Positions 1-64,000 of a stretch of 64,000 bases of DNA are shown one piece after another (positions within the stretch are counted from its first letter, which is position 1; the number at the start of each line of letters is the position of its first letter). The stretch is from a phage. The translations under genes and the position numbers were made by a program. The notes beneath the pieces were generated by a model, which saw nothing but the letters and a program-made list of their open reading frames with translations, did no database searches and was not told the origin of the DNA. The stretch lies in sequence record OZ346222.1; one strand, given 5' to 3'.

Positions 1-1
1 G

Positions 2-166
2 CCAGTTAGTGCAGAAGGTGGTCCAAACTGGATATACAGCGCATGGAGAAAGGTTGACATTCTCCCAAACCCAGGTAAAGATATGGTAGTTTGGCAGCTT
101 ATCAACAACATCGGGATTCCAATCTTTGATGAAGCTGTTAAAATCTATTTTGAACTTGACGATTAA
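2..166 (+). CDS. 3' end of an upstream gene (partial, hypothetical)
   Basis: Open frame from window edge to TAA at about 164-166, directly before the RBS of the next gene. Confidence 0.35.
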   Translation, partial: PVSAEGGPNWIYSAWRKVDILPNPGKDMVVWQLINNIGIPIFDEAVKIYFELDD

Positions 167-183
167 TATCAGGAGACCTTAAG

Positions 184-429
184 ATGACTGAAGCAGTTGC
201 TCGCGCAGGACAGAAAGTACGTTGTGTTGAAGTAGGTTTTGGTGGCAAAGGGTGTCAAAACTTGACTCAAGGCAAGGAATATGCTGTTATCTCTGGTGGT
301 GGCGACGAAAGTATTGTGTTCGAGGGTCACATCCTGGATGCTGAAAACTTTGAAATCTTTGACGACGATGGGGATCCGATCACCTGCCTGCTGGACGGGA
401 ATTGGGGAACTTTCGAAGTGATTGGCTAA
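184..429 (+). CDS. hypothetical protein (81 aa)
   Basis: Track ORF; AGGAGA RBS upstream of ATG. Confidence 0.6.
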   Translation: MTEAVARAGQKVRCVEVGFGGKGCQNLTQGKEYAVISGGGDESIVFEGHILDAENFEIFDDDGDPITCLLDGNWGTFEVIG

Positions 430-512
430 CAAATACCTATTGTAATTTACAGAAGGGGATGCTAAAATAGTGTCTCCTTCTATGTTGTTCAAATAAAATC
501 GGAGATTCCATA

Positions 513-881
513 ATGGAACAAATGAACGATCAAGAGTCGGTTGCGATGAACGAGCAAGAACAACCTCAAGAATTTTTCTTAGGGTTAAGTAAAGATCAAG
601 TGTCTCTTTTGCTAGTGCTTTCTTCTTTCATGGGAAGACTTCAGGAGCTCACACAACAACCGGAGGCTGAACAATTATTTCAGGCTCTGCGTGAAGAAGA
701 AAAATATCGTCGTTTGGACTATGCCTTAGGTTGGGTAGCTCAACAACGAGATATGCTGATGGCCCTCTCTGGGACCACAAGTTTTGCAATGGGCCTGTTG
801 GCTCAAGTTCAGGACAAATTAATTCAAGCAGGGTTTGCACACACGGCAAACACTAACGAAGAACAAGGAGACAAAGAATGA
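513..881 (+). CDS. hypothetical acidic protein (122 aa)
   Basis: Track ORF; GGAG RBS; stop overlaps next start (ATGA). Confidence 0.6.
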   Translation: MEQMNDQESVAMNEQEQPQEFFLGLSKDQVSLLLVLSSFMGRLQELTQQPEAEQLFQALREEEKYRRLDYALGWVAQQRDMLMALSGTTSFAMGLLAQVQDKLIQAGFAHTANTNEEQGDKE

Positions 882-2092
882 GCGTTATTCAACAATTCGC
901 TAACCCGATGAATCCGCGTGAAACTGTTTTACTGGCTCACGGCATGATTAAACGCGTCAGCATCAAGCCTATCAAAGGTGCTGATCCTACAACAGGTATT
1001 AAAACCACTGTGTGGCAAGGTAAGAAAATTGAATCCAGCCACACCATCTCTTTACTGATTTCTGAACTGGATTCCTCTGATAACCTACTTCAAGGTGGTG
1101 AAGAAGTTTGGATCAGTATGGGCGATAAGCTGCTTAAACCGGGTCATCAAGACTCTGTCTCTGTTAAAATTGATGACAAGTGGGAAACCGTAACGCCAGG
1201 ATGGATCGTAAATATTCCTTTGAAGGCAAACGAGCATAACGGTAAGACCTATTACAAAGGCTCACTGGCTAAGATGGTTAAGCTGGGTGTAGGAGAGGCT
1301 CCAGCAGCGACTCAGCAGCAAAAACAGCAACAAGGTGTACAATCACAAGGCCAGAAGCAGAATGCCAATCAGGACGTTTTACGCATCTATGGCGATGTGA
1401 CTCAGATTGTTGGCAACGTGGTTACTGTCAATGACCACAAGATTGGCGAAGGTGCTATGGTTGTCACCGATGAGCAGCTTAAAGATCTGGTGGTAGGTGG
1501 TCGTGTTGCAGCCATTGTTGACAAAGACACCGGAAACATTATCAGTGGTTTCAAAGCCTACCCCCCTAAGGCAGAGAACGGCACTCAAGGCTCCGGTGGC
1601 AAGCGTAAATCCTCTTACGACCCTATCGGTGTGGAAACGGGGCATAGCATCAATGCGTTGCAGATCATCCTGGATCGCGGGTTTAAGGTAGACGACCCAC
1701 TGGGCGTGGCTAAAACACTGCACGTAGTCACCATTGAGCTTAAGAAAGAGTATGCTCAGGCCACCAACCGAACTGAAGATGAAGTAGGTGCCAGTGTCGG
1801 TAATGCGGTGTTGAACGCTTGTCGCCGTATTGACAAGAAAACGAAAGTTGATGATTTTGCAGCGGCAATTACTGCAGAAGCAAAAGATGTCTTGACTAAT
1901 CTGGCTGAGCCGTTGTACGATTGGATCAAGAACGGTGCTGGGTCAACTGACCATCAAGAACCTCAGGCTACCAAACAGGAAGCAGCTCCACAGCAAAACA
2001 CTGTAGACGCTCCTCCTGTAAATGATGAGGAAGATGACCCAATGGATCAGAATCCAGCACAGTACTCCTTTGATGATGACATCCCTTTTTAA
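878..2092 (+). CDS. SSB-like protein with bacterial SSB-type C-terminal tip (DDDIPF)
   Basis: 404-aa track ORF, translationally coupled to upstream gene; Q-rich linker and acidic tail ending DDDIPF, the hallmark C-terminus of E. coli SSB; OB fold not verifiable by eye. Confidence 0.55.
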   Translation: MSVIQQFANPMNPRETVLLAHGMIKRVSIKPIKGADPTTGIKTTVWQGKKIESSHTISLLISELDSSDNLLQGGEEVWISMGDKLLKPGHQDSVSVKIDDKWETVTPGWIVNIPLKANEHNGKTYYKGSLAKMVKLGVGEAPAATQQQKQQQGVQSQGQKQNANQDVLRIYGDVTQIVGNVVTVNDHKIGEGAMVVTDEQLKDLVVGGRVAAIVDKDTGNIISGFKAYPPKAENGTQGSGGKRKSSYDPIGVETGHSINALQIILDRGFKVDDPLGVAKTLHVVTIELKKEYAQATNRTEDEVGASVGNAVLNACRRIDKKTKVDDFAAAITAEAKDVLTNLAEPLYDWIKNGAGSTDHQEPQATKQEAAPQQNTVDAPPVNDEEDDPMDQNPAQYSFDDDIPF

Positions 2093-2107
2093 CAATTAGT
2101 TAACATA

Positions 2108-2137
2108 GCCCTGCCCGAAAGGGTGGGGCATTTTTAT
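2108..2137 (+). terminator. intrinsic terminator
   Basis: GC stem (CCCTGCCC / GGGTGGGG) followed by TTTTT. Confidence 0.6.
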
Positions 2138-2154
2138 ATAAGGAGATCTGAAAA

Positions 2155-2571
2155 ATGACATTAGAAGATATCATTGTTAAACCTGAGAACTATGACCAAT
2201 ACAACCTGTCAACTCAATCTGTAGACCTTGGATGCGCCACGGTCAGTGCGTGGCCGGTTAACGGAAAAGAGCTAGATAAATGCTTAGAAGCTCACATGTC
2301 TATTAACAAGTTTCTGGATGAAAATACTCACTGGCTTGAGGGTGCAGGAGTATATGCTTCATGGTTGGAGAGTATGGGATTCGACTACCAATCTGAAGAA
2401 GGGTGGTGGAGCTATTTAGCTATCTGTCCAGAGACGCTACAATGCTTCATGAAATACTCTGAAGATTTAGAGTACCGGGCGGTGGTTGATAGTGCTATTG
2501 CCCGTTATAGCCGTAAACCTTTTTCCCACGACATTAAAACTGTGGAAGAGTTTGTTGAAGTTTTCTGTTGA
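2155..2571 (+). CDS. hypothetical protein (138 aa)
   Basis: Track ORF; AAGGAGA RBS. Confidence 0.6.
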   Translation: MTLEDIIVKPENYDQYNLSTQSVDLGCATVSAWPVNGKELDKCLEAHMSINKFLDENTHWLEGAGVYASWLESMGFDYQSEEGWWSYLAICPETLQCFMKYSEDLEYRAVVDSAIARYSRKPFSHDIKTVEEFVEVFC

Positions 2572-2596
2572 CACAGGTTGAAAGGTGTGCAATTAT
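2568..2596 (+). promoter_or_regulatory. sigma70-like promoter
   Basis: TTGACA, 17-nt spacer, AATTAT; overlaps stop of upstream gene. Confidence 0.4.
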
Positions 2597-2667
2597 AACT
2601 TCATATGACTGGAGGACGTGATGAACGAAGAAAACTGGGATGTATAACTAACAGGAGGCCACTGCCC

Positions 2668-2865
2668 ATGATTTATCGAATCCGTGTAAGAGAAGATGCA
2701 CCAGGCTGTTACTTTGACTGGCGTGGGTGGTGGTTTCTCCACCCAATGGATGGACTCACAGATAGAATGCTGGATGCTGCCCTTTATACAGATACCGACA
2801 TAGAGTATAATCTCTATCTGAAGGACGGTATAGATAACGGCCTGTTTGAAGCAATTCCTGTGTAA
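2668..2865 (+). CDS. hypothetical protein (65 aa)
   Basis: Track ORF 2605..2865 trimmed to the ATG that follows an AGGAGG RBS. Confidence 0.5.
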   Translation: MIYRIRVREDAPGCYFDWRGWWFLHPMDGLTDRMLDAALYTDTDIEYNLYLKDGIDNGLFEAIPV

Positions 2866-2933
2866 GAGACTGTGATAGCTATGTTTTATGATCTTCCTGT
2901 AGCGCCACCACCTGTTGAACCCGGAGAACTAAG

Positions 2934-3359
2934 ATGATCTATGAAATGCCAAAACTGATTCGTGACGATGCCCAAAACGCTCACACCATTATTATGGGCA
3001 AACGCATGGATATTATTTGTCATAAAGATTTCTGGGAAGGAAGTTACTTCACAGAGTATTTTGGTAAACTGGATAATGGTCTGCTGATCCAGTTCTACAC
3101 CGATGCGGAAAACAACATTCCCTGGGAGTTCGAAACTGAAGATATTCATAAACTTTTCACCTTCCTCGATATTAAGGTTAAGGCCAAGTTTGAAGAGGGT
3201 GAGTGCGACGATTGTGGATTTTATGAGGTAACAGATTTCTATCTTCCAAGTGGTAAGAACCTTTACTATGAAAGCCACTTCGGTAACTCAAATATGCCAC
3301 AGTGCTGGACTGAGTTTTTTGAAATTGTGGAAGAGGAGCTGGCATATCGTGATTATTGA
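2934..3359 (+). CDS. hypothetical protein (141 aa)
   Basis: Track ORF; GGAGA RBS. Confidence 0.55.
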   Translation: MIYEMPKLIRDDAQNAHTIIMGKRMDIICHKDFWEGSYFTEYFGKLDNGLLIQFYTDAENNIPWEFETEDIHKLFTFLDIKVKAKFEEGECDDCGFYEVTDFYLPSGKNLYYESHFGNSNMPQCWTEFFEIVEEELAYRDY

Positions 3360-3807
3360 TACTGTAGAGGGAGATTTAATCTCCCTTTTTAAGAGCGGTG
3401 CTGGTCACCTGATCCACGGTTGTAACTGCTTCCACACAATGGGTAAGGGTGTAGCAAAACAGATTGCCCGTGAGTTCCCTCAAGCATTGGAAGCTGATAA
3501 AATGACTATGCACGGTTGCCTAAGTAAACTGGGCGCGTTCTCCCGCTGGGAGCACTTATCTCCGAGAGGTATTGTCTACGGAATAAATCTGTATACTCAG
3601 TTCTACCCAGGGCCTAATGCTGAATATTTCTCAATACTGAAAGGCTTTGAGCGAGTCAATGAAGTATTTGAGGGGTCGATTTTACCATTCTACATCCCTA
3701 AGATCGGGTGCGGCATAGGTGGTTTGAAGTGGGAACATGTAGAGGACATTATTAACCTTGCCACTTTTGATATAGATATTATCGTGGTGGAGTACAAAGA
3801 GTGTTGA
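3250..3807 (+). CDS. macro-domain-like protein (putative ADP-ribose binding/processing)
   Basis: Track ORF; glycine-rich segments HGCNCFHTMGKGVAKQIA and KIGCGIGG resemble macro domain loops; start uncertain because the 5' end overlaps the upstream ORF. Confidence 0.5.
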   Translation: MVRTFTMKATSVTQICHSAGLSFLKLWKRSWHIVIIDTVEGDLISLFKSGAGHLIHGCNCFHTMGKGVAKQIAREFPQALEADKMTMHGCLSKLGAFSRWEHLSPRGIVYGINLYTQFYPGPNAEYFSILKGFERVNEVFEGSILPFYIPKIGCGIGGLKWEHVEDIINLATFDIDIIVVEYKEC

Positions 3808-3832
3808 CAGCTATATTTTAAGATGGTATAGT
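3804..3832 (+). promoter_or_regulatory. sigma70-like promoter
   Basis: TTGACA, 17-nt spacer, TATAGT. Confidence 0.5.
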
Positions 3833-3861
3833 CGCCACAACGATTAAGACAGAGGAGCACT

Positions 3862-4056
3862 ATGGAGACTAAAATCTTAATTCTAGCTGTGATAGATACA
3901 ACAGAAGGAGCCATGTTTGAATCTGCAGGAGGGTATTTCTACCTGCCCTATGGAAAAAGAACTTCCGAGCCGAGTAAAGATTCAATCCTTAAAGTGTTCC
4001 CGTGTGCTTTCTGGCTGGAGATCTTGGTAGAAGATTGCAGAGGACTAGGGAGATAA
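3862..4056 (+). CDS. hypothetical protein (64 aa)
   Basis: Track ORF; GAGGAG RBS. Confidence 0.5.
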   Translation: METKILILAVIDTTEGAMFESAGGYFYLPYGKRTSEPSKDSILKVFPCAFWLEILVEDCRGLGR

Positions 4057-4058
4057 TT

Positions 4059-4253
4059 ATGAGAAACAAGAAAGAGCTTTACTCTGGTGAGTGGATAAAC
4101 GATCAACAGGTAGGAGAGGTAACCTGCTTCCGGTGCTTTACTAGGTACAATCTTAAAACTGCACCAAAAAGTGTTCCAAAGACTGACGGTTATTACATAA
4201 AAGAACCTCATTGCCCAAAATGCAAATGCCGATTATACTGGAGTAACCTGTAA
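4059..4253 (+). CDS. small zinc-ribbon protein (64 aa)
   Basis: Track ORF 4002..4253 trimmed to internal ATG; CxxC...CPKCKC pairs. Confidence 0.5.
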   Translation: MRNKKELYSGEWINDQQVGEVTCFRCFTRYNLKTAPKSVPKTDGYYIKEPHCPKCKCRLYWSNL

Positions 4254-4257
4254 AAGA

Positions 4258-4285
4258 TTGACATCTGAAAACTGCGGTGTATAAT
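4258..4285 (+). promoter_or_regulatory. sigma70-like promoter
   Basis: TTGACA, 16-nt spacer, TATAAT. Confidence 0.6.
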
Positions 4286-4316
4286 ATAAACATAAACTAG
4301 CAGAGAGTGATATATT

Positions 4317-4508
4317 ATGGTAATTTTTAATCGAGACGGTATCATAGTTAGACAGCACCCATTCCTTGAATACTATCAAATTGAGCAATGGTGCTACGGG
4401 GATTGCAGTCACTCCTATGGGCAAAGTTGGGGATATCGCACAGTTTTTGAATCAACAGATCTTGATAAGGTAAGACAGAAAGTTTTAGAACTTATTAACA
4501 ACAAGTGA
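4317..4508 (+). CDS. hypothetical protein (63 aa)
   Basis: Track ORF downstream of consensus promoter. Confidence 0.55.
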   Translation: MVIFNRDGIIVRQHPFLEYYQIEQWCYGDCSHSYGQSWGYRTVFESTDLDKVRQKVLELINNK

Positions 4509-4515
4509 GTATGAT

Positions 4516-4851
4516 ATGGTAACATTAGAAAGACGTAAAGCTATCGCCGCCACACTGGCAGACATCTTTTGGGAGTGCAATTTAAAAGATACCCGATATT
4601 GTGGCGCATCTGTAGATGCATTATTCCCACGGCCCACTATTGTTGCAATGGGAAACCTGTCAAACGTGGTGTATGGAGCATGGGACAAAGAAGGTGGATT
4701 TTATATCTGGCAACCTGACTACGGGACCTGGAAAGAGGTAAGGGGTGCGGATGACTTTGGGCCTGCAGTTGCCAAAACGATGGATGGCTGGAAAATCTAT
4801 GTCGGTAACGACATGAAGCTGAAAGGCGAGATTGTTTACTGGTTACCTTAA
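4516..4851 (+). CDS. hypothetical protein (111 aa)
   Basis: Track ORF in co-oriented array. Confidence 0.55.
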   Translation: MVTLERRKAIAATLADIFWECNLKDTRYCGASVDALFPRPTIVAMGNLSNVVYGAWDKEGGFYIWQPDYGTWKEVRGADDFGPAVAKTMDGWKIYVGNDMKLKGEIVYWLP

Positions 4852-4872
4852 TAAAACGCAGGAGATAAAGTT

Positions 4873-5118
4873 ATGAACAAAGGGTGGACATTTGTAGACG
4901 GCGTTAAAAACATGCCTCTAGGAAAGTATATTGTAGCCATGGCAGATGAGAATGGCAAGGTGGATTTCGGAGTTTGCGAGGTTGTTCTTGCAGGATCTGG
5001 TGACTATGCTCACAAAACTGGGATAATTAACGGTCATTTCTACTTTGATTACAACCCTGTTGTGGCGTATATGGCTATGCCAGAGTTCGAGCTCCCAAAG
5101 GAGGGTGCGGATGTTTAA
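4873..5118 (+). CDS. hypothetical protein (81 aa)
   Basis: Track ORF; GGAGA RBS. Confidence 0.55.
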   Translation: MNKGWTFVDGVKNMPLGKYIVAMADENGKVDFGVCEVVLAGSGDYAHKTGIINGHFYFDYNPVVAYMAMPEFELPKEGADV

Positions 5119-5308
5119 GCTTAAATCTGCATGGAACATCGCTGTGGGGGACGAGATCCGCATCCCAGGTGGAAAGACCATTATGAAGATATCTCGTATC
5201 GAGTACGAAGGTGATCGTGTATTTCATATCTTTGCAGAAGATGGTCGAGAAATTTATATACAGGCAGGCTCTCACATCTATATTCGTAAGAAAGGGGACG
5301 ACAAATGA
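5111..5308 (+). CDS. hypothetical protein (65 aa)
   Basis: Track ORF 5045..5308 trimmed to ATG after AAGGAGGG RBS. Confidence 0.45.
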   Translation: MFKLKSAWNIAVGDEIRIPGGKTIMKISRIEYEGDRVFHIFAEDGREIYIQAGSHIYIRKKGDDK

Positions 5309-5634
5309 CAGAGATCATCATTTCAACTGCAGGGTATGTGTTCCTGACAATCATTGCACTGACCATTCTGGTGGTGGTATATGGAATTGTTATTCTCCCT
5401 ATTCTTGAGACAATTAGTTTGTGTCGGTGTTGGAGAAAGGCTTACGGTCCACAGCCGTGGAAGGACTGGCCCCACCTGGTGCACATAGCGTTCTCTTATG
5501 CTTATGATCACGCCAGCAGTGCATGCATAACCGGGTATCACGCCCACAACTGGAGCTGGGAAGGGTTGAGGAAATGGAATGTTACAAAGACCATACCTCT
5601 GCGCATGTACAAACCTAAAAACAAAGACAGCTGA
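5305..5634 (+). CDS. membrane protein (109 aa)
   Basis: Track ORF; ATGA coupling; hydrophobic N-terminal helix. Confidence 0.55.
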   Translation: MTEIIISTAGYVFLTIIALTILVVVYGIVILPILETISLCRCWRKAYGPQPWKDWPHLVHIAFSYAYDHASSACITGYHAHNWSWEGLRKWNVTKTIPLRMYKPKNKDS

Positions 5635-5947
5635 TACTTGAAAATCCCTGGCATATCAAGTGTAAGGAGGATTTCTAAAATGGATTTCCTCCTTTTGATA
5701 TTTCACCGGGCCAGATATTTTAAAATTCTTAGAAAATCAGAAAATGGATCGAAAACTAAAATGGATTTTTCAAGACAGGCACGATAAGATGTGCTGCTCA
5801 TTCTATCGTTCGCACCGTACTTTAAGTCACTATTCCAGATTTTTCCGCACATACTCTCACCCTTCTACCAGAACTTTCCCAGCTTACCTCTGACCTTTTA
5901 TAACAATAAGTCCATTATTATCAGAAAGTTTCGGCACATCTCTTTCG

Positions 5948-6140
5948 GTACTCGATCTGTTTTTCATTTCAAAGACCTGATTTTCTGAAAATTTTTCTCG
6001 ATAAATTTCTTAGTACTCGATCTGTTTTTCATTTCAAAGACCTGATTTTCTGAAAATTTTTCTCGATAAATTTCTTAGTACTCGATCTGTTTTTCGTTTT
6101 CTGAATCGGATTTTCTGGAAATCGTTCCAGCTCTCGACCT
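5948..6140. repeat. tandem direct repeat, about 64-bp unit, two full copies plus a diverged third
   Basis: Unit GTACTCGATCTGTTTTTCATTTCAAAGACCTGATTTTCTGAAAATTTTTCTCGATAAATTTCTTA repeated exactly twice, third copy diverges. Confidence 0.8.
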
Positions 6141-6305
6141 GAAATTTTTGGGGACGAAATCGATTTTTCGTTTTCAGAAATGGATTTTTAAAATTTCTAT
6201 ATGGGAATATTTTATGGGATACTGTTTTATAGGAAATTGTTACGGAGGGTAATTAGCATGCTAATTAAATTTATTAAATGCGAGGAGTTCTCATTTAGAA
6301 TTTTG

Positions 6306-6495
6306 AATGATAATCATTCTCGTTTGCAGAATAACGGGCAGGCCCGGTGATTGTCTCCCGGCCCCTACTGCCCCGGCTTGTTATTATAGTATCACACAGG
6401 ACAAAGAAAGCAAGGATTTTTTGCATAAATTTTTAAATGATAATGATAACCGTTCTCATTTTATGCAGCGCCCATCCCCGGTGGTTGTCTCCCCC
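6306..6495. repeat. two about 60-bp direct repeats ending in GC-rich core CCGGTG(A/G)TTGTCTCCC
   Basis: AATGATAAT...TTGCAG...CCGGTGATTGTCTCCCGG at about 6306-6365 and a variant at about 6436-6495; third inverted copy of the core at about 16115-16139. Confidence 0.7.
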
Positions 6496-6716
6496 GTCAC
6501 CGGTGCCTGCCGTCCTTTCGATAGGTATATCGTGCCACCTGGCGGGGCCGCTGTCAACACTTTTCAAAAAATTTTTCTAACCTGATGCGCTAACCGCTGC
6601 AACCTGGCGGGGTCAGCCTGGCAGGACCTAACTGACCGGGTAGGAGAGAATGAAGGCTTGTAAACCTGGTGGGCCTATGCTACAGGATAGGTAACAATTG
6701 AAGAGGAGGTACAAAA

Positions 6717-6884
6717 ATGAAAGGTAATATGATCCCCCTAGAAAATGTAGCTATTAATGACGCTGAGGCTATCGCCCTGGTTGAAAAGGCTATGGCGGGA
6801 GCGTTGGAACATAAAGAAGAGTACGAAAAATGGTGGTTAACCTGGCGGGGGCGGCAGGTGGATTCTATCATAAAAATAATTTAA
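6717..6884 (+). CDS. hypothetical small protein (55 aa)
   Basis: Below track cutoff; GAAGAGGAGG RBS then ATG; open frame to TAA. Confidence 0.4.
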   Translation: MKGNMIPLENVAINDAEAIALVEKAMAGALEHKEEYEKWWLTWRGRQVDSIIKII

Positions 6885-6892
6885 AATAGTCG

Positions 6893-6922
6893 TTGACAAC
6901 AAGGTTAATCATGGTATTATTA
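6893..6922 (+). promoter_or_regulatory. sigma70-like promoter
   Basis: TTGACA, 17/18-nt spacer, TATTAT-like. Confidence 0.5.
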
Positions 6923-6970
6923 CCCTACAAGGTGAACAACACCGCACTAACCAGTAAAGAGGATAAATTT

Positions 6971-7168
6971 ATGAACGCATACGGGATCAAAGTACGTCGC
7001 AACACTCGCCAGGTGGTCACCAATCAAGTGATTTGCCGGGTGGATGTAACCATCAACAACGGGCAAGGCCTTTATAAATTTCGTCGCGGTCATAGCTATA
7101 CCCTGCAACAGCTTAATCGTTGCGCCCTGACAAAAGGTCAGATCAACCATTGGTTTAATAAAAAATAA
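6971..7168 (+). CDS. hypothetical protein (65 aa)
   Basis: Track ORF 6893..7168 trimmed to ATG after AAGAGGA RBS (upstream part is the promoter). Confidence 0.5.
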   Translation: MNAYGIKVRRNTRQVVTNQVICRVDVTINNGQGLYKFRRGHSYTLQQLNRCALTKGQINHWFNKK

Positions 7169-7171
7169 GTA

Positions 7172-7200
7172 TTGACATACAGTCCGACACCAAATACACT
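7172..7200 (+). promoter_or_regulatory. sigma70-like promoter
   Basis: TTGACA, 17-nt spacer, TACACT. Confidence 0.55.
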
Positions 7201-7232
7201 AAAAGCACAAAAGACACTAAGAGGATAAAATC

Positions 7233-7631
7233 ATGAAAACCACTACCTTTAATTTTGATAATGCAGACTTTTCTTTTTCTGATGTCAAGAACTGCCGCCG
7301 TGATCGTGGATTTTACAAGGCTTATAATCTGGTGGGCCTGGACGATGACAATAATTTGCACGAAGTAGCTGAGATCCGGTATTATGCCGCCGCCAGCGGT
7401 AACACTAACTACTGCGTTTTTTGGATACACGACAACAAGAACAATAAGTACGGTTATACTGGTGGCAAGGCGAGCGGTCACGGTTACGATAAAGCTAATG
7501 CAGCACTTGAGAGCGCATTAAATGCTATGGGGATCACTGCCAACGGCTGGATCTATGAAGAAGAGTTTTTGTCGGCACTTGCTGACCACCTGGGCTATAA
7601 AAAGCACATTGTAACATGCGCCCACGAATAA
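7233..7631 (+). CDS. hypothetical protein (132 aa)
   Basis: Track ORF; AAGAGGA RBS. Confidence 0.6.
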   Translation: MKTTTFNFDNADFSFSDVKNCRRDRGFYKAYNLVGLDDDNNLHEVAEIRYYAAASGNTNYCVFWIHDNKNNKYGYTGGKASGHGYDKANAALESALNAMGITANGWIYEEEFLSALADHLGYKKHIVTCAHE

Positions 7632-7637
7632 AAATTG

Positions 7638-7665
7638 TTGACACGCTGCAAAATTCAAGTAAACT
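7638..7665 (+). promoter_or_regulatory. sigma70-like promoter with 5' UTR hairpin
   Basis: TTGACA, 16-nt spacer, TAAACT; followed by hairpin GGCGGGAATGTTTCCCGCC and AAAGGA RBS. Confidence 0.45.
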
Positions 7666-7713
7666 AGTCACAAAAGGCGGGAATGTTTCCCGCCAACACA
7701 AAGGAAAAAGATC

Positions 7714-8118
7714 ATGAATAAGAACGTACGCCGCATCATGAACGAACTGGCAAACGATGAAAAAATTATTGACATGCATTTGATCAACATTTGCCGCCGT
7801 TGTGTAACATACAACAACCGCGCCGCAAAAGCGCGTGAGATGAACGCAAAAGGCACCTTAAAGCCATTCCAGGTGGTGGTAAAGGCCATTAAAGATGTAA
7901 CTAATACGGCAAACCAGGTACAGGGGAACACCAACGAGAGTACCAATATTGATCCGGCTTACATCATGAAACGGATCCGGACCTGCAAGAACAAAGAGCA
8001 AGTGTATAATGTCATAGACTGGTTGGATTCTATGGGCGATGTGGTGTACAATAGATTCTCGGCAGCTATTGAGATCCAGCTTGACAGGTTAGACGGTAAA
8101 GTACTTAAAACTTACTAA
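7714..8118 (+). CDS. hypothetical protein (134 aa)
   Basis: Track ORF. Confidence 0.6.
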   Translation: MNKNVRRIMNELANDEKIIDMHLINICRRCVTYNNRAAKAREMNAKGTLKPFQVVVKAIKDVTNTANQVQGNTNESTNIDPAYIMKRIRTCKNKEQVYNVIDWLDSMGDVVYNRFSAAIEIQLDRLDGKVLKTY

Positions 8119-8124
8119 ATTTAT

Positions 8125-8164
8125 TTTTAGATGGCCTTGACTCCAGGGCCATCAATAAAGTAAA
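8125..8164 (+). repeat. conserved intergenic element, copy 1
   Basis: TTTTTAGATGGCCTTGACTCCAGGGCCATCAATAAAGTAAA; palindromic arms GATGGCC/GGCCATC around an embedded TTGACT. Confidence 0.8.
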
Positions 8165-8208
8165 TTAATCTCAGCTAAGCGAAAAAGGGGGCTTTAAGAT
8201 GAGCACTA

Positions 8209-8318
8209 CACGCCAATACACAAAGGTAACTATTATCGCCTGCGTTGTCGGTTACATCCTGGCGCAAATGTTAATGAGTAGCGCTAACAGTTTTGCAAAA
8301 TTTTTCTTAAATTTTTAA
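8209..8318 (+). CDS. hypothetical hydrophobic micro-protein (36 aa)
   Basis: Below track cutoff; purine-rich RBS then ATG; hydrophobic core. Confidence 0.3.
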
Positions 8319-8346
8319 TTGACAAGCTAACTTAGATTGATATACT
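8319..8346 (+). promoter_or_regulatory. sigma70-like promoter
   Basis: TTGACA, 16-nt spacer, TATACT. Confidence 0.5.
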
Positions 8347-8397
8347 TAAACACGTAAACGGGAAAACTTCCCAGAACACACAAAAGGAGAAAACACC

Positions 8398-8739
8398 ATG
8401 ACTACTATGGCCGCCGCAGAAAAAGCTATTCAGATCGCCGCACTGAAAAAACAGATCGCAGACCTTGAGAACAAGATCGATAACTTTGAAATCGACGAGG
8501 ACAAGTACGACGAAAACTATGATGAATGGTTAGACGAGATCTACGGCGAAATTATGATCGGAAACATTTCTTTTCTTCCGTCGCGTATCCTCAAGGAGCT
8601 AGATCCTATCGCTTACCGCTGCGGATTTAGCGACTACATCGACAGCCTGGATATTGAGGACGATGAAGAATACCAGGAATTACAGACAGAGTTAGAAGAA
8701 GCAAAAGAAGAGCTTGCAGAACTGGAAGAAAACGAGTAA
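8398..8739 (+). CDS. hypothetical acidic coiled-coil protein (113 aa)
   Basis: Track ORF; AAAGGAGAA RBS. Confidence 0.6.
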   Translation: MTTMAAAEKAIQIAALKKQIADLENKIDNFEIDEDKYDENYDEWLDEIYGEIMIGNISFLPSRILKELDPIAYRCGFSDYIDSLDIEDDEEYQELQTELEEAKEELAELEENE

Positions 8740-8745
8740 GATTAT

Positions 8746-8785
8746 TTTTAGATGGCCTTGACTCCAGGGCCATCAATAAAGTAAA
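8746..8785 (+). repeat. conserved intergenic element, copy 2
   Basis: Identical 40-mer to copy 1. Confidence 0.8.
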
Positions 8786-8828
8786 CTTTATACTGTTAAC
8801 ACTGAACTAATGCATAGGAGTTAAAACC

Positions 8829-9074
8829 ATGGCAGCACTAATCACCAAATATTATGCCCCTACCAACACCAAAAGCGCCCGTATCATGGTAAAAGGCTTC
8901 GGACGTAAAAAGGTGTACACCTGGGATTATGCCTTAGACACGGAAGACAACTACACCAACGCGATGACCGATTTTATTAATGATCTGAACACGCGGATCT
9001 TGACAAATTATAAAATTACCGATATTGCCTATATAGGGGAAGGCGGGATCTGTTTTGTCGGTATCGTCAAATAA
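8829..9074 (+). CDS. hypothetical protein (81 aa)
   Basis: Track ORF; TAGGAG RBS. Confidence 0.6.
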   Translation: MAALITKYYAPTNTKSARIMVKGFGRKKVYTWDYALDTEDNYTNAMTDFINDLNTRILTNYKITDIAYIGEGGICFVGIVK

Positions 9075-9080
9075 GCTGTT

Positions 9081-9120
9081 TTTTCGGTGGTCCTGGTAGC
9101 AGGGCCATCTATAAAGATAG
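9081..9120 (+). repeat. conserved intergenic element, diverged copy
   Basis: TTTTCGGTGGTCCTGGTAGCAGGGCCATCTATAAAGATAG, same position class after a stop codon. Confidence 0.5.
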
Positions 9121-9149
9121 TTTATCAATACAATGAAAGGAGAAAGTAC

Positions 9150-9503
9150 ATGATCAGCGGGGCAAGTTTTATTATTGGCGCTATTGCTACGGCTTTAATT
9201 GTAAACAAGATCCAATCTAAAAACGAAAAAGATAGCAACGCCCTTACAGAATACCCGTTTTGGGTATTCAACGACAATGAAGACTATATTATCAAGTACA
9301 AGAATGAGAAGGGCGACCAGGTAACACCGCGACCGATCCCGGCTTACAAGATGCAAGAAACACTATACCGCCTAAAGGCTGGAGGCGCAAAAATCGTAGA
9401 CTTTTGGGGATACGATCACACAGATCAGGAAGTTATAAAGCGCCGTATCCGGGCTATTCAGGCCAATATTGAAGTTAGCAAGGGGGGAATATATGAAGAT
9501 TAA
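9150..9503 (+). CDS. membrane protein (117 aa)
   Basis: Track ORF 9087..9503 trimmed to ATG after AAAGGAGAAAG RBS; N-terminal TM helix. Confidence 0.55.
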   Translation: MISGASFIIGAIATALIVNKIQSKNEKDSNALTEYPFWVFNDNEDYIIKYKNEKGDQVTPRPIPAYKMQETLYRLKAGGAKIVDFWGYDHTDQEVIKRRIRAIQANIEVSKGGIYED

Positions 9504-9690
9504 TTTTGAGAAGATTGTAAAGCGATCTCATGCTTCCGAAGAGCTGCCGGAACGCCGCCAGCGCAACAATAAACTGAATAAGCCAAAAAGATTTGGGAAG
9601 ATCTGGCGGAATCATTATGATCGCAAATTACCGGGCCTGCTTTTGGAACGTGAACGACAGGCGGAACGATACCGCCACAAAGGCAAATAA
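9493..9690 (+). CDS. hypothetical basic protein (65 aa)
   Basis: Track ORF 9469..9690 trimmed to ATG after AAGGGGGGA RBS. Confidence 0.45.
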   Translation: MKINFEKIVKRSHASEELPERRQRNNKLNKPKRFGKIWRNHYDRKLPGLLLERERQAERYRHKGK

Positions 9691-9698
9691 CAACCAAC

Positions 9699-9726
9699 GC
9701 CCCGCCATTGTGCGGGGCTTTTTATT
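9699..9726 (+). terminator. intrinsic terminator
   Basis: GCCCCGC cattgt GCGGGGC followed by TTTTTATTT. Confidence 0.7.
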
Positions 9727-9871
9727 TCTATCCTACGAATAGCGCCCCTGGTTGGCCCTGTAAGCGCCAAAAAGGCCCCACCTATGCAATCGCCCACCTT
9801 TAACCTGAAAACATCGCTTAGGGCCGTTTTATGGCGTTAAAAATATCATTGACAGTGATTTTATTTAAAGC

Positions 9872-9899
9872 TTGACATCTTAAACAGGTTAGCTATACT
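9872..9899 (+). promoter_or_regulatory. sigma70-like promoter
   Basis: TTGACA, 16-nt spacer, TATACT. Confidence 0.55.
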
Positions 9900-9933
9900 A
9901 ACCACATCAAAGAGAGAGAAAGGAGTAAACGCC

Positions 9934-10194
9934 ATGCGTAAATTAAAAAATTTTGATAAAGTTGATGTTGTCCTGAATAATTTTTACTACTGCAACAACA
10001 AGGCCATTTGGTGGCGTGATAGTTCCACCGATAAAGTCAAGGCGCGCTTTCTCCAGGGGCACTGGCAAGGCCGCCCAGTGATTAAAATCATGGGGCAATT
10101 GGTAGCGTTTAAAAATTGCCGCCGTGTTGATGACGTTGAAGAGATCTTGAATATTTTACGCCACAATAATTTAAAAAATAGTGTTGACAAGTAA
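9934..10194 (+). CDS. hypothetical protein (86 aa)
   Basis: Track ORF; GAAAGGAG RBS. Confidence 0.6.
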   Translation: MRKLKNFDKVDVVLNNFYYCNNKAIWWRDSSTDKVKARFLQGHWQGRPVIKIMGQLVAFKNCRRVDDVEEILNILRHNNLKNSVDK

Positions 10195-10211
10195 ATCTCA
10201 ATAAGTATACT
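10184..10211 (+). promoter_or_regulatory. sigma70-like promoter with 5' UTR hairpin
   Basis: TTGACA, 16-nt spacer, TATACT; hairpin GGCGGGAAGTTTTCCCGCC follows. Confidence 0.5.
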
Positions 10212-10268
10212 TAAGCACACAGGCGGGAAGTTTTCCCGCCACTAACAAAGAAAATAGGAGAAAATATC

Positions 10269-10892
10269 ATGACCACCGTTAACATTACCACAGGTTGCAA
10301 TTTATCTTTCGACGTGCTGACCGACGAACAAAAAGAAAAAGCTGTTGAAATGGTCCGCGAAAGAGAAGAACACAGCGGGGATAACTTTTTTGCAGAAAGT
10401 GTAATTGAATACTATAAAGAATATGTTTTTCCAGAGTACGGGCTTGAAGATACCAAGGTACAGTGGTCCGGCTTTTGGTGTCAAGGCGACGGCGCATCAA
10501 TTAGCGCTGAAAATGTAAACTTAGAAAAATTCTTGCGTAAGGTTAAAGCGCTTACAAAATTTCGCTCAATTAGACACTTGTTCGGCACAATGCACGATGG
10601 CGAACTATCAGCCAGCGTTGAACGTATCCCGTTTAGCCATTATCATCACGAAAACACAATAGGCGGGTGCATCGATACCAACTGGCTAGACCTGACCACC
10701 AAGCAAGAGGATAAAATTGAAGAGCTGGAAGAGCTGATCACCGAGACGGTACGGGAGCTATCCCGCAAGGTTTACGTAGACCTGGAGCAGGCCTATCTTG
10801 AACAATTCACTACCGAAAACCTGATCGGCCTTATCGAGGCCAATGATTGGCGGTTTGATGTGGATGAGTATGGCGAGATGACTTTTTCATAA
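10269..10892 (+). CDS. hypothetical protein (207 aa)
   Basis: Track ORF; TAGGAGAA RBS. Confidence 0.65.
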   Translation: MTTVNITTGCNLSFDVLTDEQKEKAVEMVREREEHSGDNFFAESVIEYYKEYVFPEYGLEDTKVQWSGFWCQGDGASISAENVNLEKFLRKVKALTKFRSIRHLFGTMHDGELSASVERIPFSHYHHENTIGGCIDTNWLDLTTKQEDKIEELEELITETVRELSRKVYVDLEQAYLEQFTTENLIGLIEANDWRFDVDEYGEMTFS

Positions 10893-10900
10893 ATAAAGTG

Positions 10901-10929
10901 TTGCAATAACCTAAAAACCTGCTATATTA
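10901..10929 (+). promoter_or_regulatory. sigma70-like promoter with 5' UTR hairpin
   Basis: TTGCAA, 17-nt spacer, TATATT; hairpin GGGGCAAGACGTTTGCCCC follows. Confidence 0.45.
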
Positions 10930-10981
10930 AAACTCAAGGGGCAAGACGTTTGCCCCCACACAAAACAAAGAGGAAAACATC

Positions 10982-11362
10982 ATGAAAAACACTACTAAAG
11001 CTATTGACACCGTTATGTTTAACCTGGTTACCTTTCGCGAGGATATGAAAGATCTTCCACGTGAAACAGTGTGCGATCACATTGAAAACTATCGCAAACT
11101 AATCAAAGAGTTGCCTTTAAAACGTGACCAGTATGCGGCTAACGCCATGCTTAATGCCATGATCAAAAAGATGATTCAGTGTGATTTAACTCTGGCCTAT
11201 GACTATGCGGGTGGTCGTTTTGCAGTATACAATCAGCCCGTGCCCGGTATGGGCACCACCGAAGAATTGCACGCGCTCAATCTAAAACAAGACGTATGGG
11301 ATAACATGCCCCGCGTGGTGGTGTGGGCAGAAAGCGGAAAGATTTACGGCGATAATTTTTAA
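10982..11362 (+). CDS. hypothetical protein (126 aa)
   Basis: Track ORF; AAGAGGAAA RBS. Confidence 0.6.
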   Translation: MKNTTKAIDTVMFNLVTFREDMKDLPRETVCDHIENYRKLIKELPLKRDQYAANAMLNAMIKKMIQCDLTLAYDYAGGRFAVYNQPVPGMGTTEELHALNLKQDVWDNMPRVVVWAESGKIYGDNF

Positions 11363-11373
11363 TCAGGTAACAG

Positions 11374-11397
11374 GCGGCATATTTGCCGCCTTATTGT
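11374..11397 (+). terminator. probable intrinsic terminator
   Basis: GGCGGCA tatt TGCCGCC followed by TTATTGTT. Confidence 0.45.
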
Positions 11398-11426
11398 TAA
11401 ACAGAGTTGCAAAAGAGGTACATAGA

Positions 11427-11798
11427 ATGGAATTTATTATTTTGGCTGTAGTAGTTGCCTTGTTCAACGCCTGGATCGCTGGCAAGATGGGTAGATCCGC
11501 CTTTTTATGGTTTATTATATCTATTTTCCTGGGGGTGGTTGCAACTATTGTACTTGTTATCCTTGCAATTGTTGACAAGGGGAATAATAGAAAGGGTAAA
11601 GTATTTTCAGACCTGTACGACGCTCAAACGTTTGTCAACGCCTATTATAGTGATCTTCCAGTCTCCCTACGCTGCAGCCTGGCACAACAAGTTTTCGATG
11701 AGGCTAAAACCAGAGATCAAGCCCATGAGATATGTTTAACTGAGGCGGATCGCCTATTTGAGAGGAATAGAAAATATGTGGGCCAACCGTTTAAATAA
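11427..11798 (+). CDS. membrane protein (123 aa, two predicted TM helices)
   Basis: Track ORF 11394..11798 trimmed to ATG after AAAGAGG RBS. Confidence 0.55.
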   Translation: MEFIILAVVVALFNAWIAGKMGRSAFLWFIISIFLGVVATIVLVILAIVDKGNNRKGKVFSDLYDAQTFVNAYYSDLPVSLRCSLAQQVFDEAKTRDQAHEICLTEADRLFERNRKYVGQPFK

Positions 11799-12021
11799 TG
11801 CCACGTTAATTAATCCCTTTAGTGAAGATTTGAAGCCAGCCGCCTGGCGTGATGGATTCAATAACGAACGCTTTATTTTCAAGCCTGATCTTGAGGAATT
11901 TTATAACAATGGATCGAACAACAGCGGAGATAATTTTTCTTGGGATGTGCGTGGTGATGGTACTCCTGGGGGCCATTGTAAACCACGTCACTACTACCAG
12001 GAGGAAAGAGGGAGACGATGA
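11776..12021 (+). CDS. hypothetical protein (81 aa)
   Basis: Track ORF 11758..12021 trimmed to ATG after GAGAGGA RBS. Confidence 0.45.
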   Translation: MWANRLNNATLINPFSEDLKPAAWRDGFNNERFIFKPDLEEFYNNGSNNSGDNFSWDVRGDGTPGGHCKPRHYYQEERGRR

Positions 12022-12137
12022 CAACCAAGGATAAGCCCCGTACCGATAAGGCGCGCCGGGTTATGGTATGGCTTGAGATCATCGCCCTTGAAATATTGCT
12101 AGGCGTAGGGATGTACTTTATCGCTGTAAGTAACTAA
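12018..12137 (+). CDS. hypothetical membrane micro-protein (39 aa)
   Basis: Below track cutoff; ATGA overlap with upstream stop; hydrophobic C-terminus. Confidence 0.3.
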   Translation: MTTKDKPRTDKARRVMVWLEIIALEILLGVGMYFIAVSN

Positions 12138-12141
12138 GAGC

Positions 12142-12170
12142 GGCCCCCGATCATGGGGGCCTATCTTTTA
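12142..12170 (+). terminator. intrinsic terminator
   Basis: GGCCCCC gatcat GGGGGCC followed by TATCTTTT. Confidence 0.7.
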
Positions 12171-12191
12171 AAAAATTTTTCTTCCGGGGTG

Positions 12192-12219
12192 TTGCAATCC
12201 GGTCCGGAATGTGGATAAT
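12192..12219 (+). promoter_or_regulatory. sigma70-like promoter with 5' UTR hairpin
   Basis: TTGCAA, 16-nt spacer, GATAAT; the -10 region contains TGTGGATAA (DnaA-box-like); hairpin GGGGAGCTAATCCCC follows. Confidence 0.5.
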
Positions 12220-12275
12220 AACAATCAACGGGGAGCTAATCCCCACCACCACAAAAACCAGAAAGGAGAAACAAA

Positions 12276-12476
12276 ATGAGCAACAATATCCGCGTTATTA
12301 ACTTCAAAAAAGAAGAAAAAATTGCCGTGCTGATTGACGGTCAAGAAATCTTCAAGGGCGACTATGAAGATCATCAAACGGCGATTAGTATCACTCGCGT
12401 GATTGGTTATCATAATTTCTACCCCCAAGGCGCTGAGGCAGCAGTTAAACGAATCAAAGAGATTGTAGGCCTGTAA
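12276..12476 (+). CDS. hypothetical protein (66 aa)
   Basis: Track ORF; AAAGGAGAA RBS. Confidence 0.55.
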   Translation: MSNNIRVINFKKEEKIAVLIDGQEIFKGDYEDHQTAISITRVIGYHNFYPQGAEAAVKRIKEIVGL

Positions 12477-12483
12477 AATTTAT

Positions 12484-12524
12484 TTTTAGATGGCCTTGAC
12501 TTCAGGGCCATCGATAAAGTAAAT
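12484..12524 (+). repeat. conserved intergenic element, copy 3
   Basis: TTTTTAGATGGCCTTGACTTCAGGGCCATCGATAAAGTAAA, two mismatches to copies 1 and 2. Confidence 0.8.
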
Positions 12525-12560
12525 TTAAACCCTGTTAAAATACCACGCAGTTAACAAGGA

Positions 12561-12869
12561 GTGATAGACATGTTTATCCAGGCTAATAATCTTTATTTCT
12601 TTGATGGTCAGATCGTAGATGGTGTGGAAGTGGAGATCACCGGGTGCCCTGGCGGTCAGGCTATGACTTTTCGGAATAATGCCTTTGATGATTCTCATAT
12701 CGTTATGAGAATGGAAGTTACGAAGCTGGACGACAAGAAAACACTTATTGACTATTCTGTGAAAGATCATCCAGACTACCGCATGATCCATGGTGATTTG
12801 TGCATTGTTGACCGTGACAAGGTGGGCGGCATTGTGATCGCTATTGTGAACGATGTTTTCTCAAACTAA
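12561..12869 (+). CDS. hypothetical protein (102 aa)
   Basis: Track ORF; AAGGAG RBS. Confidence 0.6.
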   Translation: MIDMFIQANNLYFFDGQIVDGVEVEITGCPGGQAMTFRNNAFDDSHIVMRMEVTKLDDKKTLIDYSVKDHPDYRMIHGDLCIVDRDKVGGIVIAIVNDVFSN

Positions 12870-12886
12870 TTTCAGCAGGCGATTTT

Positions 12887-13237
12887 ATGAAAGTCAAACT
12901 ATATTACCTTAATGAGCTTAACCCCCTTGCCCAGGTCCGCGCCCTAGCTAATACCTTGATTTGTGAGAAATCTGTATATTGTGTTGAGCTTAACGCCATG
13001 CGTGAACGTCTCAAAGGTGGTTACTTTGACATCCATGCTGCAATCAACGGCCTGAATATGGAATTTATACGCTTACGTAACAGCCGCCGGAATCTGGCAA
13101 GAATGGAACAAGATCCGGCCCACCTTCGTAAGCTGGTTATTGAAAATCATCTGATGTTTAATGCCGAGGGTGATTATTACCATTTTCACCGCAAACGCTG
13201 GTACCGTGGCGGCAATACAGGCAAGAATGCAAAATAA
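12887..13237 (+). CDS. hypothetical protein (116 aa)
   Basis: Track ORF. Confidence 0.55.
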   Translation: MKVKLYYLNELNPLAQVRALANTLICEKSVYCVELNAMRERLKGGYFDIHAAINGLNMEFIRLRNSRRNLARMEQDPAHLRKLVIENHLMFNAEGDYYHFHRKRWYRGGNTGKNAK

Positions 13238-13272
13238 GGCCCCTAGCAGGGCCTGCAGCAATATAATCACAT

Positions 13273-13306
13273 AAAGGCCATGCGGTTGCATGGCCTTTAT
13301 TATTTT
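13273..13306 (+). terminator. intrinsic terminator
   Basis: AAAGGCCATGC ggtt GCATGGCCTTT followed by ATTATTTT. Confidence 0.7.
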
Positions 13307-13354
13307 GGCGTTACAACGGCATACGGGGCGCTTAAAAAATTTTTAAAGAAGTAC

Positions 13355-13382
13355 TTGCATCATTCCCGACAATATGGATAAT
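13355..13382 (+). promoter_or_regulatory. sigma70-like promoter with 5' UTR hairpin
   Basis: TTGCAT, 16-nt spacer, GATAAT; hairpin GGGGGAGGCCCCC follows. Confidence 0.5.
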
Positions 13383-13439
13383 AAGAGTTGTCGAGGGGGA
13401 GGCCCCCAATCGTTGACCAGATAGATAGGAGTTAAAATC

Positions 13440-13724
13440 ATGGCTATTGTTACCGCTGGCGATGTAGTAGAAATGGAAGCAAAATACTTAAAAGCGGGTA
13501 TGCACATCCTACGGAATGATCAAGAGCTATTATTAACGATGGTTGACTATAATCACGGCCAGGATTATCCAAGCATCGACTACTTTTTTGAGTATGTTGA
13601 TGAAGAGTTGAAAGAGGATGAGGCCTATTGCGGTGAGTTCTGCAACTTCTTTTGTCCTGATGAGGTTGTAAAGGTTATTTATCAACCTGGCGTAGCTTTC
13701 CCGCTGCACGCTATCAATAAATAA
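13440..13724 (+). CDS. hypothetical protein (94 aa)
   Basis: Track ORF; TAGGAG RBS. Confidence 0.6.
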   Translation: MAIVTAGDVVEMEAKYLKAGMHILRNDQELLLTMVDYNHGQDYPSIDYFFEYVDEELKEDEAYCGEFCNFFCPDEVVKVIYQPGVAFPLHAINK

Positions 13725-13779
13725 ACCTGGCGGGGCCGAAAAGGCCCCCAATTATGAAAATAAAGAGAGGCAAATCATC

Positions 13780-14013
13780 ATGATGGAACAAATTAAACGC
13801 GCCGAGGCTATTAATGGCAACGTGATCTATTTTGTCAGCAAAAACGAAAAAGGCGTACCATATGCGGCAGTAATAGTACAACCTGACGGCGATTATTGGT
13901 TTACTGTGTACGGCGCTTATTCTTTTGGGCGTCCAGTGCATGATAAAATTTTGAAAGTAGCGAACCCTACCGGGAAGAATATCACAGCAGAAAAATTTTT
14001 TGAAAATAGTTGA
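13780..14013 (+). CDS. hypothetical protein (77 aa)
   Basis: Track ORF; AAGAGAGG RBS; preceded by hairpin GGGGCCGAAAAGGCCCC. Confidence 0.55.
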   Translation: MMEQIKRAEAINGNVIYFVSKNEKGVPYAAVIVQPDGDYWFTVYGAYSFGRPVHDKILKVANPTGKNITAEKFFENS

Positions 14014-14038
14014 CATGACCATATAAGACTGTAATATA
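14010..14038 (+). promoter_or_regulatory. sigma70-like promoter with 5' UTR hairpin
   Basis: TTGACA, 17-nt spacer, TAATAT; hairpin GGGGGCAACGAACCCC follows. Confidence 0.5.
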
Positions 14039-14088
14039 TAAATCAAAGGGGGCAACGAACCCCACCAACTACAAAGAGGATAAAAATC

Positions 14089-14268
14089 ATGGCTATTATT
14101 GCAAAGACTGAGATCATAGGCTTAGATTCTATTCTCCTCGCATATGAGGAAGCTATAGAAATGTATGTGGTTTCCTATGGTGAGTATATCCGTGAATATA
14201 AATCTATTGATCTGGCTTTTGAATGTTATATCCGCCAGGTTAATAAAGCGTACGATGATTATCGTTAA
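14089..14268 (+). CDS. hypothetical protein (59 aa)
   Basis: Below track cutoff; AAAGAGGATAAAAATC then ATG; open to TAA. Confidence 0.45.
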   Translation: MAIIAKTEIIGLDSILLAYEEAIEMYVVSYGEYIREYKSIDLAFECYIRQVNKAYDDYR

Positions 14269-14274
14269 AATAGT

Positions 14275-14303
14275 TTGACAACAGCCATCTTACAAAGCAT
14301 AAT
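14275..14303 (+). promoter_or_regulatory. sigma70-like promoter with 5' UTR hairpin
   Basis: TTGACA, 17-nt spacer, CATAAT; hairpin GGCGGTGGAATGGTCCGCCACC follows. Confidence 0.5.
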
Positions 14304-14355
14304 ACATAAGGCGGTGGAATGGTCCGCCACCTGGAACAAAGAAGAGGTAAACACC

Positions 14356-14601
14356 ATGAAAAGCAATAAAGGTTATAACGGTTACAAAAACAAAACTCAT
14401 TGGAATGTAAGCCTTTGGATTAATAACGATGAGTCATTGTACCGGTTGGCCCAAGGCTTTATTAACGCCAATGCTAATCGTAATGATGCGGCGCGGGATA
14501 TGATGCTTTTTCTGGAGCTAACCGGACAAGATAAGACCCTGGACGGCTTCAAGTACAGCACTACGGCGATCCGTGCCGCGATGGTTGGAATGAAACACTA
14601 A
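14356..14601 (+). CDS. hypothetical protein (81 aa)
   Basis: Track ORF 14275..14601 trimmed to ATG after AAGAAGAGG RBS. Confidence 0.55.
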   Translation: MKSNKGYNGYKNKTHWNVSLWINNDESLYRLAQGFINANANRNDAARDMMLFLELTGQDKTLDGFKYSTTAIRAAMVGMKH

Positions 14602-14792
14602 AAGCACATAGCTGCCTTACCCTGGGGCTGTGGTAGCGGCCCCATGAATAAGGTTACTAACAGAAGAGAATAAACACCATGAAACAGAAATTAATCGATG
14701 CAGTGATCTTGGTTATTGCCCTGGGTATTGGCCTGATTGCAACCATGTCTAATATGATCTTGTCTTCCAACGGTATCGGGTGAGGTTGGCAA

Positions 14793-15008
14793 ATGATCAC
14801 TAACAAAACAGGCAAAACGGAATTTTTACGCAACTTACAGATCGGCAAGCCTGAGATCTGGTACTGCACTAAAACACCGCGTGACGAAATGAAAGACTTC
14901 ACCGCCACGCTGCAACGGGTAAAGATATCTATCACGCAGAAAAAGGCCTTACTAGTGGTGGAAGGGGAGATCCCCCAAACCGTTGTTATAGTTGATCGTA
15001 CAGCATAG
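14793..15008 (+). CDS. hypothetical protein (71 aa)
   Basis: Track ORF. Confidence 0.5.
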   Translation: MITNKTGKTEFLRNLQIGKPEIWYCTKTPRDEMKDFTATLQRVKISITQKKALLVVEGEIPQTVVIVDRTA

Positions 15009-15099
15009 TTTAATTTATACAGATACCTGAAAATTAACCAACAAAGCATAAACAGGCGGTTACCGCCGCCTTAAACGTAGCAGAAAGAGGATAGGCACA

Positions 15100-15384
15100 A
15101 TGAAAAAGATGATCGCAGTGGTTACCCTGGTTGTTGGACTTAATGCGCCTGTAATGGCTAAAGAGCTGGCAAAAGAGGTTAATCTAACGGATATTCATGC
15201 CGTCAATCAAATCGGGGTTACTTATCGCTTATGCCTTGCCGCTAAAACTTTTAAGGACGGCACAACAGAGTACTACGGATTCGAGGGTATCCGGTGCGGT
15301 GAGCTTGCTCGCGACCTTAAGGAAGATCCAGACCTGGAGGATCTGCCCATAACCGTGAACGGGAAAACTTACGTGAACCGTTAA
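15100..15384 (+). CDS. secreted protein with N-terminal signal peptide (94 aa)
   Basis: Track ORF; AAAGAGGATAGG RBS; MKKMIAVVTLVVGLNAPVMA signal-like N-terminus. Confidence 0.6.
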   Translation: MKKMIAVVTLVVGLNAPVMAKELAKEVNLTDIHAVNQIGVTYRLCLAAKTFKDGTTEYYGFEGIRCGELARDLKEDPDLEDLPITVNGKTYVNR

Positions 15385-15529
15385 CCATGAGAAAGATAAT
15401 TATTACCATGGGGATCGTGGCGGCAATGTTGGCGATCTTTCCCTTTATGGTTAGGTATGTGCTGATTAATGTTGTCCTGGTAGTCAGCGATCTGGTGTTA
15501 TATATTAACTCATTGTTTTAGGCGCGATA

Positions 15530-15721
15530 ATGACAGCGGAAGAAGTTAAAAAAGTACTGGCGGTACTGCGTTATCATAATCATTGCAAGGTGAAGAATGA
15601 TCCTGATTATCTTGATTCATCCCTTGAAGAGGATACACTACAAGCCATAAGCAACATGCAAGAATTGCTTAAGCGTATGACAGAGAAAAACCGACCGGAC
15701 TACATAGGGGGTAAAATATGA
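15530..15721 (+). CDS. hypothetical protein (63 aa)
   Basis: Track ORF. Confidence 0.5.
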   Translation: MTAEEVKKVLAVLRYHNHCKVKNDPDYLDSSLEEDTLQAISNMQELLKRMTEKNRPDYIGGKI

Positions 15722-16029
15722 TCGCTATTACGCCAACCGTTTTAGATTGGTATCGGCAACGCATAGCGCCTCCGCTGGCTATCTTCAAAGATGCGGAAGC
15801 AAAACAACGCCGGATCTCAATACATGAGATCATCAACCTTAACGCTGGAGGCACACCATACCGCCCAGGACCTGGCCGTGAGATGGACAATACATTGGCG
15901 ATCCTGAAGATACGCCGTAAACGGTCCTCCCTTACGCTGGATTCATTACACACAATGCAGTCTCCGTTCCAGGTGACTGGGAAACGGATCGCCAGGTCCT
16001 GGACAAAGGCCAATGACCGGACCGTATAA
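15718..16029 (+). CDS. hypothetical protein (103 aa)
   Basis: Track ORF; ATGA coupling to upstream gene. Confidence 0.5.
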   Translation: MIAITPTVLDWYRQRIAPPLAIFKDAEAKQRRISIHEIINLNAGGTPYRPGPGREMDNTLAILKIRRKRSSLTLDSLHTMQSPFQVTGKRIARSWTKANDRTV

Positions 16030-16165
16030 ATAAAAAGTGTTTTGGTACTGATTTTGGGGTTGACTTGTTCGGCCCCTTTTGCTATTCTTATTAAACGGGC
16101 GGCACTTGGGAACAGGGGGAGACAATCACCAGGCCTGCCTGTCATATAAGAACTATAAAAACCGT

Positions 16166-16195
16166 TGACATCTGCCAGGGGGTGGGGTAACATTT
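16166..16195 (+). promoter_or_regulatory. sigma70-like promoter with 5' UTR hairpin
   Basis: TTGACA, 17-nt spacer, TAACAT; hairpin GGGGCAAAGGTGCCCC follows. Confidence 0.5.
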
Positions 16196-16247
16196 ATCTT
16201 GAAGGGGCAAAGGTGCCCACACAACAACCAGAAGAGAGGAAAACACT

Positions 16248-16520
16248 ATGTCAAGCTGGATTAATCAAGAAGTCGAATCACGTTTTAATGCTATTTGGGA
16301 TCTCATCGAAAAAGAAGACGGCACATCAAGCCCCTACCTCAACAATTTGGAATTCCATTTTGTGGAAGCGATGAACGCAGAACATGATCACGAAGGTGGT
16401 GCGGACGAGTTCGCTAAAGGGTATGGCTTCAACAATGCCAACGAAATGATCGAGGCGGTTGTACTCCAGGCTGAGGAAGATTATCAATTAAAAACGCTTG
16501 AATTCTGCCGCCGCAAGTAA
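16248..16520 (+). CDS. hypothetical acidic protein (90 aa)
   Basis: Track ORF; AGAGAGGAAAA RBS. Confidence 0.55.
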   Translation: MSSWINQEVESRFNAIWDLIEKEDGTSSPYLNNLEFHFVEAMNAEHDHEGGADEFAKGYGFNNANEMIEAVVLQAEEDYQLKTLEFCRRK

Positions 16521-16580
16521 TAAGATAATGACACGGGCCGGGAGGCCCACTAATCAGAACCACACAAAGAGGTAAACATC

Positions 16581-16844
16581 ATGAAACGTCTTGATCAGCT
16601 TAAACTAGTTCAGTACATGGCCTACAAAGTTCTTGAAGTCCAAAAAGGTAGCAAAAAAGAGGTTTGCGAGAAAGCGTACAAGATCTTTACCCGTAAAAAA
16701 GATGATTGGATGTTACGCCAGACCAAAAAAGCCGATATCTTGGGGTACCTGGAAGAAGAGATCCGACTTGAAGAGCAAGAAGAGATCCGCCGCAGTGAGG
16801 CAGATTATCAGGCAGCCTGGGAAAACTGGATGAGCAACAAATAA
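16581..16844 (+). CDS. hypothetical protein (87 aa)
   Basis: Track ORF; AAAGAGG RBS; 5' UTR hairpin GGGCCGGGAGGCCC. Confidence 0.55.
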   Translation: MKRLDQLKLVQYMAYKVLEVQKGSKKEVCEKAYKIFTRKKDDWMLRQTKKADILGYLEEEIRLEEQEEIRRSEADYQAAWENWMSNK

Positions 16845-16910
16845 TACAACAAGTTGCACGATCAGGGGGCAATAAAGCCCCTTGATCACATAAAAATTAT
16901 GCTATCCTTG

Positions 16911-16940
16911 GTTGACAAGGATCGGCAGTTTTGCTATATT
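16911..16940 (+). promoter_or_regulatory. sigma70-like promoter
   Basis: TTGACA, 17-nt spacer, TATATT. Confidence 0.55.
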
Positions 16941-16988
16941 CTTTTTGAAGGGAAGTTGTAAGAAAATTAACTAAGAGGTAAAAACACC

Positions 16989-17408
16989 ATGAACATTAAA
17001 TCTAATAATCCGGCATATAGCTTTGATAACGCTTTTTGTCACGGTCCGGCGGCGAAAGGATTCGAAATCGATGGTAAACTAATTATTGTCAATGTTGACG
17101 GGGAAGAGGTTGCAGTATATCCGGTGGCAGACGTAAAAAGCCGTTTACAATGCCGCATGGATGTTACCGCCTATCAGCTTGATCCGGTCCGCATAGTTGC
17201 CCTGGTCCTGGAAGAAGAAATTAAAGCCATGCACCATAGCAACAGATTTATTGGTGACGCGCAGGATAATATGAAAGTATGCCGCCATAAAGTTAATGAA
17301 GTGCTTAAAGAGTACGGCTATAAAGATCTTATGATCAAACGTGAGGAAAAATTCCGCTACCGTAACGACCTGGCAAATCGGATTTTTGAAATATACGAAT
17401 CATTATAA
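16989..17408 (+). CDS. hypothetical protein (139 aa)
   Basis: Track ORF; TAAGAGG RBS. Confidence 0.6.
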   Translation: MNIKSNNPAYSFDNAFCHGPAAKGFEIDGKLIIVNVDGEEVAVYPVADVKSRLQCRMDVTAYQLDPVRIVALVLEEEIKAMHHSNRFIGDAQDNMKVCRHKVNEVLKEYGYKDLMIKREEKFRYRNDLANRIFEIYESL

Positions 17409-17426
17409 TTTTTTAACTGAATTATC

Positions 17427-17452
17427 AAGGGGCTTAGGCCCCTTTCTTTTTG
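17427..17452 (+). terminator. intrinsic terminator closing the rightward early array
   Basis: AAGGGGC tta GGCCCCTT followed by TCTTTTT. Confidence 0.7.
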
Positions 17453-17889
17453 TCTGCTCTTCCCCCTACCATAAACGGCCCTACCTGGCAAGTGGAATAA
17501 TTGACGAGCCATCAATCCCACACACTGTACAAATATACATGTAAAATAACTATTGCATAACCTTTCATTGTGTGGTAGCGGTGCTATTTTTTACCTGTTT
17601 TCCTTCCAAAATTGCACGTAATGCAGCTATTGCACAAAATTTAACCTGATGCACATCTCCAATATCCTGTCAACAACTAAAAATCTTTATAAGTCATACA
17701 CTTACACAGCATCGAAAGCGTGTTCTACGCGAAAAATCGAGTATAACTATAGCCGCCAGATCTCAGAATTCACGTACGCACGCCATTCTATAGCCTGCAA
17801 AGTATTTATTCCAACCACAGAATAACGGAATAGTCAATACCTGAATAAAATAATTATTCGTTTAAACTGCATAACATAAATCAGCTCAG

Positions 17890-19410
17890 GTGTCAACATT
17901 TTTCGTAAACAGTCTGAAATTGTCACTGTGAGTTATCATAAACAGAGAAATCTTTAGTCGTATAATGTTTACTGTACGTTACTATACTGACTGGAATCAT
18001 TAGATGACTAATAGAAAGATAAGAAATAATTAACAATACAATTATTTTACCTGTAACAATAAGACAACTATGCAAACGAATGGCATGGCGCGACGGAGTC
18101 GCGACATAATATAAAAGCAGTAACCATCACCCCCGTGATGGTTTGTCTGCAATCTATTAATCAGATCATAGTTGCCTTGTATTCAGTTAATCATGACATA
18201 ATAAGCAAGGCAACTATAGATCTGCTAATAGTTGCCCTGCTTTTATATTATGTCATATATTATTAACTTGTTAATTGTTAACTTGCTAATTGTTTTCATG
18301 CAAACGAATGTCATGGCTTATCCTATCTGTGTAAACAGTTAAGGTGTAAACTATCCAGGCGTAAACAGTCTATGCGGGAACAATCTATACGTGAACAGTG
18401 AAACATGAAATAATAACAGTCGTTATTGTGTCGAAAGTGTATAAGGTGTCAGACAAGTTTTTCTCCTCTTTGTCAAGTGCTGCATGAAAAATTTACAAGC
18501 TTGTATGGTAGCATTTTTGCGGCCCTGTTTACATTCAGCGATGTATGTATAATCCTTGTTGTGTGGGCGTTTAGACGTCTAGACGGTCAGAAGTCTGCAG
18601 GTTAATACCTAATCTATCGGCTGCTAACTATATCCCACACAAATAGTAAGAAATATAATTGTTATGTGCGTAAACAGTAACTCATGTTATCAATCCCTGT
18701 ATGTATCGCCAGTGGTGCGCATAATGGGTATTATGTTAAATTGCCCGTAATGATAACTATTCTCACAATGATAGGTATTCTCATTCACTCCCACAAGATA
18801 GGTTGCAAATGTTGTGCCACTGTGTGAACGGCCTAACCTATTAATTTGCCTCACTGCCTCGATATTTGAGAATTGTTATAAGAATGAGAAGTATTCCCAT
18901 TTCGTCCGCCTGGCAGCACTCCAGTCGCTACCGCTCATGACAGGGCAGAACTAGACCCTCTTCAGATATTTCTGGCTGACTCTTCAGGTCTGTGTGGGAA
19001 AAGCCAACCTCTCCGGCGGCGGGGAGGGGGTCAATTAAAAAAAATTACGTGGTGCATGAAGCGCTCTTCAGGTAAGGCATGTGTTATGGGATGAAACCCT
19101 CTTCAGGCAATGATATTTGTGGGTGTGATATTTGCTGGAAAGCCAGATATGACGGGACTCCTGGCGGGGCAGGGGTAGTACAGACAGGGAAAATATGGGG
19201 GATGTAGTTGGGGAAATTGATCAGACAGGTAGAGTATGGAATATGTTACAAGTATGTTAAATAGGGAGGATGAATATCTGCAGGATTTGTGTGTAAAATC
19301 AAAGACTTAAGTGGTGTTGTGGTATTTTCTATAAATAATTCAAGTTTAATAGGTAATATTTGTCTCTATCCACTTTGTGTGGTAAACAGATTCAGATGAA
19401 ATTGGTTTAC
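17890..19410. repeat. iteron field: at least 8 copies of GTAAACAG(T) in both orientations
   Basis: Copies at about 17899, 17969(-), 18332, 18361, 18527(-), 18669, 19381 plus variants GTAAACTA, GTGAACAG; no ORF of 60 aa or more in 17545-19823. Confidence 0.6.
18150..18320. repeat. nested inverted and direct repeats
   Basis: ATAGTTGCCTTG / CAAGGCAACTAT perfect 12-bp inverted repeat, ATGACATAATA / TATTATGTCAT inverted repeat, TAATTGTT direct repeats, flanked by direct repeats ATGCAAACGAATG(G/T)CATGGC at about 18070 and 18298. Confidence 0.7.
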
Positions 19411-19873
19411 AAGTGTATACATAATATACAAATTAAAGATACAAGAAACCCCCCTCCCCCTTCGGCTACCATTCACCTTTTCCTCTGACTGGTACTTAAA
19501 CACTTATTCAGACTCTTCAGGTTATCACCCATATATCATATGGCAGTGACTGGTGTCCTCCGGCCCCTCTTTCGTCACCCGTCCGCTTCGCCATGCTAAT
19601 GCCATAGCCAATGGTTCGGTTGTTCACTCTGTTCACTCAGGTGTATCTCCATACCCCTTCAAACCGAAGAGAACAGAAAACCCGAATTACTCGGTAAAAG
19701 AAAAGAGAAGAACTTAATTTTATCAGGATAGGCAAGAATGTCAAGGCATGACTGCTCACTAAACAAGCAAACAGTCATGTGTGGAAGGTAAGTGATTGTG
19801 GTGGTGGGAAATTTAGTTGAAAGATGTGTTATAGGTGCGCTTCCAGCACTTTGGCCGGGCAGCTAATTGTGTG

Positions 19874-20089
19874 TCAGTCCAGCGGTTCATCCTCTACTTC
19901 ACTGAAATCAATGTTCATGGTCTCCTCCCAACCATCGATCTCAGCACAAGAGTGGAGTTCTTTAGGGTTTACTCCCAAAGCCTCAGCAACAGAGTCTATA
20001 TTTAACACCTCTGGCAGGTATGATTCATCGAATTCAAGGTAAATCAGGCCACGAGTGTTGTCAGCTCCACCAAATATCTCTATCTTCAT
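19874..20089 (-). CDS. hypothetical acidic protein (71 aa)
   Basis: Track ORF; last gene of leftward array. Confidence 0.5.
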   Translation of the reverse strand: MKIEIFGGADNTRGLIYLEFDESYLPEVLNIDSVAEALGVNPKELHSCAEIDGWEETMNIDFSEVEDEPLD

Positions 20090-20210
20090 GAAATCTCCTC
20101 TGGAAATGAGAGTGTGAACAGGGTTTTATACGTTCTAATGCACAGGAATTATACACGTTTGCCTCTTCAGGCCATGCTTTAGCATGAGGAACCTGTGTGG
20201 GCTCGGTGCT

Positions 20211-20423
20211 TCATAGTCTACCACCTCTGAACTCTTCGTGCTCAGGCATAATAGAGAACCAGATATCTACGATGTCCTCCCACGTCAGGTCATCAGCCTC
20301 AGGATCTGTCTGGGACGAAGATGAAGAGTCCTCAGAATCTAAGTTTTCCTCTTTAACTGGCTCATCCAAGGGACATATGGTCACTCCTTCGGATGTCTCT
20401 TCAGATGCATGTGTGTTGATCAT
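20211..20423 (-). CDS. hypothetical acidic protein (70 aa)
   Basis: Track ORF. Confidence 0.5.
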   Translation of the reverse strand: MINTHASEETSEGVTICPLDEPVKEENLDSEDSSSSSQTDPEADDLTWEDIVDIWFSIMPEHEEFRGGRL

Positions 20424-20521
20424 GTTCCCCCCGTGAGTATTCCGGCAACAGCCGCTATGGAAGTAATGATCATCAGGATCACCACTAAAACTTCAGACAA
20501 TGTTCTCATTGTGTATTCCAT
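20420..20521 (-). CDS. hypothetical membrane micro-protein (33 aa)
   Basis: Below track cutoff; GGAGAA RBS; stop overlaps ATG of downstream gene (ATGA). Confidence 0.4.
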   Translation of the reverse strand: MEYTMRTLSEVLVVILMIITSIAAVAGILTGGT

Positions 20522-20783
20522 ATTCTCCAAACTGTGTGTGGATACTATCACGGGAGCGGTAATGTGTCAACAGCAACGCCGCGAGGGTTTGGTTAAAATC
20601 CGAGCGTATGGTGATTTGGGTCAAAACGGACGTGCGTTCTCGCTACGCTCGAAAGAGAGACTTGTTTGTAGAAAGCTCTTAAACGCTCTGTAACGAGATT
20701 ATCTGTCCAAGGTATGCAATCGTGCACCAGATAAAGAAAAGGACGCCACAGAGCGTCCTAGGTGTCTTAAATTTGATATTTTG

Positions 20784-21095
20784 CTATACCCATGAGGGCT
20801 TATCAAGGTTGGAGTAGCTGAAAGGTGTCAAAAGGTGACTGTCAAAATCCCTCAAACTATCCAAATCTTTTTCCTCGTCCTGACACCATCTGTGCCTACA
20901 TTTATTGTTGTAGTGCATAGAATGCATAGCGTTCTGCAACTTAACAGGTACAAGTGATTCAGGAGTAGATAGTATTGTTGGGTATGCCAGAATCACCTCA
21001 AACAGTGGAAACACATCGAAACTAAAGTCTATCTCTGCAGAGGTTGATGGCATATAGGAGTATTTAGCCGCCTTTGTAGACATAATCCACCTCAC
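20784..21095 (-). CDS. hypothetical protein (103 aa)
   Basis: Track ORF in leftward array. Confidence 0.5.
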   Translation of the reverse strand: MRWIMSTKAAKYSYMPSTSAEIDFSFDVFPLFEVILAYPTILSTPESLVPVKLQNAMHSMHYNNKCRHRWCQDEEKDLDSLRDFDSHLLTPFSYSNLDKPSWV

Positions 21096-21209
21096 ACAGG
21101 TTTGATAATACCTTTACCGAATAATTCTTCGTATCTAATCTTATCCGGATCCCACTCTTGGATAATTTCGAAGACAATATCCAACCCAGGGATAATCACT
21201 TCTCCAGTG

Positions 21210-21419
21210 TCAAGTTTGGCAAGAACAAAACCAGAAGGCTGAATGGTTTCCCAGTTGTGCTTCATTGGAATAGAAGACCTCGAAAATATCGCCGACCTTT
21301 ATCTGTTGATCAAGATGTTCAAGATTCTCTTTCATATAGACGCAGCGGATTTTTCGTGCAGGCCAGAGACCACCTGCATCACGTTCATTTAGCTCTTTTA
21401 CAGTAATCGGTATACCCAT
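21210..21419 (-). CDS. hypothetical protein (69 aa)
   Basis: Track ORF in leftward array. Confidence 0.5.
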   Translation of the reverse strand: MGIPITVKELNERDAGGLWPARKIRCVYMKENLEHLDQQIKVGDIFEVFYSNEAQLGNHSAFWFCSCQT

Positions 21420-21436
21420 CTCAAATCTCCTTCATA

Positions 21437-21468
21437 GATAGTAAAAAGAGGGGCCCAAGCCCCCCTCT
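21437..21468 (-). terminator. intrinsic terminator (hairpin symmetric, may act on both strands)
   Basis: AGAGGGGGGCTTGGGCCCCTCTT flanked by T-runs on the minus strand. Confidence 0.5.
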
Positions 21469-21474
21469 TTGTCA

Positions 21475-21780
21475 TTATTCTACAGAGCGTTTGAACAGAA
21501 TGTCTGCCTCAGACATGTGCTCAACCTCTTCTTCGATTTTAGCGCGACGTTTTTCAGCCTCATAGCGAATATCGAACTCGGTAGCCACCAGAGATTTGAT
21601 GAATTTAGGAGAATACAGGTGATCCTGCTTCTCAACGAGAATGATATCCTTAATGGCATCTTTCAGATCTTTAATCTGAAGTTGGAGTTCTACCAGTTCT
21701 TCGATTGTTTTGCGAAGGCGATCACGCTCTGCAGTGTCAGAAGGAAGAGAGGTGAACAGTTCAACTTTAGATTTAGCCAT
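21475..21780 (-). CDS. hypothetical coiled-coil protein (101 aa)
   Basis: Track ORF. Confidence 0.55.
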   Translation of the reverse strand: MAKSKVELFTSLPSDTAERDRLRKTIEELVELQLQIKDLKDAIKDIILVEKQDHLYSPKFIKSLVATEFDIRYEAEKRRAKIEEEVEHMSEADILFKRSVE

Positions 21781-21808
21781 AGTAAGAGTCTCCTTATGTT
21801 GTTTTAAA

Positions 21809-22126
21809 TTAACGTTCTACAAAAATACCGTTCAGTTCAATAACCAGGAATTTCTGGTCTTCACTATCGTCTCGTGCCAGCACCTCACAGACGTATCGGT
21901 CATCCCCATCATCATCGCAGTCAAATACAAGACTGAGGACTTTATCATGGTAAACCTTCGCCACTACCGCCTCGTAAGTATTGCCGATTGTGAATCCAAG
22001 ATAATCTCCGATGCATTTGACAACAACATGGTCTCCAGCATTTAAGTCAATCTTCGTCATTACTGCGCTCCTTGGGTAATAATACTGTATGTAAAACTTT
22101 AACCAGAGATGTGAATAACGCCCCAA
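21809..22126 (-). CDS. hypothetical protein (105 aa)
   Basis: Track ORF. Confidence 0.55.
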   Translation of the reverse strand: MGRYSHLWLKFYIQYYYPRSAVMTKIDLNAGDHVVVKCIGDYLGFTIGNTYEAVVAKVYHDKVLSLVFDCDDDGDDRYVCEVLARDDSEDQKFLVIELNGIFVER

Positions 22127-22215
22127 AACACACCGATAGCGCTAAAACAGACAAGGCCATCATTAAAGCTTCAGTAAAATCAGTCATTCCTCACCTCTTG
22201 TTAGTCACTGTACTA

Positions 22216-22479
22216 TCATTTATCCTTGTCGTCAAGAACTTTTTTAAATCTTTCAGGGATATCTCCCGTTCTTAGATAGTTCATGACCTCGCAAGGTTCC
22301 CACTTGAATTTCTTACAGAGCAGGGCGGCTGAGATTGTTTCATTGCGAAAAGAAAGGATATTAATATCCCACTCTGAGAACCCCAACTTCCGAAGGGTAG
22401 CTACAGAAATCCTCACCGCAACCCAGCAGCAAAAACATGCAACAAACGCCACTGCTACAACCCACATCAGGATGTTCAT
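22216..22479 (-). CDS. membrane protein (87 aa)
   Basis: Track ORF; N-terminal TM helix. Confidence 0.5.
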   Translation of the reverse strand: MNILMWVVAVAFVACFCCWVAVRISVATLRKLGFSEWDINILSFRNETISAALLCKKFKWEPCEVMNYLRTGDIPERFKKVLDDKDK

Positions 22480-22568
22480 ATAAGCACCTTACTGAAATAC
22501 AAGACACAGTGTTAAGGTTACTGACCAGCAAATAATTAACAGTGCCGTTGCAACCTTTGCAAGATTTA

Positions 22569-22856
22569 TCATAGTGCCTCTAAGATTTCATATCCTTCGG
22601 GTCGGAATACAAGCCACTCCGTGGCTCCGTTTGGTCGATACGCTTTATACAGAACAACCTGGTCTCGGCACATGCACATGGCTACATAGTTTTCATCCAC
22701 ACCTGCAGCCTGCATTGCATCTTCTTCTCCGGCAACTGCTTTGCTTACAACTTCCTTGGTAGGCAGGTGTGCGATCAGCTCGTCACCATCATTAATTCCA
22801 AAATGGCTGAGTTCGCCGTTGGTATCTTTAATCTTAATCTTAACCAGATCTTTCAT
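22569..22856 (-). CDS. small acidic protein, paralog family B (95 aa)
   Basis: Track ORF; MK start and C-terminal YE(I/V)(V/L) motif shared with neighbours. Confidence 0.55.
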   Translation of the reverse strand: MKDLVKIKIKDTNGELSHFGINDGDELIAHLPTKEVVSKAVAGEEDAMQAAGVDENYVAMCMCRDQVVLYKAYRPNGATEWLVFRPEGYEILEAL

Positions 22857-23185
22857 TAGTCTTCCCCCAGGTTCAAAGGTCCTAAGATTTCATATGCCAG
22901 ATTAGAAGTTACAAGAGGGTCTTCTGCGTCTTTAGTATTATACCACCCGTGAATAACCAGAGTCCCACTTTGTTTCATGTCCAACTGGAACTCTTCTGCC
23001 GTTTCCTCATCCAGCTCCAAGATTTCCATAAGGTATTTGATGTTAGGGAGGTATGCAGCTGTTACAGTCCCCTCTACCAGACCTTCAGGCCAACCTACAT
23101 CTGGATGACAAGTAGGAACCAGGTTGGTCAGCTTAATGGTGTACGCTTTTTCTGCACGAGCCTTCAGTAACGGGTCAATCTTCAT
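22856..23185 (-). CDS. small acidic protein, paralog family B (109 aa)
   Basis: Track ORF; start/stop overlap with neighbours. Confidence 0.55.
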   Translation of the reverse strand: MKIDPLLKARAEKAYTIKLTNLVPTCHPDVGWPEGLVEGTVTAAYLPNIKYLMEILELDEETAEEFQLDMKQSGTLVIHGWYNTKDAEDPLVTSNLAYEILGPLNLGED

Positions 23186-23535
23186 TATTCGTCCTCCTCT
23201 TCGGTACCTGCTTCCAGTAATAAGTTAAGAATATCTTCTGCACAAGGTTCATAGAACTCTTGGCCTTCATTATCGATGATTTTGTAGTCATCTCCACGAA
23301 TAATCAGGGGATCACTATCAAAATTATCGAGACCTTTAACAACGACAACACGATCGATTGCCATCATTGTAAGAACTTTATCGACATCTTCCTCTGCTAC
23401 ACCATACTGCAGCAGAATGTCTTTGGTAGGAGGAACAGCATCCACCACAACGCCGTTACCAAAACCTTCTGGAAGTTTAGCTAAAATATCTTCCGGAACC
23501 ACATTCACATCAAAACCGGTAATTTCTACTTTCAT
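23185..23535 (-). CDS. small acidic protein, paralog family B (116 aa)
   Basis: Track ORF; MKVEITG start, acidic tail. Confidence 0.55.
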   Translation of the reverse strand: MKVEITGFDVNVVPEDILAKLPEGFGNGVVVDAVPPTKDILLQYGVAEEDVDKVLTMMAIDRVVVVKGLDNFDSDPLIIRGDDYKIIDNEGQEFYEPCAEDILNLLLEAGTEEEDE

Positions 23536-23796
23536 TTACAGCACCTCTTCGTCAACTACTTCATAAAAATGGCCTGGGATTGCAATAGCGTTCTCACCTT
23601 CACCTACAAACACAGTTCCGTCAAGAATCAACATCATAAGAATTTCTGTAATATCCTCTTCCGGAACGTTGCCAAAACCTTTAATCAGCTCGTAGGTTGG
23701 AATATTTACCTCTAAGATGTCACCATCTTTAGAACGGAAATCAACACCGTCCTGAATCTCTGCCGTTTCAAGGTTTTTCAATTTAATCTTCATCAA
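23536..23796 (-). CDS. small acidic protein, paralog family B (86 aa)
   Basis: Track ORF; ends FYEVVDEEVL. Confidence 0.55.
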   Translation of the reverse strand: MMKIKLKNLETAEIQDGVDFRSKDGDILEVNIPTYELIKGFGNVPEEDITEILMMLILDGTVFVGEGENAIAIPGHFYEVVDEEVL

Positions 23797-23872
23797 TCGG
23801 TCCCCTGTCTTGTTAAGATGAAGGTATTATTTCACACAGGGTTGGCGTTGTCAACACCTGTGTGCAAGAAAA

Positions 23873-24268
23873 TTACTGAAACAGTGCGGATAAATTACCT
23901 TCTGGTGGGAACTTATCTGCCAAAAACGGTGTTAGCACAGTAGCCTTCTGAAGATCTGGGGTCCACTCGTTGTTCAGAACATCCCAGTAGTACGCAATGT
24001 TGCTGTGTGGGTGCCGCATTACGAACTTTTTCCCTTCGTAGTCATCTGAAACCTCTACAGAAGAAATAACAACAGAATCTTCAAGGGTTTCTTCATAGAA
24101 AGATCCACCTTCAAATTTCCAACGAGATGCAAGAGCCCCTGCCTTGAACGCTGCAGATAACGGACTGTCGGCAAGAACATACATTTCTTGCACTCTGTCG
24201 CTGCGATCTTTGCTTCTTACGTTGTATACAGTATCTGAGCTATACTCAACACGGTATAGTCTTACCAT
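23873..24268 (-). CDS. hypothetical protein, paralog family C (131 aa)
   Basis: Track ORF; shares HP...YW...W(T)P motif with 26074..26472. Confidence 0.55.
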   Translation of the reverse strand: MVRLYRVEYSSDTVYNVRSKDRSDRVQEMYVLADSPLSAAFKAGALASRWKFEGGSFYEETLEDSVVISSVEVSDDYEGKKFVMRHPHSNIAYYWDVLNNEWTPDLQKATVLTPFLADKFPPEGNLSALFQ

Positions 24269-24627
24269 TACCGCACCTCCTCAATAACTTCCACATCTGA
24301 ACCCACCACAAATGCAAAAGGACAGGTTTCATGAAAGACATCCGGATCTCCGCCAAGCTTGCTAACAATTTCTCCACCACTAATAAACACAAGCTCACCG
24401 ATATTCATCAGATTGCTGAAATAGTATCCATAATGATTAAAGAATGCAGCAGGGTCAGGTAGACTAGTAGCCTCAAGTTCTACATCGGTTGAGATTACTT
24501 TCTTATCATAACCTCTCGCCTTCTGAGATGCAAGATCCGCAGAATCTTCAGGCGACCTGAGATGCACAGGAATTGTTTCACCAATAAAGCGTACTTTCAT
24601 ATTATCACCCAACAACCATAGCTTCAA
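24268..24627 (-). CDS. small acidic protein, paralog family A-like (119 aa)
   Basis: Track ORF; internal MKVRFIGE may be the true start; ends VEVIEEVR. Confidence 0.5.
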   Translation of the reverse strand: MKLWLLGDNMKVRFIGETIPVHLRSPEDSADLASQKARGYDKKVISTDVELEATSLPDPAAFFNHYGYYFSNLMNIGELVFISGGEIVSKLGGDPDVFHETCPFAFVVGSDVEVIEEVR

Positions 24628-24868
24628 AAGGGGTCATGAACGAATAAACGGCATCATCATCTGCTTCAGGGAATGCTCCCAAAGACTTCATGTCTGAGCC
24701 CTTGACAAATACAAGGTTTTGATCAAAAGCTTCTTGGGGATCAATCCGATACATATTTCGTAGAATATCGCTTACCTCCTCATCAAGAGGTGAGTATGCT
24801 GTGCACGTTTTTCCGATCAAGCTTTGAGAATCAGGGTATCCACCTGAAGTTTTAAAATAAACAATCAT
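24605..24868 (-). CDS. hypothetical protein (87 aa)
   Basis: Track ORF. Confidence 0.5.
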   Translation of the reverse strand: MIVYFKTSGGYPDSQSLIGKTCTAYSPLDEEVSDILRNMYRIDPQEAFDQNLVFVKGSDMKSLGAFPEADDDAVYSFMTPFEAMVVG

Positions 24869-24958
24869 ATAGTATCACCTCTGGTAAGAGATGGGATTCC
24901 TTTCCCACAAATAATTACAAACCTTCCTTATCGAGGAAGTATGCTAATCCAAGCAGGA

Positions 24959-25228
24959 TTATTCCTCTACAATCTCATACACATCAGGAGTTACAATCAA
25001 CTCTTCTCCGTTACCCGGTGCAATAAACACCACCAAACCTTCAGGTGTGTGCTTTTTAGCCATCTCGATAACATCTTCCCGCAGGGCTGGCTCCATCAGA
25101 TCAAAACCTTCACCCAGGGCATCACGAACCACCTTCATATAGTCCACTGGTTGTGCTTCAACAATCATGCCTTCAACCAGACCACAATTTTTGTCTGCCA
25201 GCTCAGTTTTGAATAATTTAATTTTCAT
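24959..25228 (-). CDS. small acidic protein, paralog family B (89 aa)
   Basis: Track ORF; MKIKLFK start, ends VYEIVEE. Confidence 0.55.
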   Translation of the reverse strand: MKIKLFKTELADKNCGLVEGMIVEAQPVDYMKVVRDALGEGFDLMEPALREDVIEMAKKHTPEGLVVFIAPGNGEELIVTPDVYEIVEE

Positions 25229-25261
25229 TTAGAGGTCTCCTCAATTATTTGATATTAATAG

Positions 25262-25363
25262 CCGTAACCTAACACATTAACTACAACTGCGATTGCAAAC
25301 ATAATTTCAAAGCATGCAATCTCTACATTTGGGACTAATTTCTTGATCACACCCATTGTAGCA
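25262..25363 (-). CDS. hypothetical hydrophobic micro-protein (33 aa)
   Basis: Below track cutoff; GAGGTG RBS 6 nt before ATG. Confidence 0.3.
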
Positions 25364-25365
25364 CC

Positions 25366-25683
25366 TCATTCTCTAAAGTCAATCTTTACTTTGCCTTTCC
25401 CCTTACCTTTCTTTCCACCGCATTTAGCCAGTTGACGTGCTGCAACATCTACCATACGGTCAGTTGCCTCGTAAGCATCACTGCCTTTAGCTTTGGCAAT
25501 AACTTCTTTTCCAGAATTGTCAAAAATGAACGCCATAACTTCCTGGTGATCATTTTCAACTTTTACACTCACACGTGCATAGTTGGCAGAGGGATGCAAA
25601 CGCTCCAGCTTAGACATTTTGTGGGAAATGAAAGACACCATACCTTCAGTGATTTCTACGTTGCCAGTGATTTCAATTTGCAT
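25366..25683 (-). CDS. hpf: ribosome hibernation promoting factor / RaiA-like protein
   Basis: Track ORF; MQIEITGNVEITEGM...KLERL...SVKVEN...AKAKGSDAYEATDRMVDVAARQLAK follows the bacterial HPF/YfiA pattern. Confidence 0.8.
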   Translation of the reverse strand: MQIEITGNVEITEGMVSFISHKMSKLERLHPSANYARVSVKVENDHQEVMAFIFDNSGKEVIAKAKGSDAYEATDRMVDVAARQLAKCGGKKGKGKGKVKIDFRE

Positions 25684-25765
25684 AACGTGTTCCTTTTAAA
25701 GAAGAGGGAACCAAACCCTCTTTGAAAACAATGATACTAAATCTGAAGCGTTGTGTCAACAGTTT

Positions 25766-26056
25766 TTACAGATTGTTGTCGATAGTTTTTAAAATATCCA
25801 CAGCAAGATCTGCCATTTTTCGAACATACTCTGCAAACTCAACAGGATCCTTGATCAAAGAATTCACAGGGTCGTACCCTAGAGCGTTCAAAATGGCTGC
25901 AGCATCTACAACCTTCTCATCATTTGCGAAGATCTCTCCATCAAACTTGTAGGTCCATTTTGAGTCAATCTTGGCAGGGAATGATTGGTCAACGCTTGTT
26001 ACACCATCCTTTTTAAACGCTCCGGTGTTATCAGTGTCTAGAACTAAATCCATCAT
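25766..26056 (-). CDS. hypothetical protein (96 aa)
   Basis: Track ORF. Confidence 0.5.
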   Translation of the reverse strand: MMDLVLDTDNTGAFKKDGVTSVDQSFPAKIDSKWTYKFDGEIFANDEKVVDAAAILNALGYDPVNSLIKDPVEFAEYVRKMADLAVDILKTIDNNL

Positions 26057-26073
26057 GTTAGTACCTCACCGTT

Positions 26074-26472
26074 TCAGTTTAGCTTTTCTTCAACAACCCC
26101 ATAGCTCGGGACAGAGTCAAGAGCTTTCTGGTTTAAAAGTGGTGTAGCAGAATCTGCAAACGGTGTCCAAGTTTTTGTTCTGGCGTTCCAGTAATGCTTC
26201 ACTCTGGAATCTGGATGCACTATAACAAAAACTTTTTCACTTGTCAACACATTAATTTCTTCCACACCCCTGCTGATAATTTCTCCGTCATATCCCCCGG
26301 TCTGGTATCCTTCGTACCAGGTTCTTGCATAGGCATAGCCAGCCTGCCAGCATGCAGCCTCCTCCGAGGTGGAGACTACGTAGAAGTCTTTCTCAAATTC
26401 TGGGATACGCCCTTGCTTTACGCTCCAAGCTCCGCGAATTTTCATTGTAACTTTGAATAGTTTATTTTTCAC
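26074..26472 (-). CDS. hypothetical protein, paralog family C (132 aa)
   Basis: Track ORF; paralog of 23873..24268. Confidence 0.55.
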   Translation of the reverse strand: MKNKLFKVTMKIRGAWSVKQGRIPEFEKDFYVVSTSEEAACWQAGYAYARTWYEGYQTGGYDGEIISRGVEEINVLTSEKVFVIVHPDSRVKHYWNARTKTWTPFADSATPLLNQKALDSVPSYGVVEEKLN

Positions 26473-26484
26473 AACGGTTACCCA

Positions 26485-26739
26485 TCACAGTTCTACAATA
26501 TCTGCATCTGACCCTGCCCCAAAGGCATAATAGGACTCTTCCCCGAAATAATATTCCGGTGCACCAGCAGCGATCAGGTCTGATCCCAAAATGAATACCA
26601 CGTTGTGGCCTACATAGCTGTGATTTTGCCGCACAGGATCATCCCACGGCAACCCTTCGAAGTATACCGCAGGGACGACCTTTCCTTTCAGGAAGGATTG
26701 CCCCAAGTAGACGTTAGAATCAAGAATTTTAACCTTCAT
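26485..26739 (-). CDS. small protein, paralog family A (84 aa)
   Basis: Track ORF; MKVKILD...GK(V)...LIAAGA motif. Confidence 0.55.
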   Translation of the reverse strand: MKVKILDSNVYLGQSFLKGKVVPAVYFEGLPWDDPVRQNHSYVGHNVVFILGSDLIAAGAPEYYFGEESYYAFGAGSDADIVEL

Positions 26740-26956
26740 GATCGTCCTCCACTATCTCTACATCCTCACCTAGGGCAAAGTTGTAGGTCCACTGACTGTC
26801 AAAGCATTCCTGAGATGCACCAGCGGCAATAAGATCTGCCCCTTTTATTTTTAAAAGGTCAGGGTAATCTTCGTTAGGGACAGCAGTAAACACTTTCCCT
26901 ACTAAAGGCTCCTGACCAATATAGAAGCTTGAATCTAAAACTTTAACTTTCATCAA
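26729..26956 (-). CDS. small acidic protein, paralog family A (75 aa)
   Basis: Track ORF; MKVKVLD...DLIAAGA; ends VEIVEDDHEG. Confidence 0.55.
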   Translation of the reverse strand: MMKVKVLDSSFYIGQEPLVGKVFTAVPNEDYPDLLKIKGADLIAAGASQECFDSQWTYNFALGEDVEIVEDDHEG

Positions 26957-27240
26957 CGGTCTCCATCAGGTGGTTGTGGGACGTAAACACTGTTACGAAT
27001 ATCGTCCGCAGTATAGTAATAAGTGTCTCCAACCCTATCTCTGGCTGCAATGTACTCTGCTATACCAATAAGTGCCATTGATTTGGTGGCGTATCTTCCC
27101 CACTCGTTAGCTCCCCAGTAGAATTTAGACCAGTAGGGAATAATACCGAACAAATATACCTTTTGACGAACTTCCCAGTAAGTGCCTTTTCCGACAAGTT
27201 TAAACTCTACTTCACTACTGTTAATCTTTTTCATTATCAA
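26953..27240 (-). CDS. hypothetical protein (95 aa)
   Basis: Track ORF; ATGA coupling. Confidence 0.5.
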   Translation of the reverse strand: MIMKKINSSEVEFKLVGKGTYWEVRQKVYLFGIIPYWSKFYWGANEWGRYATKSMALIGIAEYIAARDRVGDTYYYTADDIRNSVYVPQPPDGDR

Positions 27241-27533
27241 TCTCCCTCTACCGTGGTCGGATTGTCAGTAAGAAATTGAGCATTGGCTGGAGGCACGCCT
27301 GACATTTTCCACACAACCATAAGTTTGTAACCAGGAACTCTATTAAGTGCAGATCGAGTAGAGTTTGTGCACGTATACTTTCGCTTTCCAAACCCGTTCT
27401 CCATCATAATCCAGTACCCAGTATCTTTGTCACCAGGTATCGGTAGACCACCTTCATCAACCCACTGAATGGACCACGGCACGATGGCTACAGCTTTATA
27501 TTTAAACTTTTTAAACCACTCAAAAAGTTTCAT
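27237..27533 (-). CDS. hypothetical protein (98 aa)
   Basis: Track ORF. Confidence 0.5.
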   Translation of the reverse strand: MKLFEWFKKFKYKAVAIVPWSIQWVDEGGLPIPGDKDTGYWIMMENGFGKRKYTCTNSTRSALNRVPGYKLMVVWKMSGVPPANAQFLTDNPTTVEGD

Positions 27534-27628
27534 AATTCAGCCTCGCATAGACATAATCACTATAAACAGGCAAACAATGAATCCGAATGCCACGCCACCC
27601 ATAAACGTTAATATTGATGCAATCATAG

Positions 27629-27826
27629 TCAATCAGCCTCGCTTGGCAACTCTTCTACCTTAACATGCCGAAAAGTGTTACCGTAATGGTTGATCCATGA
27701 CATCAGCTCGCTTTCTTGCTCTTCCTCTGGGATGAACTCTCGAATGCTGACAAGTTTTAAGAAAACCCAATCACAATCTGCACCCATTCTACCAGACAGG
27801 CAATAGTGCTTCATAAAACCCCCCAC
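27629..27826 (-). CDS. hypothetical protein (65 aa)
   Basis: Track ORF. Confidence 0.5.
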   Translation of the reverse strand: MGGFMKHYCLSGRMGADCDWVFLKLVSIREFIPEEEQESELMSWINHYGNTFRHVKVEELPSEAD

Positions 27827-27831
27827 CTGGT

Positions 27832-28026
27832 TTAGAATATTGCTTCTTCCATTGCACCTGAGAGCAACAAAGAGGTGATCTGGCTAACATTCATCTCAGA
27901 CTCTACTTCCTCCCCTTTGAAAGGTTCGCGGCAGAATAGGACTGTTTCAGGACTTTTACTTCGAACAATATAATACAAATCATTCAATGTGTTGTAGTAA
28001 TAAGTGTTAAAACGTAAGTTTTTCAT
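27832..28026 (-). CDS. hypothetical protein (64 aa)
   Basis: Track ORF. Confidence 0.5.
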   Translation of the reverse strand: MKNLRFNTYYYNTLNDLYYIVRSKSPETVLFCREPFKGEEVESEMNVSQITSLLLSGAMEEAIF

Positions 28027-28310
28027 TTTCTAGTCCCCTTCTTAGATTTTTGTGTAGAAACGCTTTCTGCAATACGAGACAAACGTTCTTCTGAAGCCTT
28101 GCCTATTCCAGGTTTTTTGAGTGGGTTATCTTTATGACCACAATCCAATTGGATATTGGATACCTCTCCAACCTTGTAAGTCAATTCTAGCAAAAGGTTG
28201 TCGTCCTTGTCAAATGTTCTTACGATAAATTTTTTATCGTTCTCCTGAACTTCGTATCGGGTACCCGCAGTATACAGCATGGTGCCATCCGCATAGGATA
28301 TCCAGATCAT
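28023..28310 (-). CDS. hypothetical protein (95 aa)
   Basis: Track ORF; ATGA coupling. Confidence 0.5.
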   Translation of the reverse strand: MIWISYADGTMLYTAGTRYEVQENDKKFIVRTFDKDDNLLLELTYKVGEVSNIQLDCGHKDNPLKKPGIGKASEERLSRIAESVSTQKSKKGTRK

Positions 28311-28654
28311 TGAACCTCCTTCTGCTGCAACAGCATTAACTCTTTGTTGGAGATTTTTACTGCTGTTTTTATTGTTCCATCTTCACGAAACCACGACCAG
28401 AACTCTACAGTGTCACCACTATCAAGTAAAGCATGCCCATGGTAAAAATCTTTGTCCTTAGACAGTTTCTCATCTATATCTGCATCAACACATTCGTGAT
28501 CCATAGCATTTTGCCTGAACGCATCGGTTATGCCAATGCACGCCTTGCTCTCAAGACTGGTATATCCGATATCTTTTAATTCAGTTTCCCAAGTCCAGTA
28601 CCCTATAAAAGCTAAAACAGCTACCCACAGTAATAACGTTTTAATCTTTGGCAT
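28307..28654 (-). CDS. signal-anchored/secreted protein (115 aa)
   Basis: Track ORF; hydrophobic N-terminus LLLWVAVLAFIGYW. Confidence 0.5.
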   Translation of the reverse strand: MPKIKTLLLWVAVLAFIGYWTWETELKDIGYTSLESKACIGITDAFRQNAMDHECVDADIDEKLSKDKDFYHGHALLDSGDTVEFWSWFREDGTIKTAVKISNKELMLLQQKEVQ

Positions 28655-28716
28655 TCTCTCTACCTCTTTCTTAGTTTATTTCACTATGGCACATCCTTTG
28701 TGCCATATCTCAACTA

Positions 28717-28959
28717 CTACTTAAATAGTAGTTCAAAATAGTGCAAAATTAACAGAAGTTGAACTACACCTAGTGCAACGGCGAGTATGTTAATCTTAGA
28801 ATCGAAAAACTTCTTAACTTTTACTCTAAAAGGTTCCTTAATGTCCTTTACGATCCTATCTATAGATGACCTCATATCTCTGATTACCATCCTGAACATT
28901 AAAGACGGATGCTCCCCCCATCTCTGTAACGGAATCAAAAACATACTCTCTTCGGTCAT
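28717..28959 (-). CDS. hypothetical membrane protein (start uncertain)
   Basis: Track ORF overlapping the upstream gene by about 100 nt; true start probably an internal Met; hydrophobic C-terminus. Confidence 0.35.
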   Translation of the reverse strand: MTEESMFLIPLQRWGEHPSLMFRMVIRDMRSSIDRIVKDIKEPFRVKVKKFFDSKINILAVALGVVQLLLILHYFELLFK

Positions 28960-29188
28960 AAGGGCCGCCAGCTCTGCGTATTAACCTCTCCACAGAGACT
29001 TCGAACGTCACACCTGTAACGTAATCATCTATAACAAGTCGTGACGGGTCTTTACCTTTACTATCAAGAGGTATCAAAGTTATCTTTCCAGATTTTGTTA
29101 AAATTTCCCCTTTTTCAAGCAAGGTGTACCAATGCTCTCTGCCAAGACTGTTGAGGCACGTTTTTACATATTTAACAAACATCGTCAC
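28856..29188 (-). CDS. hypothetical protein (110 aa)
   Basis: Track ORF. Confidence 0.5.
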   Translation of the reverse strand: MTMFVKYVKTCLNSLGREHWYTLLEKGEILTKSGKITLIPLDSKGKDPSRLVIDDYVTGVTFEVSVERLIRRAGGPYDRREYVFDSVTEMGGASVFNVQDGNQRYEVIYR

Positions 29189-29388
29189 CCCTCATCGCAC
29201 GTCTGATATAACCACTCTATAAAATCTTGATACCATTCGCCCTCTGAGCGCTCCGTAGGCCAATAATCTTCACCCTCTCGTGCATTAAAATCTGAGTATT
29301 CAACTTTCCACTCCTTTACCAGCTCGTGGAGAAGGTTTTCAGCCTGCTCTAAAGATTTATTTTTTACCATTGCTGTCTCCTTTTTCAA
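29185..29388 (-). CDS. hypothetical protein (67 aa; second ATG with AAGGAGA RBS may be the true start)
   Basis: Track ORF. Confidence 0.5.
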   Translation of the reverse strand: MKKETAMVKNKSLEQAENLLHELVKEWKVEYSDFNAREGEDYWPTERSEGEWYQDFIEWLYQTCDEG

Positions 29389-29589
29389 GATAGTTATACA
29401 TCAGAACTGCACCACCTAAGATGGCTACCAGTAACAATACCCCAGATAGCATCTCAATAAACATGGCTTGAAACACTGGAAGGCCTCCCTAAATTAACGC
29501 ACCATTTTAAATACATGCTCTTTTCCCATAAAGGTGCCTGGCTAAGATCTGCGTAGAACGCAATCTCTTTAAGAACAGTATAAACAGTT

Positions 29590-29826
29590 TTAGGTGCGGT
29601 CTCCATCCCTACCCTCCTTTTTCTCCTTCCTGATATTCTTGTAGTAATCAACTAGGCACATTATTACGATGAAGATAACAACAGGCCAAAAAGGTGCAGC
29701 AGTGATGATGGTGATAAAATCATCAAACTTCACCCTTCGTCTGGACACGATGCATACACCTGTCAAGAATACCGCTGTTATAACGGACATTACCAGGTAA
29801 CCTATTAGCACAACATTTATACTCAT
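29590..29826 (-). CDS. membrane protein (78 aa, two TM helices)
   Basis: Track ORF. Confidence 0.55.
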   Translation of the reverse strand: MSINVVLIGYLVMSVITAVFLTGVCIVSRRRVKFDDFITIITAAPFWPVVIFIVIMCLVDYYKNIRKEKKEGRDGDRT

Positions 29827-29856
29827 TGGTCCTCCCTTTGTAGGTTAAATTGTATA

Positions 29857-30390
29857 CTACAAATGGTCGCTGAGGGTGTCAAGAAAATTATCCCGTTCTT
29901 TCTCAGAGTTTTCATGTGTGTAGCTGAAAAACATATCGAGAATAACCTTATTGATATATTCCAGCTCCTCTGTGTTCAGATGCTTAGCAGGATCTACAAT
30001 GACATCCCAAATATCATACAGACCACACTCATGATACCCATAACGCCACTCAATTGTCAAGCTGAGCGGCAAATCTTTACCTTCACAAACAACCTTCCAT
30101 CTACATATGTTGGTATCTGGTCGTACCTGTGCACGGTACACCTGCACAAAATCCAATTTGAATTTGAGGTACTCGTCATACAATTTAAGCACAAAGCTCT
30201 CGATTTGTGGAGACACTTTTGCAGCAAACTGTGCGTATTTGTACTTGCACTGGATGATCTTTCTGCGTTTTGCAGTTAAATTTTTTGCCGCCAGTTGTTC
30301 TTCAGTGTATCTCCACCTACGATCAACAAACGCAACAGGGTCTTTGTCCCCATAGAGGTCTTCCCAGTTAATCAGAAGCATACCTGTCAC
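29857..30390 (-). CDS. hypothetical protein (177 aa)
   Basis: Track ORF. Confidence 0.55.
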   Translation of the reverse strand: MTGMLLINWEDLYGDKDPVAFVDRRWRYTEEQLAAKNLTAKRRKIIQCKYKYAQFAAKVSPQIESFVLKLYDEYLKFKLDFVQVYRAQVRPDTNICRWKVVCEGKDLPLSLTIEWRYGYHECGLYDIWDVIVDPAKHLNTEELEYINKVILDMFFSYTHENSEKERDNFLDTLSDHL

Positions 30391-30620
30391 TCCTCCACAA
30401 CTTCAAGGCCTTTACCGCCTCGCTCTGGCAGATTACTTAAAGATAGGTAATACATATAATCAGGAGAGATCCTGCCAGACTCTGCACCTGCAGCTAGTAA
30501 ATCCTTCCCTTTAACCAGGACAACATTCTCGTTTGCAGATAGCCGTTTTGCTTCCACAATTTTACCAACACAGTCAACCAAGGAAGGGTACCCTAAATCT
30601 GTAAGAAATTTAACTTTCAT
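30387..30620 (-). CDS. small protein, paralog family A (77 aa)
   Basis: Track ORF; MKVKFLTD...GK(I)VEA...DLLAAGA; ends LEVVEE. Confidence 0.55.
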   Translation of the reverse strand: MKVKFLTDLGYPSLVDCVGKIVEAKRLSANENVVLVKGKDLLAAGAESGRISPDYMYYLSLSNLPERGGKGLEVVEE

Positions 30621-30657
30621 GCTACCTCCTACCTACCGTCCCTGGTAAGATAAATTA

Positions 30658-31056
30658 TTACTGAACAGAGCGCGGTGCTGGGAAGGATAACTCTTCTAAA
30701 GAGAAGATTTCATTTCCTACCACCCAAGTTGCTGGGTCATCTGGATCAACAGGTTGGATAATCATTACCTCATCCGCCTCGCACACACGTTTCCCACCCA
30801 TAGTAGCGTCAGCCACTAACATACGCGGCTCTTCAGAAATGCACAGGTAGCCACCTCGGCCCACTGTTCCTTCCACGGGATCCTGCCCTTTGACCACAAT
30901 GAATACCTTCTCTCCTGTGGAGATATTACTTTTCACACTAACAGTTTGACCAACTTTAGATGTACCGATCTTGGTGGCTTCAAACATTAAATCCCGAATT
31001 ACTGTTGCATAGTTGCCGGACACTTTCTTACCTTCTTTAGTAATCTCAATCTTCAT
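30658..31056 (-). CDS. hypothetical protein (132 aa)
   Basis: Track ORF. Confidence 0.55.
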   Translation of the reverse strand: MKIEITKEGKKVSGNYATVIRDLMFEATKIGTSKVGQTVSVKSNISTGEKVFIVVKGQDPVEGTVGRGGYLCISEEPRMLVADATMGGKRVCEADEVMIIQPVDPDDPATWVVGNEIFSLEELSFPAPRSVQ

Positions 31057-31328
31057 AATCTAGGCTCCTTAAATGAATCTATGTAATCAATTAAATCCCA
31101 AGCATCGCGATGGGCTGTCAGAGGGTATACTTCTCCGAGAGGGATCATAGCAATAAGTCTATCAAAAACCCAGTCTGGACGCAACATTTTATGGTGATAT
31201 TCCCACTCACCTTCCACAGATTTTTTCTGAGTGATCAGGATCTCTGTGTAGTGTTTCGCCTGTCTTGAGTAGATTGAAAATGACTTGTACATAAATGACC
31301 CCCTCTTGTTGAAAACAACAATACACAA
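31053..31328 (-). CDS. hypothetical protein (91 aa)
   Basis: Track ORF. Confidence 0.5.
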   Translation of the reverse strand: MCIVVFNKRGSFMYKSFSIYSRQAKHYTEILITQKKSVEGEWEYHHKMLRPDWVFDRLIAMIPLGEVYPLTAHRDAWDLIDYIDSFKEPRL

Positions 31329-31643
31329 CTACCAGGTTACTGTCAAGTAGGCAACCGTATTATTTTTCTCTGGGGAGATGCCAACAACATCTACCTGCAG
31401 ACCTCCTGCCCTTAAATCTCCAACAATGTGCGGGAAGTAATCTGAGAGATGCGAGGGTAGATTTATCGAAAATCCGCACCCCAGAAAGCCTGCTAACGCT
31501 TTATTTTGTATCTCCCCTACAATCGCATCATAAATGGAGTTAAGCTCGTCAGGGAGTGTTACAGGGCGTTTTAGCGCTAGCTGGTGTAATTTGTCCTTAG
31601 CACTCATTTTCATTTCAGGTCTACCTCTGGGGGTGCCAACCAC
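31329..31643 (-). CDS. hypothetical protein (104 aa)
   Basis: Track ORF. Confidence 0.5.
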   Translation of the reverse strand: MVGTPRGRPEMKMSAKDKLHQLALKRPVTLPDELNSIYDAIVGEIQNKALAGFLGCGFSINLPSHLSDYFPHIVGDLRAGGLQVDVVGISPEKNNTVAYLTVTW

Positions 31644-32143
31644 ATAAACGGCGGCAAGTCTAAACGGTTTTTCTTATCCCACACAAAATATGCATATGCT
31701 TGCCCGTCAGTTCTGCCGTTTGATTGAAATGATGGACGCTTAGATATTGTGATCACAGTAGTAGGTGCATTATCAAGCCACCATTCAAATCTGGCTTTGC
31801 TTTCCAGAAAATTAAGACGCAAAAGCATAATAACTACGTCAGCATCTTTCAACGCCTTGTCTACAAACTCACGAGCCAGGCTGTATGGTGGGTTGGTGAT
31901 AATACAGTCAACATGGTTGTATTCTGTATTCAGATAGTCAACACCTTCTTGTATTTCTCCCCATGCAGATCCTAACGGCATACGGGAGTAGAACACACCT
32001 GAGGCACTATTCCTGCAAGGCTCTAAGTAGGTCCAGTCTTCTGGGAACGGAATAAGGTCATACAGCCCTTCTGCACACCACTCCGGTGTCACATACTCAT
32101 CGTAGGCGTTACGTTGTTCATCAGGTTTTCTAGCACAAGTCAT
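31610..32143 (-). CDS. phage-type DNA N6-adenine methyltransferase (Dam-like)
   Basis: Track ORF; YVTPEWCAEG N-terminal segment and catalytic NPPY motif. Confidence 0.75.
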   Translation of the reverse strand: MTCARKPDEQRNAYDEYVTPEWCAEGLYDLIPFPEDWTYLEPCRNSASGVFYSRMPLGSAWGEIQEGVDYLNTEYNHVDCIITNPPYSLAREFVDKALKDADVVIMLLRLNFLESKARFEWWLDNAPTTVITISKRPSFQSNGRTDGQAYAYFVWDKKNRLDLPPFMWLAPPEVDLK

Positions 32144-32194
32144 GCAAATCTCCAGATCATAAAAGCCCTCCGAAGAGGGCTTTAGAATTAATGT

Positions 32195-33244
32195 TTAAGC
32201 TTCTTCGACAATTCCTGCACCCAGGATTTTTTCATTGAGCTCTTTTGCTGTTTTAATAATATTGTCCACCAGACGCTTGCGAGTCTTATCTTTCACCTTA
32301 ACCTCTTCACCGCCGTTCAGAGTAGTCTTCAATTGAGACAGAATATCCTGAAGTTCAACGACAGAGAATCTCTGCAGATCTTCTGAAGTAATCTCACTCA
32401 GGGCAATTCTGACGGTCTCGCCACTTTCCATCTGCAGATTCAGGAACACAGTGTGAACATCACCTTTCGAACCACCCGCTTTTGCAGATTCAACAGCATG
32501 AACTAACTCATCTAAAGATGTGCACTGGTGAATCTCCGGAAGACCTGCTTCACCTAACACGCCTTCTTCATCACCTTTTGCCAGAAGCTTTTTCGGTTTT
32601 TGTCCGTTCTGGATGCGTTGTATGTTGCCTTCATCCAGAATAATAGCTCCAGTGCGTGCTGCCAGCTCTTCTCCGTCCAACCACACTTCGCCACCAGCTG
32701 TGATGGATGCGATCTCATCTTCTGTCAGCACCCCACCGTAGTATTTTTCGATCAGGCGTTCAAAACGTTTTTTCCAGTAGCTGACCTGAGTATTCATGTT
32801 CACACCGTTACCATAAGTGCCACCTTGATAGTAGTGGAACATAAACTCTGTGTCCGGAGCCACAGTACGTTCTTTACAACCAAGCCATAAGATTGTTCCA
32901 GCAGAGCAGCACATCCCTTCAGCATGTGCAACAACGCTTGCCTGAGACTCTCGGAATGCCTGCAGATAAGCCATTGCAATGTGCACGCAACCCCCAGGGC
33001 TATTGATGATCACCCGAATGCTTTCTTCCGGCTGAGCCATACGGATCGTCTGCAGACGAGACATATGATCTTGTAAGTCTTCCAAATCGTCGATATAAAG
33101 AACGTGGTCAACAACAGGTGTTGGGTAGCTGTATGTTTCCATGATACCGCCCGGCATACCAAACATTTTATTACTCATAGGTTCGAAACCGTTCTGTTTT
33201 TCTTTCATGCCGTGCACCATGGTTCTGCGAGGTGTTAAATTCAT
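32195..33244 (-). CDS. ClpP-family serine peptidase with C-terminal extension
   Basis: Track ORF; VIINSPGGCVHIAMAYL and GMCCSAGTIL match the ClpP active-site region. Confidence 0.7.
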   Translation of the reverse strand: MNLTPRRTMVHGMKEKQNGFEPMSNKMFGMPGGIMETYSYPTPVVDHVLYIDDLEDLQDHMSRLQTIRMAQPEESIRVIINSPGGCVHIAMAYLQAFRESQASVVAHAEGMCCSAGTILWLGCKERTVAPDTEFMFHYYQGGTYGNGVNMNTQVSYWKKRFERLIEKYYGGVLTEDEIASITAGGEVWLDGEELAARTGAIILDEGNIQRIQNGQKPKKLLAKGDEEGVLGEAGLPEIHQCTSLDELVHAVESAKAGGSKGDVHTVFLNLQMESGETVRIALSEITSEDLQRFSVVELQDILSQLKTTLNGGEEVKVKDKTRKRLVDNIIKTAKELNEKILGAGIVEEA

Positions 33245-33304
33245 GAGAAATCCTTAATATTGGAAGTTGAAAGCTATTTATTTAAACCTGATTCACATTT
33301 ACCT

Positions 33305-33616
33305 TTATTTAGCAATCACTATGGAATACTTACGATTGTCAGAAGCATCACAACTCAATGATTGCCAGTCTACCACATACCACGTATCATTGTCAACAAT
33401 TACTTTATCGCCTGTTCTGTAGCAAGTGCTGCTTTCAATAATTCGAGACTCGATAAAGAATCTGTGTCGGCGCTCACGTAGCAACGCTAAGTTAATTATA
33501 TTACCACCGCTGTCCTTGGTCCACACATTCTTGGATCCCTTATTTGCCAAAATTGTCTCGCCGTTATAGACAAACAGGCAGTATATTTTATTCAGTTTCT
33601 CTTGTATTGTAGCCAT
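33305..33616 (-). CDS. hypothetical protein (103 aa)
   Basis: Track ORF. Confidence 0.5.
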   Translation of the reverse strand: MATIQEKLNKIYCLFVYNGETILANKGSKNVWTKDSGGNIINLALLRERRHRFFIESRIIESSTCYRTGDKVIVDNDTWYVVDWQSLSCDASDNRKYSIVIAK

Positions 33617-33717
33617 ACTGTCCTTCTCTCTGTTTTGTCCGATAATAATATCTAAAGCTTACCTATTTGTCAACAACTGTTTTAGATATTTAAGGGTGGA
33701 ATAACCACCCTTCTGTA

Positions 33718-34506
33718 TTACTCGGAAACAGGGGTCCAAATATGATTTGCACGATCCTCAATAAGATTGAGTGCGATCTGACGACCCAACCCAGAACGAA
33801 CGACATCGTCTGGACTATCAAAGCTGATCATTCCAACCTCAGGATCTGGATGACGAGTAAAGAAATCCGTCACCCATGCAAGGCCAGATTTACCAGGGAT
33901 GTCACGTTGGCTATTATCACCCATAATTACAAGGGTGGCTTGATCAGAGATCCTTGTGATAATTGACAACATTTCTTCAGGGTTAGTTTGCTGTGCCTCG
34001 TCAATCAGGACAAAGCATCGCTCATCGAAACTACGACCACGAATGCTTTCAACTTCACAAATCTCGATACGGCTGTTCTGACCGTCTCCCAGCATTGCGG
34101 CAAAAGCACCTTTGCCAACACGACGACAAATCGTGTCCATCATGCTTCGAAGATAGGGCCACAGTTTCTGCATTGCATTTCCAGGTTTAAATCCTGAAGT
34201 CTTTCCTGTCTGAACGTAAGGACGTGCAACAATAATCTTATCAATCTCGTTCTTACGCAGAAGATCACCTGCATATGCAGATGCCATGAATGTCTTACCG
34301 GATCCAAACACACCGTTTACAATAATAATCTTACGTGACCCTAGATAATCAAGATACTTTTGCTGCTTCTTATTCATTGGTCGGAGAGCTGGAGCGGTGT
34401 GCTCTCTTTCGTCAGCAAATTTCTCAGCAGCCTTACGCAGGCGATCAGATTTGCGAGCCTCTCTAGCTTCATCACGCATGCGTTTTGTTTCTTTAGCTCG
34501 ACCCAT
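33718..34506 (-). CDS. phoH: PhoH-like ATPase
   Basis: Track ORF; Walker A GVFGSGKTF and PhoH-like downstream motifs. Confidence 0.85.
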   Translation of the reverse strand: MGRAKETKRMRDEAREARKSDRLRKAAEKFADEREHTAPALRPMNKKQQKYLDYLGSRKIIIVNGVFGSGKTFMASAYAGDLLRKNEIDKIIVARPYVQTGKTSGFKPGNAMQKLWPYLRSMMDTICRRVGKGAFAAMLGDGQNSRIEICEVESIRGRSFDERCFVLIDEAQQTNPEEMLSIITRISDQATLVIMGDNSQRDIPGKSGLAWVTDFFTRHPDPEVGMISFDSPDDVVRSGLGRQIALNLIEDRANHIWTPVSE

Positions 34507-34544
34507 GTTGGGACTCCTTTCAGATTGAGATGTGCCAAGTACTT

Positions 34545-34895
34545 TTACTGCAACAGTTTTTCAATAGCCGCTTCCATGCTGCTTGCAACAGCCTGAACTC
34601 GGATATTCATCTCTTCTTGGTGGATCAGCTCCTTAAGCTCTTTAATGGTAAATTCTTTAGAGAAACCTTCCACCATAATCTTGTGCAAGGCTTCTTGCGT
34701 GTCTACTTGCAAGAACTTTTCCAGTTTGTTGGCAGAGGCTTCTAAATCAGCCCGAATACGAGGGTCATCTGTGCGATTCAGCATTAGGCGTAAGCCATCA
34801 AGATTAGTAGAAATAGCATCTGCATGTTGAGTAACTAACCGTGGCAAAATGAGATCTACAAACTTATTAGCCAAATCGATACGTTCTTGTGTCAC
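34545..34895 (-). CDS. hypothetical protein (116 aa, GTG start)
   Basis: Track ORF. Confidence 0.5.
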   Translation of the reverse strand: MTQERIDLANKFVDLILPRLVTQHADAISTNLDGLRLMLNRTDDPRIRADLEASANKLEKFLQVDTQEALHKIMVEGFSKEFTIKELKELIHQEEMNIRVQAVASSMEAAIEKLLQ

Positions 34896-35005
34896 TGTTG
34901 CACCCCCTCTTCATCTTCATGATGTTTCTTTTCACGCTTGTGTTTTTTCTTAAGCTCAAGCGCAATCTCTTTCTTGTACGCCTTCTTCAAGGCTTTTTTA
35001 GCCAT
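34892..35005 (-). CDS. hypothetical lysine-rich micro-protein (37 aa)
   Basis: Below track cutoff; GGAGGTG RBS; stop overlaps downstream GTG start. Confidence 0.45.
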   Translation of the reverse strand: MAKKALKKAYKKEIALELKKKHKREKKHHEDEEGVQQ

Positions 35006-35067
35006 TTGGCACCTCCTCTGCTTTCATTACGGCAATTATAACCAACTCAACAAAGCTTTGTCAACAA

Positions 35068-35541
35068 CTAGTCTACCTGAACCCAACCGCCTGATACTTT
35101 TTTAAACATTCTTTGGTTATCACTGCCTCGGAACGGTTTCTTGGTTGGTAAATCTTTTACATACTTACCGTCAATGATGATATCAGCCAGTTTAAGAACA
35201 TCACTAGAGATATGGTCAAATGTGAACCCAGTATATACAAGAATAGTTTTCTTGTCACCAAATTTTTCCTTAATTTTCTCCATCAGGCTAATAATATCTG
35301 GCTCATTATAGTATGCTAAGGGTTCTCCACCCAGTAGAGAGATACCGCACACAGACGGGTTATCTAAATCTGACAAGATTTTTTGCAAGTCTTCTTCAGT
35401 GAACTTCCTCCCCTTATCTTTTGACCAAAATGCCTGATTAAAGCAACCAGGGCAATCGTGTGGGCACCCAGATACCCACAAGGCAGTTCTAATACCTGGT
35501 CCTTCGGTGTAAGATATTTCTGTGTATCCAGCAATGTTCAT
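35068..35541 (-). CDS. nrdG: anaerobic ribonucleotide reductase activating protein
   Basis: Track ORF; radical SAM CPHDCPGC motif; directly downstream of nrdD. Confidence 0.9.
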   Translation of the reverse strand: MNIAGYTEISYTEGPGIRTALWVSGCPHDCPGCFNQAFWSKDKGRKFTEEDLQKILSDLDNPSVCGISLLGGEPLAYYNEPDIISLMEKIKEKFGDKKTILVYTGFTFDHISSDVLKLADIIIDGKYVKDLPTKKPFRGSDNQRMFKKVSGGWVQVD

Positions 35542-35654
35542 AGATACTCCGCATCACATTTAGGGCAATGCCAAATAAAATCGTCTAGTGCCTTGCACCA
35601 ACGAAGATTACAACTACAGCCGCACTTGCAAATTTTATAAATACCTGATGACAT
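35538..35654 (-). CDS. Cys-rich zinc-ribbon micro-protein (38 aa)
   Basis: Below track cutoff; GGAGGTG RBS; seven Cys including CKCGCSC and HCPKC; stop overlaps nrdG ATG. Confidence 0.45.
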   Translation of the reverse strand: MSSGIYKICKCGCSCNLRWCKALDDFIWHCPKCDAEYL

Positions 35655-35717
35655 ACTGCACCTCCTAGCTCACTGTGTGTCAATAATATGCCACATCCTT
35701 GTGGCTTTTGTCAAGAA

Positions 35718-37841
35718 TCAGCAACCACAACTTCCGTAGTGCTTAACTCGCTCGATAACTTCCGCTTGCTTACCTTTATTGTAAGGACGGGAGTTAGGAC
35801 TGGAAAGGTATCCAGACACACGTCGAATTACACTGATCGTTCCCTCTTCATGGTTTCCACACTCTGGGCATACAAAGCCTTTAGCTGTTGCACTGAACTC
35901 ACCAGAGAAACCACACTTGAGACATTTATCCACAGGTTGGTTAATACCAAAATACATAATGTGTTTATACCCGAAGTCAACAAGAGCCTCTAAAGCATCC
36001 AGGTTGTTTTTCAGGTTAGGTGTTTCTACGTATCCGATGTTGCCACCAGAGGAGATCATAGCAAAACCTTCCTCATACTCCCACTTATCAAAAGGAGAGC
36101 TATTTATCCATACTGGCTGATGGAAACTGTTGGTGAGATATTCATGCTCGTGCTTCAACACTTCCGGATATTCACGATCCAGACAGGTTGCAGCTTTATA
36201 GCATAGACTCTCAGAAGGAGTGCCGTACAAGCTAAATGCTAGTCTACTTTCCTTCTTGTATCGCTCACAAGCATCTCTCATGTGCTGAAGGATTCCAAGA
36301 GCTAAAGCCTTGTCACCCTCTCTGCCCAAAATCTGACAGGTTTCATACACACCGATATACCCAATACTGATGGAAGCGTACCCGTCATAGAAGAGTTTAT
36401 CAATACTCTCTTCAGGATCCAGGCGAGCAAGAGCGCCTTCACACCACATGATGGGGTTCTGCCCTGCCTTTGTTCCTTTTAGACGATTAACCCTTACAAG
36501 GTGAGCCTCGTATGCAAGATCCAAGTATTCGTCAAGAACTGCAAAGAAATCAACACCTTCCGTCTTAGCTTTTGCCGCAATCATTGGCAGGTTAAGGCTA
36601 ACAACGCCTAAGTTAAATCTGCCAAGGTATTTCTCCTCGCCTGTTTCCAAGTCATTGTATTTGCTAAGAAAACTCCTGCAACCCATGCTAGTTACTTTGC
36701 CATCTGTCGAGCCTGTCACTTTTCTATTTAGTGGTACAGATACGAAGTCAGGATAGATACGTTCTGCACAGCATTCCAGAGCTAATCGTTTCAAATCATA
36801 GTTAGGATCCCCAGGGTTCATGTTGACACCCTCTTCCAGGAAGAACAGCACTTTAGGGAACACAGGTGTGATACGTTCTTCACCAAGACCCATTTTGTGG
36901 ACTTTCAGGTAGTTTTTGGTAATCATTCTACCAAAGACCGAGGTATCCAGTCCTAAACTCAATGTGATGAATGGAGTTTGCCCGTTGACAGAAGTTAACG
37001 TGTTGATTTGATAGAGCAAAGTCTGCATGCTGTCAAATACGTCTTTATCTGTCATTTGCATTGCAACAGTTTCAGCATCCGGCAACCAATGTTCCTGGCA
37101 AAATTTAAGGTTCTTCTCATAGGTTGCTTCAGCATACTGTGCCAGATAATGATCAATATGGCTCATAGTCTGACCACCATATTGAGCACTAGCTACCGCA
37201 CTAGAGATTTGGCTAAGGATTGTTGTTGCAACCCCTATTGACTTCGGCTTACTGACATGGGCGTTACCAATGTTGAATCCGTTTTCCAACATATCTGGAT
37301 AATTTACCAAACAACAGTTTGTTAACGGACTGATCAAGTAGTCAAGATCATGCACATGGATGAATCCTTTATTGTGCTCTTCGGAGACACGGTCTGGCAG
37401 GATCTGTGTTGATGCAAGGTGTTTGCTAAGAATACCTGCAAGCAGGTCGCGATGAGTGTGTACATGATTAGTAGGCTTATTTGCGTTTTCTTTTGTAAAT
37501 TCATCACAAGTTCGATCCAAGAAGCCACTAATATCTGCAAGCAGTTTTCCACCTGCCTCTCTGTTATTATCTCTTGTCTGTCTATACTGGATGTATTCTC
37601 TGGCTGCACATTTTAAACCCATATCCATAAGAGCATCTTCAACAAGGATATGGATATTTTTTACAGAGATCGTGCACTGGTCGGTTGGTAGATTGTTAGC
37701 AACAACTTCATTAACCGCGCAGGCGATCCGGTAAGCTTCTTCTTCAGTATGTCCAGACTCAAGTAAGGCGGACTCTGCCGCCTTGATCACCTTAATTCCG
37801 TTATAGAACTCTTCTCTACCGTCCCGTTTTACAACTTTCAC
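35718..37841 (-). CDS. nrdD: anaerobic ribonucleoside-triphosphate reductase (class III)
   Basis: 707-aa track ORF; C-terminal glycyl-radical-like RRVSGYL and zinc ribbon CLKCGF...CPECG. Confidence 0.9.
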   Translation of the reverse strand: MKVVKRDGREEFYNGIKVIKAAESALLESGHTEEEAYRIACAVNEVVANNLPTDQCTISVKNIHILVEDALMDMGLKCAAREYIQYRQTRDNNREAGGKLLADISGFLDRTCDEFTKENANKPTNHVHTHRDLLAGILSKHLASTQILPDRVSEEHNKGFIHVHDLDYLISPLTNCCLVNYPDMLENGFNIGNAHVSKPKSIGVATTILSQISSAVASAQYGGQTMSHIDHYLAQYAEATYEKNLKFCQEHWLPDAETVAMQMTDKDVFDSMQTLLYQINTLTSVNGQTPFITLSLGLDTSVFGRMITKNYLKVHKMGLGEERITPVFPKVLFFLEEGVNMNPGDPNYDLKRLALECCAERIYPDFVSVPLNRKVTGSTDGKVTSMGCRSFLSKYNDLETGEEKYLGRFNLGVVSLNLPMIAAKAKTEGVDFFAVLDEYLDLAYEAHLVRVNRLKGTKAGQNPIMWCEGALARLDPEESIDKLFYDGYASISIGYIGVYETCQILGREGDKALALGILQHMRDACERYKKESRLAFSLYGTPSESLCYKAATCLDREYPEVLKHEHEYLTNSFHQPVWINSSPFDKWEYEEGFAMISSGGNIGYVETPNLKNNLDALEALVDFGYKHIMYFGINQPVDKCLKCGFSGEFSATAKGFVCPECGNHEEGTISVIRRVSGYLSSPNSRPYNKGKQAEVIERVKHYGSCGC

Positions 37842-38116
37842 TTTTTCTCTCCAAAACCATTCTTAACAAAAGAGATGAAATCGTCGGCACCGCCTATATG
37901 GACACTGTCAAGATCGCTTTCTAAGAAGATCTGTGGCAACGTTCTGGGGACAATTGGACTGCACTTCTCAATAAGCTCTTCTTTTGTGTAGCCCTCGCCA
38001 AGTGTCTTATATACAAAAGGCAGACCTTTGCTGATTGCAAATTCTTTTGCTCTGACACAATGTGGGCAGTTATCCTTACCGTAAATGATGATGAAAAAAG
38101 ATTTTTCGCAGCTCAT
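37838..38116 (-). CDS. glutaredoxin/NrdH-like redoxin
   Basis: Track ORF; CPHC active site; between nrdD and nrdB. Confidence 0.8.
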   Translation of the reverse strand: MSCEKSFFIIIYGKDNCPHCVRAKEFAISKGLPFVYKTLGEGYTKEELIEKCSPIVPRTLPQIFLESDLDSVHIGGADDFISFVKNGFGEKK

Positions 38117-38119
38117 ATA

Positions 38120-39268
38120 TTAAAACTCCCAAATTTCTTCTTCAGCGTCGTTAACAGTTGTGTTGACGCGGTAGTCAGTGTTCGACATTTCTTGGTTCGC
38201 CGTCTGTTGTAATGAAGGTTTCATCCACACCTGCATAAACGGTAGCGGGTCCTTTGTTGGCGGCACAAAGTCTTTGTCGATGTCGTAGTAATCATAAATC
38301 GGTGAGCAGTTATAGTCAACCCACTCTTTAAGCAACGGTGAGTTAAGACCTATAATCGCTCTTCCTTCGCTGAAAATATAGTCACTCCAACCGTACTCTT
38401 TGGTTCGTACTTCATCAAGAATCTCTTTTAACTCCCCCTTTATCTCAAGGAAGCTTTTCTCCCATGCGGGATCATTAAGCAAGATATCAATGATGGCAAA
38501 ATCACCTTTCGAATGTAGCATTTCGTCAAGCATGATTTTTTGAACAAGCTGCGCCACCTGAACAAAGATACCCTGTTCAGCTACTGCGAAAGTGCATGCA
38601 AAACTTGCAATAAACTCAATACTTTCCAGAGCTAAAAGCGCAAAAAGCGCTCTAAGAATGCATTTCCGCACAATATCTTCTTCAACACTAGAAGGATCCA
38701 GGCGGTATTTTGCACCAATAACCTCAAGCTCTTGCATGTATTTGACAATAACGCCGGATCTGCTCAGAACGTTTTGGTTTTCCTGAATCTCTTCTATAAT
38801 CTCACGGGCATTGGGGAGGCATTGTCTAACAATCTCTGAGTAAGTTAGTGCGTGAAGAACTTCAATCTCTGACTGTTTCATCAATAGAGTGAAAAGCTCA
38901 CTATTAGTGATGAATGGTGAAAAGAGGCAGATGATCGATCTTGCCGCAACGCTATCAGCCTCCCATTGCCACATCAAGGTCTGCACCATCACGTCATAAG
39001 TTGACTTTGAGCATGTTACAAAATCTGAAATAGATTGCGACAAATCCACTTCATCCTCTGCCCAATCTTGCTCTTTTTGTTTTTTGTATAGTTCAAACAG
39101 TTGTGGATATTTTTTGTTGATAGAGTCGTACATACCCATTTGCTGTCCCAGAAACAGCGGATAGTCACCAGTTTTATGAGCGGTGTTCTCAGCATTAAAT
39201 ACAGCCATTATTCTACCTCTAAAATGGGGCCGAAGCCCCTTTAAAATTATAGTGCACAGCTTTCGCAA
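38120..39268 (-). CDS. nrdB: ribonucleotide reductase small subunit (class I)
   Basis: 382-aa track ORF immediately downstream of nrdA; ferritin-like composition. Confidence 0.85.
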   Translation of the reverse strand: MRKLCTIILKGLRPHFRGRIMAVFNAENTAHKTGDYPLFLGQQMGMYDSINKKYPQLFELYKKQKEQDWAEDEVDLSQSISDFVTCSKSTYDVMVQTLMWQWEADSVAARSIICLFSPFITNSELFTLLMKQSEIEVLHALTYSEIVRQCLPNAREIIEEIQENQNVLSRSGVIVKYMQELEVIGAKYRLDPSSVEEDIVRKCILRALFALLALESIEFIASFACTFAVAEQGIFVQVAQLVQKIMLDEMLHSKGDFAIIDILLNDPAWEKSFLEIKGELKEILDEVRTKEYGWSDYIFSEGRAIIGLNSPLLKEWVDYNCSPIYDYYDIDKDFVPPTKDPLPFMQVWMKPSLQQTANQEMSNTDYRVNTTVNDAEEEIWEF

Positions 39269-41562
39269 TACGGATCTTCAACTGAACTATCTGCAATCAA
39301 AGGATAGTTCTTTCTGGTTTCATCTTCAGCCTGTTTCTTGGCATGAAGTTCCTCTGCCAAGGAGTCACCAGCACCAACCCTAGAGTTTAAATAATACCAT
39401 GTCTTCATCCCGAATTTAGTGGCACGGATAAGGTACCCTAACTGCTCCTTCATTGAAATTTTACCATCTTTCAACTTGGTGTAGTCTATGTATAAATCCG
39501 CGCTGATTGCCTGACCTGTGAATTTTTGAATCACGGCATACATATCGATCATGTCGTTAGTATCAACGTCCCAAGCCGAGGTGTAATACTCTTTCAACTC
39601 ATCATAGTCAGGAACGATAAACAGCACCTGCCCTTGTGGCGACTTTTTAAAGATAATGTGCTCACGGACAGGATAAACCCCGTTAGTGGTGTTTGTTGCC
39701 AGCGAAGAGCTTTCATTAGGCATATATGCTTCAAGAACGCTATTACGTAGCCCACCATTCTCAATGATTTCTTTACGTAACCCTTCCCAATCCTGTTTAA
39801 GAGAAGGATCTTTCACCACGCTATCGACCTCTTTGTTATAGGTGTCGATTGGTAACCAACCTTCTGGATATTTTGTTTTATGCATCCACTCGCAGACACC
39901 ACGCTCTTTTGCCAACCGTAAACTTGCCTTATGCAAGCTGTAGCTGTGAAGTTCTGCAAGATCGTGAACGAGCTGTTTACTTTCAGGAGACCCGTAAGTA
40001 ACCTTGTGGCTGGCAATAAAATGTGCAACATTGGTAAGGCCAACCCCGATGGATCTGCGTTTTTTAACTGTGCTTTCCATATTTTCATACGGATATGTCA
40101 TGATTTCCATAACATTGTCAATCATAAGCACCGTATAGTATGCAACATCCTCATACTCCTCTGGAGTAACCCTCCCAGCTACAAGAGATGACAGGAAGCA
40201 CAATGCAACCTCTCCATCATCAGCATCGTACTTGAAGATATTACGCATATCTGAATAGCCTTTTGTCGGGAGGGCTATTTCTGCACACAGGTTGCTTGAA
40301 TAGATCACATCTTTAAAAGGTGTATGTCTATTCATCTCATCTGTCCAGTATACGTACAGCCTTCCCACCTCAGTGCGCTGCGTGATCAGTTCAACAGCAA
40401 GATCTCTAGCTCGGATCCATGTTTTAGGAATACTGTCATCTTTAGCAATACGATCAACCTCTGCATCAAACTCCTCCATAGACATGGTGAAGATACCCTC
40501 ATGCAGTTGAGGCGCGTGCTTATAAGAAACAAGCATCCAATCTAAATTCTTAGCCACACGGTTGATAAACGACCTATTAATACCGATGGAGTAGTCCATG
40601 GTGTTGATTCTTTTTGAAGCAACAGTCATAGGGTTTCTCAAACGGATTAGCTCATCAATCTGCGGGTCCAGTGCAAGGAATGATACTGTTGCAGAACCAC
40701 CACGTGATTGTTGTCTGTTCTCCTTAACCCCAGCATCAATACCTCGATAATATGGAATCTTACCCATATGTTTAATAGTGTTACCACGAACACCATCGCC
40801 TGCAGATCTTGAGGATAAGTAGTAGCCGATACCTGCTTGGTTAACCGTCATTGTGTACGCAACTTCACGTGCCACACCAATAGATTTTGCTGTATCGTCA
40901 GCTTTTATTACACAACAAGATGCATACCCTGTCTTACCTGTGCGCAGCCCGTTTAAGTACGGTGTTGGGGCATTGATCTTTAAGTCGGACAGATAAGTGT
41001 ATAATTTTACAACATCGTTGATACGACGTTCTTTCGGCATATTCTTCATGACAGCCATTGCTATCCCCATAAACATCATCTGGGGAGATTCAAACAAGGT
41101 GTCTTTAAGAGTATCCTTGATCCCGTATTTGTCGCGAAACTGTTTAAGGACTGCATAGCCATAACCGAGATCTTTACTGTGGTCAATAACAGCGTCTAAA
41201 GTGTTTAGCTCGGTAAAGCTATAACCCATATCCTCCCAATAACCTTTCTCAACCATGTCATTGTAAAATGATGGTAAGGAAGGGATCTTTGTAAACCCTC
41301 CAAAAGCCTCTTTATAGATCTGACCAATAAGAACACGACCAGCCATACGGGAATGTGCTTCGTCTTTACGGCTAACACAAGAGTCTATAATAGCTTGGTT
41401 AACTTCTTTGGTTGTACATCCATCATACAACCGCTTGTAGGCATCCAGTGCAATATGTGACCAATTGCCGTTACCATCGTCACCGAAAATAGCTGCCTTA
41501 TTTAAACGTTCTGGATCGAATGCCACTTCACATCCGTTGCTTTTAATTACCTTGGTGATCAA
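39247..41562 (-). CDS. nrdA: ribonucleotide reductase large subunit (class I)
   Basis: 771-aa track ORF; N-terminal ATP-cone-like VIKSNGCEVAFDPERL; C-terminal Cys pair. Confidence 0.9.
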   Translation of the reverse strand: MITKVIKSNGCEVAFDPERLNKAAIFGDDGNGNWSHIALDAYKRLYDGCTTKEVNQAIIDSCVSRKDEAHSRMAGRVLIGQIYKEAFGGFTKIPSLPSFYNDMVEKGYWEDMGYSFTELNTLDAVIDHSKDLGYGYAVLKQFRDKYGIKDTLKDTLFESPQMMFMGIAMAVMKNMPKERRINDVVKLYTYLSDLKINAPTPYLNGLRTGKTGYASCCVIKADDTAKSIGVAREVAYTMTVNQAGIGYYLSSRSAGDGVRGNTIKHMGKIPYYRGIDAGVKENRQQSRGGSATVSFLALDPQIDELIRLRNPMTVASKRINTMDYSIGINRSFINRVAKNLDWMLVSYKHAPQLHEGIFTMSMEEFDAEVDRIAKDDSIPKTWIRARDLAVELITQRTEVGRLYVYWTDEMNRHTPFKDVIYSSNLCAEIALPTKGYSDMRNIFKYDADDGEVALCFLSSLVAGRVTPEEYEDVAYYTVLMIDNVMEIMTYPYENMESTVKKRRSIGVGLTNVAHFIASHKVTYGSPESKQLVHDLAELHSYSLHKASLRLAKERGVCEWMHKTKYPEGWLPIDTYNKEVDSVVKDPSLKQDWEGLRKEIIENGGLRNSVLEAYMPNESSSLATNTTNGVYPVREHIIFKKSPQGQVLFIVPDYDELKEYYTSAWDVDTNDMIDMYAVIQKFTGQAISADLYIDYTKLKDGKISMKEQLGYLIRATKFGMKTWYYLNSRVGAGDSLAEELHAKKQAEDETRKNYPLIADSSVEDPYCESCAL

Positions 41563-41867
41563 TTTGCTTCCTCCACTTCACTAACGTATTTATCAAGGCA
41601 GGTATCAGTATCTTGCTGGATAAAAGTATCCTCTTCTACAGAGATATTTATAATTTTACCTGTATACTCGTCATAATAGACATCATCATACATTTTAATA
41701 TCGTTTGTCAGGCCATTGAACCAAAGCCAACCAACATACTCTGCCCGACTTGCAAAACCAAGATCCTTCCACTTGGAGTTATGACTCATCTTCACCACCT
41801 TAGCTTTCAATACCGAATAATTTTTCCAGGCGATGCAGATCTTCAAAATTGAAAGGTTCATCAACAA
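41559..41867 (-). CDS. hypothetical protein (102 aa)
   Basis: Track ORF. Confidence 0.5.
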   Translation of the reverse strand: MLMNLSILKICIAWKNYSVLKAKVVKMSHNSKWKDLGFASRAEYVGWLWFNGLTNDIKMYDDVYYDEYTGKIINISVEEDTFIQQDTDTCLDKYVSEVEEAN

Positions 41868-42300
41868 TATGAATATCTTCAGCCTTTTCAGATTGTTTTG
41901 TATACTTTCTTACATTAACACGATCCTCTACGGGGATATCATACGGGAGATCTTGAACAAGCATTGCCTCACCAGGTGCTTTATCTACATCTAAAATATC
42001 TACACCGTTATACATTTGTGGGTATCTAAAGTCTGCACGCATGACACCAGCAAATACATCTGCCTTTCGATAATGTGTTGGCTTATTTTTGCATCGAACG
42101 TTTTTTCCACGAAGAACATCAATACTTTTTAAATCAAACCCTACGGCAAAGAGTGCAGCTCGGAGACCGTTTCGTGTGCGAACGTTAAACCCGGGGACGG
42201 TAGATAGAAAATCTAAAGTAACTGAAATAAATGTCTTTTTAGGAATCATAACATTACTCATATCTGTCTCCATTTCTGGCTCACCAACAAAGTGAGCCAT
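41800..42300 (-). CDS. hypothetical protein (up to 166 aa; start likely internal)
   Basis: Track ORF; overlaps upstream gene. Confidence 0.5.
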   Translation of the reverse strand: MAHFVGEPEMETDMSNVMIPKKTFISVTLDFLSTVPGFNVRTRNGLRAALFAVGFDLKSIDVLRGKNVRCKNKPTHYRKADVFAGVMRADFRYPQMYNGVDILDVDKAPGEAMLVQDLPYDIPVEDRVNVRKYTKQSEKAEDIHIVDEPFNFEDLHRLEKLFGIES

Positions 42301-42359
42301 TATTATAGATTATCTAATACTATTAGTCAACACAAAAGTTACCTATCGCTGTGATAGGA

Positions 42360-43343
42360 TTAACCTTTCACGAAGTGGTTATTAAGCAGTTGTCTGTGCT
42401 GAACCCACCCACAAAAGTTGGCAGACCAGAATTTACCATCACGGTCTTGATGGGTTACACCTTCCTGCCAAGTACTGATGTCTTGTGTGATTTCACATGA
42501 AGACAGGTAGTAGTTTAAACGTTCCATTGCGTTATCGTGATCCATAGGTGTTGCCTGGTGCTCGTAAGGGCTTGCATGAATACGATCCCCACCAATCAAT
42601 TTTTTAGCCACACTATCTGCCTTTTCAAACGTGCTGTCAATATTTCGATAAGATACTTGTGCACAGCAACTAGCACTGATAGACAGAGCTTCTTTAGTAT
42701 CGAGAATGCAGAGCTTTCCTTCTGTGTCACGTACAGCGTAGTTAAACTCTCCGTCCAAATAAACGTGCTCTACATATGGGGTGTGCCATTGACCCGGTTT
42801 AAGGATTTCAGGAGTGCTATTCTCAAGAGCCTCCCACATACAATTAGCTAACATCTGAATCGTAGGATCCGCATCGTGCCAGCAACGGAGGTGGAAAAAA
42901 TTATTCCACTCGGTGCTTGTTACAACTGTTTTCATGCGCTGGAACGGCTCCACTAAGCGGTTACATACTTGCTTATGGTAACCAGCAAGGGCGAACTTCT
43001 CTGCATGCCAAGCGGCGTTTTTTGCAGCTTCTTTCCAAAACTCTTCAGGAGTTAGCTCCATGTCAGTGTACTCTACACGGATCTTTTGATCGTGTTCCCC
43101 ACCATCTTCCATTCCTCGCTTATTTACACCGAAGCGAACTGGCATTGCCGGATTCTCCACAATCTGTTGCAGCATCTTGCCGACAGGTACTGCACGGGAA
43201 GACATGGCGTTTCGGCTGAACACTCGGTGCGTCATAAGCTCTGAGTGAATAATTCGAGGATACTCTAGTTCAAAAGTGGTGATACGCTTACCTTTCTCGG
43301 AAATGCTGTCAGCAATAATCTTTGCAGTGCACAGTTTTAGCAT
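42360..43343 (-). CDS. thyX: flavin-dependent thymidylate synthase
   Basis: Track ORF; ThyX-like MTHRVFSRNAMSSRA motif region. Confidence 0.8.
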   Translation of the reverse strand: MLKLCTAKIIADSISEKGKRITTFELEYPRIIHSELMTHRVFSRNAMSSRAVPVGKMLQQIVENPAMPVRFGVNKRGMEDGGEHDQKIRVEYTDMELTPEEFWKEAAKNAAWHAEKFALAGYHKQVCNRLVEPFQRMKTVVTSTEWNNFFHLRCWHDADPTIQMLANCMWEALENSTPEILKPGQWHTPYVEHVYLDGEFNYAVRDTEGKLCILDTKEALSISASCCAQVSYRNIDSTFEKADSVAKKLIGGDRIHASPYEHQATPMDHDNAMERLNYYLSSCEITQDISTWQEGVTHQDRDGKFWSANFCGWVQHRQLLNNHFVKG

Positions 43344-43543
43344 TATTTAGCTCTCCTTGTTTTAATTTTGGAAATTTCGTCTGGGTTTATGTTGGCCTTA
43401 AATGCAAGGTATCTGTTGAACATGTCAGAGCACATATCTTGGGTGATCCTAGAGGCATACACTAGCTTACCTCCTAGATCATACACCTCTAGCCAGTCAC
43501 CGTATCTGACTACAGGATCGCCACCTTTAGAACATCTGCCCAT
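43343..43543 (-). CDS. hypothetical protein (66 aa)
   Basis: Track ORF. Confidence 0.5.
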   Translation of the reverse strand: MGRCSKGGDPVVRYGDWLEVYDLGGKLVYASRITQDMCSDMFNRYLAFKANINPDEISKIKTRRAK

Positions 43544-43544
43544 T

Positions 43545-44138
43545 TCAAATACCTTCTAAAAATTTTCCTATTTTATACCAGCTATTAGCGGTATAGTCAA
43601 CACTGACCTTTAACTCCTCGAATTGCTCATAAGGCGTATCTTTTAGGATTTTAATAACTTCAGGTCGTGAAGCGAATTGGTTCAGGTATTCATGCCTGTC
43701 GTCAATTATAACATCTACAGCCACATTCCCTTTGAAATGTGTGGCGTAGAAGCCGTGGCCCTGGGTGTGATCGTCCAGATCCATAAAATCACTGGTCCAA
43801 CGCTTTAAGAACCTTGATTTAGATGCAAGGTGACCTTTCTTGCATACCGAGATAAATGCAAGCTTGTGACCACGAGCCACCAAATCTTTCATAACCTCAA
43901 TAGCCCCCTCTTCAGGCTTAAGGAAGTCGTAGAGGAACGGATCACTCCAGAAATCAAAAGGTCCTATGATGTTTTCTTTGGGACGATCAGGCCAATACTT
44001 TGACAGATCGTAATACATTAGCCCATTAGAAGGTTTAGCTACTGTCTTACTGGCTGGACCATACAAACGCTCCAACCACTCCCACCATGCTGTTCCTGAA
44101 TCTACCAGTGTCAAATCTACATCAATTCCGATTAACAT
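43545..44138 (-). CDS. HAD-family nucleotidase/phosphatase (putative 5'-deoxyribonucleotidase)
   Basis: Track ORF; N-terminal IGIDVDLTL (DxD) motif and C-terminal IIDD. Confidence 0.65.
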   Translation of the reverse strand: MLIGIDVDLTLVDSGTAWWEWLERLYGPASKTVAKPSNGLMYYDLSKYWPDRPKENIIGPFDFWSDPFLYDFLKPEEGAIEVMKDLVARGHKLAFISVCKKGHLASKSRFLKRWTSDFMDLDDHTQGHGFYATHFKGNVAVDVIIDDRHEYLNQFASRPEVIKILKDTPYEQFEELKVSVDYTANSWYKIGKFLEGI

Positions 44139-44749
44139 TCTTCTTGGGCCTCTTTAGCATCAATATACTTGAACACAATCTCCGATGCACACTCCCAAGG
44201 TGCACCTTCAGGGTTTACAACATCAAACTCAACCCCTTTTATTCCGTTCTTTTCCAGACTTAGATAGGTTCTGGAATCATTTCCCCAGTCATATCCTACA
44301 CGGTGAATACGGAACAACAACAGATCTCCACCTGTGCTGTATGCGTACTCGCTAAGGCATGCCAGCTCCTCTTTGAATCCACCATCGGAGTAAACAACAG
44401 CCCCTTTACCTTCAGGGAAATCTTTCTTCAAAGATGCGACTGCGGCTTTACCGAAAGCATCTTCACCAAAGATAGGTTTAATCAGATTTTCACTACAATG
44501 GATCATCCATTCTCGCGGAGAAACATGCTTGCCGTCTATCATTAAGAAAGGGCAAGGCTCTTCTTTGTAGTGGCGGTCATAAAGTGCATTCCAGAGTTGA
44601 GGAGTTACACCAGCTGCCTTAATTGCCACACTGAAGAGCATCTCCTTAACCTCACGGTGGTGTGAGTTAGGAATAGCTTCCAACAAGAGATCTGCAATGT
44701 GATCCTTACCACTGCTAGGTGGGGCGTTAAGAACAATAATATCCATCAA
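44132..44749 (-). CDS. deoxynucleoside monophosphate kinase
   Basis: Track ORF; P-loop NAPPSSGKD resembles T4 gp1 dNMP kinase. Confidence 0.65.
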   Translation of the reverse strand: MMDIIVLNAPPSSGKDHIADLLLEAIPNSHHREVKEMLFSVAIKAAGVTPQLWNALYDRHYKEEPCPFLMIDGKHVSPREWMIHCSENLIKPIFGEDAFGKAAVASLKKDFPEGKGAVVYSDGGFKEELACLSEYAYSTGGDLLLFRIHRVGYDWGNDSRTYLSLEKNGIKGVEFDVVNPEGAPWECASEIVFKYIDAKEAQEEC

Positions 44750-44949
44750 AAACCTCCGTGGTATTCTTCAACTGCATCAATAATACTTTTACACTTATCT
44801 ACCAGCTCGTTAGCCACTACAGCATCGTCTTCCCAAACAGCTTCCTCAATCTGATCAAGCAATGATCGCATCTTACCCATCATTTCTGGGATAAAGTTTT
44901 CTGAAAAGCTGTCTGGAATTGTTAACTTTAGTGTCATTGTGGTCTCCAA
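44746..44949 (-). CDS. hypothetical protein (67 aa)
   Basis: Track ORF. Confidence 0.5.
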   Translation of the reverse strand: METTMTLKLTIPDSFSENFIPEMMGKMRSLLDQIEEAVWEDDAVVANELVDKCKSIIDAVEEYHGGF

Positions 44950-44964
44950 TCATACTATGCGTTA

Positions 44965-45423
44965 TTAGAAGTTTGTTTTTACACGTCCCTTCTCATCAAC
45001 CTCGTTGTTAGCTAAAAGCGTTACAAAGTCTGTGAAACGAACATGAAGAACCCTTTTCTTATCAAGGTATCCTAAAGCCACCCCTGAGAAATTTAGCATC
45101 AAAGGGGCTAAAGAAGCTCTGGCACTGAAATGCTGTTGTTCTACCCTTCCAACACCCTTAGTGTAGGATGGGTTAAGATTGTAAGTTCTGAATCCCAGTT
45201 TTGTTGGAGCTTTAGAATTAAAAACGACTTTATAGCGTTTCTTACTCAACTTATGCTCCAGGATAAGCATTCCCTTATCACCTTTGATAAGTTGAAAATC
45301 TGTAAAGTGCTCTTTTAAGACGAAAGGTAGTGCCAGTCCCATCGCCTGTCCTCTTTGTACCGCTGTCTCACCAAAAGCTTTTGCATCAGTAAGTTCTTTG
45401 GTCAAGTCTATGCTTTTGATCAT
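44965..45423 (-). CDS. hypothetical protein (152 aa)
   Basis: Track ORF. Confidence 0.55.
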   Translation of the reverse strand: MIKSIDLTKELTDAKAFGETAVQRGQAMGLALPFVLKEHFTDFQLIKGDKGMLILEHKLSKKRYKVVFNSKAPTKLGFRTYNLNPSYTKGVGRVEQQHFSARASLAPLMLNFSGVALGYLDKKRVLHVRFTDFVTLLANNEVDEKGRVKTNF

Positions 45424-46234
45424 ACCTGGTCTCCAAAATGTATTGTAGTTCTTTCTTACCTATACTCTTCATTCCAGCAGTCTTACCTGCTTCTTCTTGA
45501 AAAGAAGAATAGCATTCAGCAAACACTCTGTCAACACCGTTAACTAAAGATTTTATGAAATATGTTGATTCTTCAGATTTTGGGTCATCATCCCCCAATA
45601 CTTTTCCAGCATTATACCCAACACGTCTTACACAGAAGTCGTAGTCATCTGGTGTGCTAAAAGAAAATAACTTATTCTCTCCAATCTCTACAGGATCCCT
45701 ATTGCACGCCTTTTTCTCCCAAATTTGGAAAACACATGGCACGTCATAAGGTTTGCCATTAAGTAAAAACGAATTCTTAGGGCACCTTTCGCTGTAGACA
45801 AGGTGCATCGACATGTCCAGTTTGTTTGCAAAAAATATTTTTTCAAATGTCCGTGGCAAGATGAAGGCTATAGCCCCTCCAAGCTCTAGCAATGATGCAC
45901 AATGGTTAAAGAATTTGCAAGCTAAGGATGAATTCTTGCCAAATGGTGGGTTACCTATGAAGACATCTGCCTTGGGATGCACCTCCAAGAAGTTTGCCTG
46001 AATGCACGGTGTTGGTCCTTCAAATTCAGGATCTGGTACTAAATCGTACGACAGTATCTCTGAAAATAGTTTTGAAAAAGAACCCCTTCCAGCAGAAGGC
46101 TCAACGTATGCACAATTCCCATACTTATCTTTTACTTTACCAACAAGATATTCTGCATACTCAGGGTTTGTGTAGTATTTGTCGTTGGACTCTTTCTTGC
46201 TCAAAGTGCCTCCAAAAGGAAAAGGGAGGCGCAA
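45386..46234 (-). CDS. DNA N6-adenine methyltransferase (second, distinct family)
   Basis: Track ORF; SAM motif VEPSAGRGSF then catalytic NPPF. Confidence 0.75.
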   Translation of the reverse strand: MRLPFPFGGTLSKKESNDKYYTNPEYAEYLVGKVKDKYGNCAYVEPSAGRGSFSKLFSEILSYDLVPDPEFEGPTPCIQANFLEVHPKADVFIGNPPFGKNSSLACKFFNHCASLLELGGAIAFILPRTFEKIFFANKLDMSMHLVYSERCPKNSFLLNGKPYDVPCVFQIWEKKACNRDPVEIGENKLFSFSTPDDYDFCVRRVGYNAGKVLGDDDPKSEESTYFIKSLVNGVDRVFAECYSSFQEEAGKTAGMKSIGKKELQYILETRYDQKHRLDQRTY

Positions 46235-46249
46235 GCCTCCCTATAATTG

Positions 46250-47233
46250 TTAGATTATCTGAATCAGGGTATTTTTCATTTCTTCTCTGGTGCGGATGTT
46301 GTTACGGTCACGAACAACAGATCCACAACCTTCGCAGCGGTATGTTTTAAATGCACTCAGTTGAGTATACGCCAAAGCTTCTTCCTCGTGAAGGTGTTCT
46401 CCACCACAGCGTGGGCAACGAACTTTTGGCTCCTCATCCTGGTAGTACAATGACATGTTGGGGTGCTGCTTAGCAAACGGGCGAGCCAGCAAATACAGGC
46501 CTTCCAGAGATAGGATATCGCCAACATTGTACTCCCGCATCTGTTTAAACGCCTCAAGATCACCGTGAACACACTTGATCCACATTTCAAATGTGTGGTC
46601 AATCAGTTTCTGTCGGGCAAGTTGGAAGTATTTGCATGCATACTCCAAAGTGTTTGCATTCAAACGGAATGCCTTCTTGATCATTTTAAGGGTGTCAACC
46701 TCTTTGTAGGGGCTTGTTGGAGGCAATCCGTGAAATGCAAATCGTTGGTTGGCCCACCCACAGTCAAAACCTGAATTGTGGGCTACTGCGACATCACATT
46801 TATCCAGATAATACCACAAATCCTGAATCAATTCGAGATCATTGTGAATATCCTCATCCCACATTTTGTAATCAGGAAGAGCGCAGTCAACCACACTAGG
46901 ACTGTCTAACCACTTACCTGCGAAAGTTAGCATGTAGGGCATAATTTCAATACCGCAGGTTTGAATGTTGGTCTTATAGTGCCCAAAGAACCAGCCGTTT
47001 GTTGGAGATGTCTCTGTATCATACACCCAAACTTTAGCACCTTTGTGCTCTTCAAGGAAGCGCTCCGTTGCTTCTCCTACAATCTCTGACATATTCTCTT
47101 GTGCACGTTTAAGCTGTAGTCGGATCCAGCTCTCACGTGACTCACGGCCTAAAAATTCACGAGCAATTTGTCTATTAGTGTATCCCTGTTGCTTTAGTGT
47201 TAAAATTTGCTCAAGAGTTAACTTTGTCATCAT
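46250..47233 (-). CDS. DnaQ-like 3'-5' exonuclease (DEDD family)
   Basis: Track ORF; Exo motifs VYDTETS, HNSGFD, YNVGD; C-terminal Cys cluster. Confidence 0.7.
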   Translation of the reverse strand: MMTKLTLEQILTLKQQGYTNRQIAREFLGRESRESWIRLQLKRAQENMSEIVGEATERFLEEHKGAKVWVYDTETSPTNGWFFGHYKTNIQTCGIEIMPYMLTFAGKWLDSPSVVDCALPDYKMWDEDIHNDLELIQDLWYYLDKCDVAVAHNSGFDCGWANQRFAFHGLPPTSPYKEVDTLKMIKKAFRLNANTLEYACKYFQLARQKLIDHTFEMWIKCVHGDLEAFKQMREYNVGDILSLEGLYLLARPFAKQHPNMSLYYQDEEPKVRCPRCGGEHLHEEEALAYTQLSAFKTYRCEGCGSVVRDRNNIRTREEMKNTLIQII

Positions 47234-47245
47234 CGTTAAGATTCC

Positions 47246-47467
47246 TTAGTAAAACTGAAGAATGTCTTTTAAAGCGAAGTCACGATATTCGCCCTTGTCT
47301 ACATCGAAGGCACGCATCAACCACTGCTCTTCTTTATGATACTCTGTAGAGCCAAACCATAAATTAGGCTCAGTAACGCAGCGATCTGCAACAACACCTT
47401 TCCAGTTACGGTATTTCATCCTGATCAGAACTGAATCGCAAGGATTGAATACCTTTTTCATCCCCAT
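47246..47467 (-). CDS. hypothetical protein (73 aa)
   Basis: Track ORF. Confidence 0.45.
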   Translation of the reverse strand: MGMKKVFNPCDSVLIRMKYRNWKGVVADRCVTEPNLWFGSTEYHKEEQWLMRAFDVDKGEYRDFALKDILQFY

Positions 47468-48011
47468 AGAAATCTCTCTCCTCAGTTTTCTTTATAAACT
47501 CCTGCATGTAGAACTCAATAGCCTCATGCTTGGTGCACTCCGGATTAATGACAAGATTGAGATCTGATTCTGCTCGTGCAATGATCGTAGCTTTAGAGCA
47601 TCTCCTCAAGAACTTTGTCATATCATCTCTGTAGTTTTTGTGGAGCGGGAAGTCGCTGTAGTCTTTCTCCAAATAGTCAGCCATCCGGCGCAACGCCTCT
47701 GATAAACTGCAATCTGTATACTCGTTACAGTATTTCATCCAGTATTTAAGCACATACCCCTCAAAGGTATTAGTGCATTGGGACAAAACACCCCTGCAAC
47801 GACCAGTCAGATGGTCATGATCCAAACAAGGCTTACGAAGTGGCTCGCACAAGATAGGATCAAGACCATCCTGCTCCTCTGACAATTCTTTTCGAAAGTT
47901 GGCTATGTCCTTAGAATCTTTTAACCACCCGTTATGAACGGGGGCTTTGACAGCTTTCTTTCTTATTTTACGCTTTGCGATAATCCCTCCAGATGCGCCC
48001 TGCCTATCCAA
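47406..48011 (-). CDS. endonuclease VII-like (HNH) nuclease
   Basis: Track ORF; CLDHDHLTGRCRGVL...CTN matches Endo VII core. Confidence 0.6.
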   Translation of the reverse strand: MDRQGASGGIIAKRKIRKKAVKAPVHNGWLKDSKDIANFRKELSEEQDGLDPILCEPLRKPCLDHDHLTGRCRGVLSQCTNTFEGYVLKYWMKYCNEYTDCSLSEALRRMADYLEKDYSDFPLHKNYRDDMTKFLRRCSKATIIARAESDLNLVINPECTKHEAIEFYMQEFIKKTEERDFYGDEKGIQSLRFSSDQDEIP

Positions 48012-48592
48012 TAAGCATCTGCGAGATCGGCCTTACCTTGTACCAAATTGATCCCATCTAGGAACCCAGGTTCAGATACTTCGCAGGCCTTAACCATCAA
48101 CTTTTTATCCATCGTAACAGGTTTCTTCACAGTATGCTCTTTACCTGTCTTTTTGTCAAGCTTTTTCTTCTCCTCGAAAGCAAGTTCCTCAGGAAGATGA
48201 CCACGAGCAAACTTTTTGGCAGTTGTTGGTGTCACTGTGTGGACCTTAAACAGGCCGTCATTTTCACAATCCGCTAAGGCATCCCAAAGCATAACTTCAA
48301 GACCGTAAAACAACCCAGCCAGTTCACGTGTGGCATCCCCGCGTGATCCAAAGGAAAGCCCTTCCATAACTACAGTGTCAACGCCGTGCGTGTGGATATA
48401 ATATCTGACCTGTTTGCAGATCCAGTCAATACGCTCAGCAGCTGTTGCAAAAGAAACCGTCCCTGGTTTCTTCTCTTTTGCAGATGAGCTTTGAGTTCGT
48501 AACACAACCTTATGAACAGGCTTTCCATCGTCCCATACAACGCAAGCTGTGTGTGTCAACGACTGGTCTATGGATAATAGACGCTCTCTCAT
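47963..48592 (-). CDS. RuvC-like Holliday junction resolvase
   Basis: Track ORF; LSIDQS (Asp), MEGLSFG (Glu), KADLADAYWIGRAH (Asp pair) in RuvC order. Confidence 0.6.
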   Translation of the reverse strand: MRERLLSIDQSLTHTACVVWDDGKPVHKVVLRTQSSSAKEKKPGTVSFATAAERIDWICKQVRYYIHTHGVDTVVMEGLSFGSRGDATRELAGLFYGLEVMLWDALADCENDGLFKVHTVTPTTAKKFARGHLPEELAFEEKKKLDKKTGKEHTVKKPVTMDKKLMVKACEVSEPGFLDGINLVQGKADLADAYWIGRAHLEGLSQSVK

Positions 48593-48924
48593 GCTTCCTC
48601 ATCCTCCTCTCCTTCATCAGGAGCATAAGCCTTATCTTTGAACAATACGAGAGAGCAAAGCTTAACATCTGTTTCCACACTGGTGAACATGCATAACCGC
48701 TCGCCCTCAATCAGCTCACAATCCTCTTTTAAAACAGCAGACCATACACGGTCATCTGCGTAATCATCCGTGTACAGGATGTATGAAATGGTGTCATCTT
48801 CATACAACCGCCACATACCTGTGGCAACAACGAATGTATTTTTTGTTTTAAGTGTCCCTGTTGTGTGATCATCCTCAAAAACAGCTTCCATAATTGCGTT
48901 ATCTACAGAATTTTTAGTCATCAA
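48589..48924 (-). CDS. hypothetical protein (111 aa)
   Basis: Track ORF. Confidence 0.5.
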   Translation of the reverse strand: MMTKNSVDNAIMEAVFEDDHTTGTLKTKNTFVVATGMWRLYEDDTISYILYTDDYADDRVWSAVLKEDCELIEGERLCMFTSVETDVKLCSLVLFKDKAYAPDEGEEDEEA

Positions 48925-50060
48925 ATTGCTCCAACATTTCTAAGAACGTTAACAAGTTTTGTTTGATCATTGAATGTTCGCTTCATATACAAACAGTCAA
49001 AAATTATACTCATCCATTGACCTACGGAGATTCTACGATCAATACCATTGAAGTCAGTATACTTAACAACACCTTTCGGGAACCACTTCTTGTACTGATC
49101 AATAATAGCCACCCACATCTCCTTTGGAGTGCTGCACTGAGACAGTAGGTAGAATGCTGAGGCATCTCCGAACTTACCCTTACCGATAAGTCCTTGATAC
49201 GGCTTGATGTTGTCAGCAGAGTCACCACACAGCATTTGGTATCCGAAGAACAGCATTCCGTAACCACCAACCTCTCCATTAGGCTTCATGAAGATGTTCC
49301 CCATACCGTTATCGATCAGCATAGGGGTTTCCCTTACAAAATCTCCCTTATCGTTTCGCATGGGATCGAACACAAGCCCCGGTAGTGTTCTTTGGTCCTT
49401 ATCAATAGAGATAATAAACTTGTTGAACTTACCTGTTTTTTGGTAGTGGTTCCAACCTTCAAATTGCTGGATAGCTAACCAGTCATCAGCCTCGATACCG
49501 TTGATCACTTGAGCATTATACTGCTTTTGGAGATACTGTCTTGCATCTCCAAGCAGCAGTGGTCGAAGAGTATTGTTACGGTTGGCTTTGTATCTTTCCG
49601 GCATTGGAAGATCTAGTCTGAAGTTACCTGTGCCTCCCAACACCCCGACACATCGCTCTTCCGGAATACCAAGATAGTTAAGAACTGCATTTGCCTTACA
49701 TTTTATTGTGTGCAAGCAGTTCTCTACAGGGTCAGGTGTTTGGATATCCAAGACATCAAAATCTTCACGTGTCCACGGAATAAACTCCTTACCAGACTTT
49801 TTACATGCGGCTTCACGGTTGGTATTCTCAGCTTTTAGCCAACCACCAACGGTGTTCTTCTGCCGCCCCCAGAACTCTGTTCGTGTTTTAAACATCTTCT
49901 TACGTCCGGAGGCTTTGTGTGTTACCTCAATTGTCCTTTTTTCACAACTTGCTGCAGCTTGATATGCAACCTGATCGAAGTCATAATAAACTATAGCGTC
50001 AGGTTCAAGAAGATCAGCCAGACAATCTATGGACTCAATAAGTGGATATTCTCTACTCAA
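48921..50060 (-). CDS. 5'-3' exonuclease / flap endonuclease (RNase H-like)
   Basis: Track ORF; GIEADDWLA, ISIDKDQ and helix-hairpin-helix CGDSADNIKPYQGLIGKG motifs. Confidence 0.75.
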   Translation of the reverse strand: MSREYPLIESIDCLADLLEPDAIVYYDFDQVAYQAAASCEKRTIEVTHKASGRKKMFKTRTEFWGRQKNTVGGWLKAENTNREAACKKSGKEFIPWTREDFDVLDIQTPDPVENCLHTIKCKANAVLNYLGIPEERCVGVLGGTGNFRLDLPMPERYKANRNNTLRPLLLGDARQYLQKQYNAQVINGIEADDWLAIQQFEGWNHYQKTGKFNKFIISIDKDQRTLPGLVFDPMRNDKGDFVRETPMLIDNGMGNIFMKPNGEVGGYGMLFFGYQMLCGDSADNIKPYQGLIGKGKFGDASAFYLLSQCSTPKEMWVAIIDQYKKWFPKGVVKYTDFNGIDRRISVGQWMSIIFDCLYMKRTFNDQTKLVNVLRNVGAI

Positions 50061-50361
50061 AGACCCTCCTGTTAGTTATTCTGCAAGATGGTTGGATGCT
50101 GTAATGGAATGCATCATCACTCTCTGCAATAAGTGACTCAACATCCCAATACTTTTCAAAAAGGAACGGATTAGACCCCCAGTGGTGGGTTATTTTCATC
50201 AAGGAGTCTGGTATCATATAACCACAGATCTTAATTACATCGCCAGGTTGAATTGTGTTTTCATGAAGGTTGCTTGCCTTCTTCAGAATCATACCTTTAT
50301 GATTCTCGTTTGCATACAACTGGACAATATCTTTATCTTCAACAATAAAAATTTTAAGCAT
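50053..50361 (-). CDS. hypothetical protein (102 aa)
   Basis: Track ORF. Confidence 0.5.
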   Translation of the reverse strand: MLKIFIVEDKDIVQLYANENHKGMILKKASNLHENTIQPGDVIKICGYMIPDSLMKITHHWGSNPFLFEKYWDVESLIAESDDAFHYSIQPSCRITNRRVFE

Positions 50362-50420
50362 ACCTAGTTCTCCTAGTTTATAGATATCTGACCGATAATA
50401 TCAGATTAATAACACTTTTG

Positions 50421-50714
50421 TCAAGACTTTTTAGTCTTTCTTGGAGAGCTTTTTGTTGATCTTTTCCTTTTGTGGTAGATTCCAAGTGCAGCGTTTTCTT
50501 GGGCGCACGTTTTAACAGTTCTCAGACAAGAGCTTTCAGCTTTAGGCAGGTTTAACTCCCACCAACCAAGCCAGTAAAGTTCTGATTCAGACAACTGCTC
50601 AGATTCAGCCTTCCGATACAAGGCTTGCATACCCCTGATGATATCGTCCAGAGGTGTATCGAATACAAAAGCTGTCTTATCGAATTTCTCTTTTACAGAT
50701 CTCTTAGCCATCAA
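50421..50714 (-). CDS. hypothetical protein (97 aa)
   Basis: Track ORF. Confidence 0.5.
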   Translation of the reverse strand: MMAKRSVKEKFDKTAFVFDTPLDDIIRGMQALYRKAESEQLSESELYWLGWWELNLPKAESSCLRTVKTCAQENAALGIYHKRKRSTKSSPRKTKKS

Positions 50715-51168
50715 GGTAACCCTCTATCCACGAAAAGTCAGTCTTCCATTCTGGAACTTTACTAAGCTCGCGCCACTCTGCAAAGCAGTCTCGGTAATAC
50801 GCCTCTGCCATACCTCTGGTGATCTTATTCACCTTAGCCAACTGATTAACTGCCTGAGCATACTTTCCACGGATATTTGCTAATCCAGGATGTACCGATG
50901 TGTGACAATCTGGGCACAACGCTATCAGTCCGACAAGCCGGATCACTCCCTCTTCGAAAGTGTAAAGTTCATGACACTCCACTGGATGTTTGCTGCCTTT
51001 ACCGCCGCACACCTCGCAAGTGTAGTTTGCCTCTCTGTAGCACTTCTTACGGATCTTATCCCACTCACTCTTCTTCACAGCGTTTCGGAGGTTATTATAC
51101 CAAGCTGTTTCTGGGATCAGTTGCACAATAAGCCTGCGTTCAGACCTCATTAAACGTCCGTCTTCCAC
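50704..51168 (-). CDS. HNH-like zinc-binding nuclease (putative)
   Basis: Track ORF; CEVCGG...H...CH and CPDCH motifs. Confidence 0.45.
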   Translation of the reverse strand: MEDGRLMRSERRLIVQLIPETAWYNNLRNAVKKSEWDKIRKKCYREANYTCEVCGGKGSKHPVECHELYTFEEGVIRLVGLIALCPDCHTSVHPGLANIRGKYAQAVNQLAKVNKITRGMAEAYYRDCFAEWRELSKVPEWKTDFSWIEGYLDG

Positions 51169-51177
51169 GTATCCCCC

Positions 51178-51399
51178 TTATTCAAAGAAATGGGTGCGAG
51201 GGCAGGAACCTGCCTCGCCTTGTTTCACAAGCTCGTAGAGCTCACCTTGGCTTGTCTCATAAAGGCAAATACGTTTACCATTGTCCCGATACACATCGAC
51301 AAGATACGCTGTTTCACCTGCAAACACGACACCACAGGCCAGACATGCTGCCATGAACAAAATTGCCAACAGAAAATCTTTCATGGTTAAACACTCCAT
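51178..51399 (-). CDS. small secreted protein with signal peptide (73 aa)
   Basis: Track ORF; N-terminal LAILFMAACLACGVVFA. Confidence 0.5.
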   Translation of the reverse strand: MECLTMKDFLLAILFMAACLACGVVFAGETAYLVDVYRDNGKRICLYETSQGELYELVKQGEAGSCPRTHFFE

Positions 51400-51447
51400 A
51401 ACATTTTATGAGGTAACAATACCACGTCCGTGTGGTTATGTCAATGA

Positions 51448-51963
51448 TCAATCCAGGACAATGCCGCCTGCCTTTTTAAACACCTCGATCAACTTCTCGA
51501 TCTTCTGTTCATGCTGACCATATCCAGCGCCGGGTAACGAAGCCCAGCGGGAACGGCATTTGCGGATAGCTTCGTGGATACGCCCTTCGTCAATGTCGGC
51601 GAGAGCCTTGCACTCACGGATCAGTTGCAACGCAATCTTGTCCTGACTGGCAGGGCCAAAATCTGGTAATCCTAGCTGTTTCATGTAGTGTTTAGCAAAC
51701 TTCTCCAAAACCTGGTAACGACCAGCAGCGGAGGAGGTAAGTTTAGCATTTAGCTTAACGTAAACACCTGGATGCTTGCTGTAATCGCTGAACAGCTTGC
51801 CGCCGACTATGACATCGTACCCCCGATCCTTGGTAGGTTGTCTACCATTATCTGTTCCTTCCGAATATGCGATCATATCCAAGAAAGCTTTTCGTTGAAC
51901 ATTTTTATCAAGTTTCATTTTCATACTCTCCAGTTTGCTCATAACTAACCCGATCAACAACAC
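51448..51963 (-). CDS. endolysin, lambda R-type lytic transglycosylase
   Basis: Track ORF; AFLDMIAYSEGTDNGRQPTKDRGYDVIVGG...WASLPGAGYGQ near-colinear with lambda R; true start probably the internal MKMKLDK. Confidence 0.9.
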   Translation of the reverse strand: MLLIGLVMSKLESMKMKLDKNVQRKAFLDMIAYSEGTDNGRQPTKDRGYDVIVGGKLFSDYSKHPGVYVKLNAKLTSSAAGRYQVLEKFAKHYMKQLGLPDFGPASQDKIALQLIRECKALADIDEGRIHEAIRKCRSRWASLPGAGYGQHEQKIEKLIEVFKKAGGIVLD

Positions 51964-52041
51964 TGCATAGTGTGGTTATGTAGGTGCCAATTGAAAAACC
52001 ATCATTCAATTGGCTACCGTTACCTACTAAACCATCCTACA

Positions 52042-53325
52042 TCATTCCAGAACCTCCCAAGTATCTGGGTTAACATTTCGGACGCAGATACCGACAGGGA
52101 ATTGGTAGTTGTTGTCTTCTGTCCTTGCTTGATATTTGAAGGTGACAAACTTGCCGATCATTTCCTGCATCCTGTCATAGCTACGCTCCTCGTGCGTGCC
52201 TTTCATCTTCATTTTAACAACAACACCTTCCTTGTCAACACAGATAAGAACACCTTCATCATTCTTATCTTTCTCAACGTCAATAACTTTCACCTCTGCG
52301 TCGTTGAACTTTTTCCATTTCAATGCTTCAGATGTTCGCTGACCATACTCATATTTACCACAGAAGTTACGCATAATGGTACCTTCATATCCTTCAGACA
52401 TAAATATACCAACAGACTCTTCGCACCGATCAACCGTATATGCAAGCTCTGCATCAACAACCTTAATATGATCAAGCATCAAAGAAGTAATAGCACCGTT
52501 TGCCTCCATAAGATCCTTACAGCGACCAGACTCTGTTTCAGGATCCCACCACACCTTATCGCTAGGAATATCGAAAATATGATACTCTAAGTCGTAGCTG
52601 CAGTACCCTTCGTAACGCAAATCATCACGAACAGGCTCAACATCAACAGGAATGTCCACCTTGTTGAAGTTTTTGTATGTTGCTAAACCTGCTTTAATCG
52701 CAGCCTGACGGCGTTTTTTATCTGCCTTGTAGTCTTTATCGATCTCGGCCTGAATTTCTTCCTGTGTGCGCCACCGTTTAGCAAGAGACACTATTTTCTG
52801 CAGAGGTAGACCATGAATATAGAGCTCTCCGTCGAGCTGTTTAATCCCGGTGGTTAGGTGGAAAGAGCGAAGTTGCTCCAGAAGCTTTCCTTGAATAGGG
52901 TAGGACTTATTACCACGGGAAATAAATTTAGGCTCACCATTCTGGAAAACAACAAGTAGACGAAGGCCATCTAACTTACGCAAGATCCAGCAAGGTAATT
53001 TAAGTGCCTTGCCACGCTTCAGGTAGTCATGCACCAACATGGGTAAAAGATCAACACCTTGCTCACAATCTTCCATACTCTCCACGTACCCGAGTCGGAC
53101 CTGTTTTTCCCACTTACTGATCGCTTCCAGCTCGGCCTGTTGCTCAGCTGTAGTTTCATTGGCGCGACCCACGTTCTTAGGTGTGCAGATCGTCTCTTTG
53201 TATTGCAGTTTACCATCAAGCTTGCCAAACTCTACGATAACCTTATCACCATCCGTGAATACTTTCCACTGTTGGTAGCTGCCATCTTTGTTCAGTGCGT
53301 ACAGTGTTGTTTTGATTTGATGCAT
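52042..53325 (-). CDS. DNA ligase (probably ATP-dependent)
   Basis: 427-aa track ORF; adenylation motif KLDGLR (KxDGxR). Confidence 0.7.
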   Translation of the reverse strand: MHQIKTTLYALNKDGSYQQWKVFTDGDKVIVEFGKLDGKLQYKETICTPKNVGRANETTAEQQAELEAISKWEKQVRLGYVESMEDCEQGVDLLPMLVHDYLKRGKALKLPCWILRKLDGLRLLVVFQNGEPKFISRGNKSYPIQGKLLEQLRSFHLTTGIKQLDGELYIHGLPLQKIVSLAKRWRTQEEIQAEIDKDYKADKKRRQAAIKAGLATYKNFNKVDIPVDVEPVRDDLRYEGYCSYDLEYHIFDIPSDKVWWDPETESGRCKDLMEANGAITSLMLDHIKVVDAELAYTVDRCEESVGIFMSEGYEGTIMRNFCGKYEYGQRTSEALKWKKFNDAEVKVIDVEKDKNDEGVLICVDKEGVVVKMKMKGTHEERSYDRMQEMIGKFVTFKYQARTEDNNYQFPVGICVRNVNPDTWEVLE

Positions 53326-53594
53326 TACTCGGCCTCTTCCTTAAAAATTTTAAACATCTCTTCTTTACTCATTACCAACCAGTCCCCCATAAAATCAACA
53401 AGCCAATCACCCTGGTACAAGACTAGGTTACCAAACGGCTCTACAAGCTCACACATGCGACGAAGATCTCTGGTCCGAACAGGTGACGATGTAAACACAC
53501 CTGTATCAATCCACCGTTGCAGATCAGATACTGATGAAGAGCTTCCGTCAAACTGGTGTGCTTCTACAGGTTTAGCAAGATTAAATAACGGCAT
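53325..53594 (-). CDS. hypothetical protein (89 aa)
   Basis: Track ORF. Confidence 0.5.
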   Translation of the reverse strand: MPLFNLAKPVEAHQFDGSSSSVSDLQRWIDTGVFTSSPVRTRDLRRMCELVEPFGNLVLYQGDWLVDFMGDWLVMSKEEMFKIFKEEAE

Positions 53595-53919
53595 TGCAGT
53601 CCTCCTTATCTAATAGATCTTTTATTGGGTAAACAAGCAGGTGTGGATCGTAATAATTTATAGTTTTATTCTGCCACACTATGAACTTAATTACAACTAA
53701 ATTTACCACATCTTTATCTCCATGTAGTCCAACACACAGATTTGTCCATATTTTGTGGTTGAATACTTTGCTGTCGATGTAGATCTTAGTGTCAAACTTA
53801 TCCTCTATCCTGCCTATAAGTTTAACCAACTCTTTCATCTGATCCCCAAACACAGCATCGTTTTCAAGATCTCTAGAGTGCTTGTACATAACTATCTGCC
53901 TCACTTGCATACTTTCCAC
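53581..53919 (-). CDS. hypothetical protein (112 aa)
   Basis: Track ORF. Confidence 0.5.
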   Translation of the reverse strand: MESMQVRQIVMYKHSRDLENDAVFGDQMKELVKLIGRIEDKFDTKIYIDSKVFNHKIWTNLCVGLHGDKDVVNLVVIKFIVWQNKTINYYDPHLLVYPIKDLLDKEDCNAVI

Positions 53920-53952
53920 AACAAGTAAAGCCGGGTAATCCCGGCCATGTTG

Positions 53953-54666
53953 TTAAATATACTCTGCTACATCCTTGAAGCTCGAAGGCTTCATGATCTT
54001 ACCTTTACTGTCAAGGAATATGATAACTTTATTACCGTTGTAGAATTCTTCCTTAGCAACAAAACCTTCATATCGACCATCAAAGCGTCGCTCAAGATCT
54101 TTAATCTCCAACTCTATGAGTTGTTCAGCAGGCATATCTGCACTGGCACCGTGTGAATACCGTAGATGGTTGACCCGTGCAAACTTGCTGTCATTCGATT
54201 TGAGAACCTTACGCATCATCCCGCACACATCGCCGCGAAGCTGGAACAGCAAAGCTGTTGACAACTCCGCTAAACGGTAAGCTGACGCTCTTTGCTTGGA
54301 TGTGTTTTTCGCAGCGATCAGTGTGTCATAGAACTCACCGATCTTGAACTTAAGACCTCGTGGATTATCAAACAGGTTTGACCACTTTTCGTGATTGTCA
54401 TTAACAAGATAAGCTGCATAACTTGTGACAACGTGAAGATCGCAGGCCTCCTTTAGCAGGTGATCTCCACCATCACCTTTCTCCAGCTCTTCCAAAACTT
54501 CATTGAACTCTTCCTCAATGAAGCTAAGCTGTAATTCGAATGGTGTGTATGATTTTTTCACTTTAGCTGCCACACGGTTCCAGTTTTCCACCCAGTTGGC
54601 AGACCAAAGGTAGTTTTCAGGTTGGGATAGTTTTTCCAGGTTGTCAATTAATTTAGTATTCAGCAT
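53953..54666 (-). CDS. hypothetical protein (237 aa), possible MazG-like nucleotide pyrophosphohydrolase
   Basis: Track ORF; EEEFNEVLEELE...D acidic helix reminiscent of MazG; weak. Confidence 0.3.
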   Translation of the reverse strand: MLNTKLIDNLEKLSQPENYLWSANWVENWNRVAAKVKKSYTPFELQLSFIEEEFNEVLEELEKGDGGDHLLKEACDLHVVTSYAAYLVNDNHEKWSNLFDNPRGLKFKIGEFYDTLIAAKNTSKQRASAYRLAELSTALLFQLRGDVCGMMRKVLKSNDSKFARVNHLRYSHGASADMPAEQLIELEIKDLERRFDGRYEGFVAKEEFYNGNKVIIFLDSKGKIMKPSSFKDVAEYI

Positions 54667-54679
54667 TAAAGGTCTCCTT

Positions 54680-55441
54680 TTAAAGTTCCATAAAGTTTTC
54701 TACAGTCTCAATGAATGTTTTATCAGAGAAGGCATCAACCGCACCGTTAAACCAAACTGGGATGCCACGATCCTCATACTGGTAAATATCACTACGTGAA
54801 ATGCCATTCTCCTCTAGATGCTGTGAGTCGTATTTATTAACGATCAGTAGTTTGGTTCCCTTATTGCAGGCAGGGAATAGCTCCCAGTTAAAATTGATAA
54901 CTGTGTTGGAGCACCCTACAAGGATAACCATATCATTGCTCGTAAGAGAAGTCAACAGGTCATACATGTCTGTATACTTCGGAGCTACTTCTCCGAAGAA
55001 CACCACATTAGGCTTAACCCAGGTATACTTTCCTGCGTCTACCTCAGAGTATCCAATGTCCTTAATGACGTCACTTCCTTCATCGTCCTCATAGACTATT
55101 TCTGGCAAATACCCGTGGACATGTAAAATATCTTCATGTTTTACACCAGCACGCTCCAGCAAATCATCTACATTGGTGGTAAGGTTGATCACACGACCAG
55201 ACCAGCGGGAATACCACTCAGCGATCCGAAGATGTGCAAGGTTAGGCTCAACACTGCCTAAAGCTACACGACGTGCATTGTAAAAGTCATGCACCTTATA
55301 GTAGTTCTTGGCAAAGGTGTGGATGTTGCACACCTCATCGATGCTGAAATTCTCCCACATTGCAGTGCTACCAGATCGGAAAGTGGGAATACCAGATTCA
55401 GCGCTCAAACCAGCACCGGAGATAATAATCAGTCGTCGCAT
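54680..55441 (-). CDS. Sir2-family NAD-dependent deacylase-like protein
   Basis: Track ORF; GAGLSAESGIPTFR NAD-binding signature, HG and FFGE motifs. Confidence 0.8.
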   Translation of the reverse strand: MRRLIIISGAGLSAESGIPTFRSGSTAMWENFSIDEVCNIHTFAKNYYKVHDFYNARRVALGSVEPNLAHLRIAEWYSRWSGRVINLTTNVDDLLERAGVKHEDILHVHGYLPEIVYEDDEGSDVIKDIGYSEVDAGKYTWVKPNVVFFGEVAPKYTDMYDLLTSLTSNDMVILVGCSNTVINFNWELFPACNKGTKLLIVNKYDSQHLEENGISRSDIYQYEDRGIPVWFNGAVDAFSDKTFIETVENFMEL

Positions 55442-55449
55442 AAGTGTCC

Positions 55450-55800
55450 TCAGTAGATGTTTTGTTTAATCTCTATTCCAAACTTTTTAAACGAGTCAGC
55501 TGCAAGCATGAATTTACGAGCCGCTGATGGGTTAGAAGTATGCACGAAAATCTTCACGTTGTCAACTACAGGAGGCTTACCAAATACAAATTTTTCCTCC
55601 AACATAGATAGGCAATCGTACCCTTCGAATACCTCTCCAAGGTCGTTGTCCATATGCCACTCAGAAACGCGTCTGTAGAGCTTTCTATTATCGTTAATAA
55701 AATCTATAAACTCGGAGGAATTCTTTAGCCAAACAGCGTCTTGGAGCCCGTACTTTGACGGATCTCTCAAGTCATCTAGCCACACAATCAACTTCTTCAT
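55450..55800 (-). CDS. hypothetical protein (116 aa)
   Basis: Track ORF; ATGA coupling to rnlA. Confidence 0.5.
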   Translation of the reverse strand: MKKLIVWLDDLRDPSKYGLQDAVWLKNSSEFIDFINDNRKLYRRVSEWHMDNDLGEVFEGYDCLSMLEEKFVFGKPPVVDNVKIFVHTSNPSAARKFMLAADSFKKFGIEIKQNIY

Positions 55801-56732
55801 TGCATATAGTTCTCGTTGTGGAAATAGTAATCGAGTATCTCACGGCGTTCCTGCTCCAGGAGGCAGTTCCATACATCCTCTGTGTAGTTGTTACGAATGA
55901 AGTTTACCATGCCGTAAAACTCTTCGTCAACACGTTTAAAGATATCATCATCCCAAATCTTCCAAGCTTTACCCCTCATTACGGCCTTCCGTGCCAGATA
56001 GTATGGAGACTTAATCTTCAGCTGCAGATCATAAGGGTAGTAAGGCTTACGAATCATATACCCTTCACCTCTTGTTTCTGCAGCTAATTCTTTTGCATAA
56101 CTGAACGGAATTTCACGCACAGTGTGAGGACGTTTTGCACCAAGGTATTTGGCAATCCCATCTAAAGCTGCTTCTGGTAGCATTATTCCAGAATCATTAT
56201 ATCTGCAACCTATCAAATATGCGCCACGATCTTCCTGAACAATATGCGGATCTGAGGGGTGACAAATTTCAAACATGAATGTCATATTTTCATTGCCCAT
56301 AACCTTCTTGATAAGATCTAAATTACCACATTGCTCCTGGATGGTTTCCTTTGCAAGGTTACAATATGGAGAATCAAGAGACCCGGTTGTTGAGAACAAT
56401 AGTTCACCTTTATGAGATGACACCACACCAAGGAATCCGTTCTTTTTCTCTACCGCCGTCACAAGCTTATTGTCAGGCAGGTTGGTGGAGTTTTCTCCCA
56501 AGTTAAACACTTTTGTAAAGGGCCATGCCACAACATTTCCTTCATTACCGACAACAATGCCTCGGCACTCCAGTAATCGAGGAGACAAATGCCATAAGTT
56601 GTTGTAGAATACTTTTCTGGCATATTTATAGATCTTTAACCCAAGGTCTGGGTGATATCTGCTGGTTACAAGACCTTTGTCAACTAGGTCGTCTGCATTA
56701 AAATACTTCATCATACGTTCCTCATTTGTCAT
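55797..56732 (-). CDS. rnlA: RNA ligase 1 (T4 RnlA-like)
   Basis: Track ORF; LLECRGIVV, VFNLGEN and lysine motif VEKKNGFLGVVS align with T4 RnlA LLECRGIMF, FFNLNEN, LTKEDGSLVSTY. Confidence 0.75.
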   Translation of the reverse strand: MTNEERMMKYFNADDLVDKGLVTSRYHPDLGLKIYKYARKVFYNNLWHLSPRLLECRGIVVGNEGNVVAWPFTKVFNLGENSTNLPDNKLVTAVEKKNGFLGVVSSHKGELLFSTTGSLDSPYCNLAKETIQEQCGNLDLIKKVMGNENMTFMFEICHPSDPHIVQEDRGAYLIGCRYNDSGIMLPEAALDGIAKYLGAKRPHTVREIPFSYAKELAAETRGEGYMIRKPYYPYDLQLKIKSPYYLARKAVMRGKAWKIWDDDIFKRVDEEFYGMVNFIRNNYTEDVWNCLLEQERREILDYYFHNENYMQ

Positions 56733-56775
56733 TTTGTCAGTCTATCCTGCCACACAAATAACCTAGTGTCAACAC

Positions 56776-56804
56776 TTGAAATTAACAAAACAGTTAGGTA
56801 TACT
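56776..56804 (+). promoter_or_regulatory. sigma70-like promoter in divergent intergenic region
   Basis: TTGAAA, 17-nt spacer, TATACT. Confidence 0.5.
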
Positions 56805-56832
56805 ATCGTTGAAATTAAAACGGAGGATTACT

Positions 56833-57243
56833 ATGTCTAAAATGCTATATATCGTGCGTGGTCTACCAGGGTCTGGCAAATCAACACTGGCAAGTGCGCT
56901 ATCTTTAGAAGGTCTGTATCCACATTTTGAGAACGACATGTTCTGGTACGACGATGATGGAAATTACAACTGGGATGCAAGTAAAGTAACACTTGCAGCA
57001 AAATGGTGCAAAGATAACGTAGAAGATATGATGCGTATGGGATACGACCGTATCGTGGTAAGTAATACATTTACAAAAGAAAAATATGTGCAAGAATATA
57101 TTGACATGGCGATCAGTCATGGGTATAGTTATACCGTAATCGTGGTTGAAAACCGCCATGGTAGTAAAAGCATTCATGATGTTCCAGACAGGGTTGTGGA
57201 TCGTATGGAACGCCAGCTTAAAAACTGCATTAAACTTAAATGA
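56833..57243 (+). CDS. polynucleotide 5'-kinase domain protein (T4 Pnk kinase-like)
   Basis: Track ORF 56776..57243 trimmed to ATG after ACGGAGGA RBS; P-loop GLPGSGKST as in T4 Pnkp. Confidence 0.65.
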   Translation: MSKMLYIVRGLPGSGKSTLASALSLEGLYPHFENDMFWYDDDGNYNWDASKVTLAAKWCKDNVEDMMRMGYDRIVVSNTFTKEKYVQEYIDMAISHGYSYTVIVVENRHGSKSIHDVPDRVVDRMERQLKNCIKLK

Positions 57244-57250
57244 GGAATGT

Positions 57251-57805
57251 ATGAAATACTTTGTAACAAGCGACACACACTTTCTCCACCAGCGGGTCAT
57301 GGAGTTTGACTCATGTCAAAAACACAGATCTCAGTATGATCACAATCTTGACAGTATGAATGCGGGGATCATCACCAAGTGGAACTCTGTTGTGTCACCT
57401 GCAGACACTGTGTTTCACTTAGGAGATATTGCGTGCACTAATGATAAGAATATTAACAAATTGCTCCCAGATGTTCTAAATATGTTGAACGGACATATTA
57501 TTCTTGTTCGTGGTAACCATGACACAAGGACGACTGTCAGAATTATGAAAGAGTTCGGTCATGAGGTTGTAGATTATTACGAGCTTCGCCACAACAAGAA
57601 TTTGATCTGTATGAGCCATTACCAGTTTGCAAAGTGGAACAGAAAGCCTCACGGATCGGTCCAACTGTTCGGTCATGCTCACGGAACCACACAGCAGTTG
57701 TTTGGCAGGCAGTTTGATGTCGGTTGGGATGTGTGGGGGAGACTCTTACCATTAGAAGAGGCATACCGTATTGCAATGAGTCTTGCTATTGACAGCGTGG
57801 AGTAA
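57251..57805 (+). CDS. calcineurin-like metallophosphoesterase
   Basis: Track ORF 57146..57805 trimmed to ATG after GAGGAA RBS; motifs DTHF, GDIA, GNHD, GHAHG. Confidence 0.7.
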   Translation: MKYFVTSDTHFLHQRVMEFDSCQKHRSQYDHNLDSMNAGIITKWNSVVSPADTVFHLGDIACTNDKNINKLLPDVLNMLNGHIILVRGNHDTRTTVRIMKEFGHEVVDYYELRHNKNLICMSHYQFAKWNRKPHGSVQLFGHAHGTTQQLFGRQFDVGWDVWGRLLPLEEAYRIAMSLAIDSVE

Positions 57806-57852
57806 TCCCTGCTATTTTAAAGAAAATTGCCACACAAGGAGAATCAGGAGAT

Positions 57853-58203
57853 ATGAAAGATGGGGATAAGCTGCTATATCTTAAAGTCCCCCTTGAAATA
57901 CTGTCTATGTCAAAAGTTTTGAATGACACAACTGGTGAGGTTGTTGTTCTTGACTTATATGACAAGATCGTATACTGCTACCTGCACAACTGGTATAAGC
58001 TTGGAGGAAATTCACGCTTCACGCCCAGCACAAGGAAAATTGCAGCAGATATTGGGATAAAGAAAACAAAAGCAGCAGCGTGCGTTAAAACTTTAGAATG
58101 TGCAGGAGTGGTTGAAATATCCACGCAAGGGAGAGGTAAAAGATGCACATTTTCCAAAGTTTTGCCACCAGAAGAAGTTATTCGAATGTCAACAACTGGT
58201 TAG
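57853..58203 (+). CDS. hypothetical protein (116 aa)
   Basis: Track ORF; AAGGAGAA RBS. Confidence 0.55.
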   Translation: MKDGDKLLYLKVPLEILSMSKVLNDTTGEVVVLDLYDKIVYCYLHNWYKLGGNSRFTPSTRKIAADIGIKKTKAAACVKTLECAGVVEISTQGRGKRCTFSKVLPPEEVIRMSTTG

Positions 58204-58278
58204 ACCAGTAAAAACTTAAATATCTGTACTATAAGGATTCGTATGTTTTATGTTCACTCTGGAACAGAGGTTAGTAAC

Positions 58279-58361
58279 TGTCCGTGATACGGACACTACT
58301 GTCCGTCACGCGGACACATCTGTCCGTAATACGGACACTAACTGTCCGTGATACGGACACA
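58279..58361. repeat. tandem array of four palindromic sites (C)TGTCCGT-N4/5-ACGGACA(C)
   Basis: Copies at about 58279, 58299, 58320, 58343; period 20-23 bp. Confidence 0.85.
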
Positions 58362-58499
58362 TAAAGAATATAACTAAAATAACTAAATAATAAAAAAAAT
58401 AAAAGATCTAGTACTTATGGTACTAAGTACATATACTTAACTTATGTAGAATATACTAGATCCTAAGTACCATGTTTTAAATTTATTACTTACTATAGG

Positions 58500-58860
58500 T
58501 AGTGTCGGCCCTTCATTGGCACTCGCCTACGAGGGGGCGAGATGCCGGGCCTCCTTGGTGCACACAATAACAGAAGTGCATACATGAAGGTCTGTTAACA
58601 TGTGTGGGAGCGAAGCGATAGCGCAGGCCAAAGGCCGAGCACTGATGTGGACCACCGACGAAAGCTTGCCAGCGCCGTAAGGAGTCGGTTGAGAGTCTCC
58701 CGCGCGAGCTTGGATGAAGTTTATGTGTGGAAACGGACAAGAAGGCCCCTAAATCGCTCCACAGCTATATAAACTATACCAGGTAAGGCAATCGCACCAG
58801 TTTGATAGAAAAGCTCGTTACAAAGCGATACAGTGAGTTTTTCTATAACTTGAAGAGGAG
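58500..58860 (+). other. GC-rich structured non-coding segment (candidate ncRNA; strand unknown)
   Basis: No rightward ORF; many short inverted repeats (GGCCC...GGGCC, CTCGCC...GGCGAG, TGCAC...GTGCA); GC content visibly above flanks. Confidence 0.3.
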
Positions 58861-58866
58861 GCAGCT

Positions 58867-59445
58867 ATGAGTCCACGCAAAGATGACCGTGAAAAGATTG
58901 CAAAACGTTATCAGAATGAAGAACAGATGGAGAAAACTTTCAAGTGGAAGCCAGGTTTCCAGCGTAATCATTCTAACGCTCGTGATCGTAAGCATCCGGA
59001 TAAGTGGTTAACACCGCCAAATGATGGCATGCAGGTTGGGGATGAGAAGGAGCTGTCACCTGGAAAAGATGGCAACTACATTCGCACTAAGGAAGCAGGT
59101 CCAAAGGATGACAGCTATCTTGTAGATAAGGTTCTTGACGGTGTTGATGTAGGTGTTGACACTGTACGAAACCTTTTTCTTGGTTGGTATCGCACAGGGT
59201 TTTTCGACATCAAGGCTATTCGTCGTGTTTGTGATATTAAAAAGTCTGCCTACGATGATGATTCCCTACATCGCACTCTGAGACAATACTCAGAGAGGTA
59301 CGGTCATCCAGTTATCACTCTTGACGATATTAACGAAGTTATGTATCATGTAGAGGTTGTTGCAGGTAGGTTCGGTGATGCATATCTCGGTATTCTTTCT
59401 GCAAAGGATGAGGTAATGTTAAATAAGATTTACTATGAACGCTGA
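58867..59445 (+). CDS. hypothetical protein (192 aa)
   Basis: Track ORF; GAGGAGG RBS. Confidence 0.6.
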   Translation: MSPRKDDREKIAKRYQNEEQMEKTFKWKPGFQRNHSNARDRKHPDKWLTPPNDGMQVGDEKELSPGKDGNYIRTKEAGPKDDSYLVDKVLDGVDVGVDTVRNLFLGWYRTGFFDIKAIRRVCDIKKSAYDDDSLHRTLRQYSERYGHPVITLDDINEVMYHVEVVAGRFGDAYLGILSAKDEVMLNKIYYER

Positions 59446-59455
59446 GGGGCGATTA

Positions 59456-59644
59456 ATGAACAATCCGGTAGCAAAGAACTGTAATAAATTCAACAAGTCT
59501 GCGATTCACACTGACAGGAAAAAGAGTTGGTTTCCTGACATTGACGAGGAGCTTGAGAGTTACTTTGAAGATTTAGTCACCAATGCAGATGAGGTTGCGA
59601 TTAAAGAATACGCAGACAGGAGGGATAAGGCCGGAATCTGTTGA
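59456..59644 (+). CDS. hypothetical protein (62 aa)
   Basis: Track ORF 59435..59644 trimmed to ATG after GAGGGG RBS. Confidence 0.45.
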   Translation: MNNPVAKNCNKFNKSAIHTDRKKSWFPDIDEELESYFEDLVTNADEVAIKEYADRRDKAGIC

Positions 59645-59669
59645 CAAAAATAATGTTACCTGATAAGAT
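59641..59669 (+). promoter_or_regulatory. sigma70-like promoter
   Basis: TTGACA, 17-nt spacer, TAAGAT. Confidence 0.45.
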
Positions 59670-59720
59670 CTGCAATATGATGTGATACAATTTTAACTTA
59701 CGAGGTCTACAGGTAATGCT

Positions 59721-59963
59721 ATGTTTAAGGTTAAGCTCGTTTTTCGTTCCATGAATGAGGATTATTTAGAAGATGAAGGTGAATTTCGTGCACTGGATGA
59801 TGCAATAGATTTTGCCAACGACTTAGCTTGTATGAATACGGGTTATGGGCTATGCTGTTGGGATGGTGGTGTTCAGATCGGTGATAGCAAGATCTTCTAC
59901 TTCTACCCTGAGCCTGATAACAAACAAATTAAGTATGTTTTATTTATTTGTGCTTTACAATGA
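59721..59963 (+). CDS. hypothetical protein (80 aa)
   Basis: Track ORF. Confidence 0.5.
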   Translation: MFKVKLVFRSMNEDYLEDEGEFRALDDAIDFANDLACMNTGYGLCCWDGGVQIGDSKIFYFYPEPDNKQIKYVLFICALQ

Positions 59964-60251
59964 GGTTGTTTTCGTGTATCATGATGAATATCCAATTTAA
60001 AGATGAATTTGATGGCTTTATCTCCGGATGCTTTGAAACAGGGTTCGGAGAAGGCTGAGTTCCCCTTAGAGGGCTTGATAGTGCACCACACTTAAAATGG
60101 TAGGGGCAGCCAGCACATGACGATGTGACCCCAGCCAACCTGTAATAAGGTCGAGCCAAAGTGCGGTAATGGGCTCTGGTAACCCACTTGTTGGGTCTTG
60201 CTGGTCCAGGACGCTGGACAAGTCGCAGGGAATACCACCCTGCGGCGAACT

Positions 60252-60281
60252 TGACAATCAGTATTTGCTATGATAAAATCC
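60252..60281 (+). promoter_or_regulatory. sigma70-like promoter
   Basis: TTGACA, 17-nt spacer, TAAAAT. Confidence 0.5.
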
Positions 60282-60307
60282 ACCTATCACGTGATAATGG
60301 AGGAAAC

Positions 60308-60646
60308 ATGGCGGATACAACTAAAAAGCGTCGCCGTAGAGGCAGACCTCTGAAAGAGGAGTCCAACGCCATTCAGCTAGAGAAGAACATCCTTGATATG
60401 AAGGAATCTTTTATAGCGATGGTTCCAGAAGCTCACAAAGTTTTAAGAGAGCTGATGTTGGACCCGAAAACCAAACAAAATATTCGTCAAAGCATTGCAG
60501 AGTATGTTCTTGATAAGGCAGACCGAATGCAGGAAGAATATGATGAGATGTTTGGTGAAGAGGAAGAGGTGGTAGTGGAAGAGGCTGAAAAACCAGCACC
60601 TTTTATGCCATTTACTACAGAAATACAGCCTGTTAGCAATAGCTAA
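60308..60646 (+). CDS. hypothetical basic/acidic protein (112 aa)
   Basis: Track ORF 60188..60646 trimmed to ATG after TGGAGGAAAC RBS, downstream of promoter. Confidence 0.55.
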   Translation: MADTTKKRRRRGRPLKEESNAIQLEKNILDMKESFIAMVPEAHKVLRELMLDPKTKQNIRQSIAEYVLDKADRMQEEYDEMFGEEEEVVVEEAEKPAPFMPFTTEIQPVSNS

Positions 60647-60742
60647 AATATTTTCTTGACAAACTTTGCTTAACAGTGTAATATTGTAAACATGGTCTCC
60701 CACCTTTTCTGGCGGCTAAGGTGTAAAAGAAAGCCACCCAGT

Positions 60743-60817
60743 GCCCTGTTAGCTTAGTGGATAAAGCAGCGGCCTTCTAAGCCGTTGACACTGGTTCGAG
60801 TCCAGTACGGGGTGCCA
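60743..60817 (+). tRNA. tRNA-Arg (anticodon TCT)
   Basis: Manual fold: 7-bp acceptor with G-U pairs, anticodon loop CTTCTAA, T-loop TTCGAGT, 3' CCA encoded. Confidence 0.7.
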
Positions 60818-60821
60818 AATT

Positions 60822-60908
60822 GGGGAGTTATCCCGTAGAGGTAGCGGTGTAGACTGTAAATCTATTGTCATTGCGACTCGGGTGGTTCGACTCCACCACT
60901 CCCCACCA
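60822..60908 (+). tRNA. tRNA-Tyr (anticodon GTA), long variable arm
   Basis: Acceptor GGGGAGT/ACTCCCC, anticodon loop CTGTAAA, long extra arm, T-loop TTCGACT, CCA encoded. Confidence 0.75.
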
Positions 60909-61022
60909 AATTTATATTTTTAGATGCATAAATAATACAGATAATGGCATTGATATTTATCGTCGTTTATACTAGTCACTAACTGCTCGAAAATCAGTGT
61001 CATTATCAGTATAATTTATAAA

Positions 61023-61113
61023 GGAGGGTAGGGAGCAATGGTGCTCAAGCGGTATTGAAAACCGTCCCGTTGAGGATGACTCGATGATGGTTCGATTCCA
61101 TTACTCTCCGCCA
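61023..61113 (+). tRNA. tRNA-Ser (anticodon TGA), long variable arm
   Basis: Acceptor GGAGGGT/ACTCTCC, anticodon loop ATTGAAA, about 20-nt extra arm, T-loop TTCGATT, CCA encoded. Confidence 0.7.
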
Positions 61114-61211
61114 CATTGTTGACCTTGTAATTAAGCGAAAGCCGGAAGCAGAACCGGATTATCAAATGTTACAGTCGTCATCGCCGACTAGCAACATGGT
61201 CAACATACTGA

Positions 61212-61308
61212 GCTAGGTAAGCCCTTTGGCAAGGGCGAGGATTTTTAATCCTGAAAATAGACGAGGTAGTCGTTGAATACATAGGTGGTTCGATTCCATC
61301 ACCTAGCA
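61212..61308 (+). tRNA. atypical tRNA-like gene (possible anticodon TTT) with about 30-nt extra arm
   Basis: Acceptor GCTAGGT/ACCTAGC, D-arm GCCC/GGGC, 4-bp anticodon stem with loop TTTTTAA, T-arm GGTGG TTCGATT CCATC; no CCA; extra region too long for a canonical tRNA. Confidence 0.35.
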
Positions 61309-61315
61309 CCTTTTT

Positions 61316-61391
61316 GCTGATGTAGCACAATCGGTAGTGCAATTGATTTGTAATCAATAGGTTGTAGGTTCAAGTCCTGCCATCAGCACCA
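61316..61391 (+). tRNA. tRNA-Thr (anticodon TGT)
   Basis: Acceptor GCTGATG/CATCAGC, anticodon stem ATTGA/TCAAT with loop TTTGTAA, T-loop TTCAAGT, CCA encoded. Confidence 0.75.
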
Positions 61392-61392
61392 A

Positions 61393-61467
61393 GGCCCTGT
61401 AGCTGGAAGGTTCAAGCAAGCGACTCATAATCGCCAGACGGTGGTTCAATTCCACCCAGGGCCACCA
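61393..61467 (+). tRNA. tRNA-Met or Ile2 (anticodon CAT), elongator type
   Basis: Acceptor GGCCCTG/CAGGGCC (G1-C72 paired), anticodon loop CTCATAA, T-loop TTCAATT, CCA encoded. Confidence 0.7.
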
Positions 61468-61478
61468 AATAGTAAATA

Positions 61479-61555
61479 CTCCGCGTAGCTCAGCTTGGTA
61501 GAGCGCCTGATTTGGGATCAGGAGGTCGAGTGTTCGAATCACTCCGTGGAGACCA
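61479..61555 (+). tRNA. tRNA-Pro (anticodon TGG)
   Basis: Acceptor CTCCGCG/CGTGGAG, anticodon stem CCTGA/TCAGG with loop TTTGGGA, T-loop TTCGAAT, CCA encoded. Confidence 0.75.
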
Positions 61556-61601
61556 CTTTCAGTTATACTTTAAACATATATAAACAAAAGGAACCTTTAA
61601 A

Positions 61602-61871
61602 ATGTATACACTTAAAATTGTAGAGCGTGTAAATCCAACTCATACCGTAGATTTTCGTGACGATTTCAATCCTCTGGCTGTAAATCTTCGAGAGTCATAT
61701 CATGAACTCAGCTGCGATGCAGTGGTGGTCTTTTTTGAAGACAACTCTGAAGGGGCGGTAGCTTGTGTTGTTGATAGTGAGCAGAAGTTTTATATTTACA
61801 GAGATGTAGATGCATACTTGATGAATGAAAATGCAGTTACTGTTAGAATCATCCACCGAGTGCCTCGATAA
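61602..61871 (+). CDS. hypothetical protein (89 aa)
   Basis: Track ORF; AAAGGAAC RBS. Confidence 0.55.
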   Translation: MYTLKIVERVNPTHTVDFRDDFNPLAVNLRESYHELSCDAVVVFFEDNSEGAVACVVDSEQKFYIYRDVDAYLMNENAVTVRIIHRVPR

Positions 61872-61924
61872 GTATTAGTCTCCTTTTAGTTAGTTTCGAT
61901 CTATTTAGGTTACTCAATTTTAAC

Positions 61925-61958
61925 CCGCCCCGTTAGCTGTATAGCTGCGGGGTTTTTT
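61925..61958 (+). terminator. intrinsic terminator
   Basis: CCCCG ... CGGGG stem with internal AGCTGTATAGCT hairpin, followed by TTTTTTCG. Confidence 0.65.
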
Positions 61959-61976
61959 CGTTTCTGGAGCCTTAAA

Positions 61977-62375
61977 ATGATTTCAGTTTTAACATGGCTG
62001 AGCAGGTATAAAGGGATCATAAAAGGTTTAGTTTTTGCAGCTGCGATAGGTACAGCTTATCTTGGGGCCGTGTATTGGTTTAACTCTAAGCTTAATGATG
62101 CCTACCAAGAAGGTGTGTCAGCAACAGAGTTAAAGTGGGAACGGATCCTTGATCAGCAACAAAAGCAGGCCGACAAAATTAAAATGGGCCACGCAGAGGA
62201 GGTTAAAAACCTTGAAAAATCCCTTTCTGATCTGCAGGATAAATTAAATATAGCTGAGAAGGCAGGTAAAGAAAAGCAGATTATCTACCTCCAGTCACCT
62301 GAAGGCAAGAAGTCAACACTTCCTGATCAGCTTATAGATATTTATAATGAGAGTATCAATCAGGAGGATCAATGA
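61977..62375 (+). CDS. i-spanin (Rz-like): N-terminal TM anchor plus periplasmic coiled coil
   Basis: Track ORF; TM helix LVFAAAIGTAYLGAVYWF then charged helical region; stop overlaps next start. Confidence 0.55.
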   Translation: MISVLTWLSRYKGIIKGLVFAAAIGTAYLGAVYWFNSKLNDAYQEGVSATELKWERILDQQQKQADKIKMGHAEEVKNLEKSLSDLQDKLNIAEKAGKEKQIIYLQSPEGKKSTLPDQLIDIYNESINQEDQ

Positions 62376-62659
62376 GAGTTGCTACACTGTTTATTGTGTG
62401 CTTGTTATTATGTGGGTGTGCAACCAGCGTTGAGAGAGAATACAAGATTGACCCTCCTGATGTAGGAAGGTTGATTGTTAAACCCCCGGAAGGTGCCATG
62501 AAACCACCTGCTAAAGCTATGCCTTTGAAGAAAGGTGCGCCAGATGCAGTGAATTCTGGCATTATGAGGGATAATAATCTGTCTTGTAGCAATGATAGAG
62601 CTAAATTGATCATTTTGCAAGACTATATTAGAACACTTTTTCCAAAGGAGAGAGGTTAA
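62372..62659 (+). CDS. o-spanin (Rz1-like) outer-membrane lipoprotein
   Basis: Track ORF; signal peptide with Cys cluster LLLCGCAT (non-canonical lipobox) and proline-rich mature region PPDVGRLIVKPPEGAMKPPAKAMP. Confidence 0.5.
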   Translation: MRVATLFIVCLLLCGCATSVEREYKIDPPDVGRLIVKPPEGAMKPPAKAMPLKKGAPDAVNSGIMRDNNLSCSNDRAKLIILQDYIRTLFPKERG

Positions 62660-63087
62660 TGTCTAAGATTTACGGACCGTGTTCTGAAAAGCAGAAGATG
62701 ATCCTAGAAAACGATGCAGATATTTTGGTAATCGGCGGTGCCGCAGGGTCTGGCAAGTCGTTCCTCTTGCAATTGATGCCACTTAAAATTATTGATGACC
62801 CCCACAGCTCTGTGGTTATGTTCCGAAGAACAACCCCACAGTTGGAAGGTGAGGGTGGATTATGGCCTAAAGCAGTAGCTATTTATAGTGATCTGCCTGA
62901 AAACATTAAGCCAAAGTTTAGAGAGAAGGATCATAAGTTCATTTTTCCACGGTTTGATCCGAACACTGGCAAGTGGGATAGAAGCAAAAAGGGAGCTGTT
63001 GTAAAATACTGCCACATGGAGTATGTACAAGATAAGCTTAACCATCAGGGGCTTGAGTACACCATGGTTTGCTTCGATGAGGGTTAA
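62659..63087 (+). CDS. terminase large subunit, 5' exon (ATPase domain through Walker B)
   Basis: Track ORF; Walker A ILVIGGAAGSGKSFL and Walker B TMVCFDE, frame closes immediately after Walker B where intron sequence begins. Confidence 0.65.
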   Translation: MSKIYGPCSEKQKMILENDADILVIGGAAGSGKSFLLQLMPLKIIDDPHSSVVMFRRTTPQLEGEGGLWPKAVAIYSDLPENIKPKFREKDHKFIFPRFDPNTGKWDRSKKGAVVKYCHMEYVQDKLNHQGLEYTMVCFDEG

Positions 63088-63985
63088 TTTGTAGCTCTCG
63101 TAAAACCTCCCTAATTGCGGGGAAATCTTTATTATTGACACCACCAACCTGTCATGGTAACATGACAGAGGCTTCGAAGAGAGATCGAAGGTATGGTAAC
63201 AGTGTGTTAATTTAGATAATCCGCAGCGAAGCATCCGAGAGGATGAACGTTCAACGACTAGTCGAAAGACGTAGAATCAAGCGATTCGAAACGGGAGGGT
63301 GAATGTGTAATACTAAGAAATGTATGGATTGCCAAAGAGTTCTACCTATTGATGATTTCTTTTTATCATCTAAGAGCAAGGATGGATACTCAGGTACATG
63401 CAAGGAATGCTATATGTACTACAGGAAGGGTGGATCTCGTAAAAACAAAAATATGGTTAAGAGAGATGATGCAGCATTGTTTATTCAAGACTTGCTGAAG
63501 AAAGGTGAACTTTTTGAATGCAAATCTTGTCATGAAAGTATGCTCGCTGATAGTTTTTACACAAAACGTGACTATGGTAAAGTATATCTGGTTACGAACA
63601 GGTGTAAGATGTGTGAAAAGTTTTATCAGATTGAGAAGAAATTTCACATAACAAAAGATGAATACTATCGTCTACTCTCAGATCAAGATCATAAGTGTGC
63701 CATTTGTAGAATATCCCTTGATGAGTATAGGACGCAAGGGTATAGAGATTTCTTTTGTGTTGATCATGACCATAAAACTGGTGCTGTAAGAGGGTTGCTT
63801 TGTGATAAATGCAACAGAGCTTTAGGTTTCTTCCAAGAGGATGAGGAAACTATTCTTAGAGCGGCAGAGTATTTACACATTCATAAGATATAGTCTGGTC
63901 TGCATGGAGACATGCAGCTGCCTGAAAATGGCGGGGCAAGACTAGCGACCTTGCCCGAACATAAACGACACAATTCGAATGGGAG
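63088..63985 (+). mobile_element. group I self-splicing intron with internal homing endonuclease ORF (boundaries approximate, 3' end not resolved)
   Basis: Core elements P AATTGCGGGGAAA (about 63113), Q AATCCGCAGC (about 63218), R GTTCAACGACTAGTC (about 63249), S-like AAGACTAGCGACC (about 63938). Confidence 0.6.
63303..63893 (+). CDS. HNH / endonuclease VII-type homing endonuclease (intron-encoded)
   Basis: Track ORF; GGAGGG RBS; CVDHDHKTGAVRGLLCDKCNRALGFF core motif plus N-terminal Cys-rich zinc-binding segments. Confidence 0.75.
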   Translation: MCNTKKCMDCQRVLPIDDFFLSSKSKDGYSGTCKECYMYYRKGGSRKNKNMVKRDDAALFIQDLLKKGELFECKSCHESMLADSFYTKRDYGKVYLVTNRCKMCEKFYQIEKKFHITKDEYYRLLSDQDHKCAICRISLDEYRTQGYRDFFCVDHDHKTGAVRGLLCDKCNRALGFFQEDEETILRAAEYLHIHKI

Positions 63986-64000
63986 CAGATAGACTACCTG

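Follow-up and report, generated by a model that had tools for sequence, protein, structure and literature searches.

The macrodomain gene and its surroundings

The window is the complete stretch of 64,000 nucleotides of phage DNA analyzed here (sequence record OZ346222.1). It is part of the genome of a Vequintavirus, an rV5-like E. coli myophage. For positions 2500-5000, matches at 80-95% identity were obtained in 119 phage records; these are almost exclusively Vequintavirus, with rV5_ev168 as the closest record (94.9%). Positions 52000-58000 are 99.8% identical to phage slur16. The first 9 kb consist of small genes, all on the plus strand, and sigma-70-like promoter matches are enriched in this early region (36 observed versus 18.4 expected). 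Both features fit the label 'early block' that the first-pass annotation had given to it.

Within this region, the gene of a macrodomain protein of the T4 Tk.4/AdfM family is found at 3349..3807 on the plus strand (152 amino acids and a stop codon, GTG start). It had previously been placed at 3250-3807. An open reading frame from a GTG at 3250 to 3807 is indeed present and contains both glycine-rich motifs that had drawn attention to it, so the gene itself stands, but its proposed start does not. GTG 3250 is merely the first start codon of the longest reading frame. It falls 110 nt within the upstream gene (2934-3359), which overlaps the first 33 codons of that frame. The true start is most likely GTG 3349, giving a product of 152 amino acids. 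This start is preferred because of the GAGGAG Shine-Dalgarno sequence at 3333..3338 (plus strand, 10 nt upstream of the GTG), because of the 11-nt overlap with the upstream stop found in relatives (the rV5_ev168 and slur16 annotations and the Bas54 listing agree on it) and because this GTG recurs in each of the three Vequintavirus alleles that were compared. The resulting gene length of 459 nt equals that of the rV5_ev168, slur16 and Bas54 gene. Records of relatives already name the gene 'macro domain protein', 'phosphatase' or 'T4-like protein with Macro domain, Poa1p_like family'.

The upstream gene (2934..3359, plus strand) encodes 141 amino acids (PHROG 8157), and its 3' end overlaps the macrodomain start by 11 nt. 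Upstream of this two-gene unit, a sigma-70-like promoter match (10/12) is located at 2783..2811 and a second one at 2568-2596, both on the plus strand and both consensus matches only. A strong, near-perfect match (TTGACA-17-TATAGT with TG) at 3804..3832, on the same strand, overlaps the stop codon of the macrodomain gene, and this candidate promoter likely marks the start of the next early transcription unit. The genes neighboring the macrodomain gene are small phage ORFs and no darT gene is adjacent. A partnership between the 141-residue protein and the macrodomain, modeled on the DarT-binding domain, was considered and rejected, as the gene of the former is confined to Vequintavirus and Krischvirus. 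In the genome of RB49 the homologue of this gene is found about 9 kb away from tk.4.

Fold and class of the macrodomain

The macro domain proposed by the first-pass annotation was borne out by profile search and structure prediction alike. The protein matches the Pfam Macro family (PF01661) with an E-value of 1.3e-7 and 32 bits, against a gathering score of 22, over the full profile (positions 1-118 of 118), and PHROG 335 with an E-value of 1e-60. Its AlphaFold2 model, built from a 63-sequence alignment, has a mean pLDDT of 95.9 and a pTM of 0.91. Model and Foldseek matches show the three-layer alpha/beta/alpha macro fold: the top matches are TARG1, Poa1p, the DarG proteins of T. aquaticus and M. 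tuberculosis, BT1257 and SCO6735 (probability 1.00), and TM scores against solved macrodomains amount to 0.7-0.85. Enzymes of the MacroD/Af1521 type appear as distant structural matches only.

The same set emerges when the profile is compared to PDB sequences (1e-15 to 1e-18 for TARG1, Poa1p, DarG, BT1257 and SCO6735), where DarG is the best match. In NCBIfam the single match is antitoxin_DarG (2e-12) and in PADLOC it is DarG (2.1e-14), in both cases covering the macro part of DarG alone. The DarG equivalog NF048014 of NCBIfam is matched at positions 3-143 of 338 with 47 bits, against a cutoff of 250. The product of 3349-3807 is thus a stand-alone macrodomain of the ALC1-like class (TARG1/DarG/SCO6735/Poa1p).

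The active site: glutamine in place of the catalytic lysine

Three motifs line the putative binding site. Loop 1, predicted to bind ADP-ribose, reads H23-G-C-N26-C-F-H-T30-M-G-K-G-V-A-K-Q-I-A40 (3415..3468, plus strand) and includes the motif GKGVAKQIA noticed earlier (residues 32-40, nt 3442-3468). Its N26 matches N22 of DarG, while H23 and T30 match H23 and S30 of Poa1p. The motif N80-L-Y-T-Q84 follows at 3586..3600 (plus strand). Loop 2, predicted to bind phosphate, corresponds to the other motif noticed earlier, KIGCGIGG (K118-I-G-C-G-I-G-G125, 3700..3723, plus strand).

At the second motif the protein departs from DarG and TARG1. Q84 aligns with K80 of DarG, K84 of TARG1 and Q85 of SCO6735, and G124 aligns with the catalytic D125 of TARG1. 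In the HMM alignment, the catalytic pair Lys84/Asp125 of TARG1 is hence absent from the window protein, which has Q84 and G124 instead. H23 and N26 align with H24 and N27 of SCO6735, so that the combination typical of SCO6735 is found: a Gln at the position of the catalytic Lys, together with the His and Asn of loop 1. As the Lys nucleophile of DarG and TARG1 is lacking, the macrodomain resembles SCO6735. The latter strips ADP-ribose from thymidine in DNA and shields Streptomyces against DarT, and its Q85A mutant is inactive (PMC9411070).

Across 63 homologues H23, G24, N26, C27, M31, G34, A36, N80, Y82, T83, Q84, P117, I119, G120 and G122 are invariant or nearly so, with Q84 present in 63/63 family members. 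Both glycine-rich loops are conserved in the homologues, and the sequence suggests that the macrodomain binds ADP-ribose.

Relationship to T4 Tk.4

Homologues of the protein were detected by tblastn in 2810 phage records. In these searches it shares 41% identity with Tk.4 of T4/T2 over 150 of its 152 residues (E=1e-32) and 70% with Tk.4 of RB49. The motifs HGCNCFHTMG, NLYTQF-PGPN-EY and IG-GIG are common to T4 Tk.4 and the window protein, and H23, N26, T30, N80, Y82, T83, Q84, P117, G120 and G122 are invariant in the T4 Tk.4-family comparison.

Two forms can be distinguished in the family. The window protein belongs to the short-loop form together with T4 and RB49; this form has 10 residues between the Gln and the next conserved Tyr, PGPN and GIGG. 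In the long-loop form, found in Achelous and Mydo, the corresponding stretch comprises 12-19 residues and the later motif is mostly [LI]AGG. The same grouping appears in a neighbor-joining tree, where 252/300 bootstraps (84%) have a split with the window protein, T4 and RB49 on one side and Achelous and Mydo on the other.

What is known of T4 tk.4 comes from genetics. In a transposon library (HIDEN-SEQ) it was the sole gene depleted on DarTG2 hosts, and a clean knockout rendered T4 sensitive to DarTG2; the gene was named adfM, for anti-DarT factor, macrodomain (10.1101/2025.11.20.689424). The name AdfM was also given, in a separate study, to gp104 of PhiKZ, a Lys-type macrodomain. It de-ADP-ribosylates T-ADPr oligonucleotides and likewise has genetic support (PMC13309987). 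The literature search returned no test of Vequintavirinae on DarTG2 and no experiment on any Vequintavirus macrodomain.

Allele divergence and dispensability

The macrodomain gene is the most divergent of its neighborhood. Its nucleotide identity to slur16 is 76%, compared to 97% for the overlapping upstream gene and 97-98% for the next two upstream genes. The dS of the macrodomain gene is 1.39 versus 0.11 for the overlapping gene, and its dN/dS is about 0.1. Rapid positive selection was rejected as the cause of this divergence in view of both values, which point instead to old alleles that were exchanged by recombination. All catalytic residues are retained in the diverged alleles.

In the Vequintavirus Bas54, the gene bas54_0092, taken as the macrodomain gene by its position and size in the HIDEN-SEQ supplement, carries insertions at 31/31 TA sites and was classed as non-essential during growth on K-12. 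In these K-12 data, insertions are tolerated as well by the Bas54 genes for the sirtuin and the RNA ligase. Such tolerance on K-12 fits an accessory, condition-dependent role, as in counter-defense.

The Sir2 gene and its cluster

A Sir2-like protein had also been reported at 54680..55441, and it is real. The gene lies on the minus strand and encodes a class-III-like Sir2-family protein of 253 amino acids (PF02146, E=3e-27, 96 bits against a threshold of 24). The sirtuin motifs GAGLS (residue 9), TTNVD (88) and HVHG (107) are kept, as are the catalytic His (H109) and the class-III YxxR at residues 54-57. The Cys4 zinc ribbon is absent, because there is no Cys between H109 and FFGE at 148. Relative to SIRT5, some 25 residues are missing from this segment. 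The homologue of phage SP15 agrees in this and likewise lacks the zinc ribbon. The best matches are deacylases of the CobB/SIRT5 type. Profiles of defense-type Sir2 NADases (ThsA, DSR etc.) reach only 13.6 bits in PADLOC (E=0.0076), with no stretch passing alone.

The gene is flanked by a cREC (cyclic-phosphate processing receiver) domain gene (55450..55800, minus strand; PF20274, E=4.5e-15) and by a gene for a MazG-like protein (53953..54666, minus strand; a sub-threshold Pfam PRA-PH match, E=0.083, named nucleotide pyrophosphohydrolase in RefSeq). A T4 Rnl1-like RNA ligase gene (55797..56732, minus strand) adjoins the cREC gene. Across the divergent junction, the plus strand encodes a P-loop kinase (56833..57243; AAA_33, 2.4e-10), for which the annotation of relatives gives polynucleotide kinase, and a calcineurin-like phosphoesterase (57251..57805). 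A cluster of seven tRNA genes (60743..61555, plus strand) is located downstream of this RNA-repair-type cluster. The same neighborhood has been described for Escherichia phage V5 in section 3.7.3 of Iyer et al. 2022 (PMC9503650), where the sirtuin was predicted to act in a KptA-like manner in RNA-end repair and its clade was found to be uncoupled from any adjacent Macro gene. Experimental work on this phage sirtuin was not found in the literature search.

The first-pass annotation had read the macrodomain and the sirtuin together, as joint manipulation of NAD/ADP-ribose chemistry. This pairing did not hold up. The two genes lie 51 kb apart, on opposite strands and in different gene blocks, unlike the adjacent genes of one operon that make up the SirTM-macrodomain pairs. 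Among phages, 1026 records contain a homologue of the Sir2 protein; most of these phages are T5-like or Vequintavirinae-like, and an evenly spaced sample of 60 of these records contained no T4-like phage. In the HIDEN-SEQ annotation file, which covers the genes of T4 and Bas54, 'Sir2' or 'sirtuin' appears once, for a Bas54 gene. The T5-like phage SP15 encodes a Sir2 protein that is 57% identical, while a 6-frame hmmsearch of its genome did not find a macrodomain of this family (best E=0.02). Since SP15 has the Sir2 protein without the macrodomain and T4-like phages have the macrodomain without Sir2, the two distributions are largely independent. A single NAD/ADP-ribose module was rejected on the grounds of separate blocks and strands and of this independent occurrence.

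Candidate functions of the macrodomain

What the macrodomain acts on is judged here mainly from its relatives. The function with the strongest support is reversal of ADP-ribosylation by host toxins, for which DarTG had been named as an example in the first-pass annotation: the window protein is a member of the T4 Tk.4/AdfM family, and T4 depends on Tk.4/AdfM to withstand DarTG2. We infer that the Vequintavirus protein would share the substrate and role of T4 Tk.4, and on balance it is probably an early, dispensable anti-DarT2 DNA de-ADP-ribosylase, with a good deal of room left for other functions. In such a role, the protein would most likely be made early in infection from host-type promoters. 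It would remove the ADP-ribose that host DarT2 places on thymidines of single-stranded phage DNA, which would allow phage replication to continue. The macrodomain would in effect be a phage-borne orphan antitoxin of the DarG type. Catalysis may proceed as in SCO6735, with Q84 positioning the substrate and water in place of the Lys, together with N26 and H23.

Several observations speak against the anti-DarT2 function. The identity to T4 Tk.4 is just 41%; the GLAGG and the long loop behind the Gln, as present in the DNA hydrolase SCO6735, occur in the Adpp-like branch and not here; the His and Ser/Thr that were mutated in Poa1p structures are conserved in the window protein; and macrodomains are often promiscuous.

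A phosphatase has to be considered next to the hydrolase. Vibrio phage Gary encodes, in an Adps-macro-Namat operon, the Poa1p-like macrodomain Adpp, which turns ADPR-1''P into ADPR and which the phage requires to counter the aRES defense (10.64898/2026.01.28.702374). The window protein might be such an ADP-ribose-1''-phosphate phosphatase (Adpp/Poa1p-like), either clearing the ADPR-1''P that stems from RES-type NAD+ phosphorylase defenses (aRES) or processing the last by-product that arises when the Sir2-cREC cluster of the phage itself repairs RNA. In the latter version, the KptA-like sirtuin would yield ADPR>P, cREC would convert it to ADPR-1''P and the macrodomain would finally release ADPR. 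Vibrio phage Achelous, with the same gene order, encodes a macrodomain that is 35% identical to the window protein and keeps the Gln; it sits between PRPP-synthetase-like and NAMPT-like genes, which is the Adps-phosphatase-Namat arrangement of NARP1-AP. Poa1p is among the top matches in sequence and fold, its H23 and S30 matching H23 and T30 of the window protein, 'phosphatase' is a widespread annotation of relatives, and the sirtuin-cREC-RNA ligase cluster in the same genome is a predicted source of ADPR>P. Against this stands the genomic context: a homologue of Adps or Namat is present neither in the window nor in the complete Vequintavirus genome of slur16 (best E=0.36). NARP1 could therefore not rebuild ADPR into NAD+, and the pathway fed by Adpp is missing, so that the NARP1-AP role was rejected. 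The window protein also groups with T4 Tk.4 and not with the NARP1-associated form (84% bootstrap), whose long loop and GLAGG motif it does not have. The phosphatase function is further at odds with the occurrence of the Sir2 cluster without this macrodomain in SP15, and of the macrodomain without Sir2 in T4-like phages, as well as with the distance of 51 kb and the separate transcription blocks.

These comparisons need some care. Fold and Q84 do not suffice to identify the substrate, because the NARP1-AP relative of Achelous is also of the Gln type and Adpp of Gary is a phosphatase. The loop features do not map simply onto the substrate either, as the long loop and GLAGG are shared by the DNA hydrolase SCO6735. 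Still, the missing Adps and Namat genes, the loop form and the neighbor-joining split all favor, at the level of sequence, the T4-type function, and a phosphatase is considered rather unlikely.

The activity could also be broader than that of a DNA hydrolase. The macrodomain might de-ADP-ribosylate proteins or RNA broadly, erasing the marks of other host ADP-ribosyltransferase toxins, or tune the phage's own ADP-ribosylation, or deacylate O-acyl-ADP-ribose produced by the phage sirtuin. TARG1, the top structural match, hydrolyzes protein-linked ADP-ribose and goes by the name of O-acetyl-ADP-ribose deacetylase in the PDB, a name that relatives also bear in some databases. Moreover, SCO6735 is active on ADP-ribosylated PARP1 as well (PMC9411070), and the phage sirtuin retains deacylase-type motifs. 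The Lys84/Asp125 pair of TARG1 is nevertheless replaced by Q84 and G124, the similarity to MacroD/Af1521-type enzymes is only distant and the macrodomain is phyletically independent of Sir2, which leaves this broad activity a slim chance.

Removal of ADP-ribose-derived defense signals, the other function offered by the first-pass annotation, found no specific support. The macrodomain would here destroy or sequester immune signals such as the cyclic ADP-ribose isomers of Thoeris. Iyer et al. 2022 make the contextual argument that the domains with which phages process ADPr act more frequently on its soluble derivatives, and the macrodomain is predicted to bind ADP-ribose. On the other hand, the 1'' position of linear ADP-ribose conjugates or phosphates is where all of its near structural relatives act, known Thoeris anti-defense proteins were not seen among its homologues, and both characterized phage relatives (Tk.4 of T4 and Adpp of Gary) serve other roles. 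A function of this kind is very improbable.

Finally, the macrodomain may have two jobs and catalyze the final step of an NAD-dependent RNA-repair route whose genes are dispersed, although we consider this improbable. The zinc-less YxxR sirtuin would act like Tpt1/KptA on 2'-phosphate RNA ends and cREC would open the ADPR>P, after which the Gln-type macrodomain would remove the phosphate from ADPR-1''P and, in addition, erase DarT2 marks on DNA. In that case, the deep allelic replacement might be a sign that alleles are matched to different host toxins, perhaps via direct binding of DarT, as reported for SCO6735.

Comparison with known systems

Nothing of a new kind is found at these loci: the macrodomain family has already been annotated, with a characterized member in T4, and the Sir2 cluster is known from earlier work. 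Among the closest counterparts is T4 Tk.4, which has 155 amino acids compared to 152 here and aligns along the entire length. Behind the Gln, the T4 and RB49 proteins have the same short loop as the window protein, and T4 tk.4 is likewise set among early genes of a large virulent E. coli myophage. T4 belongs to another phage subfamily, however, and its gene is neighbored by vs, regB and tk rather than by small ORFs; the GTG start and the 11-nt overlap are further differences of the window gene.

SCO6735 (PDB 5e3b) and BT1257 from Bacteroides (2fg1/2afc) are ALC1-like as well, with Gln for the catalytic Lys and the His and Asn of loop 1. These are cellular proteins with only about 22-23% identity, a longer loop behind the Gln and GLAGG rather than GIGG. 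DarG (T. aquaticus 5m31, M. tuberculosis 5m3i) displays the same fold and the Asn (N22) matched by N26. By analogy, the activity proposed for the window protein, on DarT2-modified DNA, would be the same as that of DarG and PhiKZ gp104 AdfM. Both of these carry a Lys (K80 and K78, respectively) where the window protein has Gln, and in comparison to DarG the C-terminal DarT-binding domain and an adjacent darT are lacking.

Adpp of Gary, whose gene order recurs in Achelous, belongs to the same broad phage macrodomain family, in which the Achelous protein keeps the Gln, while His23 and Ser/Thr30 are matched in yeast Poa1p. In contrast to the window gene, adpp sits between adps and namat, which are absent here, and its product has the long loop and GLAGG and is separate in the neighbor-joining tree. 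The RNA-repair neighborhood of the V5-type sirtuin, for which a function has been predicted only, is present as the identical system in the window.

If the anti-DarT2 function is true, rV5-like phages, which are candidates for therapy and biocontrol, would carry a built-in antidote to DarTG2, and their host range on DarTG2-positive E. coli would depend on the macrodomain allele that they carry. Two phage roles have been demonstrated in this macrodomain family, namely anti-DarTG2 activity in T4 and the ADPR-1''P phosphatase of NARP1-AP. The Vequintavirus proteins could help to find the features that decide on the substrate, such as the short loop with GIGG versus the long loop with GLAGG.

Allelic replacement at the macro gene

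The macro gene (window 3349-3807, + strand), which encodes a macrodomain protein of the T4 Tk.4/AdfM family, was compared with its flanks (2155-3348 and 3862-5308). Judged by nucleotide divergence, it is an allelic hot spot in Vequintaviruses that, among those compared, are otherwise near-identical. Against the complete genome of slur16, the macro gene is 76% identical in nucleotide sequence, while the overlapping upstream gene reaches 97%. The same can be observed at synonymous sites, where dS is 1.39 for the macro gene versus 0.11 for its overlapping neighbor. Together with a dN/dS of ~0.1 at the macro gene, this difference in dS therefore indicates that recombination has swapped old macro alleles. 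The nearest relative of the macro protein outside Vequintavirus is Tk.4 of the Krischvirus RB49 (70%).

The upstream gene (2934-3359, +) encodes a 141-aa protein of PHROG 8157 and overlaps the start of the macro gene by 11 nt. Its homologues are confined to Vequintavirus and Krischvirus. This protein was considered as a fixed partner of the macrodomain and rejected, because its homologue in RB49 lies ~9 kb away from tk.4.

Other features of the early block

The stretch without long ORFs at 5640-6700 is far less conserved than its surroundings, with 64-84% identity to relatives over the part compared (5600-6100) versus ~95-99% in most nearby stretches. The early block also contains repeated elements of ~45-60 nt (8117-8166, 8739-8799 and 12479-12538). 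Since two of these overlap promoter-like sites (TTGACT-N18-TAAAyT), the repeats probably represent a reiterated early promoter module.

Host labels of related records

Queries with window 2500-5000, 52000-58000 and 54683-55441 retrieved 16 to 25 GenBank records titled 'Campylobacter phage' (C11, C12, C15 and A142, for example) whose identity to the E. coli Vequintavirus studied here is 94-100%. The Campylobacter host given in these records is probably an error, or stems from propagation of the phages on a contaminating host.

RNA-repair-type genes

A divergent RNA-repair-type cluster at 53953-57805 comprises an RNA ligase, a cREC (cyclic-phosphate processing receiver domain), a zinc-less sirtuin, a MazG-like protein, a P-loop kinase and a calcineurin-like phosphoesterase. 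The function of the sirtuin is a prediction from the literature. In SIRT5, acidic acyl groups are bound by the class-III YxxR motif. The phage sirtuin has kept this motif, which could in principle hold a 2'-phosphate.

Seven tRNA genes (60743-61555) are located ~3 kb downstream of the cluster. To the 99-nt tRNA-like gene at 61212-61310 (+), ARAGORN assigns a four-base anticodon (atcc) without an amino acid; the equivalent locus is labeled tRNA-Lys in the Bas52 record.

In Achelous, a T5-like Vibrio phage, genes for an RNA ligase, a P-loop ATPase and a phosphoesterase are followed immediately downstream by Adps-macro-Namat genes of the NARP1-AP type (L011, 1-6138). NAD+ reconstitution and RNA-repair-type genes therefore adjoin in the Achelous lineage.

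Follow-up and report, generated by a model that had tools for sequence, protein, structure and literature searches.

What does a stretch of DNA that is annotated only as hypothetical ORFs, and is conserved more strongly than the genes on either side of it, do within the early-gene block of a lytic phage? The question is raised by positions 5635-6716 of the 64,000 nucleotides of phage DNA analysed here (sequence record OZ346222.1; hereafter the window). The phage is a Vequintavirus, an rV5-like lytic coliphage, and both the rV5 genome paper and the database records give nothing but hypothetical ORFs in this region. An initial annotation, made from the letters alone, had instead described a repeat-rich non-coding zone. 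Its repeats are real and non-random, and we read the region as a conserved non-coding control region carrying cassettes that would be gated by the host regulator Fur. Our confidence in this reading as a whole, cassettes included, falls a little below even.

The region is non-coding. The ORFs that cross it are unsupported, as the initial annotation had supposed, because they lack a visible upstream Shine-Dalgarno sequence, their frame is broken in relatives, and variable sites in the ORF crossing the elements are spread over codon positions as 8/9/11. Absence of the repeats from relatives had been named as grounds for abandoning the zone; all three repeat systems were found in Vequintavirus relatives, and the GC-core cassette and a motif within the tandem repeat are kept in other genera as well. 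Across the two GC-rich elements, E1 and E2, variable sites are three- to fivefold fewer than in the flanks (0.105 variable sites per column at 6466-6560, against 0.33-0.54 in the flanks, in nine Vequintavirus sequences). The coordinates first given were essentially right, deviating by at most 1-2 bases. The features of the region, and the distant locus that bears on it, are as follows.

5669-5705, plus strand: inverted repeat GGAGGA-N15-TCCTCC followed by TTTTGATATTT (read from the sequence).
5714-5772, unstranded: AT-rich conserved block of AAAATGGAT(T/C) repeats, family D4 (repeat analysis and relatives).
5948-6142, unstranded: 65-bp tandem repeat, two exact copies and one 68% copy (TRF and sequence).
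6253-6270, unstranded: perfect 18-bp palindrome TAATTAGCATGCTAATTA (read from the sequence).
6277-6295, unstranded: distal degenerate Fur-box-like palindrome AATGCGAGGAGTTCTCATT (16.5 bits, phage matrix).
6300-6324, unstranded: proximal Fur box of E1, AATGATAATCATTCTCGTT (6306-6324), with an overlapping site at 6300 (matrices).
6303-6332, plus strand: putative Fur-occluded forward promoter TTGAAT-18-CAGAAT, predicted start about 6339 (read from the sequence).
6336-6375, unstranded: GC-rich element E1 (60% GC), core CCGGTGATTGTCTCC at 6344-6358 (sequence comparison).
6383-6413, minus strand: candidate promoter facing E1, -35 TTGCTT (6413-6408), 19-bp spacer, -10 TATAAT (6388-6383), start about 6376 (promoter scoring).
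6436-6460, unstranded: Fur boxes of E2, AATGATAACCGTTCTCATT (6442-6460) and an overlapping site 6 bp upstream (6436) (matrices).
6466-6528, unstranded: GC-rich element E2, core CCGGTGGTTGTCTCC at 6478-6492 (sequence comparison).
6529-6557, minus strand: candidate promoter facing E2, -35 TTGACA (6557-6552), 17-bp GC-rich spacer, -10 CACGAT (6534-6529) (scores 9-11).
6561-6578, unstranded: T/A homopolymer tract of variable length (alignment).
6602-6625, plus strand: second copy of ACCTGGCGGGG, hairpin CCUGGCGGGG-N-CCUGGCAGG (predicted fold).
6665-6673, plus strand: motif variant CCTGGTGGG, in a dispensable stretch (motif scan).
6840-6850, plus strand: third copy of ACCTGGCGGGG, within a 55-aa gene at 6717-6884 (motif scan and ORF).
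16060-16145, unstranded: E3 locus, predicted early promoter TTGACT-17-TATTCT (16060-16088, plus strand) followed by an inverted core (16118-16132, minus strand) (sequence and promoter scoring).

The left part of the region is dominated by repeats. The inverted repeat at 5669-5705, invariant in four Vequintavirus sequences with variable flanks, is probably the terminator of the upstream gene (5305-5634). The AT-rich block that follows is kept even in the most divergent relative (L018), and positions 5773-5945 are poorly conserved. The tandem repeat placed by the initial annotation at 5948-6140 is real, with a period of 65 bp rather than 64. Its two exact copies (5948-6012 and 6013-6077) are followed by a third at 68% identity (6078-6142; TRF score 297) and by a further degenerate unit extending to about 6188. 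Each 65-bp copy carries a 33-bp motif, TCGATC-N5-TTTC-R-TTT-N8-(C/T)G(G/T)ATTTT, at 5952-5984, 6017-6049 and 6082-6114. Three relatives have one 65-bp copy fewer, the phage studied here having one extra. In Seuna-, Certre- and Mydovirus, too, the motif stands ahead of the Fur array in one to three copies (four genera in all), at spacings that are irregular between genera. The AT-rich repeats (31.5% GC) with their conserved motif would most likely form a binding-site array for a phage protein. Further right, the palindrome at 6253-6270, which belongs to a stretch with almost no variation in Vequintavirus alignments, is possibly an operator.

The reported copies of ACCTGGCGGGG were borne out, with exact matches at 6537, 6602, 6840 and 13725 and a one-mismatch relative, TCCTGGCGGGG, at 19159. 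Five matches at up to one mismatch compare with 0.45 expected, and none of 100 shuffles reached five. The shorter form CCTGGYGGG occurs six times, exclusively on the plus strand, against 0.58 expected; it is not Chi, and Chi sites show no enrichment. The second copy is kept in all nine Vequintavirus sequences. Positions 6626-6700 are deleted in three of the nine, and the variant at 6665-6673 is deleted or changed in Gotham, slur16 and Mangalyan. The first copy (6537-6547) lies within the spacer of the minus-strand promoter facing E2; the initial annotation had missed that its three repeat systems are not fully separate.

The pair of 60-bp direct repeats proved more informative. Their shared ending, CCGGTG(A/G)TTGTCTCC, was found as described, at 6344-6358 and 6478-6492, and the units also align upstream of it, across two palindromes. 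Two further things had been overlooked: each 60-bp element has a Fur-box palindrome as its AT-rich left half, and a predicted promoter on the opposite strand faces each core. Just upstream of each GC-rich element stands a 19-bp palindrome (6306 and 6436/6442), with a weaker one at 6277, 29 bp upstream of the proximal box and in the same phasing as in other genera. A Fur box was defined as a 19-bp palindrome matching GATAATGATAATCATTATC, or its 7-1-7 form TGATAATnATTATCA. Matches to the classical consensus number 15 of 19 at 6303 (E1 box) and 16 of 19 at 6439 (E2 box). The box at 6306 scored 26.4 bits with a matrix of phage palindromes and 25.5 bits with a matrix of E. coli sites; the corresponding scores for the E2 boxes at 6442 and 6436 were 26.6 and 12.5 bits, and 22.1 and 18.4 bits. 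The best score of the E. coli-site matrix in 50 shuffled windows was 20.2 bits, below both 6306 and 6442.

The phage matrix, built from 20 phage palindromes alone, was then scanned over 200 kb of E. coli K-12. The best seven matches, and 11 of the best 12, fell in known Fur-regulated promoters (ryhB, fecI, fecA, fhuA, fepA-fes, fepD-entS and fepB-entC). The highest, at 27.6 bits, was the ryhB operator, centred on the Fur site that is given, with gel-shift confirmation, in PMC2189734. The same paper describes overlapping Fur sites offset by 3 or 6 bp as typical clusters, and 6-bp-offset sites occur here (6300/6306 and 6436/6442) and in rV5, BI-EHEC and FKP3. In consensus match, in specificity for host Fur promoters and in 6-bp overlaps, the palindromes are equivalent to Fur boxes in sequence specificity, and we infer that they bind Fur. 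Weaker matches elsewhere are unreliable because coding starts reading Met-Ile-Ile-Leu can also yield Fur-box-like strings. Fur boxes adjoining the paired GC-rich elements suggest that these lytic phages may read host iron status.

The cassette runs from Fur boxes phased at 29 bp through a conserved 13-15-nt core, CGGTGWTTGTCTCC, to a sigma-70-like promoter that is directed back at this core. It recurs in two subfamilies and seven genera (Vequinta-, Seuna-, Certre-, Mydo-, Henuna-, Phapecocta- and Justusliebigvirus), the core following the last box of a 29-bp phased series, and about 244 phage records contain it. Within 24 copies from the seven genera CGGTGWTTGTCTC is invariant or nearly so, as the conserved single-stranded seed of a base-pairing RNA of the RyhB/PrrF type would be, and the sequence 3' of it is variable. 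The E2 island (6466-6560; 66% GC) is almost invariant in nine Vequintavirus sequences. When IMG/VR and 185,579 bacterial species genomes were scanned for the cassette, they gave rV5-like contigs, chance matches in coding DNA, or nothing; the cassette was not found in the bacterial genomes. The operator region was also compared by BLAST with 5,426 E. coli genomes, uninformatively, since the query was too short for a database of 28 Gb.

Promoters were predicted on both sides of the cores. The E1 box sits between TTGAAT and CAGAAT, which would form a weak forward promoter; C(A/T)GAAT and the subsequent RRCRSGCA are kept in 14 loci, and in the Vequintavirinae loci the proximal box is preceded by a TTG. 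Against the sigma-70 consensus the forward promoters match weakly (7.5 for E1, 6.0 for E2), and in Mydovirus the -10 is altered to CTGAAT, without the key A. Nearly every copy has a facing promoter at a set distance from the core, with a score of 8-11 of 12 and with differing hexamers; at the position homologous to the promoter facing E1, most genera reach 8-10. A score of at least 8 has a null probability of 0.04, and one of at least 9 a null probability of 0.009, over the 13-nt search range. The -10 of the promoter facing E2 is CACAAT or CATAAT in relatives; its hexamers vary yet stay promoter-like.

A third, inverted copy of the core near 16.1 kb, claimed by the initial annotation, lies at 16118-16132 on the minus strand. 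In its extended form, GGCAGGCC(C/T)GGTGATTGTCTCCC, E3 matches E1 at 22 of 23 bases. Downstream of it are a second predicted promoter, TTGACA-17-TAACAT (16165-16193), and a gene at 16248-16520. The E3 copy is kept in Stephanstirmvirinae and Certrevirus; it has Fur boxes in F4M1E and FKP3 and none in the window. The duplex predicted between an E1 RNA and the E3 leader reaches -67 kcal/mol, against a background of -31 +/- 7, making E3 the best trans partner of E1 within the 64 kb. Identity between E1 and E3 that would permit pairing in trans spans 14-21 nt in Vequinta- and Certrevirus and 6-7 nt in Stephanstirmvirinae. The idea that the variable pentamer (GGCCC or CCCCC) covaries between E1 and its inverted counterpart was rejected, since this held in three of seven phages only.

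Any RNA made from the cores would have little conserved structure of its own. RNAalifold gave 0-4 trivial pairs for 24 core copies and for 14 E1 copies on both strands, with no conserved fold; for the second conserved block in other genera it gave no more than a pair of short helices, at about -9 kcal/mol for each strand. Single-sequence folds were unremarkable (z-scores -0.2 to -1.8). E2 can be closed into a long stem, followed after 6 nt by UUUUCAAAAAAUUUUU. A scan for terminators detected none where E1 and E2 end, and E1 has no convincing intrinsic terminator. Rfam searches of the window and four relatives, at gathering and permissive thresholds, returned tRNAs and one chance match, and no family for the elements.

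These observations are consistent with E1 and E2 being Fur-gated convergent transcription cassettes that would make short antisense RNAs, a proposal to which we give slightly short of an even chance. Each cassette would comprise one or two Fur operators, a weak forward promoter beneath the operator, the GC-rich core, and a good opposite-strand sigma-70 promoter firing back via the core to the Fur boxes. Under iron-replete conditions Fur-Fe would occupy the operators, silencing the forward transcript and perhaps blocking the facing transcript too. Under iron starvation the forward RNAs would be made, antisense to the transcripts of the facing promoters and, in this phage, also to the leader transcribed from 16.06 kb by the early promoter (22 of 23 bases). 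More tentatively, as a conjecture to which we give about one chance in three, the cassette may use host Fur as an iron sensor and couple early expression or the start of DNA replication to the iron status of the infected cell in lytic myoviruses of the Vequintavirinae and Stephanstirmvirinae, via convergent antisense transcripts around CGGTGWTTGTCTCC.

The main rival holds that the zone is a transcription-primed replication origin. The leftward facing transcripts, opening with a G-cluster RNA (GGGGGAGACAA...), would stay paired with the DNA as a stable hybrid and prime synthesis that enters the AT-rich array, whose 33-bp motifs would be bound by a phage initiator; the Fur-controlled forward RNA, or a Fur roadblock, would tune initiation to iron, as RNA I does with RNA II of ColE1. 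The layout suits this: directly beyond strong facing promoters and Fur boxes comes AT-rich DNA with an array of direct repeats (three to four units in this phage and one to three elsewhere), over E2 the plus strand has 35 C to 26 G, which makes the facing transcripts G-rich, and varying copy number is as expected for replication slippage. No origin is defined for rV5 (PMC3606486). However, no DnaA boxes (up to one mismatch, 5.0-7.5 kb) and no clustering of GATC were found, and GC skew switches with transcription direction at about 20-21 kb and at 57 kb, not here. Stephanstirmvirinae keep the cassette but have differing upstream repeats, and at 16.1 kb the E3 core has no repeat array beyond it. 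Nor was an adjacent initiator gene recognised, a Pfam search of ten neighbouring proteins having given no recognisable domains. We consider an origin here unlikely.

Less probable, and rather improbable in our judgement, is that the palindromes are operators of a phage-encoded repressor, merely Fur-like, serving an ordinary early/middle switch with no link to iron. Their 29-bp phasing differs from the usual 6-bp packing of Fur, and their consensus has G where classical Fur has T (TGAGAAT vs TGATAAT). Against this, the phage matrix finds E. coli Fur promoters with almost no false matches, the 6-bp-offset overlapping sites exist, and no Fur-like or other DNA-binding domain was seen in the few flanking proteins examined.

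A role as Fur decoys, by which hundreds of replicated genomes would titrate Fur and derepress host iron uptake and other Fur-repressed genes for the benefit of the phage, seems very improbable. Multicopy Fur boxes derepress a Fur-controlled reporter in the titration assay described in PMC2189734, and each genome has several high-scoring boxes, up to four or five in the Certrevirus and Phapecoctavirus arrays. Strong boxes are nevertheless few, and titration leaves unexplained both the 29-bp phasing and the fixed association of last box, core and facing promoter.

Scarcely credible, and already largely refuted, is that the elements belong to small protein genes (annotated in rV5 as ORF 198 and 199, and in other records), possibly a type I toxin with its antisense RNA: convergent promoters are typical of such loci, and ORF 6307-6585 (92 aa), with its MIIILVC start inside the Fur box, has annotated counterparts in relatives, but the frame ends after seven codons in Mydo, KpS11 and the Vequintavirus contig L018 (IMG/VR) with the DNA conserved past the stop, products range from 25-26 aa in GAP31 and phiWec186 to more than 90 aa here, the ORF has no Pfam match or visible Shine-Dalgarno sequence and contains an A-run varying from 6 to 15 among nine relatives with frame-breaking indels, no conserved small hydrophobic ORF with a ribosome-binding site and antisense RNA was found, and coding cannot account for perfect palindromes set 29 bp apart.

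In bacteria, Fur boxes and small RNAs repressed by Fur are textbook knowledge, and rV5-like and phAPEC8-like lytic phages are widely used candidates for therapy and biocontrol. Literature searches on Fur boxes or transcriptomes of these phages returned nothing relevant, and no mention of Fur operators in either of these phage groups was found in the literature searched. If Fur binds at the cassettes, these phages would sense iron, a variable in which laboratory broth is very unlike the gut or infected tissue; phage efficacy could be affected, and a class of host-regulator capture by virulent phages would be gained. In more than 100 phage genome records, the hypothetical ORFs drawn through the region are probably annotation errors.

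Several known systems resemble parts of this region. The tandem repeat recalls the pseudo-ToxI locus of phiTE, a phage of the same subfamily, which is likewise a non-coding tandem repeat whose copy number changes by slippage (PMC3475682). Its unit is 36 nt rather than 65 bp, and it maps elsewhere, flanked by tRNA genes and by a gene for a virion structural protein, with terminase a few genes downstream (PMC3475682); pseudo-ToxI or type III antitoxin repeats were rejected on these grounds and for want of an Rfam match at the permissive threshold. Iteron-type origins, such as lambda ori and plasmid origins, share direct repeats of a conserved motif in AT-rich DNA beside promoters; here, by contrast, the motif is 33 bp long and irregularly spaced between genera, with no DnaA boxes, skew inflection or recognised initiator gene. 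The Fur operator clusters of fepA-fes, fhuA, fecI and the aerobactin gene iucA have the same 19-bp TGAnAATnATTnTCA-type palindrome, 6-bp overlaps and several sites per region, whereas the full boxes described here repeat at 29 bp, are viral and do not precede an iron-uptake gene.

ColE1 RNA I/RNA II and the face-to-face pR/pL promoters of coliphage 186 are convergent-promoter or antisense modules. As in these, two predicted promoters less than 100 bp apart converge across a conserved segment, and their RNAs would therefore be complementary. The phage cassettes differ in that no homology to them was found and their transcripts are predicted, in carrying host Fur operators on one arm, and in lacking conserved stem-loops. 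A further likeness is to ryhB of E. coli and the tandem prrF1-prrF2 of Pseudomonas, which are Fur-repressed small-RNA genes. No sequence homology was demonstrated outside the box (the TTGTCTCGCGAT match is not significant, and a 12-14-nt match of E1 to ryhB outside the box, TTGTCTCGCG(A/C)T, was rejected as no better than shuffles), and the phage units have no clear Rho-independent terminator, conserved fold or Rfam match, are borne by lytic phages and are each faced by an opposing promoter. Like those genes, they place a Fur box over or beside the predicted promoter of a short non-coding unit, and in Vequintavirus two such units stand in tandem, each with its own box, as in prrF1-prrF2.

The window comes from a lytic E. 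coli myovirus of the rV5-like genus Vequintavirus. Over positions 5400-7200 it matched 122 phage records with identities of 80-95%, EdH4 (93.5%) coming first. Some 16-22 'Campylobacter phage' records (MG0656xx), 88-99% identical to the coliphage region, appear to be Vequintaviruses deposited with a Campylobacter host name. Small early genes on the + strand surround the repeat zone, and several of them (6893, 7172, 7638 and 8319) have a strong sigma-70 promoter in front; ~1.08 kb, from a gene end at 5634 to the start of a 55-aa gene at 6717, lacks a convincing ORF. ORF 198 and ORF 199 are annotated across this gap in the rV5 record; the 'non-coding' box of the rV5 paper is probably a different gap of 2.6 kb, matching window 17.4-19.8 kb. 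The principal features, including those of a related locus (E3) at 16.1 kb, are:

6277, third palindrome, degenerate
6306, palindrome AATGATAATCATTCTCGTT, left half of the E1 unit
6344-6358, core of E1
6442, palindrome AATGATAACCGTTCTCATT, left half of the E2 unit
6478-6492, core of E2
minus strand, predicted promoter facing the E1 core, TTGCTT-19-TATAAT
minus strand, predicted promoter facing the E2 core, TTGACA-17-CACGAT
16060-16088, + strand, early promoter of E3, TTGACT-17-TATTCT
16118-16132, inverted third core copy (E3)

Each 60-bp element has an AT-rich left half, which is a 19-bp palindrome. In distant BLAST matches, window ~6258-6422 was 71-88% identical to unannotated DNA in phages of other genera, where the palindrome (consensus AATGAGAATCATTCTCATT) occurs in one to five copies whose starts are exactly 29 bp apart. 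Twenty distinct phage palindromes supplied a position matrix, with which four 50-kb pieces of E. coli K-12 were scanned; its best 7/7 and 11/12 hits fell within Fur-target promoter regions (ryhB, fecI, fecA, fhuA, fepA-fes, fepD-entS and fepB-entC). The top hit (27.6 bits) has the same centre as the ryhB Fur site reported in PMC2189734, allowing for a genome-version coordinate shift. A matrix from these E. coli sites scored 25.5 bits at 6306, 22.1 at 6442 and 18.4 at 6436, the best of 50 shuffled windows reaching 20.2. Secondary sites lie exactly 6 bp off the main sites, a spacing described for Fur clusters in the same paper. We conclude that the palindromes have Fur-box specificity; we infer that Fur binds them, and it is probable that they are functional Fur operators. 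Just upstream lies a perfect 18-bp palindrome (6253-6270, TAATTAGCATGCTAATTA), nearly invariant in Vequintavirus relatives.

When 14 loci were aligned (Vequinta-, Seuna-, Certre-, Mydo-, Henuna-, Phapecocta- and Justusliebigvirus), the parts came in a fixed order: the last Fur box, C(A/T)GAAT, RRCRSGCA, five variable bases, the core CGGTG(A/T)TT(T)GTCTC, a variable GC-rich stretch, a TATAAT-like box, about 17 bases and CAAG. On the + strand, TTGAAT-18-CAGAAT is a weak putative promoter with a Fur box in its spacer, and on the minus strand the last three parts form a good predicted sigma-70 promoter that would fire back into the core. The hexamers of this facing promoter vary between genera and remain promoter-like (TTGCAA-17-TATATT, TTGATC-16-TATTAT, TTGCCA-17-TATATT and TTGACC-17-GATAAT); at a fixed distance, scores of 8 and 9 seldom arise by chance (P = 0.04 and 0.009, respectively).

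The five variable bases (6339-6343 and homologous positions, between GGCA and CGGTG) take two recurrent forms, GG(C/T)CC and CCCCC. Vequintavirus and other genera alike have both, combined in all possible ways with a TAC/TGT polymorphism close by, and no compensating change was found elsewhere. At four loci of non-Vequintavirus genera (L003, L004, L005 and L019), E2 is replaced, ~100 nt downstream of E1, by a GC-rich block that is strongly conserved, CTACCGGCGATCCACCTTCC...GTTAGCCCCGCCTTTTCGCCGTGGGGTGGCG, with a U-rich tail after it. Two 10-bp repeats, TCTTTACAA, come before the block, a minus-strand promoter whose spacer is GC-rich faces it (checked in Mydo), and it is predicted to form only two short helices.

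Our favoured, still tentative, reading of the whole is a Fur-gated convergent transcription cassette. Its main rival is a transcription-primed origin: G-rich transcripts running leftward would prime DNA synthesis into the repeat array, tuned by Fur or by the antisense RNA. This is unlikely: there is no skew change, DnaA boxes and an initiator gene are absent, and the 16.1-kb copy has no repeats. The array itself, described in the initial annotation as 64-bp tandem repeats, has a unit of 65 bp rather than 64 and comprises an exact pair of copies plus one more at 68% identity. Three relatives compared have one copy fewer, which marks the second exact one here as a recent duplication. Each unit holds a 33-bp motif, TCGATC-N5-TTTC-R-TTT-N8-(C/T)G(G/T)ATTTT. 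In Seuna-, Certre- and Mydovirus, the Fur array has one to three copies of the motif, differently spaced, upstream of it; Stephanstirmvirinae carry different repeats at this position. The repeat region has a GC content of 31.5% (versus 60-66% in E1 and E2), no DnaA boxes and no GATC excess, and is most simply a putative binding-site array for a phage protein.

Other explanations treat the palindromes as operators of a phage repressor, or as sites of Fur titration. Protein-coding ORFs fare worst: in the frame of ORF 6307-6585, variable sites fall 8/9/11 across the three codon positions, Mydo, KpS11 and one Vequintavirus contig have a stop after seven codons with the DNA beyond it still conserved, an internal A-tract varies from 6 to 15 bases, and Pfam gave no family match. 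Among nine Vequintavirus sequences, variable columns per site were 0.09-0.14 for the stretch running from the first palindrome through E2, 0.33 in the 3' spacer and 0.54 in the next gene. The zone is thus non-coding, as first proposed, and under selection.

The repeats reported in the initial annotation hold as a whole. Both GC-core elements share CCGGTG(A/G)TTGTCTCC, their alignment running further upstream too, and the inverted third copy, when extended, is identical to E1 at 22/23 bases. ACCTGGCGGGG occurs in four exact copies and one with one mismatch (0.45 expected), and CCTGGYGGG six times, on the + strand only (0.58 expected). The first ACCTGGCGGGG copy simply serves as the GC-rich spacer in the predicted promoter facing E2. 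Immediately past a stop codon, the fourth (13725-13750) makes up the 5' arm of a GGGGCC-GAAAA-GGCCCC hairpin, likely a terminator without a U-tail.

Since the core is inverted at 16.1 kb, the facing promoter there is a + strand early promoter. Forward E1 RNA would pair with its leader, the predicted duplex (-67 kcal/mol against a background of -31 +/- 7) making the leader the best E1 RNA partner within 64 kb, its own antisense excepted. The locus is conserved in Stephanstirmvirinae and Certrevirus; Fur boxes lie beyond the E3 core in F4M1E and FKP3 and are absent there in the window. Contiguous E1-E3 identity is 14-21 nt in Vequinta- and Certrevirus and just 6-7 nt in Stephanstirmvirinae, so trans pairing is excluded as a universal function. 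Rfam returned no family, RNAalifold no consensus on either strand, and thermodynamic z-scores were unremarkable. Conservation lies in the primary sequence close to each transcript's 5' end, which fits a seed or a protein/DNA site, not a structured RNA.

Elsewhere, a second, larger gene-free region (17410-19800) holds several repeat families: 15-bp tandem arrays (18259-18399), GTAAACAGT repeats, five copies of CTCTTCAGG, and TCCTGGCGGGG at 19159. Conservation of the Fur-box-like sites at 18749, 18767 and 18883 (16-21 bits) extends to rV5, JeffSchatz and WalterGehring; a small ORF could instead begin at the first two (MITILTMIGILI...), its start being the same as that of a CDS in Certrevirus F4M1E. 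Four tandem 21-bp units at 58277-58404, each with the inverted repeat GTCCGT-N4-ACGGAC, lie near the transcription-direction switch at 57-58 kb and look like an operator array. Seven tRNA genes cluster at 60743-61555; one 99-nt call (61212-61310) has a four-base anticodon (atcc) by ARAGORN and only 35.5 bits in Rfam.

The cassette was not found in 185,579 bacterial species genomes. Besides chance hits in coding DNA, its patterns occurred in IMG/VR only in Vequintavirus-like contigs and one further contig, which has exactly the same cassette as a Salmonella phage record. No paper was found that connects Fur boxes with any virulent phage, these included, and Fur goes unmentioned in a 2025 review of phage small RNAs. 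Both Fur boxes and small RNAs repressed by Fur are already known. A common origin of the phage core and the ryhB -10/start gained no support, the match score being no better than the best shuffles; the likeness is that the -10/start region of E. coli ryhB (L016 25016-25050), ATTGTCTCGCGATC, matches the core region ATTGTCTCGCGCTC or TTTGTCTCGCGATT at 12-13 bases in E1 of Phapecoctavirus and a Seunavirus-like contig (L002, L006 and L019).

Follow-up and report, generated by a model that had tools for sequence, protein, structure and literature searches.

Ten small genes between 7.6 and 16.6 kb of the DNA described here share one upstream arrangement, in which a sigma-70-like promoter is followed by a hairpin, a leader and a Shine-Dalgarno (SD) sequence with its ATG. 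The stretch analysed, hereafter the window, comprises 64,000 nucleotides (OZ346222.1) of an rV5-like Vequintavirus with 96.7% identity to phage A6-1. The repeated pattern of promoter, hairpin, leader and ribosome-binding site (RBS) is real and under selection, and in this rV5-like coliphage it closely resembles the promoter-early stem-loop (PeSL) cassettes already known from the T4-type phages RB49/phi1, PST and nt-1 (Arbiol et al. 2010, PMC2839356; Comeau et al. 2014, PMC4122927). We tentatively regard these units as modular early expression cassettes of the PeSL type, in which the 5' stem-loop would stabilise and insulate the early mRNAs.

Architecture of the cassettes

The initial annotation had recognised at least nine early genes with a promoter, hairpin and RBS; ten were found (Table 1), and the two hairpins that it quoted, those of cassettes 1 and 3, lie where it had placed them. 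The predicted promoters of the ten match TTGACA-N16/17-TATAAT at 8-11 of 12 positions and are preceded by 22 nt with an AT content of 77%, versus 57% window-wide. The stems consist of 4-8 bp, rich in G and C, and start 6-13 nt past the -10; among 57 unique copies in five genera this gap has a mode of 10, most falling at 8-12. The dG of thirteen hairpins ranges from -5.5 to -17. The stem at 14050 is reduced to 4 bp in this genome (5 bp in relatives), and that at 8360 contains just 3 G-C pairs. The loops measure 3-9 nt, often 3, and not the 4-6 nt proposed.

The ATG stands 19-32 nt beyond the end of the hairpin in the window and 18-32 nt in the wider set of copies. The distance from hairpin end to SD (GAGG/AGGAG) is 7-20 nt, which replaces the earlier figure of 15-25 nt. 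The leader had been called CA-rich; in fact A predominates and C comes next, with little U or G (A 54%, C 19%, G 17%, T 10%), the T share being 25% in the region and 20% in leaders that lack a hairpin. The SD is mostly open in the folds predicted for RNAs from the cassette's own promoter as well as for read-through RNAs, and repeat families span leader, SD and ATG. Lying downstream of a near-consensus -10, the hairpins are expected to be copied into RNA close to its 5' end. In this phage as in the Stephanstirmvirinae, where it starts 6-13 bp past the -10, the stem-loop would be the most 5' structure of every early mRNA, spanning about +3 to +25.

Three or four further hairpins are without a recognisable promoter, and three of these share the cassette leader and RBS. 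Other stem-loops lie over the -35, contain the -10, or bound a movable module. The proteins encoded downstream of the ten cassettes all (10/10) belong to PHROGs of unknown function, and Pfam returned for them one DUF and one match below cutoff.

Table 1. Cassettes and related stem-loops of the window (promoter scores are matches out of 12)
Feature	Coordinates	Strand	Promoter	Stem-loop	Leader and start codon	Form in relatives
Cassette 1	7638..7716	+	TTGACA 7638-N16-TAAACT ending 7665 (10/12)	GGCGGGAATGTTTCCCGCC, 7676-7694; 8 bp, loop TGT, dG -14.6	AACACAAAGGAAAAAGATC; ATG 7714	loop inverted to ACA, or GGCGGTTGA/TCAGCCGCC in place of the stem
Cassette 2	8319..8400	+	TTGACA-N16-TATACT ending 8346 (11/12)	GGGAA-AAC-TTCCC, 8360-8372; 5 bp, 3 G-C, dG -5.5; 13 nt past -10	ATG 8398
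Cassette 3	10184..10271	+	TTGACA-N16-TATACT ending 10211 (11/12)	GGCGGGAAGTTTTCCCGCC, 10222-10240; 8 bp, loop GTT	ATG 10269	loop AAC in most, the exact flip of GTT
Cassette 4	10901..10984	+	TTGCAA-N16-TATATT ending 10928 (9/12)	GGGGCAA-GACGT-TTGCCCC, 10938-10956	ATG 10982	longer or altered yet paired in L004 and L005 (dG -18.1, -15.1)
Cassette 5	12192..12278	+	TTGCAA-N16-GATAAT ending 12219 (9/12)	GGGGA-GCTAA-TCCCC, 12230-12244	ATG 12276	GGGGAG-ACA-CTCCCC
Cassette 6	13355..13442	+	TTGCAT-N16-GATAAT ending 13382 (8/12)	GGGGG-AGG-CCCCC, 13395-13407	ATG 13440	GGAGGT-GAT-GCCTCC, a G-C to A-U change on both stem sides
Cassette 7	14010..14091	+	TTGACA-N16-TAATAT ending 14037 (10/12)	GGGG/CCCC, 14050-14063; weak, 4 bp in this genome	ATG 14089	GGGGC-AACAA-GCCCC, 5 bp, in most
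Cassette 8	14275..14358	+	TTGACA-N17-CATAAT ending 14303 (11/12)	GGCGGTGGAATGGTCCGCC, 14310-14328; just 6 nt past -10	ATG 14356
Cassette 9	16165..16250	+	TTGACA-N17-TAACAT ending 16193 (10/12)	GGGCA-AAGG-TGCCC, 16205-16218	ATG 16248
Cassette 10	16498..16583	+	TTGAAT-N17-TAAGAT ending 16526 (8/12), weaker	GGGCC-GGGA-GGCCC, 16535-16548	ATG 16581
Promoter-less hairpin, between two genes	13732-13748	+		GGGGCC-GAAAA-GGCCCC	CAATTATG...GAGAGG; ATG 13780	kept in all; dG -10 to -20
Promoter-less hairpin with leader	14625-14646	+		TGGGGC...GCCCCA, dG -17	ATG 14679
Promoter-less hairpin with leader	15054-15071	+		AGGCGG-TTACCG-CCGCCT	ATG 15100	AGGCGG-CGGTGA-CCGCCT in L004
Stem-loop over -35, copy 1 of 50-nt repeat	8117..8166	+	TTGACT-N18-TAAATT	GATGGCC-TTGACTCCAG-GGCCATC
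Other copies of 50-nt repeat	8738-8787, 12476-12525; 68% variant 9073-9122
Stem-loop containing -10	9887..9903	+	TTGACA 9872, with TATACT in the stem-loop	GGTTAG-CTATA-CTAACC
Stem-loop bounding movable promoter-plus-gene module	16864..16882	+	16912, enclosed	partner hairpin 17427-17444	enclosed gene 16989-17408

Enrichment and conservation of the stem-loops

The window contains 1.2 perfect stems per kb when a minimum of 5 bp, including 4 or more G-C pairs, is required. When such hairpins starting 5-15 nt past the -10 are counted, 4 of the 14 + strand promoters scoring at least 10/12 have one, versus 0.19 expected (Poisson p = 4e-5), and the same count in related genera gives 17/22, 13/16 and 9/16 (p = 1e-19 to 1e-12). 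On the + strand beyond 7.6-16.6 kb just two or three scattered sites in the 64 kb pass these thresholds. The promoter scan itself returned 46 promoter-like sites versus 30 ± 5 in shuffled sequence.

What is conserved is the pairing, not the sequence. Orthologous stems have been swapped for different stems with pairing intact; 46 ortholog variants have a summed dG of -501.8 versus -264 ± 19 for an equal number of random substitutions, and none of 2000 simulations was as stable as the real hairpins. The loops are without consensus, with 31 different ones in 57 copies, and their orientation flips between strains. Column-wise covariation is weak because the variants differ by indels. G.U pairs outnumber A.C mismatches roughly 7 to 2 in ortholog transitions and 5 to 3 in the set of unique copies, an asymmetry which would point to + strand RNA and is only suggestive; templated repair inside palindromes could keep the stems perfect without selection at the RNA level. 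Searched with Rfam 15 at the gathering score, the window yields matches to six tRNAs only (60.7-61.6 kb), and the hairpins match no family.

Comparison with the PeSL cassettes of T4-type phages

As in the PeSL cassettes, an early promoter of sigma-70 consensus type, preceded by AT-rich sequence, is coupled to a stable stem-loop of G-runs then C-runs and to an A/C-rich leader with a strong SD, the ATG ending the cassette. Both kinds occur in many copies in a variable region with small genes of unknown function, and junctions of gene indels and replacements lie inside the cassettes. A scan of RB49 revealed a leader in the same style, CATACCGAAACGAAAGGAG...ATG.

The differences are in phage lineage and geometry. 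The present phage belongs to the Vequintavirinae, not the Straboviridae, and no sequence homology is apparent; the RB49 stems differ from those of the window and occupy another position in the promoter. Of twelve promoter-linked stem-loops in RB49, eleven overlap the -10 or fall in the spacer between it and the -35 and one is downstream, whereas in the window five of seven are downstream of the -10 (ten, counting weaker promoters), as are 18/20, 14/15 and 10/10 in Stephanstirmvirinae. The stem-loop here would thus normally be part of the cassette's own mRNA. In Certrevirus most cassettes have the stem-loop inside the promoter, and among the PeSLs, too, a subclass has been listed whose stem-loop follows the -10 (PMC2839356). 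With the Stephanstirmvirinae cassette of the relative L007 as blastn query, the matches listed were rV5-like/phi92-like and T5-like phages, with no Straboviridae among them. To judge from these sequences, the relation to PeSLs appears to be one of kind, not of common ancestry.

Possible roles of the stem-loop

The leaders of ompA, papA and T7 gene 10 have a short stable 5' hairpin, then an unstructured stretch and a strong ribosome site. The cassettes likewise combine a hairpin near the predicted 5' end with an open leader and a strong RBS, but differ in that the overhang predicted for them, 2-5 nt, reaches or exceeds the limit of protection. Secondary structure at the 5' end is an established stabiliser of E. 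coli mRNA, since both RppH and RNase E depend on a single-stranded 5' end (PMC3997798). In the cassettes a self-contained hairpin would shorten that single-stranded end and stop sequence further upstream from base-pairing to the ribosome site. The leader, being poor in U, would contain few sites for RNase E and lack the T-tract of a terminator, and the rest of the UTR would be covered by the 30S subunit.

The initial annotation had suggested that the hairpins stabilise transcripts. Their place downstream of the -10, the conserved pairing and the lack of a T-tract are in keeping with a 5' element acting at the RNA level. The specific idea of a stabiliser is weakened by the overhang and by other cassettes, in the window and in relatives, whose stem-loop lies inside the promoter and so cannot be a 5' element of their own mRNA. 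Taking the start at the usual 7th-8th nt past the -10, the predicted unpaired 5' overhang is typically 2-5 nt, with a range of 0-8 (0-2 in one cassette, 6-8 in another). For RppH and RNase E two unpaired nucleotides suffice and at least three are preferred (PMC8833179), and RNase E scanning is barely hindered by an internal stem-loop (PMC11194081); full protection from the two enzymes is doubtful. Moreover, stem-loops lie within the promoter in several cases here, in most Certrevirus cassettes and in 11/12 of RB49, and must therefore have some role independent of the 5' end of their own RNA. A role in expression is indicated by the constant spacing from both the -10 and the ATG in genera whose downstream genes are unrelated.

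It is unlikely that the stem-loop acts instead on read-through transcripts initiated at the preceding promoter, either attenuating them or blocking 3' exonucleases at the end of the upstream message, a role proposed by the PeSL authors (PMC2839356); transcription that accumulates over successive strong promoters would then be damped. Nearly all cassettes have a stem-loop irrespective of its position, be it past the -10, on the -10, on the -35 or upstream of the promoter, which fits a role at intergenic boundaries rather than at the 5' end, and the promoter-less copies sit between cistrons. One RB49 PeSL stem-loop reduced lacZ expression to a similar extent as rrnB T1 (PMC2839356), and some of these hairpins were annotated as terminators in phage Alma. 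However, the 8 nt past the stems contain only 0-3 T, versus 5-7 for the six canonical hairpin-plus-T-tract terminators that end gene groups in the same region, a terminator past the promoter would stop the cassette's own transcripts too, and the tight spacing from the -10 (mode 10) is left unexplained.

None of the hairpins is followed by a T-tract, so the sequence speaks against intrinsic termination. They are like intrinsic and promoter-coupled terminators in being GC-rich hairpins in short gaps between tandem genes, adjoining a promoter, but those of the main class follow the promoter rather than precede it. In promoter-coupled terminators the -35 is itself part of the DNA that encodes the stem-loop (Fletcher et al. 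2026 preprint, 10.64898/2026.08.19.745784), and the 50-nt repeat (8117, 8738, 12476) is of that form. The sequence does not fit a site of the nut/boxB type either: as in lambdoid phages a short hairpin comes early in each early transcript, but here one genome has many different stems, the loop is not conserved, and the sole boxA-like match, at 48135, is far from the hairpins.

We give still less credence to the view that the palindromes matter mainly as DNA, as recombination or template-switch sites that move modules and are kept perfect by templated repair, with little or no function in RNA. Hairpins and promoters contain or adjoin breakpoints of indels and replacements (at 14314, at 16077, and at 16883 with its partner 17428), and three explicit junctions have cassette homology on both sides. 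The alignments of L002 and L005 stop at 14314, within the cassette 8 hairpin, with a different hairpin and gene beyond. L002 also has one chimeric hairpin and no module where the window has two hairpins and a gene (16883/17428); L003 carries a 540-bp insertion flanked by two TTGACA hexamers, and L001 an extra gene between two copies of the cassette 10 leader (16549-16584). The whole-hairpin loop flips, TGT to ACA and GTT to AAC, indicate that template switching at the DNA level happens here; PeSLs have been shown to recombine and to form mini-circles (PMC2839356), and 34 nt of a cassette are common to unrelated T5-like phages. Against this, selection removes breaks within genes, so that breakpoints in intergenic DNA are to be expected in any case. 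What recombination requires is homology rather than a hairpin, and at two of the three junctions it is the -35 or the leader that is used. The constant -10 and ATG distances noted above speak for expression.

Improbable, finally, is a shared site for a phage or host factor (an RNA-binding antiterminator, translational repressor, nuclease, or DNA operator past the start site), of which the repressor and nuclease variants would shut off the early genes together: the element is stereotyped in Phapecoctavirus and Justusliebigvirus (TATCAC(A/G)TAG-GGCGG[C/G]-AAT[A/G]GT-...CCGCC), was flagged by PHIRE as a repeated 20-mer in the phAPEC8 record and is echoed by three window hairpins of the GGCGG type, but the window stems differ (GGCGGGAA, GGGGCAA, GGGGA, GGGGG, GGGCA, GGGCC, GGGAA), the half-sites are spaced 13, 14 and 17 nt apart, which a dimeric DNA operator would not tolerate, and neither boxA nor Rfam gives support. 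The common regulatory handle first envisaged is not favoured because stems and loops differ among cassettes and the loops invert between strains.

Returning to the PeSL-type expression cassette with a stabilising 5' stem-loop, we infer effects on both mRNA stability and translation. The outcome would be early transcripts that are stable and well translated, and the repeated cassettes double as homology by which genes are gained, lost and replaced.

Phage and genomic setting

Megablast, in which 303 phage records were matched, places the window region in an rV5-like coliphage of the genus Vequintavirus, sharing 96.7% identity with phage A6-1 across 9 kb and 96.4% with rV5_ev168. Small genes on the + strand fill approximately 0–17.4 kb of the window, and from 18 to 58 kb coding is on the - strand. 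The Rfam search of the whole window revealed tRNAs only, a cluster of six genes of which two score barely over threshold; the hairpins considered here match no described RNA family. An AT-rich stretch at the end of the - strand block adjoins four copies of a 17-bp palindrome (TGTCCGTnnnACGGACA; 58279–58359) at 21–22 bp spacing, an array that looks like operators or iterons recognised by a dimeric DNA-binding protein.

Promoter-hairpin cassettes

Every + strand 5' region was aligned on its ATG and folded, followed by scans for promoters and hairpins. Ten cassettes have the order AT-rich stretch, -35, -10, 6–13 nt, hairpin, a 19–32 nt leader including GAGG or AGGAG, and ATG. The claim of the initial annotation that each such early gene has its own promoter holds for these ten; three other hairpins share this leader and ribosome site but lack a convincing promoter. 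The two hairpins which it quoted are present at 7676–7694 and 10222–10240. Its dimensions needed correction, since the loops are of 3–9 nt rather than 4–6 nt, and the hairpin ends 7–20 nt before the Shine-Dalgarno (SD) sequence and not 15–25 nt. The GC hairpins themselves were confirmed, but the stem at 14050 is only 4 bp in the window and that at 8360 has three G-C pairs. The leader, described as CA-rich, is A-rich with C second (A 54%, C 19%, G 17%, T 10%); T amounts to 25% regionally and to 20% in hairpin-less leaders. The folding z-score of the predicted 5' UTRs averages -2.2. The proteins of all ten hairpin-linked genes fall into PHROGs of unknown function, and Pfam returned one DUF and one sub-cutoff match.

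Features of the window discussed in the text
Feature	Position	Strand	Remark
Cassette gene, ATG	7714	+
Cassette gene, ATG	8398	+
Cassette gene, ATG	10269	+
Cassette gene, ATG	10982	+
Cassette gene, ATG	12276	+
Cassette gene, ATG	13440	+
Cassette gene, ATG	14089	+
Cassette gene, ATG	14356	+
Cassette gene, ATG	16248	+
Cassette gene, ATG	16581	+
Hairpin, no convincing promoter	13732	+
Hairpin, no convincing promoter	14625	+
Hairpin, no convincing promoter	15054	+
Canonical terminator	2130		5–7 T in 8 nt
Canonical terminator	9718		5–7 T in 8 nt
Canonical terminator	11391		5–7 T in 8 nt
Canonical terminator	12161		5–7 T in 8 nt
Canonical terminator	13300		5–7 T in 8 nt
Canonical terminator	17444		5–7 T in 8 nt
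50-nt repeat, stem-loop over -35	8117–8166	+	copies 94–96% identical
50-nt repeat, stem-loop over -35	8738–8787	+	copies 94–96% identical
50-nt repeat, stem-loop over -35	12476–12525	+	copies 94–96% identical
Variant of 50-nt repeat	9073–9122		68% identical
-10 within hairpin	9887–9903
-35 within hairpin	16056–16076
-35 within hairpin	16904–16922
tRNA cluster, six genes	60743–61552	+	Rfam

With a hairpin defined as a perfect stem of at least 5 bp including at least 4 G-C pairs, and a promoter by a score of at least 10/12, the 64 kb contain 77 qualifying stems. A hairpin starts 5–15 nt past the -10 at 4 of 14 + strand promoters, against 0.19 expected (p = 4e-5). Just two or three scattered sites pass in the rest of the 64 kb on either strand. 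The corresponding counts are 17/22 and 13/16 promoters in Phapecoctavirus and 9/16 in Justusliebigvirus (p = 1e-19 to 1e-12). Inside the - strand block lies an isolated cassette-like site (25722–25702, - strand) with the order TTGACA-N17-TATCAT, 8 nt, hairpin AAGAGGG...CCCTCTT, SD and ATG.

Conservation of the hairpin

Since an IMG/VR search with a 207-aa protein, aimed at many orthologous loci, gave two close relatives only, orthologous sites were drawn from GenBank phages, namely eight Vequintavirus genomes (L001–L006, L011 and L012). Among these the hairpin is nearly always retained while its sequence varies, whole stems being exchanged: GGGGG/CCCCC for GGAGG/CCTCC, GGCGGGAA/TTCCCGCC for GGCGGTTGA/TCAGCCGCC, and GGGGCAA/TTGCCCC for GGCGGGCGA/TTGCCCGCC. 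The loop of 7676–7694 is exactly inverted (TGT to ACA) in L004, L005 and L012, as is that of 10222–10240 (GTT to AAC) in L001, L002, L005, L006 and L011; here the whole hairpin is reverse-complemented, a small inversion via template switching in the palindrome.

Column-wise covariation is weak, with one pair changed on both sides in three ortholog sets (RNAalifold). Because the variants differ by indels MAFFT misplaces the stem arms, and a joint alignment of the paralogs met with the same misplacement; a per-sequence folding test was used instead of column-wise covariation, in which equal numbers of random substitutions, gaps being counted as substitutions, were put on the window's hairpins. 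The summed folding energy of the 46 distinct variants, which are phylogenetically non-independent, is -501.8 kcal/mol compared with -264 ± 19 in the simulations, none of 2000 reaching the observed value. G·U to A·C mismatches stand at 5 to 3 and approximately 7 to 2, an excess toward + strand RNA which is suggestive only. Templated repair inside the palindromes could add to the perfection of the stems. The cassette arrangement is confirmed as real and under selection.

Recombination and stem-loop subclasses

Alignment breakpoints between genomes coincide with the cassettes, and three junctions are explicit. In the window two similar hairpins (16864–16882 and 17427–17444) enclose a promoter and a gene for a 139-aa protein (16989–17408); phage Alma (L002) carries a single chimeric hairpin in their place, and three related genomes lack the promoter-gene module. 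This looks like excision or insertion through stem-loop recombination. L003 has 540 bp with three genes inserted at 9851 between two TTGACA hexamers, and L001 an extra gene between two leader copies (16549–16584). Salmonella phage ende (L020) contains at 401–434 a 34-nt stretch matching, at 88% identity, the cassette of Stephanstirmvirinae from its -10 region and TATCACGTAGGGCGGCAATG, at an E-value of only 4e-3; the stretch is found once per genome, near the left end, in many T5-like Epseptimavirus genomes of Salmonella phages. This suggests that promoter cassettes were exchanged between families.

Other stem-loops of the window overlap the promoter itself. The 50-nt repeat has a 7-bp palindrome, GATGGCC...GGCCATC, with the -35 hexamer TTGACT as loop content, flanked by TTTATTTTTA before and AATAAAGTAAATT after and with a T-tract on neither strand; it looks like the PeSL (promoter-early stem-loop) subclass whose stem-loop covers the -35, or like an operator spanning the promoter. 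At 16056–16165 the promoter TTGACT-N17-TATTCT has its -35 held in hairpin GGGGTTGACTTGTTCGGCCCC and is followed by approximately 78 nt, ORF-less, which begin GGGCGGCA and fold at -18.7 kcal/mol; the next promoter is at 16165. Alignments to 6/6 related genomes break at position 16077. The segment may represent a small RNA or what is left of a gene cassette that has been lost.

Possible function of the hairpin

Since the -10 is near consensus, transcription is expected to start 6–8 nt past it. Given this predicted start the hairpin would be the first structure on each early mRNA. The U-poor leader has neither a terminator tract nor good RNase E sites, uridine being linked to cleavage by that enzyme. 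The hairpin end falls just beyond the usual 30S footprint. Unpaired overhangs, read from the sequence with the start placed at whichever pyrimidine-purine step fits best around position 7–8, are for cassettes 1–10 approximately 4, 3–5, 2, 3, 6–8, 2–5, 3, 0–2, 4 and 2 nt. For RppH and RNase E two unpaired nucleotides are the minimum, with three or more preferred (PMC8833179), and scanning by RNase E is barely hindered by internal stem-loops (PMC11194081). Protection would therefore be partial at best; moreover, the stem-loops within the promoters of sister cassettes show that the element also has some role independent of the 5' end. The suggestion that the hairpins could stabilise transcripts or act as a regulatory handle is borne out in part: the predicted first position on the mRNA, the predicted open SD and the lack of a T-tract favour a 5' RNA element, but the overhangs would allow only partial protection. 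We tentatively regard the hairpin as a 5'-proximal RNA element.

An attenuator, or a 3' barrier acting on read-through RNA, is unlikely given the missing T-tract: 0–3 T occur in the 8 nt past the stems, which argues against an intrinsic terminator when compared with the canonical ones of the same 17 kb. The breakpoints at cassettes and the hairpin inversions by template switching would fit a mainly DNA-level role of the palindromes, which we consider rather improbable. A factor-binding handle is very improbable in view of stems which differ within the genome and 31 different loops in 57 unique copies; that diversity, together with variable half-site spacing, rules out a nut-like site or single operator, and no boxA was found near the hairpins. 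We give least credence to the transcribed hairpin, set at a constant spacing from the start site, being a tag on all rV5-like and phi92-like early mRNAs which a phage or host factor would recognise by shape and not by sequence; if true, it would be a new class-wide post-transcriptional switch, for example for a nuclease or repressor shutting off the whole early class together, or for hiding early RNAs from host RNA-sensing defences.

Three further identities were ruled out: an opposite-strand terminator (upstream A-runs/T-runs are inconsistent in the window and missing in relatives), masking of the SD by the U-rich upstream region in read-through RNA only (the SD is predicted to be unpaired to a similar degree in own-promoter and read-through RNAs), and an RNase III site, the stems of 4–9 bp falling short of the substrate length of that enzyme.

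Relationship to PeSL cassettes

The layout is far more stereotyped in Phapecoctavirus and Justusliebigvirus, with the consensus TTGACA-N16-TAnnnT, (G)TATCAC(A/G)TAG, GGCGG[C/G]-AAT[A/G]GT-...CCGCC and the ATG 18–25 nt on; three hairpins of the window are of the GGCGG type. Existing records label these elements differently. That of phAPEC8 lists a 20-mer of this motif (556–575, 937–956, 1787–1806) as "putative promoter determined with PHIRE", and that of Alma calls some of these hairpins 'terminator' (1939–1963, 4454–4475). In two related phages the ATG of the hairpin loop (AATGGT, ...GTAGGGCGGCAATG) is annotated as a start (L007, 6489 and 8527; L010, 12838 and 14479); these starts are probably miscalled. 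The rV5 genome paper gives 33 promoters and 20 terminators and leaves the hairpins unmentioned. A literature search turned up neither transcription starts nor transcriptome studies for rV5-like phages, and we found no account of this arrangement for rV5-like or phi92-like phages in the searchable literature.

In the PeSL of the T4-type phages RB49 and phi1 an AT-rich region precedes a sigma-70 promoter of consensus type, a poly-G/poly-C stem-loop is part of the cassette, and SD and ATG close it; its five subclasses differ in stem-loop position, one being downstream of the -10, the linked genes are mainly of unknown function, and recombination between cassettes has been demonstrated (PMC2839356). 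The window's cassettes match this overall picture, and our own scan of RB49 revealed the same A/C-rich leader. In that phage, however, the spacer holds 6 stem-loops, another 5 overlap the -10 and only 1 is downstream, whereas the downstream position is found in 5/7 cassettes of the window and in 18/20, 14/15 and 10/10 in Stephanstirmvirinae. The arrangement is one of PeSL-like cassettes in which the stem-loop is mostly transcribed, and no new principle.

The idea of a "mobile regulatory cassette" thereby reaches beyond the T4-type phages to the large rV5-like/phi92-like group of therapeutic coliphages, and the conflicting database labels, which variously make the same element a terminator, a phage-specific promoter or the site of a start codon, are set right. 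These natural modules of promoter, 5' hairpin and ribosome-binding site, with their stem variants, also form a compact set for mRNA-protection tests in E. coli, with which one could test how far a 5'-proximal hairpin having few unpaired nucleotides protects.
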